64,000 nucleotides of DNA from a virus (taxonomy: Duplodnaviria; Heunggongvirae; Uroviricota; Caudoviricetes), in IMG/VR virus record IMGVR_UViG_3300042997_001281, positions 117,394 through 181,393 of that record; one strand, 5' to 3'. Position numbers and translations under genes: made by a program. This document shows positions 1-64,000 of the stretch, piece by piece (the first letter of the stretch is position 1; every line of letters starts with the position of its first letter). The notes under the pieces were generated by a model, which was not told the origin of the DNA, did no database searches, and saw only the letters and a list, made by a program, of their open reading frames with translations.

Positions 1-20
1 TGTATAACAGACCTTCCGGT

Positions 21-1250
21 ATGGTGTATAACCCAAATAATAATGAAATTTATGCACTTAACGTTGGTGCGGCATATTACATTAGTAGAGTTATACCAAA
101 CTCATCAACACAATCCATATTTGGGACATTTACGACCAGTGTAAACACATCTATTATAGGTATGAATACCGTAACAAATAAAGTTTATGGGGTTGACGTA
201 GGTGGCACTATACGTATGCAAAATACAACAATTCCACAAACCGAAACATATTTAGGAAATGGACCAACAAATCCAAAGGCGTTTGAATTTAATTCGGGAG
301 ATAATGTAATGTATCTTTCCTCATATACTGGAACGAGTTCAGGTGAAATATCGGTAATAGATGGTTCTTCTGAAACATTTATTACACAAGTTACTGGTTT
401 ACCAATTAATAGTACGAGTTATACATTAAGTTATAACTCAATTAACGATACTCTTTATCTTCCGGGTACGGGTACAACTGTTCAAAGATTTTCTACGATA
501 TCATATACAATAGTTGGGAGTATTGCGGTCAGTGGAACGGTTCGTTCATTATCATATAAATCATCAACTAATCAATTATTTGTAATCCATACAGGGGGTT
601 ATGATGTAATCGATTGTTCAACAAATAGTGTTACAAATTCATATAGTATTTCACTTGGGTTGACGATTTATAACTCTGTATATAACAGTGTAAACAATAA
701 ATTATACATCCCAATTTTTGATGGTGGAGTTGTTAAAGTTATTGATGTATCAACGGGTACACTATCAGATACAATAACAATACCGGATTCAACACCATTT
801 GATGTGGTATTTTATCCACCAACAAACACAATTTATGTGTCCGACCCCAAAACAACAACATTTAAAATTGTTGAGATATGTGGTTCAATTGGAGCAACAC
901 CAACCCCAACGGTAACACCTACATCAACGACAACCCCAACAATAACTCCAACATCAACGGGAACTATAACAACAACCCCAACTTCAACACCAACAATAAC
1001 TCCAACTTCAACACCTATGGAATTTTACTATTTTATTAGGGCAGTAAGTAACTGTGATACGGGCGCAGCGAGCGGCCCAACGTACATAGCGAAGTCCCTT
1101 GTTTCGTTATCAATAGGGACATTTGTAAATATGAGTAGTTTACCAAATCCTAATTGTGCTTGGAAAATAATAAGTGAAACCGTCGGTCCCGAGGACGACA
1201 TAATAAGCGGAAGTTGTGGAACAAGTATACCTGTGGGTTGCTGTTGTTAA
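21..1250 (+). CDS. Putative virion protein: YVTN/YncE-like beta-propeller repeats, Thr/Pro linker, Cys-rich C-terminus (probably 5'-truncated by the window)
   Basis: Repeated YNSxNxxLY/FYPPTNTIYV blades, (TP)n tract, ends in GCCC. The frame is open from base 3 (YNRPSG) so the true start is probably upstream. Confidence 0.6.
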   Translation: MVYNPNNNEIYALNVGAAYYISRVIPNSSTQSIFGTFTTSVNTSIIGMNTVTNKVYGVDVGGTIRMQNTTIPQTETYLGNGPTNPKAFEFNSGDNVMYLSSYTGTSSGEISVIDGSSETFITQVTGLPINSTSYTLSYNSINDTLYLPGTGTTVQRFSTISYTIVGSIAVSGTVRSLSYKSSTNQLFVIHTGGYDVIDCSTNSVTNSYSISLGLTIYNSVYNSVNNKLYIPIFDGGVVKVIDVSTGTLSDTITIPDSTPFDVVFYPPTNTIYVSDPKTTTFKIVEICGSIGATPTPTVTPTSTTTPTITPTSTGTITTTPTSTPTITPTSTPMEFYYFIRAVSNCDTGAASGPTYIAKSLVSLSIGTFVNMSSLPNPNCAWKIISETVGPEDDIISGSCGTSIPVGCCC

Positions 1251-1285
1251 AAAAATAATAAAAAATAGATTCATATTTAATATAG

Positions 1286-2725
1286 ATGCCAACTTCAAGT
1301 TATGAAATAACAGTTTCCAATTTTAATGGTACAACACCATGTGAAAGTTATTCAGTTTATACTGGAATAACTCACGACATTGATGACGCTGATTATGTGG
1401 AAGACGTTAACGTACCCGTTTCGGGATACACTTTAAGTTTGAATGTTGATAGTTCATATGATAATGTTTATTTATTTATTGAACATTGTGATGGACACAT
1501 TAACTCGGTGCCAACGTCAACACCTAAATTACAAGGTGGTTATCAATTGGTTTTTGTTGATTTAAGATGTGACGATTGTATTTCACAAATAATCCCAACA
1601 CCAACCCCCACGGGGACTAACACACCAACGGTAACACCAACACCCACAACAACTAGTACTGATGTTACACCAACACCAACAATAACCCCAACTCCCACTG
1701 TGACCCCCACAGGAACTAGTACACCTACGGCAACCCCTACAGGAACTCCAACAGGAACCAGTACCATAACACCAACACCGGCAGAAGGATGTTATTGTTA
1801 TGAATTCAATATTGATGAACGTGAATTTGGAGAATACGGAGGGCCAATACTTCAATATTTAGATTGTAGTTTAACACCTCAAAGTATAGGATTTAGTGGT
1901 GTTGGGGGATTTTCAGGATATTGCATATCCTCAATAACAGATTGGTATAGATATAATGGACCGGAAGAGTCTGATATCGTTCCGATTGAGTTTTCAACAT
2001 ATACTAATACATTAAACCCATGTACTATAGATGGTGATTGTATTGTAACGGGTGAACCAACACCAACACCTACATTAACCCCTACGGCGACACCAACAAT
2101 AACACCGACCCCTACTTTAACTCCAACAGGAACTAGTACACCTACTTTAACTCCTACAGGAACTAATACACCTACAGCAACTCCTACGGGAACTAGTACT
2201 CCAACGGCGACGACAACGGAACAATCAACACCTACACCTACAGAATCAAGACCATGTAATTGTTACACTGTTGAATGTTCGAATCCGGAAGGATGTTCGG
2301 TAACATATGAAGATTGTAACGGTGTGTTATTTGTAGACTCAATTTCGGGCTCAACAACCATAAATCTTTGTGGTAATATAGTCAATTTAGACCAACCTAA
2401 TTTAATAATTACAAATACAGGAAACGCATGTGTATTTGACGGTGAAATATACTCGTGTTTAACTGAGTGTCAATGCGCGAACATTTACATCGATGAAAGA
2501 GATTTAATTGCATCAGATGACGGTATTGTTTATGTTAGTATGATTAAATGTGACGGAACGGAAATTATAACCCAATACAATTCTCCTGCAACATATGTTG
2601 CGTGTGTACAAGTAATTAATAGTATTTACATTTTAAAATTAGGAATCCAAAGTGCTCCGTCGTATAGTACTGCAACGATAATACCTGGTAGTAACTGTAC
2701 AGTGGATAATGATTGTATGAGTTAA
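1286..2725 (+). CDS. Thr/Pro-rich (mucin-like), Cys-rich putative virion protein
   Basis: Two long TPTPT tracts separating three CxC...DC/KC modules. Confidence 0.55.
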   Translation: MPTSSYEITVSNFNGTTPCESYSVYTGITHDIDDADYVEDVNVPVSGYTLSLNVDSSYDNVYLFIEHCDGHINSVPTSTPKLQGGYQLVFVDLRCDDCISQIIPTPTPTGTNTPTVTPTPTTTSTDVTPTPTITPTPTVTPTGTSTPTATPTGTPTGTSTITPTPAEGCYCYEFNIDEREFGEYGGPILQYLDCSLTPQSIGFSGVGGFSGYCISSITDWYRYNGPEESDIVPIEFSTYTNTLNPCTIDGDCIVTGEPTPTPTLTPTATPTITPTPTLTPTGTSTPTLTPTGTNTPTATPTGTSTPTATTTEQSTPTPTESRPCNCYTVECSNPEGCSVTYEDCNGVLFVDSISGSTTINLCGNIVNLDQPNLIITNTGNACVFDGEIYSCLTECQCANIYIDERDLIASDDGIVYVSMIKCDGTEIITQYNSPATYVACVQVINSIYILKLGIQSAPSYSTATIIPGSNCTVDNDCMS

Positions 2726-2775
2726 TACCATTTAAAATTTACTTTCTAATATTTATCTGATATATTAGATACTAA

Positions 2776-3675
2776 ATGGCATGTACTCCAGATACAGTAA
2801 CCCCAAAAGGTGTTACAATTAATTTAAATTCGGGTTCAGATTACACAAATTGTACTGTTTATACGGGTCTAACGGACTCTACGGTTACGGGGACAACTAA
2901 TTGTGTAAATATAACTGGGACAACATGTACCTTAACAGGTTTGTCTGCAACATTAATGGAAGTTTTTGTTAAAATTGACTGTGAAGGGTGTTGTTCAAAT
3001 ACATTTAGAGTTAATTTAGATGAATGTTGTGGAGATATAGTATCGACACCAACGCCCACCCCAACAGTAACTCCTACGGGAACTAGTACTCCTACGGTAA
3101 CATCCACCTCGACACCAACATCTTCCGTATGTGAATGTAACACGTATAGAATTACATATATTTCTTATTGTGGAGAATTTATAAATTGGACTGATTGTAA
3201 CACAAACACACCGATGTCCGAACGGGGTGATTATTTTGGATTACCTACCCCCCAATTCACTATGGGAACGGTGTTAGATTTATGTTCTTGCTCTTTACCA
3301 ACAACAGATTGTACTTTAGTAACAATAAGTTTAGTTACTACTGGATGTACACTTGAAGGTGGATTTATTACAACCACCTCAACTATAACCCCAACCCCAA
3401 CACCAACATCATCTAATATACAATTTACAGTTCAAACAGGTGATACTCTATGTAATGGTGGGACCTGCCAATTAAATGGTAATATTGGTAACTCAACAAT
3501 TTACATGGGTTTAAGTGATTCGTTTGTTGATTCAACAATCGTTTTCTCGGATGCGGGACTGACAACATATTTCCCAGATACCAACGCAATTAATCCCGGC
3601 GCTTCATATCCGAATTTATATTATGTACTTAGTGGGGTGTTATATATAGATTGTTTAAAAGGTAGTGGATGTTAA
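2776..3675 (+). CDS. Thr/Pro- and Cys-rich putative virion protein, paralogous to the upstream gene
   Basis: N-terminal CxVYTG module resembles that of 1286..2725; shares the linker DNA actcctacgggaactagtactcc with it. Confidence 0.55.
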   Translation: MACTPDTVTPKGVTINLNSGSDYTNCTVYTGLTDSTVTGTTNCVNITGTTCTLTGLSATLMEVFVKIDCEGCCSNTFRVNLDECCGDIVSTPTPTPTVTPTGTSTPTVTSTSTPTSSVCECNTYRITYISYCGEFINWTDCNTNTPMSERGDYFGLPTPQFTMGTVLDLCSCSLPTTDCTLVTISLVTTGCTLEGGFITTTSTITPTPTPTSSNIQFTVQTGDTLCNGGTCQLNGNIGNSTIYMGLSDSFVDSTIVFSDAGLTTYFPDTNAINPGASYPNLYYVLSGVLYIDCLKGSGC

Positions 3676-3703
3676 TAAAATTAATTAAAAGTATTTATAT
3701 CAT

Positions 3704-5869
3704 ATGAGTTTTCTAAGTAAAAATAATTCGGAGTTCCTATCAGCAAGAATAACCCAAAAGGGAAGAAATTCTATTGCCAAAGGAAATTTTGTAATATCAT
3801 ATTTCCAAATTGGGGATTCTGAGTTTGATTACACAAATCCATTCACAGGATTAACGGGTTTAGGTGGTGTTCAACACCAATCAGTATTCTCACCATTTGA
3901 TAAAGAAGGTGGGGTAAAATACCCATATAAAATAGATTCATCTGATACCTCAACAACGTATGGTATTCCTATTGATATGTCAGTAACTGACATTTTAAGA
4001 AATGTAATGGGACCTGCGGGATTCGTTAGTAATTACGAAGAATATGATAGTGTTGCATGTACAGGAACAACAATCCAATGTACAACACAATCAATCCCAT
4101 TATCGGGAATTACAGGAACAACAAGTATAATTGTACCAACAGGTTCAAGTTTTAGTGACTGTGAATATATTACGGTGGTTTTCAATCAGTTCGGAGGTAC
4201 CGACCCTAACTATCCTGTTATCACAGGACAAGCGTCAAGTTTAATTTATCAAGTAATCAGTGTAAGTGGAAACACAATCACGGTGGATAGAAATTTACCT
4301 AACTTCTCAGGATGTTCGGGTAATGTTCAGGTTATTTGTAATTCGTGTGAAAATGAATATCCTATAGATGCGGGAATTAGTCCGTATTGTAGTCCAAATG
4401 ATATCGACCCATCACAACAATTAAATTCGTGGACAATGAATATTGTATGGGATAAAAAACCAACCGGATTTGATGTTAATGGTTTAGATGAAAATCTAAC
4501 TGGTTTCACAAGTAACAAACACGTATCAACAAAACAATTTTTAGGTTATACCACAACAAGTGGTCAAACATGGGTAAACAGTACAGGTGGAACAATTACG
4601 GGTGTTACATCTTATTACAATTCATTTGACGAGAAAATTATTGTTTCTCCCGAAGAACAAAGAACAATTGCGATTATTCATTATTCAGAATTGGGAGATT
4701 TAGTTAATGACCCTGAAAGATTTTATAAGTACGATGATTACATCTCAACAAATAATGTTGAAGGTGATGCGTTATTGGAAGATGCCGATGAGAACACAAT
4801 TACCGATTTAGAATATTTTGAGGTTTATATTCCGTTTGTTCAATATCACAGAAATACTGGAACCACAGTTGGTGCGTTATTTACAATGGATACTACCGAT
4901 TACTATATGAAATCAAGTATTAACCCAACTCAATTATTATTGTTCAGATATTTGTTAGATGAACAAGGTTATAAAGTTGGTAAGATTTACGTTAACAACA
5001 AAACAATTGTTTTTGACGACCAAGAACTTATTGCGGTACTTGACTATAAATCAAATAGAAAATACACATTACCAGCACCTAAAATTAGTTTAATTCCGAG
5101 TGACACATCTACAGGAGAATCATTCTTCACAGGTTCAACAACAGGACAAACTATTTGGGTAACATACATGTTCAATTACACAGGTGACACACAATTAAAT
5201 GGATTACCATGTAATTATTATTCTAAAATTGAAGTATTTGATGGTGACGAATGTTTAAAAAACCCATCTCAATTATTTGTTAAATTTGGAGAAGATAGTT
5301 TCCCATTCATGAATAACACAAACGTGTGTTCAGGAGCGTCATCAGGATTCATCGCAAACCAATTCCAAATTTTGGTACAAGTTACTGATACAGGTGAACT
5401 ACCGATTCATGATAACTGGACAAGAATCAATTACACATCACACATTTCGGGACATACGGTTGGACAATTAATTGACCCATTAGATATCACTAATGTTTCA
5501 ATGAAAGTTACAAACGCAATGTATACAAGTGGTACATTATATGATATTGAAAGTTATTTAGGTTTAGTTCCCAATGAATCTGATTCATTAACCGAACCTG
5601 GATTACCACAATTTGGTGATGAACAACCATTTCCGGGAAGTATTAGATTGGTTAGAGCAACTGACATAGAAAGAATGACATTTATGGTAAACTTACCATC
5701 ATCTCAGTTCACAACAACACAAAATCCTACTTACCCATCAGGTGCGGATAAAAGAATTACTGAAGTTGCCTTATTGAACAGTAATAAGGAAGTTATGGTG
5801 ATTGCTAAAACCGCAAAACCAATTAAAAGAATTGGCACACAAGTGTTTGGAGTAAGATTAGACTTCTAA
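3704..5869 (+). CDS. Putative baseplate/tail-collar structural protein
   Basis: 721 aa; N-terminal ARITQKGR..FQIGDSEFDY and C-terminal ITEVALLNSNKEVMVIAK resemble tail-collar/baseplate wedge motifs. Confidence 0.45.
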   Translation: MSFLSKNNSEFLSARITQKGRNSIAKGNFVISYFQIGDSEFDYTNPFTGLTGLGGVQHQSVFSPFDKEGGVKYPYKIDSSDTSTTYGIPIDMSVTDILRNVMGPAGFVSNYEEYDSVACTGTTIQCTTQSIPLSGITGTTSIIVPTGSSFSDCEYITVVFNQFGGTDPNYPVITGQASSLIYQVISVSGNTITVDRNLPNFSGCSGNVQVICNSCENEYPIDAGISPYCSPNDIDPSQQLNSWTMNIVWDKKPTGFDVNGLDENLTGFTSNKHVSTKQFLGYTTTSGQTWVNSTGGTITGVTSYYNSFDEKIIVSPEEQRTIAIIHYSELGDLVNDPERFYKYDDYISTNNVEGDALLEDADENTITDLEYFEVYIPFVQYHRNTGTTVGALFTMDTTDYYMKSSINPTQLLLFRYLLDEQGYKVGKIYVNNKTIVFDDQELIAVLDYKSNRKYTLPAPKISLIPSDTSTGESFFTGSTTGQTIWVTYMFNYTGDTQLNGLPCNYYSKIEVFDGDECLKNPSQLFVKFGEDSFPFMNNTNVCSGASSGFIANQFQILVQVTDTGELPIHDNWTRINYTSHISGHTVGQLIDPLDITNVSMKVTNAMYTSGTLYDIESYLGLVPNESDSLTEPGLPQFGDEQPFPGSIRLVRATDIERMTFMVNLPSSQFTTTQNPTYPSGADKRITEVALLNSNKEVMVIAKTAKPIKRIGTQVFGVRLDF

Positions 5870-5908
5870 GACTTTACTAATTGCATAATATTTCTTATAT
5901 ATTGTTAT

Positions 5909-6508
5909 ATGAGTATAAAACTAAAGAATGCACCCAAAATTTTGGGTTTAGACATTTCAACTAAGACCATCGGATGGGCGCTATTTGATATCGGTTCTTC
6001 TAAATTATTAGAACTGACACATTTTTCACCAAAAATTAAACCTCAACCCGAAGATAAAATTGAAGAACTTTTATTGAAGGCCGATGCGTTTAAAAAACAA
6101 TTGGAGAACTACAGAGATGTTGGTATTACCAAGGTGGTGATTGAAGAGCCACTATTACAATCAAATAACATTTACACAGTTGGTACCCTTTTAAGGTATA
6201 ACACATTGATTCTCAAGTCGTGTTATGATGTTCTTGGAGTACTCCCAACATTTATTTCAACTTACAACGCAAGGAAATTTGCATTTCCTGATTTGGTAAG
6301 TATGAACGATAAAGGTAGGAAAGTTTTATTTGGTGGTTTACCAAAAGACATTGATAAAAAACACGTTATATGGGAACACGTTAATGCGGTGTGTCCTGAG
6401 GTTGAGTGGTTATATGGTAAAACGGGACAACTCAGAAAAGAGAATTACGATATGAGTGACGCAGCAACTGCCGTTATCGGTCATGTTAATATGCAAAAAA
6501 GTTTATAA
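5909..6508 (+). CDS. RuvC-like Holliday junction resolvase
   Basis: ILGLDISTKTIGWA, VVIEEP and DMSDAA acidic motifs of the RNase H/RuvC fold. Confidence 0.8.
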   Translation: MSIKLKNAPKILGLDISTKTIGWALFDIGSSKLLELTHFSPKIKPQPEDKIEELLLKADAFKKQLENYRDVGITKVVIEEPLLQSNNIYTVGTLLRYNTLILKSCYDVLGVLPTFISTYNARKFAFPDLVSMNDKGRKVLFGGLPKDIDKKHVIWEHVNAVCPEVEWLYGKTGQLRKENYDMSDAATAVIGHVNMQKSL

Positions 6509-6550
6509 TTAATTTTTTTTTATAAATCTTTTTACTTATATTCTACAATA

Positions 6551-6619
6551 GTACTGAACCTATAGAAATATAGGTGTTAGTTACGGGTGGGGGTTTTGGT
6601 GTAACCTCCGCCCTTTTTT
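6551..6619 (+). ncRNA. Candidate small structured RNA (two hairpins) in the resolvase-primase intergenic region
   Basis: 14-bp bulged stem 6551-6584 capped by GAAA, directly followed by a GC-rich hairpin and U-tract; TTTTACTTATATT promoter-like element at 6530-6542; no ORF. Confidence 0.35.
6585..6619 (+). terminator. Intrinsic terminator
   Basis: GGGTGGGGGTT-ttggtgt-AACCTCCGCCC stem (two G-U pairs) followed by TTTTTT. Confidence 0.7.
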
Positions 6620-6626
6620 ATGCTCA

Positions 6627-6656
6627 TTTGGAAAATCCATTTTTTTTATTTATATT
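6627..6656 (+). promoter_or_regulatory. Bacteroidota-type/sigma70-like promoter for the primase operon
   Basis: TTTG(6627-30)-N20-TATATT(6651-56). Confidence 0.5.
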
Positions 6657-7604
6657 ATGGGTATGGCAACCCTTATTATGGAATACGAACCGATTATAGA
6701 CATTCTTGAAGACATCTTAGGGGGACATCACATGCACAACGACTACAAGGGTCAAATGTCATTTGATTGTCCTGTTTGTTCACATGATATCAAAGGTTTA
6801 GATGATGGTGATGGTAAGGGAAATTTGGAAGTAAATTATCGTCGAGGTGTTTATAAATGTTGGTCTTGTGCAGAAACACATAACACATATGGTTCACTTT
6901 ATAAGTTGATAAAAAAACACGGTAACGCAAAACATCTTAAAAATTATGAACTATTAAGACCTGAAGAAGATGAGGATGGAAATAAGAGAGTTTATAATAA
7001 AGTTCAATTACCAAAAGAATATAACTCGTTTGACAAGGCAAGTGCGGGATTAAAACTAACTCCACAATATAGACAAGCGTGGAATTATATTAAAAAAAGA
7101 AACATTACCGACCAAATGATTACCCGATATAACATTGGGTTTTGTTATGAAGGTCCATATGCATTTAGAATTATCATTCCATCATATGATGAATATTTCA
7201 AATTAAATTATTTTATTGCCAGGTCGTATCTGACAAAACCTTATATGAAATATAAGAACCCCGAGGTTCAAAAAGAAATCATTATATGGAACGAATATAA
7301 CATCAAATGGGAAGACCCCGTTTATATTGTCGAGGGCGCGTTCGATAGTATATTCTTACCCAACTCAGTACCAATGTTAGGTAAGTTCATGTCGGAACAT
7401 TTATTTAATAAAATCTATGACAACGCAACTAAGGTGGTTATTGTGTTGGATGGAGACGCATGGAATGATGCTGAATTGTTATTCCACAAATTGAATTGTG
7501 GTAAGTTGATGGGTAAGGTATGGATAATTAAACTTCCAATAGAACAAGATATTGCCGACTTACAGGGTAAATTAGGTGATTACAAAGAATTTAAATTAGA
7601 ATGA
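6657..7604 (+). CDS. DNA primase (Zn finger + TOPRIM)
   Basis: CPVC...CWSC zinc ribbon; VEGAFD and LDGDA TOPRIM motifs. Confidence 0.85.
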   Translation: MGMATLIMEYEPIIDILEDILGGHHMHNDYKGQMSFDCPVCSHDIKGLDDGDGKGNLEVNYRRGVYKCWSCAETHNTYGSLYKLIKKHGNAKHLKNYELLRPEEDEDGNKRVYNKVQLPKEYNSFDKASAGLKLTPQYRQAWNYIKKRNITDQMITRYNIGFCYEGPYAFRIIIPSYDEYFKLNYFIARSYLTKPYMKYKNPEVQKEIIIWNEYNIKWEDPVYIVEGAFDSIFLPNSVPMLGKFMSEHLFNKIYDNATKVVIVLDGDAWNDAELLFHKLNCGKLMGKVWIIKLPIEQDIADLQGKLGDYKEFKLE

Positions 7605-8464
7605 TAGACTTAAAACAGATTGCTCAGGAGATGAGAGATGCTCTTGAGATTAGAAGACAGGAAATGGAACTCACATTCATTGAAGAGGACCACATTTATT
7701 ATATGAAGGATACCGATGGTGTTATTAAAAGTAACTTTCCTTCAGTTTCTAAAGTAATAAAGAATTTTTATGTACCATTTGACGCTGAAACAAAATCACT
7801 TCAAATGGCCAAAGGTGATTTAAATAAACAAAGGGAATTACTGGAGCAATGGAAGGCATCGGGAGATTACTCAACCAATATGGGTAGTCGTGTTCACTAT
7901 TTGTTAGAAACCGAAACCATCACAAGGTATGGAGACTATAAACAAGTTAGAGAACCAATCTTTAATTGTGATAACAGTCAAATTATTAAGAGTGATTCGA
8001 TGATTGGTGCTGGTAATAAGTTCTTAGATTTAATGACCGAGAGAAATGCGGTATTATTAGACACGGAACTTGTACTTGGTGACCCTGAATTAGGTTACAC
8101 AGGTCAACCAGATAAAGTGTGGTTGATGATGAACAAAACACAAGATGGTTTTGGTATCGTTGTTACGGATTGGAAAACAAATCAACCAAAGAACTTTAAA
8201 ATCCAACCTTACACAGGTAAGATGATACATCCGTTTGAAAATTATTACGATACGGCATTAACACATTATTTTATTCAATTACCATTATACGGTAAGTTGT
8301 TAATTAAAATGTTACAGGGTACTAAATTTGACCTAACAAAATTATTGGGTTGTGTTGTTGTTTTATTAAAAGACGATGGTACATTTGAAGAGTTTAAGGT
8401 ACCATTTGAAGTTACCCAATCAATATTACAAATGAATGTTAAACAATACATGAAAAAGAAATGA
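7601..8464 (+). CDS. PD-(D/E)XK superfamily exonuclease (RecB/AddB-like)
   Basis: G..VH..LE, ELVLG...GQPDKV...VTDWKT and Q..LY motifs. Confidence 0.75.
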   Translation: MIDLKQIAQEMRDALEIRRQEMELTFIEEDHIYYMKDTDGVIKSNFPSVSKVIKNFYVPFDAETKSLQMAKGDLNKQRELLEQWKASGDYSTNMGSRVHYLLETETITRYGDYKQVREPIFNCDNSQIIKSDSMIGAGNKFLDLMTERNAVLLDTELVLGDPELGYTGQPDKVWLMMNKTQDGFGIVVTDWKTNQPKNFKIQPYTGKMIHPFENYYDTALTHYFIQLPLYGKLLIKMLQGTKFDLTKLLGCVVVLLKDDGTFEEFKVPFEVTQSILQMNVKQYMKKK

Positions 8465-9264
8465 TAAAAAAGATTATACATATTGCAGATTTGCACATTC
8501 GTACATATCAATACCATGAGATGTACAAGAGACAATTTGATTTACTATTGGAAGATTTAAAGGAACAAGTTTTGGATTATGACTATTCTGAAATTAGAGT
8601 TGTAATTGCTGGAGACATTGCACATCAAAAGATTAATATTTCAAACGAACAAATGATGTTAACCTCTTGGTTAATTAAAGAACTTGCCGATATTATTGGT
8701 AAAGTTATTATCATTCCGGGTAACCATGACTTCTTGGAGAACAACGTACAGCGTTTAGATAGTATCACACCTGTGGTTGAGTTATTAAACCACGAGGATA
8801 TTAAATACTATAAAAATAGTGGAGTATATGAAGATGACAACATCAATTGGGTTGTTTATTCATTATATGAACACAATCAAAAACCTGAGTACACAAAAGA
8901 AGAAGGTTTCTACGTTGGTTTATTTCACGGACCAATTCAAGGTCTGTCAACCGACTTAGGATTTGAATTTGAAAGTGCGTACTCACCATTAAACTTTGTT
9001 GATTTAGATTTACTTCTATGTGGTGATATTCATAAGAGACAAATGTTTGATTTACCCGGTGGAGGTAAGGCAATAATGATTGGTTCATTAATCCAACAGA
9101 ACTTCGGTGAGACCGTAAACTACCACGGATATGGTATTTATGATGTACCAACAAACGAATACACAACACGCGATTTAAAAAACGAACAACCATTCCTGCA
9201 CTTCTCAATATCAGATATTGCAGACATAGAAAATGAAGAAGAAAATCTCCTTAACGTTAGATAA
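8461..9264 (+). CDS. sbcD: SbcD/Mre11-like metallophosphoesterase nuclease subunit
   Basis: HIADLH, GDIAH, GNHD and GDIH motifs; Rad50-like gene 1.4 kb downstream. Confidence 0.85.
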   Translation: MIKKIIHIADLHIRTYQYHEMYKRQFDLLLEDLKEQVLDYDYSEIRVVIAGDIAHQKINISNEQMMLTSWLIKELADIIGKVIIIPGNHDFLENNVQRLDSITPVVELLNHEDIKYYKNSGVYEDDNINWVVYSLYEHNQKPEYTKEEGFYVGLFHGPIQGLSTDLGFEFESAYSPLNFVDLDLLLCGDIHKRQMFDLPGGGKAIMIGSLIQQNFGETVNYHGYGIYDVPTNEYTTRDLKNEQPFLHFSISDIADIENEEENLLNVR

Positions 9265-9844
9265 CGACTTTCAACAATATTGTGATTTAAACAACATTGA
9301 AAACCCTGAGAAACTTGCCAAACAAGTATTCAATAAGGGGTTTTCGTTGTTGAAGTATGGTGAGACACCTAACGGGTTTAAATCAGAACCCACGGTTGTT
9401 GAAAAGGAGGTAATCAAAGAAGTTATTAAAGAGGTTGAGGTAGAGAAGATTGTTGAGAAGATAGTTAAAGTTCCTGTTGAAGTTATTAAGGAAGTAATCA
9501 AAGAGGTACCAGTTGAGGTCATTAGGGAAGTAATTAAAGAGGTAACCGTTGAAGTGGTTAGAGAAGTACCTATCGAAATAAAAGGTGACACTCAAGTCAT
9601 TACAAAAGAAATAATCAAAGAAGTTAAGGTAGAGGTACCTGTTGAGGTTATTAAGGAAGTTAAGGTTGAAAAAATTGTTGAGGTTATAAAAGAAGTAATC
9701 AACACAGAAGAAATTGACAAATTAACCCAAGAGAATCTTAAACTAACAAACGAATTGAATTCACTTAAAAGTTCCCTCGACAATATTGGTAAGAAGGGTA
9801 CATTAATGCGTGGTAGTAATATGTCATCATTATATGACGAATAA
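9233..9844 (+). CDS. V/E/K/I-repeat (alveolin/articulin-like) protein with coiled coil
   Basis: About 100 aa of EVIKEV/EKIVE/VPVE repeats; C-terminal heptads. Confidence 0.6.
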   Translation: MKKKISLTLDNDFQQYCDLNNIENPEKLAKQVFNKGFSLLKYGETPNGFKSEPTVVEKEVIKEVIKEVEVEKIVEKIVKVPVEVIKEVIKEVPVEVIREVIKEVTVEVVREVPIEIKGDTQVITKEIIKEVKVEVPVEVIKEVKVEKIVEVIKEVINTEEIDKLTQENLKLTNELNSLKSSLDNIGKKGTLMRGSNMSSLYDE

Positions 9845-9874
9845 TTTGGTTTAGTCAAATTTTTTTCGTATTAT
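9845..9874 (+). promoter_or_regulatory. Bacteroidota-type promoter
   Basis: TTTG(9845-48)-N20-TATTAT(9869-74). Confidence 0.45.
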
Positions 9875-9890
9875 TTTAATAAAAAAACTT

Positions 9891-10199
9891 ATGGCAACAT
9901 TATTTTTATGGTCTTTTATGGCATATGGAATGACAACAATACTTGTCTATGGTTCCATCTTTGAAAAATCAAGAGAGTGGATTAAACGAAATTCAAAATT
10001 CTTTGGAGATTTAATTTCATGCATGTTATGTACATCGACGTGGGTCGGTTTCTTCATGTCAATAACCCTTGGTGGATTAACTACATCATTGGATATCCAT
10101 TGGATACCATCAATTTTTTTCGATGGTATGTTTACTGCGGGTATTGTTTGGGCGATTAACGGAATCGTTGAGTTCTTCGAGGAGAGCAGAATAAAATAA
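9891..10199 (+). CDS. Small membrane protein (DUF1360-like)
   Basis: Three hydrophobic segments; LISCMLCTSTW CxxC motif. Confidence 0.5.
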   Translation: MATLFLWSFMAYGMTTILVYGSIFEKSREWIKRNSKFFGDLISCMLCTSTWVGFFMSITLGGLTTSLDIHWIPSIFFDGMFTAGIVWAINGIVEFFEESRIK

Positions 10200-10233
10200 A
10201 CCACCATTGAGTGGATGCATTAGATTATGATTA

Positions 10234-10761
10234 ATGGCATTTATAAGAAGAAATTTTGATGACACTCTTGTTAGAGAATTTGGAATTAAATTTACAAAAG
10301 AACAGTTTGGTTTACTATTTGAAAACCACCCAAACAAAATTGCGATAGACCTAATCAACCCTGAAGATTACAATAAAGGAGTTGAGATGGAAGGAGGAGG
10401 ATGGGAAGGTGATTTTTGGTTAAATGAGAAATATGTGAAGATTAGTAAATTAGATTTTGGTACAATTAATATCCCAATCAGGAAAACAAAATATTGGTAT
10501 GATAAAATAAATGAAGTTTTACTTCCGAATAGGAAAAAAAATCTGTTTATTCGCACCAATAAAGACTTCACCCAAGCGATTGTAATTAAACCAACAACAA
10601 TTAAGAACAGAAACAAAATACTGTGGACCGAGTTCCAACCAAACAATAGTACTGAAGTTGAGAAGTGGATGTCATTCAGACAAGAACACGTAGACACATA
10701 CGACTTGGTTGGTGGTAAATGGAAAAAACAACGAATTAAAAAGAAAAATGGCATACAATAA
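10234..10761 (+). CDS. Hypothetical protein, possible restriction-like PD-(D/E)XK endonuclease
   Basis: IDL...GVEME...W and TINIPIRK pattern. Confidence 0.35.
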   Translation: MAFIRRNFDDTLVREFGIKFTKEQFGLLFENHPNKIAIDLINPEDYNKGVEMEGGGWEGDFWLNEKYVKISKLDFGTINIPIRKTKYWYDKINEVLLPNRKKNLFIRTNKDFTQAIVIKPTTIKNRNKILWTEFQPNNSTEVEKWMSFRQEHVDTYDLVGGKWKKQRIKKKNGIQ

Positions 10762-13090
10762 CCCATACATTAAAGTAACTTGGCAGGATACACCTGAGAA
10801 TTTTACCCCTGAAAAAATCAGAAGTGTTAAATCCTATTTCCAAAATAAATACAATAGTAAGAATGTTCAAATTATTACTAAGACCGTTTCTAATGTTGAG
10901 GATACGAAATTAAAGTCACTTGATATTTCTGAAAACATTTCAGATAACGATTATCAAAAAACCTTAATGAAGGATTTTGTTGAGGAAAACAAAATTGATG
11001 TTATTTGGGAAAGACTTGACAAGTTGGATAATAAAGTCAACGAAGAGTTATTACATATTAACGGTAGTAAAGTAAAATATAATAAGTGGTTCATTAAGAA
11101 AGTAGAATTTTCAAACTTTCTTTCTTATGGTAACGATAATATTATTGATTTTACAGATTTACCTGGAATCACTGTTGTTGAGTCAACACCTAAAAACTTT
11201 GGGGGTAAATCAACTGCAACAGTTGACCTATTAATGTTCTTATTCTTCAATAAGACAACTAAGACCAAAACCAATATTGAAATCTTTAATCGTTTTACAG
11301 ACATCGATGATGTATATGTAAAAGGGTTTGTGTCGATAGATGGTGACGATTACGTTATTGAACGAATCACTAATCGTAAAAAAGGTAGAAGTGGTGATTA
11401 TACCGTTACCAATAAACTTGAGTTCTACAGACAAAATCTTGACGGTACCATTGAGAACTTAAATGGTGAACAACGTAGAGAAACTGAGGCGTTTATTACG
11501 TCCGCAATTGGTTCAGAAGAGGACTTCTTATCGACTATCTTAACAACAGGATATAACTTGGAGGAGTTAATTGAATCTAAACCAACCGCACGTGGACAAA
11601 TCCTTACTAAATTCTTAGGATTGGAAACCCTTAAACAAAAGGAGGAGATTTGTAAGAGTATTCAAACTGAGTGGTCTAAAAAACTAACATCCAACAATTA
11701 TAATACAATTCAGTTAGAAACAGACATCACCCAATACAAAGAAGAGATTGAAACCAATCAAAACAATATTCTAAAATATCAGGGAGAGTTAGAAACAACA
11801 CAAACTAACTTATTGGAACTTGAAACGAAAAAAGAAGATGCGTTAAAGAGAAGAAACAACGACATCGACCAAGAGTTAATCAGGACAAACCCCGACCAAA
11901 TCAAATCGGATATCAATGCGTTCAATGTTTCAAAAACTTCTGCGGTAAACAACGCAAAATCTGTCGATGTAAAAGAACCATCTCAATATTATGATGAGGA
12001 TGCCCATCAAAAACAAAATGATATAATCAACAACATTATTGTTGAAGGTAGAGCGAATACAGGTGAGATTACCCGTTTAGAAAATTTGGTTAAACAATTG
12101 ACCGAGGGTTCAATTTGTCCAACATGTAAACGAGCACTTGCGGACGTTGACCACACTGATGAGATTAATAAAATTAAAGAGGACATCAAAAAACTGTACG
12201 ATTTAAAAGATGGTTTCACAAAGAACTTGAACGAACAGAATGAACTTCAAACGGTATTCGTTAACTTGAAGAAAGAGTTTGATGAGTACGAGAAGAATAA
12301 GTTAAAGAAGGCTCGTTATGAACTCGAGTCGGAACAAAAACAAAATGAAATTGATAAGTTACAAACCAAGTTAGACAACTTTGACCGTAACAAACAAAAG
12401 TTAGAGGAGAATAAAAAGATTGATACGGATTTGGTTGGTTTGAGAACACAGATTGAAACCGCAAACGCCAACATTCGTAACTACAATTCACTAATTGAAA
12501 GATGTAACAGTAACATCTCCGTACTAAATGATAAGATTAAGACTTCAGAAGAATTAATCGCAAAAATCAAAGTAGAGAATGAAACTCAGGCAATCTTCAA
12601 AGTGTATTTAACTGTGTTTGGTAAAAATGGAATCTCTAAGGTTGTTCTTAAAAACATGATTCCATTAATCAATCAGGAGTTGTATCGTTTGTTGGTTGAT
12701 AGTTGTCACTTCATATTGGAATTGAATATTAATGAAAAGAATGAGGTTGAATTCGTAATGATTGACACAGAAACAAGAGTTGTAAAACCACTTAATTCTG
12801 GTTCAGGTTATGAACGTACCATTTCATCGTTAGCACTTAGAAGTGTATTAACTAAGATATCATCATTACCAAAACCAAACATCGTTGTGATGGATGAGGT
12901 GTTCGGTAAGATTGCAGATGAGAACTTGGAGATGGTTGGTGAGTTCTTCAAAAAGATTAAAACTTACTTTGACCATATATTTGTTATCTCACACAATACA
13001 TTAATACGTAATTGGTCCGATAACTTGATTATGGTTAAAAAAGAGGATAACATAAGTTCTGTGGATTATGTTACCCCCAAAATTTCCTAA
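10709..13090 (+). CDS. sbcC: SbcC/Rad50-like SMC ATPase with N-terminal extension (likely start ATG 10748)
   Basis: Walker A NFGGKST, CPTC zinc hook in the coiled coil, variant signature NSGSGYE, Walker B VVMDE, ISH. Confidence 0.9.
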   Translation: MVVNGKNNELKRKMAYNNPYIKVTWQDTPENFTPEKIRSVKSYFQNKYNSKNVQIITKTVSNVEDTKLKSLDISENISDNDYQKTLMKDFVEENKIDVIWERLDKLDNKVNEELLHINGSKVKYNKWFIKKVEFSNFLSYGNDNIIDFTDLPGITVVESTPKNFGGKSTATVDLLMFLFFNKTTKTKTNIEIFNRFTDIDDVYVKGFVSIDGDDYVIERITNRKKGRSGDYTVTNKLEFYRQNLDGTIENLNGEQRRETEAFITSAIGSEEDFLSTILTTGYNLEELIESKPTARGQILTKFLGLETLKQKEEICKSIQTEWSKKLTSNNYNTIQLETDITQYKEEIETNQNNILKYQGELETTQTNLLELETKKEDALKRRNNDIDQELIRTNPDQIKSDINAFNVSKTSAVNNAKSVDVKEPSQYYDEDAHQKQNDIINNIIVEGRANTGEITRLENLVKQLTEGSICPTCKRALADVDHTDEINKIKEDIKKLYDLKDGFTKNLNEQNELQTVFVNLKKEFDEYEKNKLKKARYELESEQKQNEIDKLQTKLDNFDRNKQKLEENKKIDTDLVGLRTQIETANANIRNYNSLIERCNSNISVLNDKIKTSEELIAKIKVENETQAIFKVYLTVFGKNGISKVVLKNMIPLINQELYRLLVDSCHFILELNINEKNEVEFVMIDTETRVVKPLNSGSGYERTISSLALRSVLTKISSLPKPNIVVMDEVFGKIADENLEMVGEFFKKIKTYFDHIFVISHNTLIRNWSDNLIMVKKEDNISSVDYVTPKIS

Positions 13091-13802
13091 AACCAAAAAT
13101 TTTTCTTATTTTTATAAAAAACAAATTATGAACACAAACGATTATAAAGACTTTGGATTATATGCCAAAGACAAAGGTATCAGTAGTCTAAGTCTACACA
13201 ATTTCAATAAACAAATTGAATCAAGTCTAACACCTTATATCCTTGAGGAAAGACAAATGAACATCACCGTAATGGATGTGTTCTCTCGTTTAATGATGGA
13301 ACGTATCATATGGGTTGCCGGTGAGGTAAACGACCACATGTCAACAATTGTCCAAGCACAGTTGATGTTCTTGGATAGTATAGATAATAATGATATAACA
13401 ATGCATATTGATAGTCCCGGCGGTTCAGTTAAATCTGGTTTGTCAATGGTTGACGTAATGGATTACATCAATTCAGACATCCGTACAATTAACACCGGTA
13501 TGGCGGCATCAATGGGTTCCATTCTACTCGGAGCGGGCACAGTTGGAAAGAGAAGTTCACTTCGTTTCTCACGCACAATGTTACACCAATCTTCAGGTGG
13601 TTTTAGAGGAAACATCCAAGATGCGAGAATTGACATGATTGAGTGGGACAAACTCAACAATGTTCTCTTTGAATTATTGGGTTCTTACTGTAATAAACCG
13701 GCAGAACAGGTTAAAAATGATGCATCGAGAGACTTGTGGTTATCTGCCGATGACGCTCTTGAGTACGGAATCATTGATGAAATTATCCGTAAGAAGAAGT
13801 AA
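13068..13802 (+). CDS. clpP: ATP-dependent Clp protease proteolytic subunit (likely start ATG 13128)
   Basis: DVFSRLMMERII, IDSPGGSV, GMAASMG (catalytic Ser), MLHQ (His), RDLWLSA..ALEYGIID. Confidence 0.95.
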   Translation: MLPPKFPKTKNFSYFYKKQIMNTNDYKDFGLYAKDKGISSLSLHNFNKQIESSLTPYILEERQMNITVMDVFSRLMMERIIWVAGEVNDHMSTIVQAQLMFLDSIDNNDITMHIDSPGGSVKSGLSMVDVMDYINSDIRTINTGMAASMGSILLGAGTVGKRSSLRFSRTMLHQSSGGFRGNIQDARIDMIEWDKLNNVLFELLGSYCNKPAEQVKNDASRDLWLSADDALEYGIIDEIIRKKK

Positions 13803-13810
13803 CTAAAAAT

Positions 13811-13834
13811 GGGGGAGACATTTTCCCCCTTCTT
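13811..13834 (+). terminator. Intrinsic terminator after clpP
   Basis: GGGGGA...TCCCCC stem followed by TTCTT. Confidence 0.55.
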
Positions 13835-13857
13835 CATATTTATAATAAAATATAGGT

Positions 13858-14214
13858 ATGAATAAAGTAACATCTTTTATCGGTAAAAACTACAAAATTA
13901 TCTTAGGTTTACTGTTTGGGCTGTTTGTGTTATATTGGATGATTTTCGTATTAACACCTTCAGTTTCAATGTCCGGCAAAGAAAAGTCACAAATTGACTC
14001 ATTAAATGTCGTAATTCAAGGTCTTCATAAAGAGAACGCAAAATTAGATAGTACCATTCTTGGTCTAAATAAAGAAATTGACGCGGTTGACAAACAAATT
14101 GAAGAAATAAAACATAAAAAAACAACAGTTAAAAAAGAATATCATGAGAAAATTAATCGTGTTAATACTTACACTGAGCCTGAGCTTGACAGCTTTTTCT
14201 CAGACAGATACTAG
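13858..14214 (+). CDS. N-anchored membrane coiled-coil protein (spanin-like)
   Basis: Single N-terminal TM helix followed by a long coiled coil. Confidence 0.4.
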   Translation: MNKVTSFIGKNYKIILGLLFGLFVLYWMIFVLTPSVSMSGKEKSQIDSLNVVIQGLHKENAKLDSTILGLNKEIDAVDKQIEEIKHKKTTVKKEYHEKINRVNTYTEPELDSFFSDRY

Positions 14215-14554
14215 TATTAAAGTTAAATGTCTACCAGTATCAACTTTTAAGAAAATCGCACAAGATTTATTAAGAGGTGATTCAGCAATGGCTGAGTTAA
14301 AATTAGTTAACGAACAACTAATTAAAACCGAGGAAAAGGTAATACTTAAAGATAGTGTCATCTCAACTATGCAAATCAAAGAACAGAATTACATATCAAT
14401 AGTTGACGCTCAAAACCAAAAATATACTGTGTTAGAAGGATATACTAAAAAACTTGAATTTCAATTAAAGAAAGAGAAAGTAAAAGGTAAATTCAAAACA
14501 ATCCTTGGTGGTGGTATGGTTGCAGTTTTAGGAGTTTTATTGTTGTTACCTTAA
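14144..14554 (+). CDS. Signal-peptide coiled-coil protein with C-terminal TM (spanin-like partner)
   Basis: Signal peptide MRKLIVLILTLSLSLTAFS, coiled coil, hydrophobic C-terminus; overlaps the upstream gene by 71 nt. Confidence 0.4.
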   Translation: MRKLIVLILTLSLSLTAFSQTDTSIKVKCLPVSTFKKIAQDLLRGDSAMAELKLVNEQLIKTEEKVILKDSVISTMQIKEQNYISIVDAQNQKYTVLEGYTKKLEFQLKKEKVKGKFKTILGGGMVAVLGVLLLLP

Positions 14555-14571
14555 ATACATTTTTATTATAT

Positions 14572-15036
14572 ATGAAAACATTTTTATTGTTTTTATACGG
14601 AACATTTGAAGATATTGAGGATATTGAATTTTTCTGTATGGAAATTTTAGGTACAAGTCCAGCAGTTAATTCTGTTAGATTTGTGATTGAAAATAATAAG
14701 AATATAATTGTTATATTTGATTCTGAAATGGAAAGAAAAGAATTATCCGCAGAACTTCATAGTATTCTAGTTAATGATACCGTGAAGTTTTACTTTCTTT
14801 TTGACCGTGAGAACATCTACAGTGCCAATTTACCTGTACAGATGAAAGAATTCATCTTTAAACCAAAAGAAAATCACACATCCCTTAGAGTGGAGTATCC
14901 ATTGGATAAAGACGTTAAAGACCCTATTAACTTCGAAACCATGGATTTAGATATTATCCTCGAAAAAATAGAACAGTTTGGTGTTGGGAGTTTAACGGAA
15001 GACGAAAAAAACTTTCTAGATAACTTTGAAAATTAA
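14572..15036 (+). CDS. Hypothetical protein with C-terminal DUF6576-like motif
   Basis: LDIILEKIEQFGVGSLTEDEKNFL. Confidence 0.45.
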   Translation: MKTFLLFLYGTFEDIEDIEFFCMEILGTSPAVNSVRFVIENNKNIIVIFDSEMERKELSAELHSILVNDTVKFYFLFDRENIYSANLPVQMKEFIFKPKENHTSLRVEYPLDKDVKDPINFETMDLDIILEKIEQFGVGSLTEDEKNFLDNFEN

Positions 15037-15055
15037 AAAAATATTCGTACATTTG
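15025..15055 (+). promoter_or_regulatory. Full-consensus Bacteroidota housekeeping promoter upstream of the phage sigma factor
   Basis: TTTG(15025-28)-N19-TACATTTG(15048-55) matches -33 TTTG / -7 TAnnTTTG. Confidence 0.7.
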
Positions 15056-15077
15056 TAGTGAACCAAACAACAAATTT

Positions 15078-15887
15078 ATGAGTAAATCAATATTAATCAA
15101 CACGGAGGAAATACAACAATACATAAAAGACCTTAGAAAGATTAAAGTTATTTCTCACGAGAGACAAGAAATAATTTTTACTGAACTAAAAAGAAAAGAC
15201 CTACCAAAAAAAGAAAGAGAAAATTATCTCAATGAATTAGTTGTAGGAAATCTTCGTTTTGTTATTACCGTTGCCAAATTATATCAAGGTCAAGGAATGG
15301 ATATTATGGATTTAATATCTGAAGGTAATATCGGTCTAATGAAAGCGTCGGAAAGATTCGACCCAACTAGTGGTTTCAAATTTATATCATACGCCGTTTG
15401 GTGGGTGAAACAATCAATCATGGCATCTCTTAATGAGAATGCAAGAATCATTCGATTACCTTCGAATATCATTCAAGAAAATCAGAAAAGACAAAAAAAC
15501 CAACCATACAAAGACGACCAATTTTTCATTAACTATGAAGATAAGGGAAGAGATTTTATTTTACCACATTGTGTAAACCTTAATGATGAAATAAATGAAG
15601 ATGGGGACCAACTTATTGATGTAATCCCAAATAAAGATGCCGATGACCCTGAGGCACTATTAAACACTCCCGAAGAAGTTCGTAGAAGAGTGGATATGAT
15701 GTTATCTATCTTAGATGACAGAGAAAAGGTCATAATTGAAAAATCCTACGGTCTTGCTGGTGTAGAAATGAATTTGGAAGACCTCGGTGAAGAGTTTGGA
15801 TGTACCAAAGAACGTATTAGACAACTACGTGACAAGGCACTTAAAAAACTTAGAAACGATAGTTATGGATTACTAAACTATTTATAA
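15078..15887 (+). CDS. RNA polymerase sigma70-family factor (RpoD/RpoS-like, short form)
   Basis: Region 2 NLRFVITVAK..DLISEGNIGL..ERFDP..KFISYAVWWVKQ; region 4 HTH LEDLGEEFGCTKERIRQL. Confidence 0.92.
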   Translation: MSKSILINTEEIQQYIKDLRKIKVISHERQEIIFTELKRKDLPKKERENYLNELVVGNLRFVITVAKLYQGQGMDIMDLISEGNIGLMKASERFDPTSGFKFISYAVWWVKQSIMASLNENARIIRLPSNIIQENQKRQKNQPYKDDQFFINYEDKGRDFILPHCVNLNDEINEDGDQLIDVIPNKDADDPEALLNTPEEVRRRVDMMLSILDDREKVIIEKSYGLAGVEMNLEDLGEEFGCTKERIRQLRDKALKKLRNDSYGLLNYL

Positions 15888-15898
15888 AATAAAAAATT

Positions 15899-16186
15899 AT
15901 GAAAAAGTTCGTTGAAAATAACTTCATTGTAATTGTTCTTGTAATTGCCGTGTTAACATTCCTTAAAGGATGTGGTGACGGTAGAGAATTGTCTAAAATG
16001 AGAAAAGAAATCGAGACAATTAAAGATTCGACTTATACAAAAGAAGAATTAAATGTTAGATTACAAATTGAAGGATTGAAGGCAGAAAAAAGAATGATTC
16101 AATCAACAGACAGAAAGATTTTAGATGTTACAAGACAAACCGAAATCGACAATGAATTAAAATCATTAGAATCAAAATTGAATTAA
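15899..16186 (+). CDS. Small membrane-anchored coiled-coil protein
   Basis: N-terminal hydrophobic helix ending LKGC, then coiled coil; stop overlaps the next start. Confidence 0.45.
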   Translation: MKKFVENNFIVIVLVIAVLTFLKGCGDGRELSKMRKEIETIKDSTYTKEELNVRLQIEGLKAEKRMIQSTDRKILDVTRQTEIDNELKSLESKLN

Positions 16187-17409
16187 TGGAGACTTGGTTT
16201 AAAAGGAATTATAAAACAATCATTATATCGGCATTTTTAATACCGATTATTACGGTTGCATTGGTATCTATATCACACGTAACAAAGTGGTATGGGTTAT
16301 CAAACCCAGTTACTTGGGCGGTTTACCTATCAATTGGTATTGAGATTGCCGCATTATCAGCACTTGCAGCAATTTCCGCCGATATGGGTAGAAAAGTATA
16401 TTTTCCATTTGGTATAGTGACCCTTATTCAATTTATTGGTAATGTCTATTTTGCGTATTCGTTTATTGATGTTACGAGTGACTCATTTAAATCATGGGTA
16501 GAATTGGTTGCCCCATTTGTTGAATTCATGGGAGTTGACCAAACAGACCTTGTTGGTCATAAACGATTCTTATCGTTTTTTGCTGGTGGAATGTTACCAA
16601 TCATTTCATTGTCATTCTTACACATGTTAGTTAAGTTTACTCAAGAAAATAAAGAAAGGGGAATTGACGCAATTATTGATGATGGTGGTATTAGTGAATA
16701 CATAAGGGAGCAGAAAAATAAATCCAAAGAAGAAGTTAAAGAAGAAATCCCTGTGGTTGATGCAAAAGACATTGTTGGTGAGGTTTCAAGAGTTAGATTA
16801 ACTGAAGAAGATTTGGCCATATTGGAAAGATATTTAAACAACCCACCTAAACCAAATGATACGTTAGTTAAGGCGGCGGAGGAGTATAAAAAACAACAAG
16901 AACCCCAAATTACTGAACAACCTATTGGGGTCTATGAAAAAGAATTAGATGGATTTGGTACGGAACCACTTATTATACCTGAGGTGACTCCAACCCCTAC
17001 AATTACAGTAACACCAACCCCAACTAATACCCCAACAGAGACACCTACAATTACAGTAACACCAACCCCAACTAATACCCCAACAGAGACACCTACAATG
17101 ACTCCAACAGAGACTGAGGTTCCGACATTCACCCCAACCGCAACGGTAACACCAGAGGAGGTTATAGAGGTTTTACTCGAAAATATTCCTGTGGTTGAAG
17201 TACCACAATTAACGATTGAGGATATGCCAATTGAATCGGATGAAATATATTCACCTGAAGATATGGAAGAGTTTAAAGAGTGGGATATTACGTTAATGGA
17301 TGGTTTTGAAGATGAACCACCATACGAGGAACCATTATCAGAACCTCTTATCGAAACACCAACTGAAGAACTTCCAACGATAGAATCTGAGGAAGAAAAA
17401 AAAAAGTAA
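16186..17409 (+). CDS. Multi-TM membrane protein with long acidic, Thr/Pro-rich C-terminal tail
   Basis: About four TM helices in the first 150 aa; TP tract; ends on an A10 run (A AAA AAG TAA). Confidence 0.6.
   Translation: METWFKRNYKTIIISAFLIPIITVALVSISHVTKWYGLSNPVTWAVYLSIGIEIAALSALAAISADMGRKVYFPFGIVTLIQFIGNVYFAYSFIDVTSDSFKSWVELVAPFVEFMGVDQTDLVGHKRFLSFFAGGMLPIISLSFLHMLVKFTQENKERGIDAIIDDGGISEYIREQKNKSKEEVKEEIPVVDAKDIVGEVSRVRLTEEDLAILERYLNNPPKPNDTLVKAAEEYKKQQEPQITEQPIGVYEKELDGFGTEPLIIPEVTPTPTITVTPTPTNTPTETPTITVTPTPTNTPTETPTMTPTETEVPTFTPTATVTPEEVIEVLLENIPVVEVPQLTIEDMPIESDEIYSPEDMEEFKEWDITLMDGFEDEPPYEEPLSEPLIETPTEELPTIESEEEKKK
16996..17099 (+). repeat. Exact 48-nt tandem duplication (about 2.2 copies) encoding TITVTPTPTNTPTETP
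   Basis: cctacaattacagtaacaccaaccccaactaataccccaacagagaca repeated head to tail. Confidence 0.9.
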
Positions 17410-17615
17410 CAGAGTCCCAATCCCAAGTAATAAATTCTCCAAACGATGGTTTGGAAAAGGTTACGGATACTATTAAAAATGATGACCTTTATTGGGAATC
17501 TGAGGACAATAACGTGGAGGAGACACCAACGGCGGAGTTATCGCCAAGACCTTCCCCCATGAGAAAAACGATTACAAGGAATGTTGGAAATACACAACGT
17601 AGAAGGTTTAGATAG
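17391..17615 (+). other. Start-less -1-frame ORF continuing 16186..17409 past the A AAA AAG slippery site (candidate frameshift extension, about 70 aa)
   Basis: Frame opens after TGA 17388-90, first ATG only at 17559, closes at TAG 17613-15; reads KKVTESQSQVINSPNDGLEK...RRRFR. Confidence 0.5.
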
Positions 17616-18204
17616 TAAGGTACTAAACATAACAAAAAGAAAAACAAAAAAAACCCAAATATTACTATACGATACCGGTAGAAGAGCCGACGACTTCATT
17701 AATAAGTTAAAGTATAGAAATAACGGGAAATACTCTGAAATACCACATTTCGTGGTTACTAAATTAGGTACGGTGTATCAATTATACGATACAAATTACT
17801 ACTCAAATACTTTTGAGGAACCTAAAGTAGATAAACAATTTATTAAAATAGCAATTGAAAACCTCGGGTGGTTAAGTAAAAATACCATCACGGGGTTTTT
17901 AAATAATTGGATTGGAGACCCATATAGGTCCGAACCATTCGTTAGGAATTGGAGAAACTATTATTTCTGGGATAAGTACAGTGACAGTCAATTAGAGTCT
18001 GTTGCTGACCTGTGTGACCACTTATGTGGGTTACATAGTATACCTAAACAGGTGGTACAATCACAAGGTTATTTAGAAAATGTCATAAAATTCCATGGAG
18101 TTGTTTGTAAATCCAACTTTTCGAATATTTATACAGATATAAACCCATCATTTAATTTTAGAATATTTTTTAGAAATGAGCAACAAGAAACAGACACCAT
18201 ATGA
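17581..18204 (+). CDS. N-acetylmuramoyl-L-alanine amidase (Amidase_2)-fold protein, Zn ligands apparently lost
   Basis: KTQILLYDTG / HFVV.K.GTVYQL / IAIEN layout of phage amidases, but HHT is replaced by YDT. Confidence 0.55.
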   Translation: MLEIHNVEGLDSKVLNITKRKTKKTQILLYDTGRRADDFINKLKYRNNGKYSEIPHFVVTKLGTVYQLYDTNYYSNTFEEPKVDKQFIKIAIENLGWLSKNTITGFLNNWIGDPYRSEPFVRNWRNYYFWDKYSDSQLESVADLCDHLCGLHSIPKQVVQSQGYLENVIKFHGVVCKSNFSNIYTDINPSFNFRIFFRNEQQETDTI

Positions 18205-18730
18205 CGAGATGAAAGGTTTCCTCAATATAATGAGAAATCTTAACGAGTCAAAAGTGACAAACAAGAAAACAATCACCGAAGAGGTTGAGGAAACAAGACC
18301 AATGGAACCCGGTGACGATATTAATGAACCAGCACCTGAGTCAAGTCAAGAACAGTTTGACAACGTAGAAGTGGTTAACGATGTGGAAGTTAAATTACTT
18401 TCATATGACCAAGAGGATGTTAAACTACAGGAAGATGAAAAGGGTTCAATAAGTCAATTGATTGACTCATTCAGACAACAAGTCGCACAACTTGCGGAAT
18501 TAGACCCAGGTTTTACAATTGACGATAACCAAATTAGGTTAGATGGTACTATTAGTGACTTAGACATCAACTTTGTAATGATTGTTGGTCAAGATGGTGG
18601 TTTATATATTAACTCAGACATGTTACCAATTGAAAACGAAACTATGACTATGTTAGACAAGTTAGTTAAGTTTTTACCGACATATACATCGGCAATGGAA
18701 CCTTTGATTAGAACAAGAAGAAACACATAA
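18176..18730 (+). CDS. Hypothetical acidic protein
   Basis: 184-aa ORF with A-rich leader, coupled to its neighbours. Confidence 0.6.
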   Translation: MSNKKQTPYDEMKGFLNIMRNLNESKVTNKKTITEEVEETRPMEPGDDINEPAPESSQEQFDNVEVVNDVEVKLLSYDQEDVKLQEDEKGSISQLIDSFRQQVAQLAELDPGFTIDDNQIRLDGTISDLDINFVMIVGQDGGLYINSDMLPIENETMTMLDKLVKFLPTYTSAMEPLIRTRRNT

Positions 18731-18731
18731 G

Positions 18732-18971
18732 ATGGCATTATCAAGCGCAGATATTAAAGAGATTGAAAAAATTTCAAGGAAAGAAATGAAAGACTTCCTT
18801 GAGTCCACTCAAGCACATAATATCGTTATTAAGATGATACAAAAGGAAACCGGTGCAAAAAGTATCGACGACAGAATTGTGGACCTATCAACTAAGGTGG
18901 TTGTTGAACTATTCAAAACTCTTTGGCAGCGTAAGTCGTTTTGGGAAAGTTCATTAAAGAGTGTCAAGTAA
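18732..18971 (+). CDS. Hypothetical protein
   Basis: 79-aa helical ORF, 1-nt gap from the upstream gene. Confidence 0.55.
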   Translation: MALSSADIKEIEKISRKEMKDFLESTQAHNIVIKMIQKETGAKSIDDRIVDLSTKVVVELFKTLWQRKSFWESSLKSVK

Positions 18972-19803
18972 TATGAAAGAATCAAACAAATTAAAGGGTG
19001 GTAAATCTGATAATATGTCGATTAAAGACATTGCGATAAAACACGCCTACGACGATTCAACCGATTCAGTTGATAAAAAAGACATTGAAATCACGGTTTC
19101 AGAATTGTTAAAACAATTGAATAAAGGTATTAAGATTGAACTTGAACACACCAAAAATAAAAGCCAAGCAAAGGAAATTGCCATGGACCATATTGGTGAA
19201 GACCCAAAATACTATGATAAATTAAGTAAGATGGAGATTGAGGAGAAATGGTCACAGGAATATAAAGATTCTATAGATTGTTCAAATCCAAAAGGATTCT
19301 CACAGAGGGCACATTGTCAAGGTAAAAAGAAGAAACAAGATACCACAGAGGCGATGGGTGCAGAATCTGGTGGTTCATTTGAAATGGCGTTTAATAGTAA
19401 ACCAATTAATAGACCAATCACCAAGATACATAATATGAATGAAGAGGGTGATATCGATGAGGCGATGACTGCAGATTCTAATGGTGCGTATGATGCACCA
19501 TTCCCAAGTAAAAACCGTAAAAACCCACTGAGTATTGGTGGGGAAAAGAGTATCAAACAAAGTAGAGCGGTTAAGGATAAAAAATTCCCTAAATGGGGTG
19601 GTCCTAAGGGTGTTTACGTAAGAGTTAAGGATAAGTGTAAGAAATTCCCTTATTGTAACCAAGGAAGTACCAAAGCACTTGAATTCTATGAAGTGGATGG
19701 ATTGGTTGAAGCGGTAAAGAAAGTATCAAAAAAATACGGAATTCCATACTCAGAGATGGAGAAAGTAGTGTTAAATGAAATAAATAAGATATTTATAAGA
19801 TAA
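18961..19803 (+). CDS. Composite hypothetical protein with DUF5661-like and small Cys motifs
   Basis: KGIKIELEHT..A.EIAMDH..EDPKYY; KWSQEYKDSIDCSNPKGFSQRAHC; CKKFPYCNQG. Confidence 0.55.
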   Translation: MSSNMKESNKLKGGKSDNMSIKDIAIKHAYDDSTDSVDKKDIEITVSELLKQLNKGIKIELEHTKNKSQAKEIAMDHIGEDPKYYDKLSKMEIEEKWSQEYKDSIDCSNPKGFSQRAHCQGKKKKQDTTEAMGAESGGSFEMAFNSKPINRPITKIHNMNEEGDIDEAMTADSNGAYDAPFPSKNRKNPLSIGGEKSIKQSRAVKDKKFPKWGGPKGVYVRVKDKCKKFPYCNQGSTKALEFYEVDGLVEAVKKVSKKYGIPYSEMEKVVLNEINKIFIR

Positions 19804-19804
19804 T

Positions 19805-21259
19805 ATGAAAACAAATATTCAAAATATAATTAATGAAACCCTAATGGATGAGGTAAAAAGAACCATTTTAGAGGGTGAAAAAGGTAATGATGTGTTTCAT
19901 ATTACTTGTGAAGGTGAACCTATTGATTCATTTGAATCTGAGGAAGAAGCAAATCAACATTTAAATATTTATAAAGATAAACATCCTGAAAAGGAGTTTA
20001 TTATTGAAAAACAAAAATATAACTCACATTCTGATATGATTGACAAATTGGATGAGATGGGAGAAACCTTTGAAGTAAAAGAAACAAAAACCATGGAAAA
20101 AAAGTCTATAAAAGTTAAAAACATAGCACAAGCAATTTTAGATGCTAAAGAAAGAGGTCTTTCTGAAATAAAAGTAGGAACCGAATCTTATAATGTTAAT
20201 GAATACTATAAACAACTTGAAGAAGAAGAAATGCATTCTGGGTATGGTGATGTGAATGAAGAAGGTGATGTTGAAGAATCTAATGCATTTGTTTTAGCTG
20301 CCGATGCTGCTAGAGATGGTGGTAAAAAAGAATTTGAATTTCCAAAAGGAAGTGGTAAAATGCATAAAGTAACCATAACCAAAGATATTGACACTAATGA
20401 GGGTGAAATGGAAACATGTGATTCATGTGGTAAATCTGTTGAAGATTGTAAGTGTGAAGGTCATGACCATAAATTAAATGAAGGTGAAGGAATGTGCAAC
20501 GAATGTGGTTCTCCTATGAATGAGGAAGGACAATGTAGTGAATGTTCAACAATGAAGGAAGAAGATGAAACGGTTGTTACAAGTATGGATGACCTTGGCG
20601 AAGGTGATGACGAAGAAATCGTTACATCTTTAGACCAGTTAGGTGAATCTAAAAGGGCAACTTTAAGATTGTCAGAAAGTGAATTAGTTTCATTGATTTC
20701 AAGAATGGTTTCTGAATCAGTACCGGGTCTTGAGTTTACTAAGAAGGTGCAAAAAACTTCGGGTGACGACTCTAAATCACACATGTCTGATGTTGAAAAG
20801 AAATTGAAAGACATCTCAACGTTTGATGGTAATGATAACCCTGAGTTTCCTAACCAAATCAATAAAGGTGAGAAAGTTGCTCAAAGAACAACTGACGAAG
20901 AAAACGAAACAATTGAAGATAATAGAGGTGGTGGAATGGAAGATTTACAATACGACTACGAACCATCAGAAAGATTTAAAGTAAGATTAAAAAAGGCGTT
21001 AGAGGGTGATTCTACAATGGGTAACTCACACGACGCGGCAAATGTTATCCCTTCTAAAACAGGTGAGAACATGGGTAAAAAAGTAGAAAGAAAAGCAAAG
21101 AAGTTAGCGGGAGAAAAACAAGTTAGTTGGGGACATAAAGGTATTGAACCTTTGAACGTTAAAACAGTTAACGAGTCTAAAACTACAATGTCATCAATCT
21201 TAGAGGAAGAAGTTCAAAGAATGAAAAAAATCTTTGGATACAACGAAAAAACTCAATAA
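19805..21259 (+). CDS. Acidic hypothetical protein with Zn-ribbon-like CxxC motifs (possibly head/scaffold-associated)
   Basis: 484 aa, E-rich; CDSC..C.C and CNEC...CSEC; TATTTAT at 19790. Confidence 0.5.
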   Translation: MKTNIQNIINETLMDEVKRTILEGEKGNDVFHITCEGEPIDSFESEEEANQHLNIYKDKHPEKEFIIEKQKYNSHSDMIDKLDEMGETFEVKETKTMEKKSIKVKNIAQAILDAKERGLSEIKVGTESYNVNEYYKQLEEEEMHSGYGDVNEEGDVEESNAFVLAADAARDGGKKEFEFPKGSGKMHKVTITKDIDTNEGEMETCDSCGKSVEDCKCEGHDHKLNEGEGMCNECGSPMNEEGQCSECSTMKEEDETVVTSMDDLGEGDDEEIVTSLDQLGESKRATLRLSESELVSLISRMVSESVPGLEFTKKVQKTSGDDSKSHMSDVEKKLKDISTFDGNDNPEFPNQINKGEKVAQRTTDEENETIEDNRGGGMEDLQYDYEPSERFKVRLKKALEGDSTMGNSHDAANVIPSKTGENMGKKVERKAKKLAGEKQVSWGHKGIEPLNVKTVNESKTTMSSILEEEVQRMKKIFGYNEKTQ

Positions 21260-21267
21260 ACTTCTTT

Positions 21268-21762
21268 TTGTCCTTTTCTTTCCTTATATTTTTTATATTC
21301 GGCAACATGGAAAAGAGAGAAGATTACATTGAGTTTGAAACTACCGACAAATACAAACATCAAATCGACATTTGGTACAGGGCATATAACATACATAGAG
21401 AGAGGGTAGAACTTTTTTATGATTTTCTATCTTCTTTATATGAACTAGTCGATACCACATTCTTAGGTGTCGATGTCCTATTCAACGAGACAGACCAACG
21501 AAACCACTTCAACTGGTGTTGGGATAAATTACTGTCTGATTTTTCAAAGGAAAAGATTTATTTTAAAGAAAAGGGTAATCATTATGAATACCTTTGGAAT
21601 TTCTTCTATGAGGCATACTACGGTACCAAAATGGATGAAGGTAATCCCCGTATGGGTGAGTATTTCTATAAATTATTTGACTTCAAACATAAAAAATCAA
21701 GGTCAGAGCTTGATATGTTAACTGAGGTCTATAAATTATTAGAACAAAACTTGAAAAAATAG
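21268..21762 (+). CDS. Hypothetical protein (possible start ATG 21307)
   Basis: Aromatic-rich helical ORF. Confidence 0.55.
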   Translation: MSFSFLIFFIFGNMEKREDYIEFETTDKYKHQIDIWYRAYNIHRERVELFYDFLSSLYELVDTTFLGVDVLFNETDQRNHFNWCWDKLLSDFSKEKIYFKEKGNHYEYLWNFFYEAYYGTKMDEGNPRMGEYFYKLFDFKHKKSRSELDMLTEVYKLLEQNLKK

Positions 21763-21779
21763 AATTTTTTCCGTATATT
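21751..21779 (+). promoter_or_regulatory. Sigma70-like promoter for the Hc1 operon
   Basis: TTGAAA(21751-56)-N17-TATATT(21774-79). Confidence 0.5.
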
Positions 21780-21799
21780 AGTAATAAAAACGGAAAAAT

Positions 21800-21979
21800 A
21801 TGGAAACGCTAAAGAAAATAAAAGACTTGGTGGAGAAAATGTCTGTTGACACTACTAAAGTTTATGAAAAGGGTAACCGAAGTGCATCGATACGTGCTAG
21901 GAAACACGCACAGGAGGTTAAAATACTAATGGCACAATATCGTAAAGAAATTTTGGAGGAGATTAAACAACATGATTGA
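21800..21979 (+). CDS. Histone H1-like (Hc1 family, Bacteroidota type) small DNA-binding protein; not in the ORF track
   Basis: METLKKIKDLVEKMSVDTTKVYEKGNRSASIRARKHAQEVKILMAQYRKEILEEIKQHD contains the GN.SA..RARK...E......RK motif. Confidence 0.75.
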   Translation: METLKKIKDLVEKMSVDTTKVYEKGNRSASIRARKHAQEVKILMAQYRKEILEEIKQHD

Positions 21980-22151
21980 GCAATTTAAATTATTCTTACT
22001 CATTCTGAGTTGTGTTTACACTCTAAGATTCATATTGGAGTTTATAGTTAAACTATTTCAGTCTGAACCGGTACCGATGAAGGTATCAAAAGTAAATGAA
22101 ACGATTCTTTACTTAACAACATCATACATAATAACTTACTTTATAATTTAA
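21972..22151 (+). CDS. Small two-TM membrane protein; not in the ORF track
   Basis: MIEQFKLFLLILSCVYTLRFILEFIVKLF...ILYLTTSYIITYFII; overlaps the Hc1 stop. Confidence 0.5.
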   Translation: MIEQFKLFLLILSCVYTLRFILEFIVKLFQSEPVPMKVSKVNETILYLTTSYIITYFII

Positions 22152-22155
22152 CAAC

Positions 22156-22620
22156 GTGTTTGAAACTATAAGATTTTTAAGACCTTTCTTTTTCTCATTA
22201 AGGGAGATTGACGGCAATGTCAGTTTAGACATTAAACTACCTGTAACATGGAGATTCGAACAAATCGTCGCTCCGTATAAATCAATTAAAACAAAAGTCC
22301 AAGACAAGAACGATAAGTTTACTTTGTTGTCATTGATTTCACATGCAACCACAGATGGTTATGATGTTGTCTTCAGATGTGCTCAGGATGTAATCGACAC
22401 TAACAAAGAGATGGAGGAAAAACAAAAACTACTACAGTCAAAAATTAAAGAATTGGAATTGCTGTTCCAACATGAAACACTTGATAAACTAAAAGAAATT
22501 TCATTTATAGATAATGGCACAGAAAAACAACAAGAGCCTACAACAGGGATTAAATTGGTTGAAGAAGGAAGCGGAGAGGGACCAGAGGGAGATTCTGAAC
22601 CAGAAGAGGAGGATGATTGA
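22156..22620 (+). CDS. Hypothetical protein
   Basis: GTG start, coiled coil, acidic tail. Confidence 0.55.
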   Translation: MFETIRFLRPFFFSLREIDGNVSLDIKLPVTWRFEQIVAPYKSIKTKVQDKNDKFTLLSLISHATTDGYDVVFRCAQDVIDTNKEMEEKQKLLQSKIKELELLFQHETLDKLKEISFIDNGTEKQQEPTTGIKLVEEGSGEGPEGDSEPEEEDD

Positions 22621-22729
22621 GGAAATCAAAAAAATTGATAAGACTCAAATGTTCAAAGAACCTGAAAAAAAGAAAATAAACATATTTACTAAAATACTAA
22701 TGATATTCGGTTATGGAAAAAAAGGGTGA
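22514..22729 (+). CDS. Hypothetical basic protein
   Basis: 71 aa; overlaps the low-complexity tail of the upstream gene. Confidence 0.45.
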   Translation: MAQKNNKSLQQGLNWLKKEAERDQREILNQKRRMIEEIKKIDKTQMFKEPEKKKINIFTKILMIFGYGKKG

Positions 22730-22964
22730 CTTATTAAATCAACTTGCGATTGTTAGCGATTTAATTGAAAAATTAAATATCGCCTCGGTTTCAAACACAA
22801 TCGTAATTGAGGTTGCCGAATTAGAATTCTATAAAACATATGATTACGTTTCTAAAAAACAAAATAGAAAAACCTCAAACCCCGGTAAATCATTTACAAT
22901 TAAAATGGGTGAGGTGGATATTGTGTTTAATAAGAGTAATGACGAAAAAGTTCAGTCCTCTTAA
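22713..22964 (+). CDS. Hypothetical protein
   Basis: 83-aa ORF convergent with the minus-strand operon. Confidence 0.5.
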   Translation: MEKKGDLLNQLAIVSDLIEKLNIASVSNTIVIEVAELEFYKTYDYVSKKQNRKTSNPGKSFTIKMGEVDIVFNKSNDEKVQSS

Positions 22965-23565
22965 ATCCTTTTGATTCCAATAAAGTATAAAGTAATTTTC
23001 TTTGAGCGGTAGTTACATCTTTAACGAAGATGAAATTACCCTTTTTCTTTTTTAATAGGTCCTCTCTAACCAAACCAAACAATCTCTCAGCATCCGCAAT
23101 ATTTTTATTACCGTACAATCTTATATCATCCTCAACCTGTACAAATAGTTTGTTATTTAATGTGAATATCTGACCAATCTCCGATATCTCCATTATTGAT
23201 GATAACATCTCATGATATCGGATTCTTTTCTTTGTTTGAAAATCATAAATTAATTCTTCTTTCCAATATGGAATAATTTCTTTGATGCGAAGTTTATCGT
23301 CTTCCATCTTTGTCTCAATTAATCTACCAAGACTATCTTTAACATATGTACTCTTAACCCAACGACTATTTGGGAAGATTAATGCCAATTCAAATAATTG
23401 TTCTTGTTTTCTTTTACCACCTTGTGTCTTTAAGAAACGTGGTTGTCTTTCAGTTTTAAATTCGCGCCAGTACTCATGTATTGTCGTCAGTTTCTGACAA
23501 CGATACAAAATTTTTATTCTCTTCTTATTACAGAAAAGAACTATAAAGTACTTTCCGTTTTTCAT
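22927..23565 (-). CDS. Hypothetical basic protein
   Basis: 212 aa; ATG overlaps the stop of the upstream minus-strand ORF. Confidence 0.6.
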   Translation of the reverse strand: MKNGKYFIVLFCNKKRIKILYRCQKLTTIHEYWREFKTERQPRFLKTQGGKRKQEQLFELALIFPNSRWVKSTYVKDSLGRLIETKMEDDKLRIKEIIPYWKEELIYDFQTKKRIRYHEMLSSIMEISEIGQIFTLNNKLFVQVEDDIRLYGNKNIADAERLFGLVREDLLKKKKGNFIFVKDVTTAQRKLLYTLLESKGFKRTELFRHYSY

Positions 23566-23714
23566 ATAAACTTACAGATGAGTGTGTAGATACCGTAAAT
23601 GGCGAACCCACTCCAAATAACAACAAACCACATCACCCCCTTCTGAACAAACTCGGTGCTCTTAACCAATTCCTCCTTGAGAGATTGTTTTTTCTTACAT
23701 TCTGAACATGCCAT
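23562..23714 (-). CDS. 50-aa protein with CxxC N-terminus and C-terminal TM; not in the ORF track
   Basis: MACSECKKKQSLKEELVKSTEFVQKGVMWFVVIWSGFAIYGIYTLICKFI; ATGA overlap with the next gene. Confidence 0.55.
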   Translation of the reverse strand: MACSECKKKQSLKEELVKSTEFVQKGVMWFVVIWSGFAIYGIYTLICKFI

Positions 23715-23721
23715 AATTTAA

Positions 23722-23750
23722 AGTATACATAATAAATAGGAGTTTGTCAA
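23722..23750 (-). promoter_or_regulatory. Near-consensus sigma70 promoter for the minus-strand operon
   Basis: TTGACA(23750-45)-N17-TATACT(23727-22) on the minus strand. Confidence 0.65.
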
Positions 23751-23857
23751 GAAATAAGGACACTCAAAAAACTTTGACCCACCTCTTTTTTTTACGGTTT
23801 TTTTTACTTATATTTTCTAATACGTACAAATAAAACACTAAATTACAACTTTAGGAG

Positions 23858-24745
23858 ATGATATCATACATTGGTGGAAAAGCAAGAATAGGTAAATGGA
23901 TAGTTCCGTACATACCAACGGATATTGAAACATATGTTGAAGGGTTTTCAGGGATGTTTTGGGTTTTCTTTAACATGGATTTAAAGAACTACCCTAACTT
24001 GAAAACTGTAGTCTACAATGACTTTAATGGATTGAACGCCAATCTATTTAAATGTTCAAGAGACTGCGATAGGATGTGGGAAGAGTTGGCAAAATACCCA
24101 TGTCAACAGGTTGGTGTTGAGGTAACCCCACCTGAATATGAACAGATGTTCAAAACCTATCAAAAAGAGGTGTTTAGTCCTGATTTAGTAATTGGAGACG
24201 AACCTAACTATGATGTTGCTGCGAAGTACGTCTATGTGTTAACCCAAGTATTCTCGGGGTCAAAACCCGAGTCATCAAATTACACTGATTATAAGGGTAA
24301 GTACAGATGTAAAGTCTTGATATTCATGGATAAATTAAAACATCTTGAATACCGAGCACATTTAGGGAGAATCACATTCGTTGAGAATATGGATTTTCAA
24401 ACAGTAATTGAAAAATACGATTCACCCACAACATATTTCTATATGGACCCACCGTATTGGAAAACTGAGAACTATTACTCAAACCACGACTTCGATTCAA
24501 AAGACCACGAAAGATTGGCAAACGCATTGAAGGGTGCACAAGGTAAATTTAGTTTATCATATTACGAATTCCCACAACTACATGATTGGTTTCCAATATA
24601 CGGAACCAATGTAGGTGAGAATGGTCAACTATCAATGTTCAGTAAACAATTTAGATGGGAAAGACGAACGTTCAAAAAGGCCGCGGGTTCTAAGAAAGAT
24701 GGAACACAAAACGATGGCATCGAATTACTGATAATGAATTATTAA
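23858..24745 (+). CDS. D12-class (Dam/EcoRV-like) N6-adenine DNA methyltransferase
   Basis: ISYIGGK, YVEGFSG..WV, VYNDFN and YMDPPY motifs. Confidence 0.9.
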   Translation: MISYIGGKARIGKWIVPYIPTDIETYVEGFSGMFWVFFNMDLKNYPNLKTVVYNDFNGLNANLFKCSRDCDRMWEELAKYPCQQVGVEVTPPEYEQMFKTYQKEVFSPDLVIGDEPNYDVAAKYVYVLTQVFSGSKPESSNYTDYKGKYRCKVLIFMDKLKHLEYRAHLGRITFVENMDFQTVIEKYDSPTTYFYMDPPYWKTENYYSNHDFDSKDHERLANALKGAQGKFSLSYYEFPQLHDWFPIYGTNVGENGQLSMFSKQFRWERRTFKKAAGSKKDGTQNDGIELLIMNY

Positions 24746-24748
24746 TTT

Positions 24749-25042
24749 ATGGAGAAATCACCTGAGGTATTAATTTATCTGCAGACTGTAAAAAAATATA
24801 TCGATGGTAATGAAGACGCAAAAAGGTATTTTATTGCCAATGATAGTGAATCTGATTTTTTTGATTTGGTAAGTGACATTTCACAAATCAATTTTGAAAA
24901 GAGAGGACAACCGGAATTAAGTAAAGAACAATTTGAATTAGTTAGAATAACATTAGTTGCATTTAAAAAATCAGAAGAGGAAATACCGGATGACTCAATA
25001 TACGAATACATCCCAAACCAGATAAATTTTTATTTAAAATAA
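24749..25042 (+). CDS. Hypothetical protein
   Basis: 97-aa ORF tightly coupled within the operon. Confidence 0.55.
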   Translation: MEKSPEVLIYLQTVKKYIDGNEDAKRYFIANDSESDFFDLVSDISQINFEKRGQPELSKEQFELVRITLVAFKKSEEEIPDDSIYEYIPNQINFYLK

Positions 25043-25043
25043 G

Positions 25044-26117
25044 ATGAATAGATTACCAGAAAAATACCCACTACACGAAATTTCATATGGATATGAAATG
25101 CCGTTAGAACAATTATTTGTTCATTACTTCGACGCAGTACCGTCTAAATTTTCAGATTCAACAAAAAAATACGGACATAATTTATATAACCACTTAATTT
25201 CAAATAAATTTTATTTAGAAGTGGAGACAAGACACACCGGTAGAAGATACGATAAACCATCGAATAATCATTTATTCTTTAATGCGGATGGTCATCTTGG
25301 TATCCTATTAAAAGGTAATTATGATAAGACTCATGGGATTTATTATGAGATATCAGTACTTTATAATACTCAGAATGGTTCATTCGAAGAGCAAACTGTA
25401 TATTTGGATTTAAGTCAATTTGAAATCTCAATTAAAAAATCGGGCATCAACTTGGTCAAATCAGAAATGGGACATTTAGATACTGAAGAGTATGAGATGA
25501 ATGTACCTGATATTAATTTGGAATTAAATTACGGTTCTGAGTTTGTTAAAGTACATGATGTTATCATCAAAAGATTAAACAACCCGAATGATAAAGGTAT
25601 TATCCTATTTCACGGTGACCCGGGGACAGGTAAAACTTCATATATCAAATATCTTACTCGTTTGATTACAGATAAGGAAATTTTATTCATTCCACCATCA
25701 ATGGCGGAATCATTATCCGAACCATCAATCATTCCATTCCTAATGGAACATAAGAACTCTATTTTGATTGTAGAGGACGCTGAGAGAGTTATTGCCGATA
25801 GAGAGGGTAATGGGTCATCTGTTGGAGTTTCGAACATCCTGAACCTTACAGACGGTATTCTGGGTGATTGTTTGAACATTCAGGTTGTGGCAACATTTAA
25901 TATGAAAAGAGAGAAGATTGACCAAGCGTTACTTCGTAAAGGAAGATTGATTGCCGAACACAAATTTGAAAAACTAACAACTGAAGAGTCAAATCGTCTT
26001 TTAGAACACCTTGGAAATGAAAAAAGGGTTGACAAAGGAATGACTTTGGCTGATATTTACAATATAGACGAAGAAGTCTTTAAACACGATAATAAAACAC
26101 AAATAGGATTTAATTAA
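25044..26117 (+). CDS. AAA+ ATPase (BCS1-like)
   Basis: Walker A GDPGTGKT, Walker B LIVEDAE, ILNLTDG, IDQALLRKGRL. Confidence 0.9.
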   Translation: MNRLPEKYPLHEISYGYEMPLEQLFVHYFDAVPSKFSDSTKKYGHNLYNHLISNKFYLEVETRHTGRRYDKPSNNHLFFNADGHLGILLKGNYDKTHGIYYEISVLYNTQNGSFEEQTVYLDLSQFEISIKKSGINLVKSEMGHLDTEEYEMNVPDINLELNYGSEFVKVHDVIIKRLNNPNDKGIILFHGDPGTGKTSYIKYLTRLITDKEILFIPPSMAESLSEPSIIPFLMEHKNSILIVEDAERVIADREGNGSSVGVSNILNLTDGILGDCLNIQVVATFNMKREKIDQALLRKGRLIAEHKFEKLTTEESNRLLEHLGNEKRVDKGMTLADIYNIDEEVFKHDNKTQIGFN

Positions 26118-26122
26118 AAAAT

Positions 26123-26440
26123 ATGCAACAAGTATCAAGTGAAGAATTGGAACAAATGAAGTTCCGTGGAGAAAAAGTATTAGCGGATTTCTACGCCGAC
26201 TGGTGTGGACCCTGTAAAACGTTAATCCCAAGATTAGAAAGATTAGAATCAGAGTACCCTGACGTTAAATTTGTTAAGGTAAATGTTGATGATAACCAAT
26301 CATACATGTTAGATTTGGGTATTCGCTCAGTACCGACTGTTATATTTTTTGATGGAAATTTAAAAGTTAACACAACCACAGGTATACAAGCCGACACTCA
26401 TTATCGAGATGTATTGTCACAATTGAGTATAAATGAGTAA
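26123..26440 (+). CDS. trxA: Thioredoxin
   Basis: DFYADWCGPCK active site; IRSVPT cis-Pro loop. Confidence 0.92.
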   Translation: MQQVSSEELEQMKFRGEKVLADFYADWCGPCKTLIPRLERLESEYPDVKFVKVNVDDNQSYMLDLGIRSVPTVIFFDGNLKVNTTTGIQADTHYRDVLSQLSINE

Positions 26441-26726
26441 TAAATTGTTATTGTTCACCCTAAAAGGATGTGGACACTGTAAAACCCTAAAGGGTAAACT
26501 AAAAGAACTTTCCATTCCGTTTACCGAAATTGATGTTGATTCTAATCAAAAATTATGGGACCAAGTGGTTGCTCAAACCAAATTGGATTACCTACCAACA
26601 TTTTTTATAAAACAGGAAGGAACCGAAAATGGACCTGTTTTTTGTCCCACAAGGGACTTCAATAACGAGGAAGAAGCGTTAGAAATTATAAAAAAGTACA
26701 TTACTTTAGAAAAAGAGGATAATTAA
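26433..26726 (+). CDS. Glutaredoxin-like protein
   Basis: CGHC motif and LPT loop, thioredoxin fold. Confidence 0.75.
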   Translation: MSNKLLLFTLKGCGHCKTLKGKLKELSIPFTEIDVDSNQKLWDQVVAQTKLDYLPTFFIKQEGTENGPVFCPTRDFNNEEEALEIIKKYITLEKEDN

Positions 26727-26738
26727 TCCTCTTTTTTT
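26710..26738 (+). terminator. Intrinsic (possibly bidirectional) terminator
   Basis: AAAAAGAGGAT-aatta-ATCCTCTTTTT(TT), perfect 11-bp stem. Confidence 0.65.
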
Positions 26739-26787
26739 GTGCCTATAACTTAATATAAAATATTTATGTAAAAGACTTTACTTTTAC

Positions 26788-27501
26788 ATGGCATTACAAA
26801 AGATTAATTGGACACAAATTGAGACGGTTCCACCTTCAGGTACTACGGTAGTTTTAGGTAGTATCGGTTCCCCATTAGAGGGAATATTCGCTAATGATTT
26901 AAACGTTAGTGGAGCACTCACAATCAATACCCTCCAAACATCTGGTAGTGTTGTTGTTGGTGGTAACTTAACTGTACTTGGTACAACTACCACTATTGAT
27001 TCAACCACAATATCCCTTGGCGATAATATTATCGAACTAAACGGGACTGCAGATGCATTTGGTGGTTTTATCGTTAGAGACCCAACATCACCAAATTTGG
27101 TGTCGGGAAGTTTATTATGGGATTCCGCAAATGACAGATGGATAGCGGGTCCTTCAGGTTCTGAACAACCAATTCTTATTGGTGGTTTGGGTAACACAAA
27201 TGTGTTACAAAAAGTTCATGCGAACGGTACTCTTGTAGATTCACGAGTATCTGACGACGGTTCCATCATTACTATTAGTGGTGCGACCATAATTAAGGGA
27301 GATTTAATCGTTGAGGGTAAAACAACCCTTATTCAGAAAAATGACCCAAATACCGAATCTCTTGTGGTTTCAGGAACGATGTCTATTGTTCAAAACATGA
27401 TTAACACACAAGTAGTATCCGCCTCTTTAAGTCTCCAAGGTTTGGGTGTGTTTTCCAATCCAACCGCAAATGCTGAAATTGACTTGGGAGGTTTTATTTA
27501 A
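26788..27501 (+). CDS. Tail fibre-associated protein
   Basis: G/S/T/V-rich beta repeats; DNIIELN..FGG..V.D..SL.WD module shared with other fibres; TATTTAT at 26761. Confidence 0.6.
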   Translation: MALQKINWTQIETVPPSGTTVVLGSIGSPLEGIFANDLNVSGALTINTLQTSGSVVVGGNLTVLGTTTTIDSTTISLGDNIIELNGTADAFGGFIVRDPTSPNLVSGSLLWDSANDRWIAGPSGSEQPILIGGLGNTNVLQKVHANGTLVDSRVSDDGSIITISGATIIKGDLIVEGKTTLIQKNDPNTESLVVSGTMSIVQNMINTQVVSASLSLQGLGVFSNPTANAEIDLGGFI

Positions 27502-27549
27502 AGGAAAAATTAACTATTTATATAAAAGAAAAAAAATTATACAAAAATT

Positions 27550-29529
27550 ATGGCACAAATAATCAAACACAGAAGGGGTTCCATCACACAACTGAAAGAT
27601 GTAACAGCCAGAAAAGGTGAATTTGTTGTAGCAACCGGTTCTATCGGTACAATGAATGGACCTTGGGTGTTCGTTGGTGATGATGAAATCGCTGGTGGAT
27701 ATAAACCCACTTCTAAAATTTATGAAGGGTCAACAGTACCCACAATTGCTGCCGGTTCATACGGTACTGTTTTAGATGGTACTCCATTTTATTCAACCAC
27801 AGATGAGGCATTATATGTTTTAGCGTCGGGTGGTAACAGAAAGGTAGACTTAACAGGTAACATGGAGGGAAATACGATTTCCAACGTTACCGTTACTAGT
27901 TTAACAGGTAGTAATGCAAACGTTAATTCAGTAACTGGTAGTATTGGTAACTTCACATCTGCATTAACAGGTTCTCACGTAAAAGTAACAAACAGTTTAA
28001 CTGTTGGTGGTGATAGTATCTTTACAGGAAACATTACTGGTTCAAACTTAAAATTAACAGGAAACGCAGTTATTGATGGTAATATCACTTTAGGTGGTAA
28101 TATCACGGTTGGTGACGGTGATACAGATTTTGTATCATTTGGTGCTGATATCTCCTCTTCAATTGTTCCCGACATTAATAACGCGTTTGACCTTGGTTCT
28201 ACTTCAAAATATTGGAGAAACCTATACCTTAGTGGTACCGCATACGTTAGTACATTAAATGCCACTGGAGTGACAATATCTCAGGATTTACTTGTTAGTG
28301 GTAGTTCTTATTTGGGTAATGAAGTAACTGATAAAGTTATCGTTACAGGTTCATTGAATGTACAGGGTTCAGCAATATTAACAGGAGCAGTTACCGCATC
28401 TACATTCACAGGTTCATTTATCGGTGATGGTTCTAACTTAACAGGAATTGTTTCAACATTATTTGTTACATCTTCCGATGGTACGACCACCAATATCGGT
28501 GAGGTTTCATTGAAAACTGAAAGTATAACATTTGAAGGTGTTGCATCTAAAGGTTTAACCACCACATTCAACAATAGTACAAACACATTAAAGTATGATT
28601 TAGACCAAGACATTAGAACAGGAGCAACTCCTACCTTTAATCAATTTACATTAAGTTCTCAAGCAACCACCACATCACATGCGGTTAGGGGTGACAGAAA
28701 CTTAACTGTGACAGGAACAACAAACCAAGTAACTGTAGTTGGTGGGGCTCAAAACTTAACAGGTGATAGAACTTGGACGGTTAGTTTACCACAAACGGTA
28801 GATTTAGGAACGGGTTCAACATTAAATTCAACAACCGCTAACCATACTAACTTAGTATCAACTAACATTACAGGTGGTACAATGACAATCACAGGAAACA
28901 CAGGTTTCAGTGGTGATGTTAATATTAGTGGTAATTTAAATTTATTAGGTAGTGCAACTCAAGTACATATCTCTTCATCAGTTATTGAATTGGATGACAA
29001 TATTATCAGATTGAACGCATATTCTCCATTTGAAAGATATGCTGGATTTGAAGTTATTGACTCAGGTTCTGTTGGTGTTTCTGCATCATTGGTTTGGGAT
29101 TCATTGAGTGACTATTGGATGTTCGTTTCTTCAAGTGGTGAATCAAGTAAATTAATTGGTACAACTCCAGGAACATATGGTTCTGAAATAAGTTTAACAA
29201 CAAATACAATCCCTAAAGCAACCGGAGCAAGTAGTATTGGAAACAGTTTACTTACTGATAATGGAACAACTTTAGCGTACAACACAAATAAATTCACCGT
29301 AACTGCGAGTGATGGGGCAACCTTAATCGCTGGTAACGTTACTTTGAGTTCTGCGGGCGGTGCGGATGGTTTAACCAAAACATCGGCAATTATGTTTAGA
29401 AATAATACCAACGTAGTTGGTTATGTTTCAACAACAGAAACAACTGACGTTATGGATGGTATTTTGGGTTATAAAAACTCAAATGGTGGATTAATATTCT
29501 CGACCGTCATTGATGGTGGAACTTACTAA
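27550..29529 (+). CDS. Tail fibre protein with Mtd N-terminal-like start
   Basis: MAQIIKHRRGS..GE.VV; TGS-rich beta-helix repeats; ends IDGGTY. Confidence 0.65.
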   Translation: MAQIIKHRRGSITQLKDVTARKGEFVVATGSIGTMNGPWVFVGDDEIAGGYKPTSKIYEGSTVPTIAAGSYGTVLDGTPFYSTTDEALYVLASGGNRKVDLTGNMEGNTISNVTVTSLTGSNANVNSVTGSIGNFTSALTGSHVKVTNSLTVGGDSIFTGNITGSNLKLTGNAVIDGNITLGGNITVGDGDTDFVSFGADISSSIVPDINNAFDLGSTSKYWRNLYLSGTAYVSTLNATGVTISQDLLVSGSSYLGNEVTDKVIVTGSLNVQGSAILTGAVTASTFTGSFIGDGSNLTGIVSTLFVTSSDGTTTNIGEVSLKTESITFEGVASKGLTTTFNNSTNTLKYDLDQDIRTGATPTFNQFTLSSQATTTSHAVRGDRNLTVTGTTNQVTVVGGAQNLTGDRTWTVSLPQTVDLGTGSTLNSTTANHTNLVSTNITGGTMTITGNTGFSGDVNISGNLNLLGSATQVHISSSVIELDDNIIRLNAYSPFERYAGFEVIDSGSVGVSASLVWDSLSDYWMFVSSSGESSKLIGTTPGTYGSEISLTTNTIPKATGASSIGNSLLTDNGTTLAYNTNKFTVTASDGATLIAGNVTLSSAGGADGLTKTSAIMFRNNTNVVGYVSTTETTDVMDGILGYKNSNGGLIFSTVIDGGTY

Positions 29530-29552
29530 AAACAACCAAACACAAACAAAAG

Positions 29553-29578
29553 AAAACCCCAAGAAATTGGGGTTTTTT
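29553..29578. terminator. Bidirectional intrinsic terminator
   Basis: AAAACCCCAA-GAAA-TTGGGGTTTT(TT), perfect 10-bp stem. Confidence 0.8.
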
Positions 29579-29608
29579 ATTTGTAGGTAATGAAGTATTT
29601 ATTGTTAG

Positions 29609-29670
29609 ACCTATATAGGTTATAATAATTTTTGGTACATACCAAGTTTAAGAAGAAACCATACATATGG
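29609..29670 (+). promoter_or_regulatory. Cluster of three short inverted repeats in the leader of 29667..30740
   Basis: ACCTATATAGGT (29609-20), TTGG-TACATA-CCAA (29632-45), CCA-TACATA-TGG (29659-70, covers the ATG). Confidence 0.4.
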
Positions 29671-30740
29671 CGCAAATAGTAAGACTGCGTAGAAGTTCCG
29701 TTTTAGGTAAAAAACCTACAAACGCACAACTCGAATTAGGGGAATTATCCATTAACACTGGTGACGGTAAAGTTTTTCTTGCCAAGTCAGGTTCGGGGGG
29801 ACCCTCAATCGAAGAATTAATCTCCACGAATACCGTAAACACGGGTTCGATAAATTTAATTGGAGATATAACCGCGTCTAATTTCGTCGGTAATGGTTCA
29901 GGAATTACGAATGTAATTTCATCATCATATGCGGTATCATCCTCATATTCTGTTTCCTCTTCTTATGCTGGTTTGGCGTTTACAATTGAATCCACTCCGG
30001 GTTCAACACAATTATTAACAGTTTCAACACCAGCAACAACTTGGACATTTAATCACAATTTAGGTGAACAATTTCCCGTTATTCAGGTATATGACGATAA
30101 CGGATTTGTGGTAATACCGACATCTATTGAGATGTTCAGTGACATAACAACAATTATTACATTTTCTTTAGCACAATCAGGTTATGCAACTGCTACAGTT
30201 GGTGGTGGTTTACCGGCAATTAGTTCTTCATATGATGGAAGAATTTTACAGACTGATGGAGTGGGTGCGAGTTGGAAACCACTCAACTACGGACAATTTA
30301 GTGACACAACAATTCAAAATGGAGGTGGGACTTCATCCACTCCACATGAAATGAGACTTAATACCGTTGATTTGGCGAGTGGATTTAGTATTGTTAGTGG
30401 AACAAGAATAACCGCAGCAAATAGTGGGATATATAATTTACAATTCTCGGCACAGTTACTTCAAACCACAAATAATGCTGCGGAGATATCGATTTGGTTA
30501 CGAAAGAATGGAAACAATGTCCCAAATTCCAATACCGATTTAACTATTGAAAAAATATCGGGTGGTGGGAAGTTAGTTGCCGCATGGAATTTTTTTGTTG
30601 AATTAAACGCAACCGAATATGTGGAATTAATGTGGTCATCAACCCGTTCTGACACTCAAATATATTACGAAGGAATACAATCCAGTCCATCTAGACCCGC
30701 AACACCATCAATAATTGTAACAATGTCTCAAATAGCGTAA
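29667..30740 (+). CDS. Fibre protein: Mtd_N-like N-terminus and C1q/TNF(BclA)-like C-terminal head
   Basis: MAQIVRLRRSS..GKKPT..LELGELSINTGDGKVF; C-terminal SGIYNLQFSAQL..IWLRKNG..VELMW. Confidence 0.65.
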   Translation: MAQIVRLRRSSVLGKKPTNAQLELGELSINTGDGKVFLAKSGSGGPSIEELISTNTVNTGSINLIGDITASNFVGNGSGITNVISSSYAVSSSYSVSSSYAGLAFTIESTPGSTQLLTVSTPATTWTFNHNLGEQFPVIQVYDDNGFVVIPTSIEMFSDITTIITFSLAQSGYATATVGGGLPAISSSYDGRILQTDGVGASWKPLNYGQFSDTTIQNGGGTSSTPHEMRLNTVDLASGFSIVSGTRITAANSGIYNLQFSAQLLQTTNNAAEISIWLRKNGNNVPNSNTDLTIEKISGGGKLVAAWNFFVELNATEYVELMWSSTRSDTQIYYEGIQSSPSRPATPSIIVTMSQIA

Positions 30741-30745
30741 TTAAT

Positions 30746-31864
30746 ATGGGACACCACAGAGGACCAAAAACAACAACACAAGATTTAATTTTTTATTACG
30801 ATACAGGTAATGAAAAGTCGTTTGCCGGTGAACCAACAACAAATTTATCTAATTTTAATATTGCGAATAATACATTTAGTAGTGATACTCCATTGAATAT
30901 CACTCAAACCGCAAATTCTTCGGAAGAAACATTCCAAGGAAGATTATCAAGAAAGGTGGTAATAAATGCTGGTGGATTTTGGAATTCATATGTTTACTCA
31001 TATAATACTAGTGTTAGTAGTCCAATTTTTACGGTATCGTTTAAAATAAAAATGTCAGATGGGTCAAATCCCAATACAATAATAACGGGTGGATATATTT
31101 ACGGTTCTGAGGGTTCTTTTTATCCTGGACCAACATTCACTTATCTATTCGATGGATGGTATTTAGGTACTCTTTTATATAATGGAACATCTATGACTCT
31201 AACATCGATAACTGGGTTCTATGGTGAGGGCGGACCTAAAACTTTTTATGTTGCGGATTGGCAAGTGGAAGCAAAGTCACATGCAACACCATTTGTAAAT
31301 GGTACACGTTCAGTAACACAAGGTTTACTTGATTTAACAAGAAATGAAACAATAAATTTATCTAGTGTTTCTTTCGACTCAAATGCACAAATGTCGTTTG
31401 ATGGAACAGATGATTTTATCGATACCAATTTTTCCCCAACTTCAATTAATTACCCAACAATAGAGGCGGTTGTTTATAGAAACACCGCAACTGGAAGATA
31501 TGAGGCAATCATTCAAAATAATGTTGATAGTGACGATGCGTTGTACGTATTCCCAAATGGAACTTTAGGGTTTTGGCCATGTGCAGGTTCAAGTTTATCT
31601 GTTCCAACCGGACAATGGTCATATGTTGCCGTTTCATATAATGGTACCACTTTAACTTTCTGCGTAAATGGAACAATTCAAGTTGTAACAACCACATGTG
31701 CTGATATTATGGATTGGGATTTTTTACGTATAGGTGCTCATGGGTCAGGTGATGGAGAAAGATGGATTGGAAAAATCGCAATTGCGAAGGTGTATAATAG
31801 GGCACTCACATCTTCGGAATTATATCAGAACTATAATGCAATTAAAACAAGATTTGGAATATAA
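30746..31864 (+). CDS. LamG/ConA-like protein with inserted CBM-like domain (array member 1)
   Basis: YYD..SF.GEPTTNL...TPFVNGTRS..GLLDLT..FDGTDD...YNRAL..NYNAIKTRFGI. Confidence 0.75.
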   Translation: MGHHRGPKTTTQDLIFYYDTGNEKSFAGEPTTNLSNFNIANNTFSSDTPLNITQTANSSEETFQGRLSRKVVINAGGFWNSYVYSYNTSVSSPIFTVSFKIKMSDGSNPNTIITGGYIYGSEGSFYPGPTFTYLFDGWYLGTLLYNGTSMTLTSITGFYGEGGPKTFYVADWQVEAKSHATPFVNGTRSVTQGLLDLTRNETINLSSVSFDSNAQMSFDGTDDFIDTNFSPTSINYPTIEAVVYRNTATGRYEAIIQNNVDSDDALYVFPNGTLGFWPCAGSSLSVPTGQWSYVAVSYNGTTLTFCVNGTIQVVTTTCADIMDWDFLRIGAHGSGDGERWIGKIAIAKVYNRALTSSELYQNYNAIKTRFGI

Positions 31865-33021
31865 TGAGTAATGGACCTAAAATAACGAGAGATGGATTAG
31901 TGTTTTATTACGATGTTAATAATGCCAAATCATATGTTGGAGAACCAACAACTAATTTGGTTAATCCAGTATGGGGTGCATGGGGAATAGATGCGTCAGG
32001 TTACAGTGCCGCTGGAACAAGAACGATAATATCTCCATACCATTGTAGAATTGATGACATTGCGTCAAATACAAGACAATCAATTACGATGGGGGGTGTT
32101 AATGAAAATTCAATATATACTTTTTCGGTAAAATATAGAAAAATTGGAGGTACACCATCACTTAGATTTCAAATTTATTCTAGAGTAGGTGGGAGTTATG
32201 TACAACCAGCGTTTCCAACAACAATTCAATTAGGGGTTGTTGATACATATGAATGGCAAACCGCGACATATAACTATACTACACCACCAGGTACTGATTT
32301 GTTTTTTTGGTATATGCAAGATGGTGATGATTATACTCCATATACACACTCATTTGAATTAAAAGAACCACAAGTTGAAAAGAAATCACACACAACACCA
32401 TTTATTAATGGTACGCGCTCATCCACTATAGGGTTAAAAGATTTATCACGAAATTTAACTATCGATATATCAAATGTCTCATTTAATTCTAGTTCACAAA
32501 TAGAATTTGATGGTACGAATGATTTTATTAATTGTGGGTTAGTCCAACCGTTTGATTTAAATAGTCGAAGAGTGACTTGGGAATCGGTTGTAAAATTTAA
32601 TAACTCCACAGGTTCAGAAGCATTTATTACGAGATGGGATAATACTTTAGGGTCGGTATGGTGGTTTGGAAGATACCCCACAACAAAAATACATATTGCA
32701 TTTATTATTAATGGTGGATATTATGCGTATTTTAGTGATGGAGACATTTCTTCCACATTAAATTATTACCACATAACCGTAACTTTAAACGACACCGTTT
32801 TATCTTATTATATAAATGGGGTATTGGATAGTACCGATTCAGTTGCGACAGGAACGTGGACTGAAGACCCTGACGTGAGTTTAATAATTGGAGCGCAAAA
32901 CTTAGGAACTGCCGCTAATTTTTCAGGAGAAATCCCGATATCTAAAATATATAATAGAACACTTAGTAGTAATGAAGTTTTAGAAAACTATAATGCAATA
33001 AAAAATAGATTCGGAATATAA
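31864..33021 (+). CDS. LamG protein with inserted CBM-like domain (member 2)
   Basis: Same conserved blocks; TAATG stop/start overlap. Confidence 0.75.
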   Translation: MSNGPKITRDGLVFYYDVNNAKSYVGEPTTNLVNPVWGAWGIDASGYSAAGTRTIISPYHCRIDDIASNTRQSITMGGVNENSIYTFSVKYRKIGGTPSLRFQIYSRVGGSYVQPAFPTTIQLGVVDTYEWQTATYNYTTPPGTDLFFWYMQDGDDYTPYTHSFELKEPQVEKKSHTTPFINGTRSSTIGLKDLSRNLTIDISNVSFNSSSQIEFDGTNDFINCGLVQPFDLNSRRVTWESVVKFNNSTGSEAFITRWDNTLGSVWWFGRYPTTKIHIAFIINGGYYAYFSDGDISSTLNYYHITVTLNDTVLSYYINGVLDSTDSVATGTWTEDPDVSLIIGAQNLGTAANFSGEIPISKIYNRTLSSNEVLENYNAIKNRFGI

Positions 33022-33022
33022 T

Positions 33023-33790
33023 ATGTCGATAACAACTGGACCCGATAATAAAATAAACTCAAACTACAACATTAGTGGTGTGGTTACTGACTCACTACAA
33101 TTATATTACGACCCTGCTCGTTATTATTCATATTCAGGTAATGGTCCTATATTGAAAGATTTAAGTGGTAATGGTAGAGATTTGACCATGTACACATATG
33201 GGGGGACAACTTACTCCAGTAACCCATCACAAGGAGTACCATTCACCACAACAAAAGGTGGTGAATTTACATTTGATGGTGTTAATGATTTTGGTAAAAC
33301 ACCATCAACGTTTAACTTAGGAACAACCTTTACCGTATCGGCGTGGGTTAAATTAAGTGTTAGTGGTGATAACGCAATTTTAGGTCACTGTAATGGAGGT
33401 CCATCGGGAGCTGGATTTGTTATTTCAAATGGATTTCTAAGAATGTGGTATTATACCGCACCGTGGCAAATAATTGACAGTACAACGGGTGGAATTAATG
33501 ATGGTAATTGGCATTATTGCGTTTGGTCAGTTGCAGGTACAAACATTAAAATGTACATTGATAATAATATGGTGGATGATACCACTTTAGTTGGGTCAAT
33601 TAATCCACCATTAAATAGTATTGGGTGTTTATGGGGTCCTTGTAACTCCGATAGTTATGGTCCCGGTACGGATGGACCTAGTACTCAGTTTAACGGTCAA
33701 ATGGGGGTCGTGATGTGCCACTCAAAGAGATTATCTGACACTGAAATTGAACATCATTGGGAAATCTTCAAGAAAAGATACGACATTTAA
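33023..33790 (+). CDS. LamG protein without insert (member 3)
   Basis: YYDP..SYSG.G..LKDLSGNG..FDGVND..WHY. Confidence 0.75.
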   Translation: MSITTGPDNKINSNYNISGVVTDSLQLYYDPARYYSYSGNGPILKDLSGNGRDLTMYTYGGTTYSSNPSQGVPFTTTKGGEFTFDGVNDFGKTPSTFNLGTTFTVSAWVKLSVSGDNAILGHCNGGPSGAGFVISNGFLRMWYYTAPWQIIDSTTGGINDGNWHYCVWSVAGTNIKMYIDNNMVDDTTLVGSINPPLNSIGCLWGPCNSDSYGPGTDGPSTQFNGQMGVVMCHSKRLSDTEIEHHWEIFKKRYDI

Positions 33791-33854
33791 CACTACCATG
33801 TTTATTATCTAACAAATTGAGACCTAATAACTGAGGTTTTGGGTATTTATTGGT

Positions 33855-34553
33855 ATGGGTTTAGAATACACCGCAAAAATCATTACAGATGGATTAGTTT
33901 TATGTTTGAACTCCGCCGATACCAATTCGTATCCGGGGTCGGGTACTTCGTGGAATGATTTAAGTGGTAATGCAAACAATGGTACATTGATTAATGGTGC
34001 ATCGTTTAACTCCAATAATAAAGGAAGTATTGTTTTTGACGGGAGTAATGATTATGCCCAAGTAACATCCCCATTTGGCGATATTGATTGGTCATCAAGA
34101 GCGTGGTCATTTAGTACATGGATGAAACTTGATACATTGGGTGATAAGTGTTTAGTCAATCTAAATTCATCCAATAGTTTACATTATATAGTTACAAATG
34201 TATTCTATAGTAACGGTCAAAGTTATTGGTATTTTATAAAAAATTCCACGGCAACTCAAACAAACTTTACTCAAACTACAAGTAACTTTACTGACAACGA
34301 AATATTTTATTTTACCATGACCTATAACGGAAATGGTTTAACAAATTCAAATATAAATTTTTACAAAAACACAACCCTATTAACTACTACAGGAGGAGGT
34401 GGAGCGGCATTAGGTAATCAATCAGGATTACAAATTGGTGGAAACTATCCGTTAGATGGAAATGTATATAATTTTCTCATGTATAATAGAGTAATAACTC
34501 AAGCAGAAATTACTCAAAATTATAATGCAACTAAAACAAGATTCGGATTATAA
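33855..34553 (+). CDS. LamG protein without insert (member 4)
   Basis: GLVL..NSYPGSGTSWNDLSGN..FDGSNDY..NYNATKTRFGL; TATTTAT at 33844. Confidence 0.75.
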   Translation: MGLEYTAKIITDGLVLCLNSADTNSYPGSGTSWNDLSGNANNGTLINGASFNSNNKGSIVFDGSNDYAQVTSPFGDIDWSSRAWSFSTWMKLDTLGDKCLVNLNSSNSLHYIVTNVFYSNGQSYWYFIKNSTATQTNFTQTTSNFTDNEIFYFTMTYNGNGLTNSNINFYKNTTLLTTTGGGGAALGNQSGLQIGGNYPLDGNVYNFLMYNRVITQAEITQNYNATKTRFGL

Positions 34554-35698
34554 TGCCAACACACGTAGGACCCAACATATCAGGAGAAGAGAATTTAGTA
34601 TTTGGTTATGATTTATCTGACCAAAAGAATTCCTATTTGGGTGAACCAACAACAAATTTGGCAAACAACACTCCACTATATGGTGGTTGGCCGAGTTCAT
34701 ATGCCTTAATTGATAGCGCAACAAAAACTTTTGATTTCACAACATCATCTGTTGAGTGGGGAGGTGTTGCGGCATGGACAACTTTTTATTATAATGTATC
34801 CGATTATACAGGTCAATACGTTACAATATCTGCGGTGGTTGAGTCGTTCGATGAAACCAATGGTGTGTTTAGTTTTATGTGGATTGGTCAAACGGTTAAT
34901 GAAGAAACTTATTTAGGGTATTCACCCGAACAAGATAGAAACACAAAAAATACTAAAACACGAGAAAGAATTTCATGGAGTGGAGTTATTGGTACGGGTG
35001 GTAAGGTTGGAATTTTAATTTGGATGAATAACGGTAGTGGTGGTTCATCGGGAAGTGTTAAAGTGAGATTTTCAAATCTTCAAGTAGAAGTAAAATCACA
35101 TCCAACACCGTTTGTAAATGGTACCCGTTCAACAACACAAGGACTTTTAGATTTGACCGGCAATTCAACAATTAATTTATCAAGTGTCTCATTCGATTCT
35201 AACTCTCAAATGGTTTTTGATGGTACGGATGATTTTATTACTGCTGGTAATAATCCATATTTAGCTCCGGGAACTGGAAATTTTACATACTCCTGTTGGA
35301 TAAATCCGGTGGGATATTCTTACTATGCTGGTCTATTAGTTGTTGCGGTCACTGGAGGACTTTGGATAGGTAAACTTGGTTCTAATATGGTTTTAAGGGC
35401 ATATAATGTCGAAGACCATCTTCAATACAGTACACTTCCCACAGTGGGGCAATGGACTAACGTAGTCATAACCAGAGATGGAACCGCCGTTACACTCTAC
35501 TATAATGCAAATTCAGTTGCCACAGCCACAACAGGGTACAACTTTGTACAGGCCACCGCTTATATTGGAAACGATGGACCCATATCTTCCGCAAACTTTA
35601 ACGGTAAAATTACGAATACTTCGTTCTATAACCGAGCATTATCATCCTCAGAAGTTTTGAATAACTATAATAACATTAAAAGAAAATACGGAATATAA
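34553..35698 (+). CDS. LamG protein with inserted domain (member 5)
   Basis: GEPTTNL...KSHPTPFVNGTRS..FDGTDDFI..YNRALSSSE. Confidence 0.75.
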   Translation: MPTHVGPNISGEENLVFGYDLSDQKNSYLGEPTTNLANNTPLYGGWPSSYALIDSATKTFDFTTSSVEWGGVAAWTTFYYNVSDYTGQYVTISAVVESFDETNGVFSFMWIGQTVNEETYLGYSPEQDRNTKNTKTRERISWSGVIGTGGKVGILIWMNNGSGGSSGSVKVRFSNLQVEVKSHPTPFVNGTRSTTQGLLDLTGNSTINLSSVSFDSNSQMVFDGTDDFITAGNNPYLAPGTGNFTYSCWINPVGYSYYAGLLVVAVTGGLWIGKLGSNMVLRAYNVEDHLQYSTLPTVGQWTNVVITRDGTAVTLYYNANSVATATTGYNFVQATAYIGNDGPISSANFNGKITNTSFYNRALSSSEVLNNYNNIKRKYGI

Positions 35699-36870
35699 TG
35701 GCAGTACAAGACGGATTTGGTAAAACTTCAGGTTCAGAATCGTTGGTGTTTGCCTACGATTTAAAAGATACAACAAACTCATATAGAGGGGAACCAACAA
35801 CTAATTTAGTGGCAACAATTGCCTCATACTATGGTGGGAATGTAAGTACTAGTTATGCTAATGGACAATATCAAACCAGTGCAATTGTTATTAATGGAGT
35901 TGACAATACAATACCATCGGGTAACTTTTCCCAAGTTAGTGGAACAACAACAGATACAAATTCACAAACATATTGGACGATACAAGGAAATGCGGTAGTT
36001 AATGAATCTAATCAAACGGTAAGTTTTAGTGTTTATTTAAAAGGAAGTGGAACATGTCATTTGGCAACATATAATGACCAATGCTGTTATCAACTGGGTC
36101 CCGATATTACATTAACTAGTGATTGGGTTAGATACACAATCACAGAAAGTTTAACTACGTTTGTTGATTATCATTGGGTTGCGGTTAGGGGTATCACAAC
36201 AAGTACAAATGTTTTCATATCTTCCGCTCAATGGGAAAGAAATTCACATTCTACACCATTTACAACAACATCAAGAAGTAACACACAAGGGTTATTAGAT
36301 TTAACCACAAATTCGACAGTTAATATATCGGGAGTTTCGTTTAATTCAAGTGCGGTAATGACATTTGACGGAACAAACGATAAAATTGATGTTGTTCCAC
36401 CATCAACCGTTAATGTGAACACAGGAACCACAATTGTTGCGGTTATCAGAAAAACAAGTACGGGATATACGGGACAAAAAAACATTATTAGTTATAGAAA
36501 CGGAACAAGTGGAGGTGCGTTATATATTGGTTCAGGTTCGGGGGCAATATTCACATATTACGATAGTTTAAATGTACCATACCATACCGTAAGTGCAATT
36601 CCAGATAATCAATACGTACACATCGTTGTAAGATTAAATAATGATGGGTCAATATCCCACTTTTCAAATGGAGTATTGGGTGGAACCACACCGGTTAGAA
36701 CAGGATTCAACAATGCACCAAATAATAAAATAACTATAGGTAGTGATAACAGTACAAATGAATTTTTCCAAGGGGATATTCCTGTTTTCAAACATTATAA
36801 TAAACAGTTAAGTGATACAGAAATTCTAAATGATTACTTAAAATATAAACGTCAATACGGATTGACTTAA
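35698..36870 (+). CDS. LamG protein with inserted CBM-like domain (member 6)
   Basis: GEPTTNL...LTSDWVRYT...SHSTPF..QGLLDLT..FDGTND. Confidence 0.75.
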   Translation: MAVQDGFGKTSGSESLVFAYDLKDTTNSYRGEPTTNLVATIASYYGGNVSTSYANGQYQTSAIVINGVDNTIPSGNFSQVSGTTTDTNSQTYWTIQGNAVVNESNQTVSFSVYLKGSGTCHLATYNDQCCYQLGPDITLTSDWVRYTITESLTTFVDYHWVAVRGITTSTNVFISSAQWERNSHSTPFTTTSRSNTQGLLDLTTNSTVNISGVSFNSSAVMTFDGTNDKIDVVPPSTVNVNTGTTIVAVIRKTSTGYTGQKNIISYRNGTSGGALYIGSGSGAIFTYYDSLNVPYHTVSAIPDNQYVHIVVRLNNDGSISHFSNGVLGGTTPVRTGFNNAPNNKITIGSDNSTNEFFQGDIPVFKHYNKQLSDTEILNDYLKYKRQYGLT

Positions 36871-36899
36871 AAGGTATTTATATAATATAAGAATAAGAT

Positions 36900-37598
36900 A
36901 TGGCAATGCATTTTGGAGGGAGATATACGAGTGTATCTCAAATAACAGGACCTAGTGGATATTACAACATCAAAGTTGGAAACGACAATGTTGTGGTGTA
37001 CGTGGACCAAGAATATGATGGTGGCGGATGGGTATGTGTTATTGCGAATAGGGCGAGTTCAGTTGGAATGAGAAACTTAACGTACTATGATGCAATTAAT
37101 ACGTGTAACTATAGAACATCGAGTAATACCAATGAACCATTATATAATTTATCGGGATTAACAAACTACAATGTTTGGATTGGAACAAAATATTGGGAGG
37201 CGTTAGGTAAAAGAAACAACTCAAGTTATGTAACCGTTGCTCAGTTTGTTTCACCAACAAATGGGACACCTTTAAATGGTTCACACACCAAAAGATACAG
37301 ATGGAAGTTTGATAATTTCACACCAACATTTGCGTTTTCTGGTGTTGCCGCGTTAAGTGATGAAACAAGTACCGGTTCACCCGGTTTATACAATAATCAC
37401 GCTGCTGGCGGATATAATTTAAGTACATACGATAACGACCAAGATACCAATAGTGGAAGTTGTTCATCATATTACGGTAATAACCCGTGGTGGTATGAGT
37501 CATGTTGGGGCGGTAACTATTTTGGATATGATAATGGACCATATTGGAATGGTTCAAGTTCTGACACGCACCAATATGGTGCGGTTTATATAAAATAA
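36900..37598 (+). CDS. Fibrinogen C-terminal-like (FReD) domain protein
   Basis: YVDQEYDGGGWV and STYDNDQDTNSGSCSSYYGNNPWWYESCWGGN resemble the fibrinogen/ficolin P-domain. Confidence 0.7.
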   Translation: MAMHFGGRYTSVSQITGPSGYYNIKVGNDNVVVYVDQEYDGGGWVCVIANRASSVGMRNLTYYDAINTCNYRTSSNTNEPLYNLSGLTNYNVWIGTKYWEALGKRNNSSYVTVAQFVSPTNGTPLNGSHTKRYRWKFDNFTPTFAFSGVAALSDETSTGSPGLYNNHAAGGYNLSTYDNDQDTNSGSCSSYYGNNPWWYESCWGGNYFGYDNGPYWNGSSSDTHQYGAVYIK

Positions 37599-37604
37599 AA
37601 TATT

Positions 37605-37793
37605 ATGAAATTAGAGTTCCACATAAAAGAAGACAAGTATAAGAGAATAATCAAAACCTCAGAAGGTGAGATTGATTTCGAAAGTAATTGGGAAATTTAT
37701 TGCCCAATATATGGTGACCAAATATTCGTTGATTTTGAAAATCAAATGGGTAATTTATGGGACATAACTGAGGTAGAAAAAATTAACGTTTAA
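37605..37793 (+). CDS. Small hypothetical protein within the array
   Basis: 62 aa; stop overlaps the next start (TAATG). Confidence 0.5.
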   Translation: MKLEFHIKEDKYKRIIKTSEGEIDFESNWEIYCPIYGDQIFVDFENQMGNLWDITEVEKINV

Positions 37794-39067
37794 TGTCGTC
37801 AAAATCGGGAACCATATTATCGAGTTTACAAGATGCATATTTTGTAGTTGACACCCATAACATTGGTACGGGTGTTAGCCCTATTGGGTGTGGTGGATAT
37901 AATGGAAGTACTGATGGTGTGGTTAATCAAATTAATAGTAATAAAAGTCTTTTCATTAATGGATTAAGACTTTCAAATAAAACATATTATACTGGAGGTG
38001 GGAAAACATACCCCGAAGGTAACTACGGTACCGATTCAATAGGTTTTTTATACCAAGGGATTCACACGGGATACAATATTAGAGGTTCGTACAATTTATT
38101 TGGTGTTGGTAGAGGAATAGGTATGTGGGCTTGGGATAACGATACAAGTTCTTGGGTTGCGGATTCGTATTTTGTTGGTTCAAATTCAAGTGGTTACCAT
38201 ACTTATGACAACTATGGTGGTTCAGAAACTGGTTATGGAAATAATTTAGTTTGGTTAGTTAGAGATTATAGTAGAATAAGAGGACGTTTCCCAAATTGTA
38301 CATTTATTTTAATTGGTTCACACGCCGCTGACCAATACGACACTAACACAGTCAATATGATGTTGGATTTAGGTGCACCGTCATTGGTTTCAGGGTGGAA
38401 CCCATCACCGGGAAGACCCGAATGGGTTTTGGTTGGTAGACCAGGTCTTGGTGTTGGAAATGCATTTGGTTGGGCGTTTGAAAACTATCCTGTTGATACA
38501 TCAGCAGTTGCTCATTTAAACTTTGGATTACCTATTAAAACTCTTGGGGAACTTGAGTTTGATGGTACTGACGATTACATGTCGTTCACGGGAATTACAG
38601 GTCACCAACAGGCATTTGGAACAATTGAGGCATGGTGTCACCCAACAAACGTAAGTGGTCAAAATTATGTTTTCTCAATGGGGGAAGCGCAAGTTTATGG
38701 GGCATCGAGGTCATTAATGATTTCAGATGGTGTTTGGTACGTTATTAATTATGGAAGTAGTACTGAAGATTGGTTAACAGGTGTTAGTGCCCCTGTAAAC
38801 ACTTGGATGCATGTGGCTTATACATGGTATGGTACATCCTGTAGATTTTATTTAAATGGTACGGAATACACCGCAACGAGAAGTGGTTTAATCACACCAC
38901 AAGGAACTCAATGTACAATCGGTTCCCCAACATGGAGTTGGGGAATAGGAAATTCATCATATAATTTTAATGGAAAAATTGGAAGTGTAAGGGCATACTC
39001 AAAAGGGTTAACCCAATCAGAAATTCAAAATAATTACAATAGAACAAAATCACAATACGGATTATAA
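37793..39067 (+). CDS. ILEI/PANDER-like domain + LamG (member 7)
   Basis: RGIGMWAWD..TYDNY..FILIGSHAA..LDLGA..WVLVGRPG then FDGTDDY..WMHVA..NYNRTKSQYGL. Confidence 0.6.
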   Translation: MSSKSGTILSSLQDAYFVVDTHNIGTGVSPIGCGGYNGSTDGVVNQINSNKSLFINGLRLSNKTYYTGGGKTYPEGNYGTDSIGFLYQGIHTGYNIRGSYNLFGVGRGIGMWAWDNDTSSWVADSYFVGSNSSGYHTYDNYGGSETGYGNNLVWLVRDYSRIRGRFPNCTFILIGSHAADQYDTNTVNMMLDLGAPSLVSGWNPSPGRPEWVLVGRPGLGVGNAFGWAFENYPVDTSAVAHLNFGLPIKTLGELEFDGTDDYMSFTGITGHQQAFGTIEAWCHPTNVSGQNYVFSMGEAQVYGASRSLMISDGVWYVINYGSSTEDWLTGVSAPVNTWMHVAYTWYGTSCRFYLNGTEYTATRSGLITPQGTQCTIGSPTWSWGIGNSSYNFNGKIGSVRAYSKGLTQSEIQNNYNRTKSQYGL

Positions 39068-41136
39068 TGGCAAGTAAACAAAACGGTTCAACAACAAAAG
39101 ATGGTTTAGTATTCGGATTTGACACGGGTGACACATATAATTCATATTTGGGTAGACCAACAAATAATATCGGATTTAATGAACCTTTATATAACTACAA
39201 TAACGTACCGGGAAGTGTTACAACAAATTTAACTCAAACAAGTGACACATATAAAGGTGCACCAATATGGAGACAAACACTAACTCCATTGGATGGTAGT
39301 GGTGTTTCTTGGTTATCGAATGCGAATAATCCCGGATTAGGTGTTGTTCTTTATGGTGGAGCATCTGGCGGTGGGTTAGCGAATAGATACACGGGACACT
39401 CAATATTTTTTAAACCAACAGTACCAATGGCTGGTACACCAATTTATCTACACTATTCAAATATTGGTGGTTGGCAATGTCAAAGCTGTGCACCCGAAGA
39501 TATGGGGGATGGTTGGTTTAGAGCAAGGGTATTATGGTATAATACGGTAACACAATCCGATGGAAAATATTGGGCAATTAACCCGTTAAGTGCATCATTA
39601 AATGTTCCAATCACTATATTTTGGGCGGGACCATTCAAAGAAGATTTAAATAGTACCGCAATATCACAATATGTTTATGGTACTCGTTCTGTAACCCAAG
39701 GGTTAAAAGATTTAACTAATAATCATTCATTAGATTTAACGAACGTAACCTTTAATTCAGATACAAATCCAAAAATAAATTTTGATGGTTCTGATGATTA
39801 CATCAACTTGAGTCCGTCGGCAATACCAACAGGAAATCAAATAACAATCGAGATAGTAACATCGTGGAGTGGTGCGTTACAGAATAACTCAATTATTGCG
39901 GGTGGTAGTGGAGGAAATCAAGATTTAAATTTACACCTACCATGGGGTGATGGAAATGTTTATTGGGATTTTGGTAGACCGTTTAATAGAATATCTAAAG
40001 CAATTGGGTCGTCTGATAATTATCTTGGTAATCATCATTGGGTGGTTAGTAAGAATTCAACCACAGGTATTATGAGAATTTATTTGGATGGTACTTTGTG
40101 GCACTATGGAGGGGGTCAAACATCAACAATTTCTTTACTTAATAGTGTAAGTATTGGTAGATATGATATTGATACGGTCAAAGCATACTATTATAAAGGA
40201 GACATTCCCGTTCTTAAAATTTATAATAAAGAATTAACACCGGAGGAAGTTCATAAAAACTACCTACATTATAAAGATAGATTTGTTTTAAGAGATGTAA
40301 AATCACTAACGGCGGTTAATACTTTGGGTACCGCATCGGAATCAGCATCGCCAAGTGCTCAATTATTATATGATGTTGGATATAGAACTGACGGTGTTTA
40401 TTGGTTAAAACCAACATCAGGTTCAACACCATTTCAGGCGTATATTGATTTTAATAGTGTAGGCGCACCATGGGTTCATGTCGGGACAATCGACGATGAG
40501 GATGCTCCGAGTAATAACTCAACATATCATAAATGGAGTAATGATATGAATGCAATTCAATCATGTCCGCCGTGGGATGATAATACAACTTTTGGGGGTT
40601 CGACTCCGACGTTTGTTTCCGATTATAAAAATACAGGATGGTCATCAATCCCCTTCTCACAGATAATGATAAAAGATGCAGGTAATTCACAACGTAAATT
40701 ATTATATACAAATGAAGGTCAGATTAAATCCAATAATTCTTCATTATCAAGTTGGTTTGGTTCATTAAAATGGGGAGCACTCGGTTCCGATGCATCAAAT
40801 GATGCATTTAATAGAAATAGAGTTAAGGCACTTAATATAACAAATTTTGGAGTTGATGACCCAGTTTTACAATCATCAGGTAAGAGTAAATTATTATTTA
40901 AATACGGTGAAATTGACGGGGCTCAAGACGGAAATAAAGATAGAACTATGATTGCGTGGCATCGACATGATGCCGCTGATGGCGTTGACGGTCCTTCAGG
41001 GATTGGTTGTTTTACCAATAGAGGTGGTACCATTGATTATAGAGATATCATACCTGGTTCAGTTTATGGTGCGGGTCAAGATTTTCCACCGGCAAATATT
41101 GGTGGGACATACTACTATAGTATTTGGATTAAATAA
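39067..41136 (+). CDS. LamG with insert + fibrinogen/intelectin-like C-terminal domain (member 8)
   Basis: GRPTNN...FDGSDDY...then PSAQLLYDVGYRTDGVYWLKP..FQAYIDF..PWVHV. Confidence 0.65.
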   Translation: MASKQNGSTTKDGLVFGFDTGDTYNSYLGRPTNNIGFNEPLYNYNNVPGSVTTNLTQTSDTYKGAPIWRQTLTPLDGSGVSWLSNANNPGLGVVLYGGASGGGLANRYTGHSIFFKPTVPMAGTPIYLHYSNIGGWQCQSCAPEDMGDGWFRARVLWYNTVTQSDGKYWAINPLSASLNVPITIFWAGPFKEDLNSTAISQYVYGTRSVTQGLKDLTNNHSLDLTNVTFNSDTNPKINFDGSDDYINLSPSAIPTGNQITIEIVTSWSGALQNNSIIAGGSGGNQDLNLHLPWGDGNVYWDFGRPFNRISKAIGSSDNYLGNHHWVVSKNSTTGIMRIYLDGTLWHYGGGQTSTISLLNSVSIGRYDIDTVKAYYYKGDIPVLKIYNKELTPEEVHKNYLHYKDRFVLRDVKSLTAVNTLGTASESASPSAQLLYDVGYRTDGVYWLKPTSGSTPFQAYIDFNSVGAPWVHVGTIDDEDAPSNNSTYHKWSNDMNAIQSCPPWDDNTTFGGSTPTFVSDYKNTGWSSIPFSQIMIKDAGNSQRKLLYTNEGQIKSNNSSLSSWFGSLKWGALGSDASNDAFNRNRVKALNITNFGVDDPVLQSSGKSKLLFKYGEIDGAQDGNKDRTMIAWHRHDAADGVDGPSGIGCFTNRGGTIDYRDIIPGSVYGAGQDFPPANIGGTYYYSIWIK

Positions 41137-41148
41137 AGTATTTAAGAT

Positions 41149-41856
41149 ATGGCATTACATTTTAGTTCGAGATTAGTTACAGATGGTTTAATAGTTTTAT
41201 TAGATTCCATGGATAGTACATCATATCCGGGTAGTGGTACCACATGGTACGATTTAAGTGGATATGGTCATAACGCTAGCATGATTAATATGAATTCACC
41301 ATCTGCGGGAAATACATCGGGATACGACACAACAACAAAATATATGATGTTTGATAGACATCTTGGTGGAAGTGATGGTGATGCAAATAACTACGCATTA
41401 ATCTCAAATACAAGTATCCTTGACCAAGCGTTATGTGAGAATGGTATGACCATAGATATGTGGATTAGAGAAACATCATATGTGTGTACTGCGTTTACTA
41501 AATGGAATGGTTCTTGGGAACTATATTATTGTTCTACTCTGACCTTCAGAACACAAGGAACAAATGGAAATGATGGTGGTGCAAGTATTGGGTCATCTGC
41601 AGGTACTTGGAGAAATATTGTGGCAACACATGATGGGGTTAATCGAAGATTATATTCTAACACAACCTTGGTATTAAACGACACAAATAATGTATACTCT
41701 CAAAACACATCGAGCCCAATATCCATTGGAGCATATGATGGTGGGTCTTATGCCACAAATGGTGCAATTCCAATTTATAGGATTTATAATCGACCATTAA
41801 GTCCAACGGAAATAACACAAAACTATAACGCAACAAAAAATAGATTCGGTTTATAA
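41149..41856 (+). CDS. LamG protein without insert (member 9)
   Basis: GLIVLLD..SYPGSGTTWYDLSG..YNRPLS..NYNATKNRFGL. Confidence 0.75.
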   Translation: MALHFSSRLVTDGLIVLLDSMDSTSYPGSGTTWYDLSGYGHNASMINMNSPSAGNTSGYDTTTKYMMFDRHLGGSDGDANNYALISNTSILDQALCENGMTIDMWIRETSYVCTAFTKWNGSWELYYCSTLTFRTQGTNGNDGGASIGSSAGTWRNIVATHDGVNRRLYSNTTLVLNDTNNVYSQNTSSPISIGAYDGGSYATNGAIPIYRIYNRPLSPTEITQNYNATKNRFGL

Positions 41857-43067
41857 TGTCACAAAGTTTAGGACCAAATATTAACAATAGTGGATTGATA
41901 TTCAGTTACGATGTAACTGACACTGCAAACTCATTTAAAGGAGAACCAACAACCAACCTTTCATATAATAATGGTCAAGGTGGTAGTGAATATTTGGCAG
42001 CACCAATATCATGGGTGAATGTGGGTTCATGGGAATACAACGATAACGAAACCGATGTTCCAAAACCATCAACTCCGGGGGTTGATGCCACAAACCTTAG
42101 AGTATTAAGTGGAAGAAGTACCGCAACGGGTGGGAGTGTACAATTTGGGTGTGGGTTTACATACGTATCCCCATCAACAACATATACCGTTTCAGTATGG
42201 TACAGACAAAGCAGGGCAGGTGCGTCCCAACCATATTTAAGAACCAATATTACAAATGTGGGTTTAGCCAATTTGGCTTATAATGGAAATACAGATACAA
42301 GTACATGGCCAGCCAATCAATGGATAAAAATAACTGCAAGTGGAACCACAGCAGCTAACGAGGATGGAATTTATATTAGTAACTACATAGGAACATATAT
42401 TGGGGATAAAATATGGTATTTTGGACATCAAGTCGAACAAAAAAACCACATGACATCTTTAGTTTTAGGAACAAGAAGTACAACAAATGCAATTGTCGAT
42501 GTAACAGGTAATTCAACGGTGACAATGACCAATGGTGGATTCGATAATAATGGTCAGATATATTTTGATGGTTCGAATAGTTATGGTGTCATCACAAACG
42601 GACCAATAAGTACAATAACCGGTGATGTAACACTTGCTGGTTGGTTTTATTGGAATGGTGGAACAGGTGCACCACATAGAACAATAATTTGTACTGATAC
42701 AGCATATAGACATGGTGTTAAATTAATGAGTTATTATCATGGTGGTTTGGCCGCATGGGTTGGTAACAATAATGGGGCAAATGATTATTTACTTGGAGGT
42801 GGAAGTACACCATTAAATTCTTGGAATATGTTAGCGTGTACCTACAATATAGCGGGAGGTTTAATTCTTTATTTGAATGGTCAATCGATTAATAGTGCCA
42901 ATACGGGATTTTTGGGTGGAACTGCGAGAGCGTCGACCGCGATGATTGGTAGAGAATACCACTCATCATATGAAGGTAAATTACCACTATCTATGGTATA
43001 CAATGAAGTGTTGAATGCAACTGAAATTAATAAACTATATACAAATACAAAATCTAAGTTTATTTAA
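41856..43067 (+). CDS. LamG protein with inserted CBM-like domain (member 10)
   Basis: GEPTTNL...TTYTVSVWYR..W.KIT..GTRST..FDGSNSY. Confidence 0.75.
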   Translation: MSQSLGPNINNSGLIFSYDVTDTANSFKGEPTTNLSYNNGQGGSEYLAAPISWVNVGSWEYNDNETDVPKPSTPGVDATNLRVLSGRSTATGGSVQFGCGFTYVSPSTTYTVSVWYRQSRAGASQPYLRTNITNVGLANLAYNGNTDTSTWPANQWIKITASGTTAANEDGIYISNYIGTYIGDKIWYFGHQVEQKNHMTSLVLGTRSTTNAIVDVTGNSTVTMTNGGFDNNGQIYFDGSNSYGVITNGPISTITGDVTLAGWFYWNGGTGAPHRTIICTDTAYRHGVKLMSYYHGGLAAWVGNNNGANDYLLGGGSTPLNSWNMLACTYNIAGGLILYLNGQSINSANTGFLGGTARASTAMIGREYHSSYEGKLPLSMVYNEVLNATEINKLYTNTKSKFI

Positions 43068-43070
43068 GAT

Positions 43071-45023
43071 ATGTCAGTAAATTCGGGATATGGAAAAATT
43101 TCAACATCAGGATTAACCTTTGGGTATGATGTTGGTGAAACTAAAAATTCATTTAAGGGTAAACCAACAACAAATTATGTTACCAATGCGTCAACTATGG
43201 CGAATTTTGGTAACTATTCTTGTGGTACACCTGTTACGTTTACAACAGAGTTTGGAACAACAGGATATCGAATGTCAAATCTTGGCTCTTGGAATGGTGT
43301 CGTTATGGGTGGTATATCATTACCATCAACCGGAACATACACATTTTCCGCATATATTAGGTATATTGGAGGTTCGGCAAATAATAATGGTGGTACAGTC
43401 TATACAAGTGGTTTTGGAATCGGTGACACCGCAGCGTACCATAGTAAATCGTCTCCCGGTGAGTGGATTAGAGTGTCCAACACACAAAATTGCACGGGAA
43501 CTAACGGTACCTTTTATTTAATATCATTCGGTGGAACTTATTGTGATGATTTTTCGTCATGGGAAGTAACAATGCCACAAATTGAGGCTGGTTCGTTTGC
43601 CACACCATTTGTTGACGGTTCAAGAAGTGTAACACAAGGGTTATTAGATATTGTGGGTTTAACAACTATTGATTTATCGGCATCTTCTTTTGATGCAAAT
43701 GGTAAACCCGTTTTAGATGGAACAGATGATAGAATTGATTTAGGTAATGTTAGTGATTATTTCCCATCGAGCGTTTCTGCGGTAACCGTTGAACAAGTTT
43801 TTAAAATTGCTAGTGGAGCATCAGGTAATGACGGACCGTTATTTGAAAATTATCGTTTTAATTTGTGGTACTCATATTCATCCGATATTGTTAGTTTATC
43901 AACAAGAAGTGGGCCACCCGACACTGTAGGATATCAATACACGGTTAGTGGAAACGCAACAGTTGCGTGCCAACCAAAAACCAATTATAATCATGTTGTT
44001 GGGATTTACGAAACAATAAGTGCAACAGATGGTAGAGTGAGATTATATATTAATGGACAATCTGCCGGTGTTTATGTTGACACAAAAATGGGAGCATATC
44101 CAATATACGGAACTTGGATTGGACAAAGTAATCATAGTGGTTACGGTACTTATAAATTAAATGGTCAAGTAGACGTTACAAAAGTTTATAACAGGGCATT
44201 AACCGAAAATGAAATTTTAAATAACTATCAACAATATAAAGGTAGATTTTCATTACCATCAGTTAAGGATGGTAGCACCCAAGCGTTAGCGGCTCCAAGT
44301 GCCACTTATTTAAAAAATTTAGGTATTTCAAAAGATGGTAACTATTGGTTACAACCAAGTGGACAATCGGCGTTTCAAGCACCTGTTAAATTTTATTTAA
44401 ATAAGGCAATGGTTTGCGTAATGAAAGGTGGAAATGAAAGTGGTTATGTACCCGATAGTTCATATTGGGAAAACACAACATTAGATAACCAAAATGATTT
44501 TACCCTAACAAACGGAGTTAGTAGTAAATATCAAAGTTACAACGTCGTTCCATTTACGGAATTCTATTGGACCATGGGTGAACTTAATTACCAATCAACA
44601 TTCTCATTGGCAAGTGAAGTGAGTAGTATGTACGCAGCACAAACAAGAAGTTGGAATAGTTCAGCAAATAGAAGTTCACCACATTTCGGTAACAGTATTG
44701 ACTATAGAAGTTTAGTTGGTGCAGATAGACGATACACCAGTGCTCTTGGTACTGAAATATACCTAATGGGTATGGATTTAAAACATGAGGGACACTATGG
44801 TGGTGGTGGAGGTAGTTCAGGAGGAAGAATACGAGTTGGTAGTATATTGGATGAGAGTACCGGAAATACAGGTGCGTTGTCATATGGTGCCGCAGGTTCT
44901 GCGTTCGGTATAGGTGTCAATGGTGGTAACCCACTTAAAACGGGTGTATGTGGATACGCCGGTTGGACAGAACCATCAATTATCGGTGGAGCAGATAACT
45001 GGAGTTTGTGGGTTGTCTTTTAA
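43071..45023 (+). CDS. LamG with insert + fibrinogen-like C-terminal domain (member 11)
   Basis: GKPTTNY...ATPFVDGSRS..LDGTDD...then APSATYLKNLGISKDGNYWLQP. Confidence 0.65.
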   Translation: MSVNSGYGKISTSGLTFGYDVGETKNSFKGKPTTNYVTNASTMANFGNYSCGTPVTFTTEFGTTGYRMSNLGSWNGVVMGGISLPSTGTYTFSAYIRYIGGSANNNGGTVYTSGFGIGDTAAYHSKSSPGEWIRVSNTQNCTGTNGTFYLISFGGTYCDDFSSWEVTMPQIEAGSFATPFVDGSRSVTQGLLDIVGLTTIDLSASSFDANGKPVLDGTDDRIDLGNVSDYFPSSVSAVTVEQVFKIASGASGNDGPLFENYRFNLWYSYSSDIVSLSTRSGPPDTVGYQYTVSGNATVACQPKTNYNHVVGIYETISATDGRVRLYINGQSAGVYVDTKMGAYPIYGTWIGQSNHSGYGTYKLNGQVDVTKVYNRALTENEILNNYQQYKGRFSLPSVKDGSTQALAAPSATYLKNLGISKDGNYWLQPSGQSAFQAPVKFYLNKAMVCVMKGGNESGYVPDSSYWENTTLDNQNDFTLTNGVSSKYQSYNVVPFTEFYWTMGELNYQSTFSLASEVSSMYAAQTRSWNSSANRSSPHFGNSIDYRSLVGADRRYTSALGTEIYLMGMDLKHEGHYGGGGGSSGGRIRVGSILDESTGNTGALSYGAAGSAFGIGVNGGNPLKTGVCGYAGWTEPSIIGGADNWSLWVVF

Positions 45024-45053
45024 TAATTAAGAATATTTATAAATAAAAAGAAT

Positions 45054-45416
45054 ATGAGCAATTTTCCTAATAGACGTTGGTTGGTAATCCCAACCTCAGA
45101 AGTCGAAAACGTAGACTTCAATCAAGTACATGAGAATTCAACTGAAACATTACGTTATTCAGTTGATGGAACTAAAACATTCATTAAATATGAAGTTAAT
45201 ATTGTTGAAGAAGATACAACAAGTACCTTCATTAACCCCGAAACTATGGAAGAGGGGACATCAACAATTCTTGCTGGAACATATGGTAGACCGGCAATTT
45301 ATAATGGTACTTATCCTGAGTACAACCATGAAGATATTTTGGCGCTTTTGGCAACAGAAGAGTGGACAGTACCCATGGACCCTGAAATGTTTCCAACCCC
45401 TTCACAACCTGAATAA
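45054..45416 (+). CDS. Hypothetical tail-region protein
   Basis: VDFNQV..TLRYSVDGTKTFIKY..YNHEDILALLATEEW; TATTTAT at 45034. Confidence 0.55.
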   Translation: MSNFPNRRWLVIPTSEVENVDFNQVHENSTETLRYSVDGTKTFIKYEVNIVEEDTTSTFINPETMEEGTSTILAGTYGRPAIYNGTYPEYNHEDILALLATEEWTVPMDPEMFPTPSQPE

Positions 45417-45435
45417 TTTTATGTAAATTTCTATT

Positions 45436-46164
45436 GTGATTACCAATAGTGACTACATAAAGAACTTTATTACTAATAACGAGGATAATCCCGTTCCCTA
45501 TCGTTGGACACACGGTGCAACCGATTTCCATATGGGTGATGGGATTGTTGTTTATAGTCTAATACAACACATGAGAGCAAAGAATTGTGTGTGTATCGGT
45601 TCAGGTGGTGGATTCATTCCACGTATCATCACACAGTCACGTATTGACCTTCACAAACAAGGTATTTTTGAGGGGAATCCCGATTATAATTGGGGTGACA
45701 TTGGTGCAACTTATGTTGTGGACGCATGTAACGGTGTTGGTGGAGAAACTGACCTTGAAAATGAAGATTCTTTCTATAGAAAAACGTTTTACCCACGATT
45801 TATTAAAAATACCTCAGAAAACGCCTTTTATAACTTTTTTACTCTCCAAGATATTAAGATTGATTTCCTATTTATTGATGGAGACCACACCTATGAGGGT
45901 GTAAAATTAGATTTTGACCTTTACTCCACCTTATTATCTGAAAACGGGGTGATTGTTATTCACGATACCGATGAAAACTATGAAAAGAATCTAATTGTGT
46001 CTGAAGATGCAAAAAAAGATTACCATAAGTTTGACGGTCCGTCCAAATTTATTAAAGAACTACAAGAAAATCCCGAGTGGAACTTGATTAATCTATTTAA
46101 TTTTCGTATTATTCCTTCAAAACCGTCTTCGACGGGGATAACGATTATAAATAGAAAAAAATGA
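45436..46164 (+). CDS. Class I SAM-dependent methyltransferase (Methyltransf_24-like)
   Basis: CIGSGGG, IDFLFIDGDHTYEGVKLDF, VIVIHD. Confidence 0.8.
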   Translation: MITNSDYIKNFITNNEDNPVPYRWTHGATDFHMGDGIVVYSLIQHMRAKNCVCIGSGGGFIPRIITQSRIDLHKQGIFEGNPDYNWGDIGATYVVDACNGVGGETDLENEDSFYRKTFYPRFIKNTSENAFYNFFTLQDIKIDFLFIDGDHTYEGVKLDFDLYSTLLSENGVIVIHDTDENYEKNLIVSEDAKKDYHKFDGPSKFIKELQENPEWNLINLFNFRIIPSKPSSTGITIINRKK

Positions 46165-47018
46165 TAAGGTTATTAACTGTAATTGGACATGGAACTAAGT
46201 TACTACCCCACTTTATAAAACATTATGAAAAATATGTTGACGAAATTAACATCGTTGTATACGAATCTGATTTACACCGAGAATTGGGTGATGAAATTAG
46301 TCAGATTCTTATCGAGTTTACCAATGTAAAGATTGTTAAGACAATCAACGAAAGAGTTTTTGATTGGGAAAAAGTAACTCAATCATACAACTACATTAAA
46401 AAGGATTATCCTGATGATTGGTGGGTAATCGCCGATATCGATGAATTCCATCTATACCCCAAAGACAATTTAAAACAATTAATATCTGATTGTGAAAAAA
46501 ACAATTGGGATATTGTACGCGGTGGATTTATTGATAGAATTGGACCCGATGGGGAGTTTTCAGAATTACAACCAAATGAATCTATTTGGAAACAATACCC
46601 AAATGCTGGTTTCTTTAGACATCCAATGAGTGATGCCTGCCCCAATAAGATTTGTGTTGTTAAAGGATATGTTGAAATCACAAATGGTCAACACTATGCA
46701 AAAATAGATGGTCACACCACATGGAGATGGCAAGGTTGGAGTCACCCACTGATTGCACCAATTGATACATATTCAATACAGGTTCACCATTTTAAATGGG
46801 ATAAAGATTCAATTGGGAGGGTTAAAAATGTTGCGTTAATCAATCAACCATACGCATATTCATCCGAGTATAAAAAAATGTACGAATCATTGAGAAAATC
46901 AAAATTTAAAATAGATTTAAATGAACCTGAATACATGTTTGAAAAAAATACATCAAAACCCGAATTCAAACAGTATAAACAATGGAATAAATTAATTAAA
47001 AAAATCATATCAATATGA
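46161..47018 (+). CDS. GT-A fold glycosyltransferase (GT2/GT92-like)
   Basis: LLPHFIKHY..VD; WWVIADIDEF DxD motif; HHFKW. Confidence 0.7.
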   Translation: MIRLLTVIGHGTKLLPHFIKHYEKYVDEINIVVYESDLHRELGDEISQILIEFTNVKIVKTINERVFDWEKVTQSYNYIKKDYPDDWWVIADIDEFHLYPKDNLKQLISDCEKNNWDIVRGGFIDRIGPDGEFSELQPNESIWKQYPNAGFFRHPMSDACPNKICVVKGYVEITNGQHYAKIDGHTTWRWQGWSHPLIAPIDTYSIQVHHFKWDKDSIGRVKNVALINQPYAYSSEYKKMYESLRKSKFKIDLNEPEYMFEKNTSKPEFKQYKQWNKLIKKIISI

Positions 47019-47233
47019 CCGTAAAAAAAGGAAACACGACAGAAGAACAAAATGAGTTCCTACTTCTTGAGCAAAGAAAAGTTAAGGCAATGGAAAAAAT
47101 TGCCAACTCTTTAGATGCACTAACCGTTTGGTTTGAAGAGGTTGATAAAAAAGAATGGAGTGATAGAATTCAATTTTATCTTTCTGAGTGGCACGATACC
47201 ACAAAACCGAAAGACCCAACCATAAATGGATAA
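47015..47233 (+). CDS. Hypothetical protein
   Basis: 72-aa helical ORF coupled on both sides. Confidence 0.5.
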   Translation: MTVKKGNTTEEQNEFLLLEQRKVKAMEKIANSLDALTVWFEEVDKKEWSDRIQFYLSEWHDTTKPKDPTING

Positions 47234-48638
47234 GAAACTTGGTGTCATAGTCCCATATAGAGACCGTTATGAACATCTACAAATGTTTAAACAATCAATT
47301 ATACCTTACTTAAAAAATAAAGGAATTGATTTTGAGTTAATTGTAGTTGAACAGGACGATTCTTCTGCATTCAATAGAGGTAAATTATTGAATGTGGGAT
47401 TTTTGTATGCCAAGAAAATTAAATGTGATTATGTTGTTTTCCACGATGTAGACATGTTACCAGTTGATGTTGATTATTCGTATTCTGACATACCAATTCA
47501 AATGGCAACAAACTTTATTGGTGAAACAAATAGGGTAATCTTTGATGGTTACTTCGGTGGGGTAACAATGTTTCCTATTGATTCATTCGAACATATAAAT
47601 GGGTATTCAAATGATTATTGGGGATGGGGTTACGAAGATGATGATTTACTTTTTAGATGTAAAGTAAATGGAGTTCCACTCGACACAAAGAAAATTGAAA
47701 TGAAGGGTGGGAATGTTGCATCTTTAAAATTTAATGGTGTTGATGCATATGTTAAGGGTAACAACTTCTTCAAACAAAGAGAGGAGATGACAATATTCAT
47801 TTCATTCTACCCCGATGAACTAGTTTGTGACTTCGAGGAGAAAAGTGATAAGTATTCATTATTTACCATACCCGGTTATGATTTCACAATTACATATAAC
47901 TCATACTCAAGATACACAGTGGAAATTTTTGATGGAGGTAGAAATATCATATATCAATATTCAAATATAAAAACAAATTATAGAACCAATATTGCGGTAA
48001 CCATTAACCCAACAGATAAGATAATTAAATTTTATCAGGATGGGGATTTGGTTTCACAAGACAAGTTCACCAAATTATACGAGTACACAAAGGAACCACA
48101 TTTTTATTTAGGTGTTGGTAATCCAAATAGAACCCGAGAAAACAATTATTATAGAGGATTAATTAGTTCATTTGCGGTCTTCGATAAAGAATTATCATAT
48201 GCTGAGATAAGGGAAATATCTGACAATCATTATTTTGGTTTAACTCAAAGTTTTGGAAGATATACATCTGATTATGCATTGAAACTTTATTATGATTCAA
48301 AATTCATTAAAGGTTATAAACTTATGGATTTATCTGGTAATGGAAACGATGGGGAAATCATTAATTGTGAGATTGTTGGTAACACCTATGATGAATTCAA
48401 AACAATTGATGTACCATTTAGAAGACAATCAACATTCAAATTATTAACCCACGAAGAAAATGGTTTTGTTAAAGATGGTTGGAGAAGTGACATGACGAGG
48501 TTTAACCAATTAAGATTTTACAATGAAGTAATGAAAGGTTATCGAAACATAAAGGAAGATGGTTTATCCACTTGTAAGTACATTCAACATAGTGTTGCGA
48601 ATGTTGAGAATCAAACAAATATTGTAGTAGGAATATGA
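47226..48638 (+). CDS. GT7 (beta-1,4-galactosyltransferase-like) glycosyltransferase with internal LamG domain
   Basis: VIVPYRDR, FNRGKLLNVG, FHDVD, YFGGV, NGYSN.YWGWGYEDDD; LamG from LKFNG to NCEIV; GT7 tail resumes RRQSTF..H..DGL. Confidence 0.85.
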   Translation: MDKKLGVIVPYRDRYEHLQMFKQSIIPYLKNKGIDFELIVVEQDDSSAFNRGKLLNVGFLYAKKIKCDYVVFHDVDMLPVDVDYSYSDIPIQMATNFIGETNRVIFDGYFGGVTMFPIDSFEHINGYSNDYWGWGYEDDDLLFRCKVNGVPLDTKKIEMKGGNVASLKFNGVDAYVKGNNFFKQREEMTIFISFYPDELVCDFEEKSDKYSLFTIPGYDFTITYNSYSRYTVEIFDGGRNIIYQYSNIKTNYRTNIAVTINPTDKIIKFYQDGDLVSQDKFTKLYEYTKEPHFYLGVGNPNRTRENNYYRGLISSFAVFDKELSYAEIREISDNHYFGLTQSFGRYTSDYALKLYYDSKFIKGYKLMDLSGNGNDGEIINCEIVGNTYDEFKTIDVPFRRQSTFKLLTHEENGFVKDGWRSDMTRFNQLRFYNEVMKGYRNIKEDGLSTCKYIQHSVANVENQTNIVVGI

Positions 48639-50065
48639 CACATAAATTAGGGATTTGTATCCCATATAGAAACAGACAAGAACACCTCGATAGGTTGGTA
48701 CCACATTTAAGTAACTACCTAAATGAAAGAGGTATTGAACATAAATTTTACGTTGGTCATCAGGTGGATGATAATCTATTCAATAGGGGTATGATGAAAA
48801 ACATTGCGGCCAAATTCGCATTTGACGATGGTTGTGATTATATTGCATGGCACGATGTTGATATGTTAGCATATACCAAACATATGGATACGTTACCCGA
48901 TTATTCATATCCGAAAGACAACCCAATCCATATCGCAACAAAACTATCCAAATATCAATATGGATTAGGTTATGACCAATATTTCGGAGGGGTTGTTTTG
49001 TTTACCAAAGAACATGTTGAAAGAACAAATGGATATTCAAACGAGTATTGGGATTGGGGTCAAGAGGATGATGATTTGTTTTGGAGATGTTATTTTGAAA
49101 ATTACACCACCGGTAAAATACACAAAAAAATAAACAACAAACGAGTTGCCAAATTTAATGGTGAAAACTCATCGATTAAAATATTATCTAACAGGGAAAG
49201 TAATTCTTGTTTACATAATGACCATACAATAACAATCATTTTTAATGCCGAGCAACAAGACGAAAAGACACCAATTTGGTTAGTTGGGGATAAGAATAGA
49301 AAATTTATAGAATACCCATTATTGAGAAAAGATGGTAGTGGTACTTGGGGGATTTCATTTAATAATTCAAGAGCAGTAACCGCAACTCTATTCGATAAGT
49401 CAAATCAATTCAATTACAATTGGGCCAAGAGATTTGAAAATCTATGGACACAAGTGACTCTTTCTTACAATAGTGAGGAGAAAAATATGTACTTTTACAT
49501 AAACGATGAATTAATCTCTCAGATGGACGGTATTAAACAAAACATACCATTTCCCATATCTGGAGATTTAAGGTCACACACATCAATTAAACCGTTTCTA
49601 ATTGGATTCTGCGGTCAATCAAACACCCACTATAAAGGTAAAATTGCGGACATAAAGATATATAACAGATTTTTTGATGATATCACTAAAATGGAAGATG
49701 ATGTAGATAGTTTAGTTTTAGATTGTAACTTTACAAAGGAAATAGATGGAGACATAAATAACATTTTATTTGAGGATGAGGATATTGAAATTATTGAAAA
49801 TATTATCCCATACAGAAGGGAAGGTTCATTCCAATGCCTTCAACATGAAGATGAGGGATTCGTTAATGGAGGATGGGTGAAGGGTGAGACCACGGCGAGA
49901 AATGAAAAAAGATTTGTTACCGAAATGCAACAAAGAAAAATAGACTATAAAAATGATGGATTCAATCAAATTATGGACAATTTAACGATTCAAAATATTG
50001 AAGAAAATCCTTATAATTACAACAACACTAAGATAATAAACGTAAAAACAAATGGACCGAAATAA
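48635..50065 (+). CDS. Second GT7 glycosyltransferase with internal LamG domain
   Basis: IPYRNR, FNRG, WHDVD, YFGGV, NGYSNEYWDWGQEDDD; LamG AKFNG..W.QVTL..YKGKIAD; tail RREGSF..H..DGF. Confidence 0.85.
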   Translation: MTHKLGICIPYRNRQEHLDRLVPHLSNYLNERGIEHKFYVGHQVDDNLFNRGMMKNIAAKFAFDDGCDYIAWHDVDMLAYTKHMDTLPDYSYPKDNPIHIATKLSKYQYGLGYDQYFGGVVLFTKEHVERTNGYSNEYWDWGQEDDDLFWRCYFENYTTGKIHKKINNKRVAKFNGENSSIKILSNRESNSCLHNDHTITIIFNAEQQDEKTPIWLVGDKNRKFIEYPLLRKDGSGTWGISFNNSRAVTATLFDKSNQFNYNWAKRFENLWTQVTLSYNSEEKNMYFYINDELISQMDGIKQNIPFPISGDLRSHTSIKPFLIGFCGQSNTHYKGKIADIKIYNRFFDDITKMEDDVDSLVLDCNFTKEIDGDINNILFEDEDIEIIENIIPYRREGSFQCLQHEDEGFVNGGWVKGETTARNEKRFVTEMQQRKIDYKNDGFNQIMDNLTIQNIEENPYNYNNTKIINVKTNGPK

Positions 50066-51452
50066 CATAAAAGAAGAATTAAATAAGGTTGGTTGCGGGT
50101 TCTGTCTTGCGAAATGGACACAAGTAACCATACACTTACAATTGGGTAGAACACACTCATGTCACCACCCCGATACTCACGTTATCCCTTTATCCGAATT
50201 GAAAAGGAACCCCTCTGCTCTACACAATACTAAATTTAAAAAAGAGAAAAGAAAGGAAATGTTAGAGGGCGGTAGACCAACAGAATGTGCTTATTGTTGG
50301 AATGTAGAAGATAATTCAGACCAACATTCGGATAGGATATTTAAATCAGCCGAACCATGGTCATTACCACTTTTAGATGATATTAAAAAATCAGATTGGA
50401 GAGAAGATTTTAACCCTCGTTACGTTGAGGTTGCATTTTCAAACACATGTAATTTTAAATGTTCGTACTGCGGTCCGTCATTTTCATCACAGTGGGTTCA
50501 AGAAATTGAACGTCACGGAGCATACCCAACAACTACTAACTTTAATGGGTTAGATTATTTAAAGAAAGAAAATAGAATGCCATTTAAGGCAACGGAACCA
50601 AACCCATATGTTGATGCATTTTGGGAGTGGTGGCCCGAATTATATCGAGACTTAGATACTTTTAGAATCACTGGTGGTGAGCCATTATTATCTAAGGATA
50701 CATGGGGTGTTTTAGATTATATAATCGAACAAAAAGAACCAAATAGAAATCTACACTTGGCTATTAATAGTAACTTAGGTGTACCAGATAATTTAATTGA
50801 TAAACTAATTGAGAAAATCAATATAATCGAGGACCAACGAAGAGTAAAAGACTTTGTTATTTTCACCTCAGTTGATGGTTGGGGTGAACACGCCGAATAC
50901 GGTAGACACGGATTAGTGTTTAACAAATTTTGGGATAACTTAAATAAAATACTTACTAAATGTCCTACTGTGACAATTGGTATTATGAGCACCTATAATG
51001 CACTGTCAGTATTAAGTTATGATAAATTGATTAGTGGTGTTTACGACCTTAAAAAGGAATACGCATCAACACAAAGAGCATGGACCACACCAGTTTCTTT
51101 AGATTCATCATTCTTGAGGTATCCGTTACATCAAACTGTACAAGTTTTACCACATAATTTTAGTGGTTTAGTAAAGGGTCATGGGGATTTAATGGAATCA
51201 TATGAAGAAGTATTTCATGTTGGGTTAAATAAAGAGGGGGTTAGTTACGGTTTTACACAAATGGAAATCCCAAAAATTAAGAGAATTTATGATTGGATGA
51301 TTTCACCACAGGATGATTATCGTCAAATGATAAATCGTAGAGATTTTTATAGGTTCTTTAATGAACATGATATAAGAAGAGGAACTAACTTCTGTAAAAC
51401 ATTCCCCGAATATGAGGAGTTTTATAATTTTTGTAAAACAATTGTGATTTAA
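50052..51452 (+). CDS. Radical SAM protein with N-terminal twitch/SPASM-like cluster
   Basis: CNFKCSYC, ITGGEPLL; N-terminal C.AKW..SCHH..CAYCW. Confidence 0.85.
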   Translation: MDRNNIKEELNKVGCGFCLAKWTQVTIHLQLGRTHSCHHPDTHVIPLSELKRNPSALHNTKFKKEKRKEMLEGGRPTECAYCWNVEDNSDQHSDRIFKSAEPWSLPLLDDIKKSDWREDFNPRYVEVAFSNTCNFKCSYCGPSFSSQWVQEIERHGAYPTTTNFNGLDYLKKENRMPFKATEPNPYVDAFWEWWPELYRDLDTFRITGGEPLLSKDTWGVLDYIIEQKEPNRNLHLAINSNLGVPDNLIDKLIEKINIIEDQRRVKDFVIFTSVDGWGEHAEYGRHGLVFNKFWDNLNKILTKCPTVTIGIMSTYNALSVLSYDKLISGVYDLKKEYASTQRAWTTPVSLDSSFLRYPLHQTVQVLPHNFSGLVKGHGDLMESYEEVFHVGLNKEGVSYGFTQMEIPKIKRIYDWMISPQDDYRQMINRRDFYRFFNEHDIRRGTNFCKTFPEYEEFYNFCKTIVI

Positions 51453-52882
51453 TGAAAGATATTGAGATAAATGTCGCATATTCCGAAATTTTGGTTTATA
51501 CGGAAGACAATAGAATTCTATACCCCAACTCAAATGTTGCGAAGTACGATATCCACCCATGGCACACCGCTAAATTTGATAAAATACATGAAATTGAGGA
51601 GGAACTTGGTATTAAATTTCCATATAGATTAAAGTCCGAAGATTCTAATGAGTTAAGGATGTATTTGTGTAAATTTTATAGTCAAAATTTTGAAGGTTTA
51701 CTGGATAACACATATGGTAATTTTAAAGTATTTTCTTTAGATGAAATATACGAAACCGATAAAAGTTTTGTTTACCCAATTGTGTTATATAACAATGACT
51801 TATTTTTAAAATACCCAACAATAGATTTAGATGATAAATTAGTTGAATGTATTAAAAATAAAAGAGCAAGATTGTGTATTATACAGGCAACAGAGGGATT
51901 TTTTGGACAAAATATGAACGATTATGTATGGGTTTCAAATTTATCAACTAAATATGATTTCAATAAAGATGATGTAATCGTTATCACGTCTAATTTCTTG
52001 ACTACTAATAGATATTCAAAATTACTTAATGACGGGTTAATCCGAGACAATTTTACTATACACCCATACTCATATTTTCAACACAGTCTTTGGTTTCATG
52101 ACGGTGGTAGAATTTTAATGGATGAAACAAAAGAAAAAATGAGAGAAAACTTTAATTGGTATTTACAAAATAATAAAACCACTAAAAAAGAATTTCATTT
52201 TTTATCTTTTAATAGGGTTACTAAACCACATAGACTGGTTATGTTTGCTGAATTATCTTCAAATGAAAAATTAATAGGTAAATCAATTAAATCTTTAGGT
52301 GCTTCACAAAATAAGTTCCACCATGAATTTTTTAACATATTAAATGCAACTTTAGGCGAGTATTATGTTCATTCAAAGAAAAGACTATTAGATTTTTATA
52401 ACACATACGATTCATCAAAACATTACGTGTACGATGAAAATGATTTAGAAAATAACAAAGCGGCCAATTTGAGTAAAGGAGCGCATAGTACCACTTTTGT
52501 AAATGTGGTTACAGAATCTCTAATTGATGAAGGTTCAATATTTTATTCTGAAAAGACATACAAACCAATGTATACGTGTCAACCATTCATTATTGTTGGT
52601 AACCCATACTCAATTAAAAAATTAAAAGAGTTGGGGTTCAAAACATTTGACAAATGGTGGGATGAAAGTTATGACAATGAGACCAATTATACGAAAAGAA
52701 TGGACATGATTACCAGTGTAATGGAGGAAATTGCATCGTGGGATATGGATAAATGTTATCAGGTAACCCAAGAAATGGAAGAAGTATTAATTCATAATTT
52801 TAATAATATGATTAGTAATCATGAGGTTATTAAACTTTTCACAGTACTTGAAAACAAAAAGATATCAAATAGATTAATATGA
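51452..52882 (+). CDS. Putative GT-B-like glycosyltransferase (exostosin/GT10-like C-terminus)
   Basis: FLSFNR..PHR, VNVVTES, YSEKTYKP..PFIIVG..LKELGFKTFDKWWDESYD. Confidence 0.5.
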   Translation: MKDIEINVAYSEILVYTEDNRILYPNSNVAKYDIHPWHTAKFDKIHEIEEELGIKFPYRLKSEDSNELRMYLCKFYSQNFEGLLDNTYGNFKVFSLDEIYETDKSFVYPIVLYNNDLFLKYPTIDLDDKLVECIKNKRARLCIIQATEGFFGQNMNDYVWVSNLSTKYDFNKDDVIVITSNFLTTNRYSKLLNDGLIRDNFTIHPYSYFQHSLWFHDGGRILMDETKEKMRENFNWYLQNNKTTKKEFHFLSFNRVTKPHRLVMFAELSSNEKLIGKSIKSLGASQNKFHHEFFNILNATLGEYYVHSKKRLLDFYNTYDSSKHYVYDENDLENNKAANLSKGAHSTTFVNVVTESLIDEGSIFYSEKTYKPMYTCQPFIIVGNPYSIKKLKELGFKTFDKWWDESYDNETNYTKRMDMITSVMEEIASWDMDKCYQVTQEMEEVLIHNFNNMISNHEVIKLFTVLENKKISNRLI

Positions 52883-53667
52883 AAACTTTAGGTGTTTGTG
52901 GTGATAGTTTTATGTCTGCAATTTCATTTAATGAAAATGATTTAGATAATGGTTACGGTAAACATTTTACTGAGTTACTGGGAGAAAAACTTGGGTGGAA
53001 TGTCGTAACCTATGCTCGAGGTGGATGTAGTAATCAAACTATTCGTTTACAAATCGATGAGATTATAAAACACAAACCCGATTTGGTGATTATTGGTCTA
53101 ACCTCACCAGATAGATTTGAATACCCAATATACGACTTAACGACTGAAGATTATTTTGATAAATTTAAAGAGGAATTTAAAACAAATATGTACGAACCAA
53201 ACAATGGACTATATAACATAGATTATGTTGGGTTTCCCGATAAGAGTTCGGAACATGGGGGATTCGGAGTGATAACACCTAAGATGATTAGTGAAACATT
53301 AAATAACTTTTTTTGGGGTAACCAATCTAAGGAGACACTTAACAAATCTGAGGTTAGAATTTTAGAAGAATGGTTTGATAGATTCTACGACTTCAATTGG
53401 AAAGCACAACAGGACTCTTGGATTGTTGCCAATGGGTTAAGAAAGTTGTTAGATAACGGAATTGAATTCTATTGTATAAACACAAATCTATATTCAAATG
53501 AGTTTGAATTTTTTGGTGATAGAATGATAATGTTAGATTCTAAACTAAACCCGTGGACATATCGGGGAAGTGACCCATCAATTAAATATAGATTCCACAC
53601 CACATTAGAGTATCAGGAACAATTATCAAACAATTGGTTTGAACACATAAATAAAAAATTAATATAA
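52879..53667 (+). CDS. SGNH/GDSL-like hydrolase or acyltransferase
   Basis: VCGDSF, ARGGCSN, C-terminal H. Confidence 0.55.
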   Translation: MKTLGVCGDSFMSAISFNENDLDNGYGKHFTELLGEKLGWNVVTYARGGCSNQTIRLQIDEIIKHKPDLVIIGLTSPDRFEYPIYDLTTEDYFDKFKEEFKTNMYEPNNGLYNIDYVGFPDKSSEHGGFGVITPKMISETLNNFFWGNQSKETLNKSEVRILEEWFDRFYDFNWKAQQDSWIVANGLRKLLDNGIEFYCINTNLYSNEFEFFGDRMIMLDSKLNPWTYRGSDPSIKYRFHTTLEYQEQLSNNWFEHINKKLI

Positions 53668-54398
53668 TGAATAAGAAAACACTAATTGCCAGTGGATGTA
53701 GTTTCACATTTGAACCATGGAATTGGCCAACATTTGTATGTAATGAAATGGATTACAATTTGGTTAATGTTGGGATGGCATCACAGGGTAACGGATTAAT
53801 TTCTAAAAAAGTAATATACCAAGTAGATAAATTATTAGAGACACACAAACCTGAAGACATTATTGTTGGTGTCATGTGGAGTGGTATTGACCGACACGAT
53901 TTTTACACTGAAGATTCAAAAAGAATATCAAACATTAATGGATGGATTGAAAACCCAACTAATGTTGTTGACGGTAGAAAAAATTGGGTTATAACTAACT
54001 ATATGTGGGACATACCCCAAGCAAAGATTTGGTACGAAAATCTACATACATATGTTGGTTCAATGTTAATGACCATGCAAAATATATTAATGGTGCAATG
54101 GTATTTGGAACGTAAAGGTATCAAATATTTTATGTCATCATATTTGGATATTTTCCATGCAAATGGCGCAGACACTTTGATATCACATCCCGAAGTAAAA
54201 TATCTATTTGATATGGTTGATTTTAGTAAGTTCCTCCCCGTGAGTGGTTGTCATGAATGGGTTAAAGAGAACTACAACGAATTAGGATTTGATGGACATG
54301 TTGGTTATGAACATAGAGGTATACACCCAACTGAGTTTGGACATAAAAAGTTTTCGGAAGAAGTAATTGTTCCGTATTTAAAAAATAACGTATTATGA
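53667..54398 (+). CDS. SGNH/GDSL-like hydrolase or acyltransferase
   Basis: ASGCSFT, NVGMASQGN, HPTEFGH. Confidence 0.55.
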   Translation: MNKKTLIASGCSFTFEPWNWPTFVCNEMDYNLVNVGMASQGNGLISKKVIYQVDKLLETHKPEDIIVGVMWSGIDRHDFYTEDSKRISNINGWIENPTNVVDGRKNWVITNYMWDIPQAKIWYENLHTYVGSMLMTMQNILMVQWYLERKGIKYFMSSYLDIFHANGADTLISHPEVKYLFDMVDFSKFLPVSGCHEWVKENYNELGFDGHVGYEHRGIHPTEFGHKKFSEEVIVPYLKNNVL

Positions 54399-55534
54399 AA
54401 ATAGGATTTATCGGAGTTGGAAAACTCGGAAAAGATGTGGGGGAAGTAATGGCGGAGAAACACTTTGTTGAGGGTTACGATGTTAGAGAAGTGACTCCCA
54501 CTAATTTTAAAATGGTATCAACCATAAAAGAAGTGTGTAACGGTAAAGATTTAATCTTTATTGCGGTACCCACACCCCATGACCCATTATATGATGGTAG
54601 CCACCCAACATCACATCTAACCCCAAAGGATTTTGATTACACGACAGTAAAGAACATCTTAGATGAAATAAACGATTACACAACCAAAGAACAATTGGTT
54701 GTTTTAATTTCAACAGTTCTACCGGGAACAACTCGTAGAGAGTTCATTCCACTTGTTAAGAATTATCGATTCATTTACAACCCATATCTTATTGCCATGG
54801 GTACCGTAAAAAACGATATGGTAAATCCTGAAATGGTTATCATTGGGACTGAGGATGGTTCAGAAACAACCGATGCGAAAATACTGAGAGATTTTTACGA
54901 AACACTCATCACACCGTGGACTCGTTATGAAATTGGTACGTGGGATGATGCTGAGGCAATTAAAATATTTTATAATACATTCATATCCGCAAAGATTTCA
55001 TTGGTCAATATGATTCAGGATGTTGCGGAAAAGAATGGTAATATGGATACCGATATTGTAACGGGTGCGTTGGAAAGAAGTACCTACCGCATTACGGGTC
55101 CCGCGTATATGAAGGCGGGATTAGGTGATGGAGGTTCGTGTCACCCTCGCGACAATATTGCATTAAGATACATGGCAAAAGAATTAGATTTAGGTTATGA
55201 CCTTTTTGATTCAATTATGTTGTCGAGAGAAATACAGGCAAAGAACATGGCAAATAGATTAATTGACCTTTCTGTTGAACATTCTTTACCTGTGGTTATT
55301 ATGGGTAAGAGTTACAAACCCGGTGTTGAATATATTGATGGTTCATATTCATTACTTATTGGTAGTTTTATTATGGAAGTTGAATATGACACTATTAACA
55401 AACCCGCTATTTATTTATTAGGACATAGAAATGTTTTTAATGGAACAGAATTTCCAATGGGTAGTATTGTTTTAGACCCATGGAGAGAAAGAGTACATAA
55501 AGATACAATCTACTACGGTAAAAGAATTAAATAA
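54395..55534 (+). CDS. ugd: UDP-glucose/GDP-mannose 6-dehydrogenase
   Basis: GFIGVGKLG Rossmann, FIAVPTP, ISTVLPGTT, YNPY, K..YNTF, GDGGSCHPRD catalytic Cys. Confidence 0.85.
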   Translation: MKIGFIGVGKLGKDVGEVMAEKHFVEGYDVREVTPTNFKMVSTIKEVCNGKDLIFIAVPTPHDPLYDGSHPTSHLTPKDFDYTTVKNILDEINDYTTKEQLVVLISTVLPGTTRREFIPLVKNYRFIYNPYLIAMGTVKNDMVNPEMVIIGTEDGSETTDAKILRDFYETLITPWTRYEIGTWDDAEAIKIFYNTFISAKISLVNMIQDVAEKNGNMDTDIVTGALERSTYRITGPAYMKAGLGDGGSCHPRDNIALRYMAKELDLGYDLFDSIMLSREIQAKNMANRLIDLSVEHSLPVVIMGKSYKPGVEYIDGSYSLLIGSFIMEVEYDTINKPAIYLLGHRNVFNGTEFPMGSIVLDPWRERVHKDTIYYGKRIK

Positions 55535-57204
55535 TGTACGTAATTGGTATATCATCATATTATCATGACTCATCTGTCTGTTTGTTCAAAAATGGGGAGT
55601 TGGTTTTTGCATGTGAAGAAGAAAAATTCACAGGGGTAAAACATGATTATAGATTTCCAGTTAATACGTTACAATACATCTACAAAAAATATAACATCAA
55701 AAAGAAAGATGTTGAAATGATTTGTTATTATGAAGACCCAAAAATTAAACTTGAGAGAGTTAAAAATACATTCTTCAGAAATTTTATTGAGCGTCCAATA
55801 TATGTTGCCAAAACCCTAATAAGAACCAAATACAATTATTGGTCATTAGAAAGAGAGTTGAGAAAGTTATCAGACAATATCTTCTACTCAAAACATCACG
55901 ATTCACATTTATATTATTCATATTACACATCACCATTTAAAGATTGTGTTGTCTTATCGGTAGACGGTGTTGGTGAGAAGGAAACATTATCGGCCGCATA
56001 TGTGAATAAAGATTCATTTAAGATTATACCACTGGCGGTTTACCCACATTCAATTGGTTTATTCTATTCTGCAATGACATCGTTCCTTGGATTTAAACCA
56101 AACGAAGGTGAATATAAAATGATGGGACTTGCATCTTACGGGGACCCCGAACCATATAGAGATAAGATTGATAAGTTGGTGATACACAATTGTGTGTCGT
56201 TAAAAACAAATATGATTTATTTCACATGGGATAGAGATGACCTAATGTTCAACGAAGATTTGATTGAATTAATGGGTGTTGAAAATAGATTACCCGAAGA
56301 AGATATAACACAGGAACATAAAAACATTGCAGCATCCGTTCAAGAAAAGTATGAACACGTATTATTTGAGATTTTAAAGGATGTTCACTTATTCAGTGAT
56401 TCAAAAAATCTTGCATTGGCCGGTGGATGCGCATACAACGGAACCGCAAATGGGAAAATAAAAGAAAATACTGACTTTAAAAACGTGTGGGTCCCACCAG
56501 CACCATCTGACGCGGGTTCTTGTATTGGTGCATGTTTAAATTACTTTCATCAAAAGAAAACACCCGTTAGGGTTCACACGAATCCTTTTTTAGGTCCATC
56601 ATACTCAAATGAGGAAATTCTTGACGTGTTAAAAAACACAAATGGGATAACTTATAAAAGATATGAAACGATTACATCAGTTCATGATAAAATTGCGATG
56701 GAATTAAAAAGAAACAAGATAGTTGGGTGGTTTCAAGGTAAGATTGAATTTGGTTCTAGAGCGTTAGGTCATAGGTCAATATTGGCGAACCCGACTTCAC
56801 CTAATATGAAGGATAGAATCAACAAAGTAATCAAAAAAAGAGAAGGGTTTAGACCCTTTGCCCCAATGGTATTGTTTGAATCACAAAAGAAATACTTTAA
56901 AAGTGGTGATTTCATTCCCTATATGAACCAAGTGGTAGAGGTGGAAGAAAAATATATCGATAAACTACCGGCGGTGGTTCATGTAGATGGGACGGCAAGA
57001 ATTCAATCCGTTATACCGTACAATGACATATACCACCTATTAAAAAAGTTTGAAATCATAACAGGGTATCCAATATTACTTAACACATCTTTTAATATTA
57101 AAGATAAAACTATGGTACTCACCCCACAAGATGCGGTAGAGACATTTTTGGATACCGAAATAGATATATTGGTGATTAATAACTACATAATAACAAAAAA
57201 ATGA
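55534..57204 (+). CDS. Carbamoyltransferase (NodU/CmcH/TobZ family)
   Basis: YHDSS, EEEKFTGVKH, HHDSH, DGVGE, GEYKMMGLA, AGGCAYN, EFGSRALGHRSILA, REGFRPFAP, HVDGTARIQ, LNTSFN. Confidence 0.93.
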   Translation: MYVIGISSYYHDSSVCLFKNGELVFACEEEKFTGVKHDYRFPVNTLQYIYKKYNIKKKDVEMICYYEDPKIKLERVKNTFFRNFIERPIYVAKTLIRTKYNYWSLERELRKLSDNIFYSKHHDSHLYYSYYTSPFKDCVVLSVDGVGEKETLSAAYVNKDSFKIIPLAVYPHSIGLFYSAMTSFLGFKPNEGEYKMMGLASYGDPEPYRDKIDKLVIHNCVSLKTNMIYFTWDRDDLMFNEDLIELMGVENRLPEEDITQEHKNIAASVQEKYEHVLFEILKDVHLFSDSKNLALAGGCAYNGTANGKIKENTDFKNVWVPPAPSDAGSCIGACLNYFHQKKTPVRVHTNPFLGPSYSNEEILDVLKNTNGITYKRYETITSVHDKIAMELKRNKIVGWFQGKIEFGSRALGHRSILANPTSPNMKDRINKVIKKREGFRPFAPMVLFESQKKYFKSGDFIPYMNQVVEVEEKYIDKLPAVVHVDGTARIQSVIPYNDIYHLLKKFEIITGYPILLNTSFNIKDKTMVLTPQDAVETFLDTEIDILVINNYIITKK

Positions 57205-57314
57205 AAATAATACAGTGGATTAAAGGAATTTGGTTAGACTATAAACGGAAGAAGAAATTCAGGGAAAAACTAAGGGAATTAAAGAAAAGAGACCCTTTTA
57301 CCTACAATCATTAG
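57201..57314 (+). CDS. 37-aa basic micropeptide coupled to the carbamoyltransferase; not in the ORF track
   Basis: MKIIQWIKGIWLDYKRKKKFREKLRELKKRDPFTYNH; 4-nt overlap with the upstream stop. Confidence 0.5.
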   Translation: MKIIQWIKGIWLDYKRKKKFREKLRELKKRDPFTYNH

Positions 57315-57354
57315 TTTTTTTTATTTATATTCTAATCAAAAGATATTTACATAT

Positions 57355-57633
57355 ATGGACTTAAAAGACATTTTTAATTCGTGGTTGAGTTCATTCAACC
57401 CAACAGACATTCAACGAAATATGTCCAAAGAGAGGATTGCGATTTGTGCGGAATGTCCATCATTAAATAGAAGATTAAACATAAATCAGGATTGGGCCGC
57501 GTACTGTGGAGAATGTGGATGTCCGATTAATAAAAAGGTATTCAGTATGATTCACAATTCATGTCCATTGGCAAAATGGGGTGAGGTTGATGAAAAATAC
57601 CTACCAACAAAGAAAAATACTACATTAATATAA
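57355..57633 (+). CDS. Small Cys-rich Zn-binding protein (DUF6171-like)
   Basis: RIAICAECP..CGECGCPINKK..CPLAKW. Confidence 0.6.
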   Translation: MDLKDIFNSWLSSFNPTDIQRNMSKERIAICAECPSLNRRLNINQDWAAYCGECGCPINKKVFSMIHNSCPLAKWGEVDEKYLPTKKNTTLI

Positions 57634-59546
57634 TGAGAGGAGTTTTAGTAGGAACTGATTACATACAGGATACGGACGGTAGTTTCAAAATACTTGAAAT
57701 TAATACCAACGTTGGATTTGTTTTTTCTGATTGTAGAGAATACATTAATGAGGTTGCGTTTGATAATTTTTTGATTGACAATGAGATAACAAAAATTACC
57801 TACCTTCTAAATAAAGAATTACCGGGTCAGTATGGTGATTTGGATGAAAACAATAACGTTAATTACGGTACATTATATACATTTCAAGATTTTTTATTTG
57901 ATAAATGTGCTGATAAGGGAATTTCATTACACATTGAGGTCATATCCCCAAGGGCAATCACTGTTCCATATATTGAAAACTCCCCAAATGAATTAATTTT
58001 AAGACAGGTTTATGATACAACCGCGTTAGTTGATTCAACATACGCAAAGGACAACTTTGAGTTTTTAAAATTAATGTACGATACGGAGTCAACTTCAATA
58101 CCTAAAACATATTTTATAAATGGGACACTGGGGTTTGACACCATCGGTAGTGATATTCGAGACAATGGGGTTCATCCTAATTTTATTATAAAGGAAAGAT
58201 ACCCAACAACAAATTATGGGATATACCCAAAAGTTTTTAAAATAGACACAATTGAAGAACTAGAAACTTTAAAAACTAATTTACCTGAAAATACACTATT
58301 ACAAGAATATATCGTTAACACGGATAATTTGGTTTTAGGTAAACAGGTAACATATAGAACCATCGATGTTTTATATGGCGATACTCTTAGTATTTTAAAC
58401 CTATTCCAACCATTTGAACAAACAAACCCTTGCCCATTATCAGTTTCAGTAGATTACGACGATAACAACGAGATACAATATTGGGAAAGACCTGTTTATT
58501 TACAAAAACACCAAAACTCACTTATATATAATGTTTTATATCACTTAGATGATAATAGTTTTATTTTAAAATCTGACGGTACATTTGTTAATGGAACAAC
58601 CATACAAATTGATGACGATGTTAAATCAGCAAATTTGTATGAGTTACCATTGACCGGTGTTACCACATCATGGTCGGCAACAACTGAAAATGTTTTAACA
58701 GGTTCAACGATAGGTTTTTCAAAAGTTAAAAACATTTCAAAATATGAAAATGTATTGATTTGGGTTAGGAGAATTGAATTGGAAGACGGTATTATTTTTT
58801 CTGACGTACCGAACTCATCAATTGCGGTGGACAATAATGGCATAACAAAATATAAAAAATATCAATTCTTAGAGGTTGGAGATGGTGTTGTTTTATATGA
58901 TATGGATACAGAAAGTTTTGTTATAAAAAATATTTTGAACATTAAATTCCAATTCACAAAACAAAATGTATCGACACTCGACATAGAAGATATAGATAAC
59001 TATATGGTTGTCGAAGAAGAAAACAATCAACCAAGATTTGCGTCAGTACAATCAAACGCTGGTGTTTGTGCTTCTTTTTATCAACCATCTTACGGTAACT
59101 TTCCTTCACAACCCAACCCCCCTAATCAAAATAATTTAAGAAATGGTTTTGGTGGTAATTGTAACGATTTACCTCCGATGGTTGAATGGGGTGAAAGGGG
59201 CCAACCGAATTGTAGTTGGTCTTGTACTCAACCATGTGAGCCATTTCCACCAGGGTATGACCCAATGAGTATCCCAATGACCCCACAATGGTACGTTTAT
59301 TTTTATGGGGCAAACAGAAGTGATTGTGAAAGACAAATGCCATACAGCGGTCCCCTTCCAACTTATACGTGTAATTATTGTGATTATTTTTGTTGTGCTG
59401 GTGAGTTGACAACTCAAACATTTGGACCAGTTGATTGTTCAATAACTTCCTATCCACCACAATATGTTTTAAGATACGACCCCCCCTCAGGCCCGGGAGA
59501 ATTTTTTACTTGTGAAACGAGTAACACAAAAGAACATGGAGCGTAA
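57633..59546 (+). CDS. Permuted ATP-grasp-like domain + degenerate Hint-like domain + Cys/Pro-rich C-terminal region
   Basis: D..KILEINTN, NFIIKERYP, LLQEYI; Hint-like aa 304-475 ending VQSN; last 162 aa contain 12 Cys. Confidence 0.5.
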   Translation: MRGVLVGTDYIQDTDGSFKILEINTNVGFVFSDCREYINEVAFDNFLIDNEITKITYLLNKELPGQYGDLDENNNVNYGTLYTFQDFLFDKCADKGISLHIEVISPRAITVPYIENSPNELILRQVYDTTALVDSTYAKDNFEFLKLMYDTESTSIPKTYFINGTLGFDTIGSDIRDNGVHPNFIIKERYPTTNYGIYPKVFKIDTIEELETLKTNLPENTLLQEYIVNTDNLVLGKQVTYRTIDVLYGDTLSILNLFQPFEQTNPCPLSVSVDYDDNNEIQYWERPVYLQKHQNSLIYNVLYHLDDNSFILKSDGTFVNGTTIQIDDDVKSANLYELPLTGVTTSWSATTENVLTGSTIGFSKVKNISKYENVLIWVRRIELEDGIIFSDVPNSSIAVDNNGITKYKKYQFLEVGDGVVLYDMDTESFVIKNILNIKFQFTKQNVSTLDIEDIDNYMVVEEENNQPRFASVQSNAGVCASFYQPSYGNFPSQPNPPNQNNLRNGFGGNCNDLPPMVEWGERGQPNCSWSCTQPCEPFPPGYDPMSIPMTPQWYVYFYGANRSDCERQMPYSGPLPTYTCNYCDYFCCAGELTTQTFGPVDCSITSYPPQYVLRYDPPSGPGEFFTCETSNTKEHGA

Positions 59547-59564
59547 AATTAAAAAATTAAAACT

Positions 59565-59714
59565 ATGAGTACAGAAGTAAACAAAAACAAACTATATACC
59601 GCTCAAGAATATAAAATGTTCTTGAAAAAGGTTTCAGAACCTAAAAAGGTAATTTTAAAGAATTTAACGACACAAATTGTTAATGCAATTAAACTTAAAC
59701 ATCTTGGAGAGTAA
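59565..59714 (+). CDS. 49-aa basic peptide; not in the ORF track
   Basis: MSTEVNKNKLYTAQEYKMFLKKVSEPKKVILKNLTTQIVNAIKLKHLGE with A-rich leader. Confidence 0.45.
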   Translation: MSTEVNKNKLYTAQEYKMFLKKVSEPKKVILKNLTTQIVNAIKLKHLGE

Positions 59715-60171
59715 GCCAATTTGATTCTTTAAAGCCCATTCTCGTAAAAAAAGTTTGGGCTTTTTTATGCCATTTATCCACGTAAAGGTGAACATCGGTG
59801 TAACCTTCCTTAGATAATATATCCATCACCATACAAACATAAGTTGTACTATCACATAACTCTTTGTTATGTTTGGTTTTATCCACAAACACATTATATA
59901 TGTATATATGTGGTTCAGGAAGATGTTTTTTTGAAACCCACGTATGTCCCACAACCTCACCATTCAGATAAAATAAGAACAGTCTATCACCATAATCCAT
60001 TCTTAATTCGGTTTCTTGTATGGTAAACATCATATCCCATGTGTATTGGGAATTAAAATTGTCAATTGTTTTTTGGATATCCGAGTGATTCGGTTCTAGT
60101 ATTTCTTCCACAACTAATTGTGTATTTTCACTATAAATTCTGTTTTGAATGTTTAGACTATAAGGGACCAT
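59695..60171 (-). CDS. GNAT-family acetyltransferase
   Basis: YLNGEVVGH, IYIYNVFVD, LYVDKWHKKAQTFFTRMGF. Confidence 0.7.
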   Translation of the reverse strand: MVPYSLNIQNRIYSENTQLVVEEILEPNHSDIQKTIDNFNSQYTWDMMFTIQETELRMDYGDRLFLFYLNGEVVGHTWVSKKHLPEPHIYIYNVFVDKTKHNKELCDSTTYVCMVMDILSKEGYTDVHLYVDKWHKKAQTFFTRMGFKESNWLTLQDV

Positions 60172-60267
60172 CGATATTTATAATAGATTACTAAGAATAA
60201 ATAACAAGCAAAGGGATAAAGAACGGACATTTGAAGTATTTATCTAATAAAATAATAAGAACTTTAC

Positions 60268-63200
60268 ATGAGAATATTTGACGCAGACGTAACGGGGTCG
60301 TTACACGTATCGGGTTCATCAGAATTAAAAGGTAACTTGGTTGTTAGTGGTTCACAAACTATTACAGGTTCTTTGACTGTTGATGGAAACACCAAGTTCG
60401 GAGACCAATTAAGTGATAATCATAATTTTACTGGTAGTGTTAACATTTCCGGCTCACATACATTAACGGGTTCTCTAAATCTTTTAGGAAATCAATTTGT
60501 AAGTGGTTCAGTTTATATTCTTAATGATTTAATTGTACACGGTTCATCATCGGTACTTTACTTGACCGCATCACAACTTGCAGTTAGTGAATCATACATT
60601 AGTGTAAACGTTTTTGAACCGTTAGAGAGATTCGGAGGTATTAAAGTATACGATTCGGGTTCATCTAATGCGACTGCATCTCTTACATGGGATAGTGAAA
60701 AAAATCATTGGGTTTACACTAACACGGTCGACTCCATGTATAGTGGTGGTATGTTAATTTCAGGTCCAAGAAACACAGGTTCTCTTGGTGATGAAGTTGG
60801 TACCATAAATAATAGAGTAACAAAAGGTCAAGGTGGTGACCACATCACCTCTTCAAATATTACAGATACGGGTACAATCGTATCAATCAATAGTAATTCT
60901 GAAATTACAGGTTCATTAATTGTAACCAACGGTTTATCGGGTTCATTAGGTTATTCATACCTTATTAATGTACCAACATTAGTATCGGGTTCATCTCAAA
61001 TTTCTTATAGTGGATTGACGGGAATACCTTCTAATATCATTAGTGGTTCCGCTCAGATATATTCTCTTGGTTTCCTAACAGGTTACACAGATACAAATAC
61101 ATTTACAACTGGTGCAACGTTTAACACCGGAGATGGTGTCATCACGTTTACAAAAAACGATGGTGGAACATACACCGTTGACATTGATGGAAGATTCCAA
61201 CCCGCTGGTTCATATCTAACAGGATACACCGAAACGGATACATTTGATAATGTAACAGACAGAGGTTCGGTAACAACAAATACAATCGAAGTTGGTGGAT
61301 TAACAACAAACGGTGACATCCAATTTGGACCTGTTGCTGATAATAATGTTAATTACTCAATTAAGAGTGGTGGACAAATTAATATCCACTCAAATAACCA
61401 AGGTACCGCCGACCAATTCTTTAGTAATTTAGTTTTAAAGGCGGGTGATGGAAGCACACAAAGTGTTTTCAATATTGGTGGAAGTAACGCATCAACACCT
61501 AACCAAGGATTATGGTATACATTTGGTGGAAGTGAATACTTCCGTTTAAGTAATAATGGTACAACAAGATTCAATGCATATTCAACAAATGGTTTCGTTA
61601 AGTTTATTAACTCAGATGGTACATTAGGTGTTGACACAAACACATATTTAACATCAACATCACTTAATGGTTATGCAACTACAGGTTACGTACAAACACA
61701 AATTACTAACCTAATTGATTCGTCACCATCAACATTAGATACCTTAAATGAATTGGCAGCGGCGTTAGGGGATGACCCTAACTTCGCAACAACAGTCGCA
61801 ACATCAATTGGAAACAAAGTTTCTAAGAGTGGCGATACCATGACTGGTAACCTTAGTATCTTTAAGAATAATACAACACTTACATTAGGTCAAATTAACG
61901 TCTCAACCGGATTTACAACAATTGAAATGTATGCCGGTGATGGGGGTGCATTTAATGGGTACCTAATTAGATATAATAAGGATTCAAGTTTTGACCAATT
62001 AGAGTTCATCGATGGTGGTGGTGTTCCAAGAATTTTCTTTGAAAATGGTGGTATACTAAATGCCGCGACAATAAAAAAAATAGGTGGACTTTCAACGCAG
62101 TTCTTAAAGGCAGACGGTAGTGTTGATTCGAACACTTATTTAACCGCCCACCCTTCAGTAAGCGCTGCAGGTTCATCAAACAATTCAGGAAGAACATATA
62201 TCCAAGACATCTTATTAGATGGTTTTGGTCATATAACGGGAATCACAACTGCAACTGAAACCGTAACAGATACTAATGATTTTATTAGTGATGTTACTTT
62301 CGATGGTACTAATTTAACATTCACCGGTTCAGGTGGAGCGTTTAGTAGTCCGGTTGATATATCATCAGTTAACACCGATACAAACTATTACGTAACGGGA
62401 GCAACCTTCAATACCGGTAATGGTATTATTACGTTAACAAGAAACGATGGTGGAACTGTAACAGTTGATATTGATGGTAGATTCTTAACTTCATATAGTG
62501 AAACAGATACACTAGCAACAGTTACCGCAAGAGGTAACACAACCAACCAAGCAATCACTGTAAGTGGAATGACATCATATAATGATGTTGTAATTAGTGG
62601 TGGTACATTAACAGTTTACGAATCAGTATCGGGAGCAACCGTATTTGCGGTTGACGGTACAAATGGTAGATTGTTTGCGGTTACTGATGATTTAAGTAAT
62701 TCATTATTCTCAGTTAGTACAATTTCAGGTTTACCTGTGATTGAGGCATTTGCCGATTACCACATTGTAATGGGTAGATTTAATCAAAATGATTTCTACT
62801 TAGGAACAACAGGTGAGATTGGTATGGGATTACTACCTGTATCGGGATATAAATTGGCGGTGAGTGGAAATGTAAGAGCAACATCATTTGTTAAGAGTGG
62901 TGGAACATCATCTCAGTTCTTAAAGGCAGATGGTAGTGTTGATACAAATACATATTTAACTTCATACTTAAACTATTACACAACTGGTGTAACATTTAAC
63001 ACGGGCGACGGTGTTTTAACTTTCACAAGAACAGATGGTGGAACTTATACTGTTGATTTAGATGGAAGATATGGTGTATCAAGTACTGATTACTACACAA
63101 CAGGTGCAACCTTCAATACCAGTAACGGTGTAATTACATACACTCGTAACGACGGTGGAACATATACTGTTGATATCGATGGTAGGTTCTTAACATCGTA

Positions 63201-64000
63201 CAGTGAAATATCAACATTAGAGGATGTTGTTCAAAGAGGTAACACCTCAACAATATCAATAACTGCGGCATCATTCATTACCCAAGGAGGTAATAGTGGT
63301 GAGTTCGTTAAGGGTGATGGTTCGTTAGACACTAACACATATTTAACCGCACACCCTTCTGTATCTGCGGCAAGTTCTTCGAACAATAGTGGAAGAACAT
63401 ACATCCAAGACATACTTTTAGATTCATTTGGACATATAACAGGTATAACAACCGCAAGTGAAACAGTAACCGATACGAACTATTATGTAACGGGGGCAAC
63501 GTTCAACACAGGTGATGGGGTTATCACTTTAACAAGAAATGACGGAAACACAATCACCGTTGATATCGATGGTAGATTCTTAACCGCTCACCCTTCGGTG
63601 AGTGCGGCGAGTTCATCTGATAACTCAGGAAGAACATATATCCAAGACATCTTATTAGATTCATTTGGACATATTACAGGAATTACAACAGGTACTGAAA
63701 CGGTTGTTGATACAAATACAAATTACTATGTAACAGGAGCAACTTTCAATACAGGTAATGGTATTATTACACTTACACGTAATGACGGTAATACTGTAAC
63801 AGTTGATATCGATGGAAAGTATTCAGAATTGGGTCACACTCATGATGATAGATATCTTCCGTATGTTAAAAATGTAGAAACTTTGGGATTACCCGATGGT
63901 CGATGGTATACCATTGCGGTAAACACGGGGAGCAGAGCGGTTGGTAAATTTATTTTAAGAGACACCTCAAGTGGTAATCACCAATCAGTTGTGTTCTATG
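60268..64000 (+). CDS. Long modular tail fibre protein, 3'-truncated (over 1240 aa); not in the ORF track
   Basis: Frame open from ATG 60268 (MRIFDADVTGS); contains TLDTLNELAAALGDDPNFATT (P2/T4 fibre motif) at about 61735-61795; TATTTAT at 60237. Confidence 0.85.
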   Translation, partial: MRIFDADVTGSLHVSGSSELKGNLVVSGSQTITGSLTVDGNTKFGDQLSDNHNFTGSVNISGSHTLTGSLNLLGNQFVSGSVYILNDLIVHGSSSVLYLTASQLAVSESYISVNVFEPLERFGGIKVYDSGSSNATASLTWDSEKNHWVYTNTVDSMYSGGMLISGPRNTGSLGDEVGTINNRVTKGQGGDHITSSNITDTGTIVSINSNSEITGSLIVTNGLSGSLGYSYLINVPTLVSGSSQISYSGLTGIPSNIISGSAQIYSLGFLTGYTDTNTFTTGATFNTGDGVITFTKNDGGTYTVDIDGRFQPAGSYLTGYTETDTFDNVTDRGSVTTNTIEVGGLTTNGDIQFGPVADNNVNYSIKSGGQINIHSNNQGTADQFFSNLVLKAGDGSTQSVFNIGGSNASTPNQGLWYTFGGSEYFRLSNNGTTRFNAYSTNGFVKFINSDGTLGVDTNTYLTSTSLNGYATTGYVQTQITNLIDSSPSTLDTLNELAAALGDDPNFATTVATSIGNKVSKSGDTMTGNLSIFKNNTTLTLGQINVSTGFTTIEMYAGDGGAFNGYLIRYNKDSSFDQLEFIDGGGVPRIFFENGGILNAATIKKIGGLSTQFLKADGSVDSNTYLTAHPSVSAAGSSNNSGRTYIQDILLDGFGHITGITTATETVTDTNDFISDVTFDGTNLTFTGSGGAFSSPVDISSVNTDTNYYVTGATFNTGNGIITLTRNDGGTVTVDIDGRFLTSYSETDTLATVTARGNTTNQAITVSGMTSYNDVVISGGTLTVYESVSGATVFAVDGTNGRLFAVTDDLSNSLFSVSTISGLPVIEAFADYHIVMGRFNQNDFYLGTTGEIGMGLLPVSGYKLAVSGNVRATSFVKSGGTSSQFLKADGSVDTNTYLTSYLNYYTTGVTFNTGDGVLTFTRTDGGTYTVDLDGRYGVSSTDYYTTGATFNTSNGVITYTRNDGGTYTVDIDGRFLTSYSEISTLEDVVQRGNTSTISITAASFITQGGNSGEFVKGDGSLDTNTYLTAHPSVSAASSSNNSGRTYIQDILLDSFGHITGITTASETVTDTNYYVTGATFNTGDGVITLTRNDGNTITVDIDGRFLTAHPSVSAASSSDNSGRTYIQDILLDSFGHITGITTGTETVVDTNTNYYVTGATFNTGNGIITLTRNDGNTVTVDIDGKYSELGHTHDDRYLPYVKNVETLGLPDGRWYTIAVNTGSRAVGKFILRDTSSGNHQSVVFY
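61081..63832 (+). repeat. Interspersed internal repeat modules of the tail fibre
   Basis: Six YYxTGATFNTGxGxITxTRNDGxTxTVDIDGR units, three AHPSVSAA..GRTYIQDILLD.FGHITGITT units and three F(L/V)K.DGS.D.NTYL units, all diverged at synonymous sites. Confidence 0.85.

Follow-up and report, generated by a model that had tools for sequence, protein, structure and literature searches.

The DNA analysed here is a stretch of 64,000 nucleotides (the window) from an uncultured T4-like jumbo phage with a genome of 310,691 bp, and it contains a gene whose 637-aa product joins three parts on a single chain (Table 1). The first-pass annotation had delimited four open reading frames at this locus (a 92-aa CxxC protein, the 637-aa protein, a 49-aa peptide, and a convergent GNAT), and its coordinates agree with those obtained in the present analysis; the motifs on which it relied are likewise found at the residues given, with aa 304–475 corresponding to nt 58542–59057. 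Next to the 637-aa gene is one for a giant repeat protein, whose length is at least 1244 aa in this genome and 3359–4107 aa in relatives, and virion structural genes lie upstream of the 637-aa gene. The GNAT gene is arranged in the same way in the close relatives L010, L047, and L048 but not in the more distant loci; because its synteny is confined to close relatives, its membership of the system is doubtful.

Table 1. Features of the locus, with positions in the window
Feature	Position	Strand	Remark or basis
Four consecutive upstream genes with a common C-terminal motif	50052..54398	+	candidate accessory or tailoring enzymes
ZN, 92-aa zinc-ribbon protein	57355..57633	+	stop overlaps start of 637-aa ORF
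637-aa ORF	57633..59546	+	three parts: aa 1–296, 297–475, 476–637
Predicted permuted ATP-grasp ligase domain, aa 1–296 of 637-aa protein	57633..58520	+	model and fold matches
Hint domain, aa 297–475 of 637-aa protein	58521..59057	+	profile and Foldseek
Asn475 codon, predicted cleavage point	59055–59057	+	end of Hint domain
Pro/Tyr/Cys-rich polymorphic cargo, aa 476–637 and stop	59058..59546	+	pLDDT and strain comparison
PEP, 49-aa microprotein	59565..59714	+	locus survey and predicted complex
GNAT acetyltransferase, 158 aa, convergent	59695..60171	-	PF00583 (Acetyltransf_1), E 6e-7

Residues 1–475 are common to more than 230 homologs, from residue 1 onward. Clustering at 50% identity divides the family into 230 or more clusters, and the contigs that carry its members reach 337 kb in length. 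Its ESM Atlas clusters are 96–100% viral; a search of 185,579 species genomes returned a single homolog, on a 5-kb MAG contig, and 50,697 GenBank phage records returned none. Pfam and PHROGs yielded no family for the 637-aa ORF, and no paper was found on the layout of the protein or on a fusion of ATP-grasp and Hint domains, in phages or elsewhere.

The N-terminus had been assigned to the permuted ATP-grasp fold of the GspS and glutathione synthetase type, an assignment that is borne out by Foldseek, VIA, and the ESM Atlas. In the AlphaFold2 model of the whole protein, block-mean pLDDT is approximately 77 or above across most of aa 1–475, 390 of the 637 residues reach at least 90, and a low-pLDDT loop occurs at about residues 61–80; the model of the ATP-grasp domain has a pLDDT of 92.8. 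With aa 1–296 as the query, Foldseek matches YjfC, YgiC, GspS, and glutathione synthetases (E 5e-6 to 1e-3), including 7uk6, 5oeu, 7uk8, 2ioa, and 8fbz at E 5e-6 to 3e-5 and a probability of 1.0, with a TM by query of only 0.4–0.46 and a high rmsd. Similarly, all 20 of the top 20 VIA matches are ATP-grasp proteins, the best at Z 8.7, 8.4, and 8.3, which is slightly above the tool's stated background of 7–8; the alignments with 7uka (Z 8.7, rmsd 4.3, 204 aligned) and 2io7 (Z 8.4, rmsd 4.4, 212 aligned) span domain residues 1 to approximately 292–294. Residues 1–50 align with the permuted enzymes only, and classical ATP-grasps align from about residue 52 onward, as does the graspetide ligase 7mgv (Z 4.9, residues 52–296 only). 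CP_ATPgrasp_1/2 clusters of the ESM Atlas match the domain at TM 0.56–0.57. At the level of sequence, no Pfam family covers aa 1–300 and no PDB sequence matches the domain profile; among sub-threshold Pfam matches, RimK ATP-grasp recurs most often (6 of 70 members, best E 0.012), and CP_ATPgrasp_1 gives one weak match in the family (E 0.12).

An alignment of 70 homologs, mostly 25–45% identical, leaves D9, E22, N24, R124, D134, P182, N183, K187, and R242 invariant. On the model, residues 1–296 are a permuted ATP-grasp carboxylate–amine ligase fold with an invariant D...E-x-N and Arg/Lys set. Cp1B, an ATP-grasp ligase whose nearest structural homologs are reported as homoglutathione synthetase and YgiC/YjfC, requires R139, D141, E163, and N165 for its activity (PMC12568646). 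Because VIA pairs model residues 2–264 with Cp1B residues 134–480, D9 and E22-x-N24 are likely the counterparts of D141, E163, and N165, as judged from the aligned ranges only. The domain resembles the permuted ligases (E. coli glutathionylspermidine synthetase 2io7, the YgiC/YjfC peptide-spermidine ligases 7uka and 7uk6, eukaryotic glutathione synthetases, fungal Cp1B 9cjn, and bacterial CP_ATPgrasp_1/2) in fold, in permutation, and in placing the E-x-N strand first; it differs from them in having no detectable sequence similarity, in its fusion to a Hint domain, and in the separate microprotein predicted on the back of its sheet. It is, moreover, approximately 100–200 residues shorter than these ligases and is without the N-terminal substrate-binding region present in GspS and glutathione synthetase.

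The middle segment, in which a Hint pattern had been recognised, is a Hint fold according to both Foldseek and the family profile. Foldseek matches the hedgehog structure 1at0 (E about 5e-8, TM by target 0.82), 6tyy (TM 0.84), and dozens of inteins and BILs, and the family profile, compared with PDB sequences, matches inteins (E 7e-7; KlbA intein 2jmz, E 8e-7) as well as BIL and hedgehog. The Asn boundary is shared by the homologs, mostly as HN (84 HN and 9 SN among the 93 that match the boundary pattern); in the 70 aligned sequences H474 is conserved at 92% and N475 at 98%, and conservation drops sharply right after the Asn. The loss of Cys1 and of TxxH, originally described for this one protein, turns out to be family-wide, whereas the penultimate His has been lost only in a clade of nine sequences, the 637-aa protein and its 8 closest relatives, which carry Ser-Asn instead of His-Asn. 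The alignment shows assorted residues at Hint position 1 (H, K, I, N, T, and others), with neither Cys nor Ser conserved, and block B reads DG....D throughout the family, with TxxH absent. As far as can be read from the aligned sequences, the Hint domain is family-wide without its N-terminal machinery and retains the terminal (H/S)N. The residue that follows Asn475 is A476, which is no nucleophile, and the first Cys of the homologs lies 1–5 residues after the Asn. A splicing intein was considered and rejected, as the protein has no Cys, Ser, or Thr at position 1, no TxxH, and no +1 nucleophile. The Ser before the Asn in this clade also counts against cleavage, but it is not disqualifying, since the Npu and Ssp DnaE inteins end in ASN as well. 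Further points against cleavage are the missing nucleophile at residue 476 and the absence, from the Hint domain of the 637-aa protein, of the upstream steps to which Asn cyclisation is linked in many inteins.

Hedgehog and the Tetrahymena BUBL BIL (6y75, 6tmm), the best structural matches, are similar to the present domain in that the Hint serves a self-processing that frees or transfers a polypeptide and does not splice it. Hedgehog and BUBL make use of an N-terminal Cys thioester; the 637-aa protein, by contrast, lacks the N-terminal Cys and retains the C-terminal Asn alone. In Pretoxin-HINT proteins and A-type BILs, the Hint directly precedes a variable cargo and ends in HN, with self-cleavage and not splicing expected (PMC3482391). 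The family described here likewise places its Hint before a variable cargo, ends it mostly in HN (SN in the present clade), and exchanges the cargo at the junction between strains, and its best matches in fold and sequence include the BIL structures 2lwy and 6y75; unlike Pretoxin-HINT (PF07591) and BIL, it has neither Cys/Ser1 nor TxxH. Pretoxin-HINT itself does not match the 637-aa protein and reaches only sub-threshold matches in 2 of 70 members (best E 5.4e-5), true PT-HINT domains being found only further downstream, in members P0233, P0245, and P0261.

The third part of the protein, aa 476–637, does carry the 12 Cys that had been counted in it; all of them are aligned within the clade, the pLDDT of the tail is below 50, and its single Lys, K633, lies 6 residues past the last Cys. 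The suspicion that the post-Asn segment is hypervariable is confirmed by comparison with relatives, which further reveals that the segment is swapped between strains. Identity to clade members is 49–85% in the tail and 78–100% in the core; the near-identical strain L047 differs by 2 nt in codons 1–475 and by 55 in the tail, with an onset exactly at codon 476, and relative to L048 the tail has 47 nonsynonymous and 25 synonymous codons, the core 37 and 84. A target of a diversity-generating retroelement was rejected, since RVT_1 has no match in the 310,691-bp genome and the DNA of the tail occurs in a single copy. Across the family, tails range from 60-aa Cys-rich peptides up to tandem Hints and a 500-aa region, and the kinds encountered in other homologs include a Cys-rich segment with Peptidase_S74, a cupredoxin-like end, and tandem canonical Hint modules ending in HNK. 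A Lys follows the last Cys within at most 12 residues in 88 of 97 tails and is the sole Lys in 52 of the 97. From strain to strain, the tail is exchanged or diversified, with retention of its Cys framework and near-C-terminal Lys. Because the ATP-grasp–Hint module is constant while the tails differ widely, the sequences argue that the ligase would recognise a constant feature and not the tail sequence. Peptidase_S74 (PF13884) ends the tail of many homologs, P0080, P0106, P0115, and P0123 being among those that carry it, and the S74-bearing tails have a conserved Lys immediately before the S74 Ser. In such homologs, the Hint and Peptidase_S74 would be two self-cleaving modules that flank a Cys-rich segment, and the Lys would come to lie at the new C-terminus; the 637-aa protein differs from them in having no S74 domain, as Pfam gives no match.

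These tails also raise the possibility, which we regard as unlikely, that the protein is an uncleaved component of the virion or its fibres, in which the Hint would be a dead scaffold, the Cys-rich tail a receptor-binding or adhesive tip, and the ATP-grasp fold a structural or attachment element. Peptidase_S74, an intramolecular chaperone domain, is typical of phage fibres and spikes, a hypervariable tail with a fixed Cys frame resembles receptor-binding tips, the gene stands beside that of the giant repeat protein and downstream of virion structural genes, and the SN clade has lost the penultimate His. However, N475 and H474 are kept at the exact end of the module, and chemistry at the N475 bond is favoured because HN is conserved though the other catalytic residues of the Hint are gone; moreover, the invariant D9, E22, N24, K187, and R242 suggest a working enzyme, and the neighbours in most related loci are enzymes and not structural genes.

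The zinc protein and the 49-aa ORF, previously recorded as adjacent to the gene, are indeed adjacent and are both conserved partners as well: a cassette of three genes, consisting of the large gene, a microprotein of 46–50 aa, and a DUF6171-like zinc ribbon, is conserved in about 40 loci. ZN, whose gene is translationally coupled to the 637-aa gene, has the invariant cysteines C31, C34, C51, C54, C56, and C70 and the C-terminus ...NTTLI; it matches phrog_13558 (E 7e-8) and the TFIIB zinc ribbon 1pft (E 0.005), and DUF6171 is matched by 10 of 18 orthologs (best E 3.5e-5). In nearly all of the approximately 40 loci, it adjoins the large gene, either upstream or just past the microprotein. The gene for PEP comes immediately after the large gene in most of the loci surveyed, with no PEP-like ORF picked up in L008, L011, L012, L023, and L034. 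The signature of PEP consists of an N-terminal M.TE.NKN and a C-terminal K.KH followed by 1–3 residues, N6, K43, K45, and H46 being invariant in the alignment. Its predicted complex with the ligase–Hint part has an ipSAE of 0.87 (0.86–0.88 in three runs) as compared with 0.00 for the best of three controls. Of 80 solved complexes 58 attain the mark applied, as do 2 of 110 mismatched pairs; these counts are a rough guide, since the alignments used here were custom-built. At least 96% of the contacts agree between runs, and the pLDDT of the partner is at least 86. In the predicted pose, PEP wraps the back face of the ligase sheet and touches the Hint domain, with contacts at residues 8, 10, 12, 18, 20, 23, 241, 243, and others, which alternate with the invariant residues; PEP is thus placed on the face away from the active site, and the pose is therefore uninformative on the substrate.

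The polymorphic-toxin-like logic that the first-pass annotation had proposed fits the family, which has a constant module, a Hint, and a variable C-terminal cargo. It is accordingly conceivable, albeit improbable in our estimation, that the protein is a polymorphic effector without self-modification, whose Hint would release a toxin, signal, or host-directed tail while the ATP-grasp domain would act on an unrelated host or phage target, be it a small molecule or a host protein. Such an effector would account for a constant N-terminal module followed by Hint and variable cargo, for the exchange of cargo exactly at the junction in near-identical strains, and for the unrelated kinds of tail in different members. 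Its difficulties are that no toxin domain or immunity gene was recognised beside the gene in the loci examined, that the conserved partners are instead a zinc ribbon and a microprotein predicted to sit on the ligase, and that a terminal Lys conserved across otherwise unrelated cargos points to a common chemical handle. In contrast to polymorphic toxins, the constant part is an enzyme fold and not a secretion or filament module, and the gene belongs to a phage.

The enzymes encoded nearby have in common a C-terminus of the form K-[KTS]-hydrophobic-hydrophobic. The four consecutive upstream genes encode a radical SAM protein (...KTIVI), a 476-aa protein (...SNRLI), an SGNH hydrolase (...NKKLI), and a DUF6071 protein (...KNNVL), and the tagged neighbours include 2OG-Fe(II) oxygenases, SGNH, and radical SAM proteins. 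The motif occurs in 6 of 13 coupled island genes against 5 of 82 genes elsewhere in the 310,691-bp genome (p 6e-4), and in 120 of 269 neighbour ORFs of related loci against 23 of 236 genome-wide (p 4e-19). Since the motif genes are mostly translationally coupled (median gap 0 versus 42 nt) and their codons A/T-rich, part of the signal could arise at the nucleotide level.

Tailoring-type neighbours, with a common C-terminal motif that could dock them, would also suit a RiPP-like maturation in cis, whereby the ATP-grasp domain would crosslink the tail internally through ester or amide bonds, or join it head to tail, before or after its release by the Hint, and the tagged neighbours would tailor the product. 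An enzyme and a Cys-rich peptide do share a single chain here, and both the released N-terminus and the near-C-terminal Lys are possible nucleophiles. Nevertheless, we consider this very unlikely, given that graspetide ligases are of the classical RimK type and the domain here is of the permuted GspS type, that the module is also kept with folded-domain tails, which a sequence-specific macrocyclase would not accept, and that the boundary alignment of homologs shows no leader-like conserved segment after the Asn.

On balance, we lean somewhat towards a phage system, widespread in viral metagenomes, with the 637-aa protein at its core: it would produce a polymorphic Cys-rich peptide, set it free, and couple this to an ATP-dependent amide ligase. 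From the analogies drawn above, we infer both a cleavage at N475/A476 and a ligase activity. In the proposed sequence of events, Asn475 would form a succinimide and break the N475/A476 bond, as in the C-terminal cleavage of inteins and BIL domains, to release the 162-aa tail bearing a new alpha-amine. Permuted ATP-grasp enzymes, taken as an analogy, activate a carboxylate to an acyl-phosphate that is then attacked by an amine (PMC12568646). By the same chemistry as in GspS, YgiC/YjfC, glutathione synthetase, and Cp1B, the closest structural relatives, the complex of ligase and microprotein would turn the C-terminal carboxylate of a peptide into an acyl-phosphate and couple it to an amine. The amine would most plausibly come from the cargo, as its conserved terminal Lys or its new N-terminus; the carboxylate would most plausibly belong to the K-[KTS]-hydrophobic-hydrophobic ends of the zinc-ribbon protein and neighbour enzymes, or else to the C-terminus of the cargo. 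The Cys-rich product would presumably work outside the reducing cytoplasm, either on the virion or after lysis. A more specific version, to which we assign a low probability, is that the cassette is a phage protein-conjugation system with ubiquitin-like logic and unrelated parts: the Hint would free the Cys-rich peptide, and the ATP-grasp–microprotein pair would link its terminal Lys or new N-terminus to the motif-bearing C-termini of the zinc ribbon and/or the tagged enzymes, or would cyclise the peptide head to tail.

Taken singly, Hint domains and ATP-grasp ligases are well understood, in contrast to their fusion, for which no earlier report was found. If the preferred reading is true, large aquatic phages would obtain small disulfide-rich peptides through self-cleavage of a precursor and would exchange them at a fixed junction, much as bacteria exchange toxin tips. 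Alongside the peptides there would be a ligase devoted to them, a microprotein bound to it, and tagged enzymes for tailoring. Natural peptide scaffolds would thereby become available from a new source, and perhaps also tools for protein ligation, in the form of a cleavage-only Hint and a compact two-piece ligase. Should the conjugation version hold, it would represent a self-priming, ATP-grasp-driven ligation of peptides or proteins that is so far undescribed in viruses. At the same time, the release of such peptides would offer a handle on an unexplored layer of phage–host or phage–phage interaction.

The gene for the 637-aa protein lies in a group of four open reading frames (ORFs), found at the coordinates that the first-pass annotation had assigned to them (table below). 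The virus record is a single sequence of 310,691 bp (CheckV completeness 93%) on which a T4-type major capsid protein is encoded (Gp23 family, E 6.5e-64), and nearly all genes of the window lie on the + strand. The cassette closes an island of genes for sugar and protein modification, which comprises two GT7/Laminin_G_3 glycosyltransferases, a radical SAM enzyme, an SGNH hydrolase, DUF6071, a UDP-glucose dehydrogenase-like gene, and a carbamoyltransferase. Each of the two tandem glycosyltransferase paralogs combines the N and C parts of glycosyltransferase family 7 with a Laminin_G_3/concanavalin-like domain, and the pair, taken with the radical SAM gene that follows, is unusual for a phage.

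Features of the cassette and its surroundings, in window coordinates
Feature	Position	Strand	Remark
Two tandem paralogous glycosyltransferase genes	47226-50065	+	~470 aa each
Radical SAM gene	50052-51452		directly after the two paralogs
Micro-ORF, 38 aa	57201-57317	+	overlaps the carbamoyltransferase stop (ATGA)
ZN (zinc ribbon), 92 aa	57355-57633	+	stop overlaps start of 637-aa ORF
637-aa ORF (ligase-Hint-tail)	57633-59546	+
49-aa ORF (microprotein)	59565-59714	+
GNAT	59695-60171	-	convergent
Giant repeat protein, at least 1244 aa	60268-63999	+	just beyond the cassette; open at window end

Neither Pfam nor PHROGs offers a usable family for the 637-aa protein, and no match was obtained by tblastn or megablast among 50,697 GenBank phage records. 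More than 230 relatives were recovered from metagenomes, on contigs of up to 337 kb, all of which share a conserved part running from residue 1 to about residue 475. Among 185,579 species genomes there is one match, on a 5-kb MAG contig, and the ESM Atlas clusters of the family are 96-100% viral; the family is essentially viral. The contig of this one match (locus L046, JABJFP010000318.1, 5,006 bp) belongs to a MAG labelled as a Methanobacteriota archaeon and has residues 1-291 of a homolog at its end; most likely it is viral DNA that was binned with the MAG, or else it is possibly a hint about the host.

The N-terminal domain (aa 1-296) was modelled by AlphaFold2 from a 70-sequence alignment with a mean pLDDT of 92.8, and all 25 Foldseek matches to the PDB at E <=0.001 are permuted ATP-grasp amide ligases, namely YjfC, YgiC, E. 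coli glutathionylspermidine synthetase (GspS), and eukaryotic glutathione and homoglutathione synthetases (E 5e-6 to 1e-3), with trypanothione synthetase and Cp1B among the weaker rows. Similarly, the Foldseek-independent search VIA returned ATP-grasp enzymes as 20 of its 20 top matches, led by YgiC (Z 8.7, rmsd 4.3, 204 aligned), GspS (Z 8.4), and a nematode GS-like protein (Z 8.3), values that are only modestly over the tool's stated background. In the VIA alignments the permuted enzymes start at residue 1 and the classical ones (RimK, LysX/ArgX, TTLL, bacterial GshB) only from about residue 52, as expected if the first two strands, with E22-x-N24, are the permuted element; the permuted order read earlier from the sequence thus agrees with the structural alignments, and on the model the ATP-grasp fold of aa 1-296 may be considered established. 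The nearest non-viral ESM Atlas clusters to this domain are CP_ATPgrasp_1/2 proteins (TM 0.56-0.57).

Nine residues (D9, E22, N24, R124, D134, P182, N183, K187, and R242) are invariant in homologs down to 22% identity. In Cp1B, which is reported to resemble homoglutathione synthetase and YgiC/YjfC most closely in structure, the nucleotide is surrounded by R139, D141, E163, and N165, and mutants at these positions lose activity in whole or in part (PMC12568646); judged by aligned ranges, not by residue-level superposition, D9 and E22-x-N24 are likely the counterparts of Cp1B residues. The profile of the domain found no match among PDB sequences even at E 10, and RimK matches in 6 of the 70 family members (best E 0.012) lend weak support at the sequence level. 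Judged by its modelled fold and not by sequence, the domain belongs to the permuted ATP-grasp group as a divergent and shortened two-piece form, for which ligase activity is likely.

For the middle domain, sequence and structure searches converge: the family profile matches inteins, a BIL domain, and hedgehog among PDB sequences (KlbA intein, E about 8e-7), and the Hint part of the AlphaFold2 model resembles the hedgehog autoprocessing domain (TM by target 0.82 for 1at0 and 0.84 for 6tyy), with many mini-inteins and BIL domains also matched by Foldseek (E 5e-8 to 1e-4). The Hint-like fold suggested at first pass is therefore present in the model. In the full-length version, most of aa 1-475 has a block-mean pLDDT of about 77 or more, the exception being a low loop at about 61-80, and a pLDDT >=90 is reached by 390 of the 637 residues. 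The alignment retains the block A pattern (x-L-D-D-x-S-x-I-L-x-x-D-G...G-D-x-V-K) and recognisable C-terminal blocks (D-V-E-x-x-D-x-F/Y-L-T ... I-x-H-N), while the suspected loss of Cys1 and TxxH is borne out across the family, the Cys1 position being unconserved and TxxH absent. At the boundary, N475 is conserved at 98% and H474 at 92%, so that the retention of the terminal Asn holds for the family, but the proposed loss of the penultimate His applies only to the window's clade (this protein and its eight closest relatives), which ends the Hint domain in Q-S-N. Because Cys1 and TxxH are gone and HN is conserved, the family's Hint domain is, by its alignment, stripped down to the needs of Asn cyclisation. 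Since the Npu DnaE intein, which is very fast, likewise has A-S-N at its end, a Ser before the Asn is no argument for inactivity. PDZ domains bind C-termini, and a PDZ match in the Hint segment was obtained in 2 of 70 members (E 1.4e-4), but the GLGF-type loop occurs in no member and the match was not relied on.

The tail that follows Asn475 behaves differently from the conserved core. In the window protein aa 476-637 are modelled at pLDDT <50, with no usable feature match in the ESM Atlas (TM only <0.31), and across the family tails are of diverse kinds and range from about 60 to over 500 aa. Clade members align at all 12 tail Cys and share several fixed motifs, with identities of 49-85% in the tail versus 78-100% in the core. 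In a DNA comparison with the near-identical strain L047, codons 1-475 show 2 nt differences against 55 in codons 476-637, and the earliest change falls in codon 476, right after the Asn; the hypervariability anticipated for this segment is thus evident. Since the differences begin at codon 476 and include triple-nucleotide codon changes and nine synonymous ones, concentrated in codons 476-543, they look like a cargo (allelic) replacement at the junction rather than point-mutation drift. In the comparison with the more distant L048, the ratio of nonsynonymous to synonymous codons is 47:25 for the tail and 37:84 for the core. Hypermutation of the DGR type was rejected, as the genome has neither a reverse transcriptase nor a template repeat.

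Other homologs carry other cargoes. P0233, P0245, and P0261 have, in place of the Cys-rich tail, two canonical Hint domains (CF.AGT...HN) that retain Cys1 and HN, match Pfam PT-HINT and Intein_splicing, and end the chain in HNK or HNKF; in P0245 the first Cys immediately follows the HN of the degenerate Hint, and its locus (L009) retains a 46-aa microprotein. The 672-aa homolog P0018 ends in a cupredoxin-like copper-site pattern (...C.FHGSM...) after its Cys-rich part, a segment with no Pfam match. Some tails consist of a Cys-rich segment followed by Peptidase_S74, with a conserved Lys immediately preceding the S74 Ser. Beside such tails stands the reading of the 637-aa protein as an uncleaved fibre or adhesin, which is considered unlikely alongside the conserved HN boundary. 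Of 97 tails, 88 have a Lys no more than 12 residues past the last Cys, and in 52 of the 97 it is the sole Lys; this terminal Lys (K633 in the window protein) is common to otherwise unrelated tails.

In the majority of the roughly 40 related loci, the large gene is accompanied by two small partners: an ORF of 46-50 aa directly 3' of it, and a 90-110-aa C-x2-C...C-x2-C-G-C...C-P protein located just upstream of it or just after the small ORF. The latter is represented in the window by ZN, a DUF6171-related zinc ribbon: 10 of 18 orthologs match DUF6171 (best E 3.5e-5), and 1pft is matched at E 0.005. In the microprotein, N6, K43, K45, and H46 are invariant, and its co-folding with aa 1-478 gave an ipSAE of 0.87 (runs 0.86, 0.88, and 0.87; best of three controls 0.00), a mark that was attained by 58 of 80 solved complexes and by 2 of 110 mismatched pairs, counts that hold only roughly because our own alignments were used. 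With contact agreement of at least 96% between runs and partner pLDDT >=86, the prediction supports binding of the microprotein to the ligase-Hint module. Ten of the predicted contacts (residues 8, 10, 12, 18, 20, 23, 241, 243, 245, and 247) alternate with the invariant D9, E22, N24, and R242, which places them on the opposite face of the sheet; the microprotein also contacts 259-291 and, in the Hint domain, residues 437-441. As the pose touches none of the invariant residues, the microprotein is taken as a subunit, not as a ligase substrate, and we read it as a putative clamp that lies over the back of the truncated ligase and links it with the Hint domain.

A two-hydrophobic C-terminal ending, usually K-x-x-K-[KTS]-[LI]-[ILF], is shared by 120 of 269 distinct neighbour ORFs in the related loci versus 23 of 236 ORFs across the window's genome (Fisher p 4e-19). 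In the window it is carried by the radical SAM enzyme (KTIVI), a 476-aa protein (SNRLI), the SGNH hydrolase (NKKLI), DUF6071 (KNNVL), and ZN (NTTLI), and several 2OG-Fe(II) oxygenases are also among the tagged products; at L009, six tagged genes stand in a row, three of them for 2OG-Fe(II) oxygenases and one for a SET-domain protein. Tagged genes are mostly translationally coupled, with A/T-rich codons. The motif as a by-product of gene overlap was rejected (5 of 82 coupled genes elsewhere in the genome versus 6 of 13 in the island, p 6e-4), and given the codon usage it may have a nucleotide-level component. Because peptide C-terminal carboxylates are the targets of the enzymes nearest to the ligase in structure, we infer by analogy that these endings are candidate ligase substrates or docking tags.

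Several further features were observed around the cassette. The 38-aa micro-ORF (...WIK...RKK.F..KL.ELKKRDPFTYNH) recurs with the same C-terminus after the carbamoyltransferase in loci L010 and L011, and is probably a real, unannotated microprotein linked to that enzyme. Read on the + strand, the motif TATTTATA corresponds to the T4 late-promoter octamer TATAAATA in reverse complement; 12 of its 14 matches in the window share one orientation (including 3692, 6647, 13837, 15879, 19790, 27515, 36875, 45034, and 57322). Its total is not above chance (14 observed versus 11.2 expected) and its placement is biased, nine copies lying 5-35 nt upstream of + strand start codons, one of these nine being 26 nt before the ZN start, so it may be a promoter or initiation-region motif. 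The giant repeat protein, 3359-4107 aa long in relatives L010 and L048, is made of ~30-aa repeated modules (...TGATFNTG.G.IT.TRNDGGT.TVDIDGRF...) and Ser/Gly-rich stretches and looks fibre-like; its segment at ~61084-61233 is 83% identical to strain L047, with flanks at 97-100%.

In bacterial polymorphic toxins a HINT autopeptidase precedes the C-terminal toxin (PMC3482391), and this logic, with BIL and hedgehog self-processing, is by analogy the nearest known. The 637-aa protein departs from the PT-HINT model, and a polymorphic effector with an unrelated ligase activity is a slightly weaker contender than the fibre or adhesin reading. Without Cys1, TxxH, or a +1 nucleophile, the protein is not an intein. 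A literature search on ATP-grasp with Hint, intein-like, or pretoxin domains, including a 2021 jumbo-phage comparative review, found no paper describing this layout, either as a ligase-Hint fusion or as a cassette. For the BUBL system, likewise, no relevant paper came up.

A framework of release plus ligation is held with slightly better than even confidence, and any specific ligase substrate pair with much less. Asn475 cyclisation would release the tail; thereafter, the ligase-microprotein complex would perform an ATP-dependent carboxylate-amine ligation involving a constant feature of the system, the amine being supplied by the cargo's terminal Lys or new N-terminus and the carboxylate by a C-terminal tag or the cargo's own C-terminus. 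RiPP-like macrocyclisation in cis is the least probable of the alternatives weighed here. Under the release-plus-ligase framework, the Cys-rich product would finally work in an oxidising setting.
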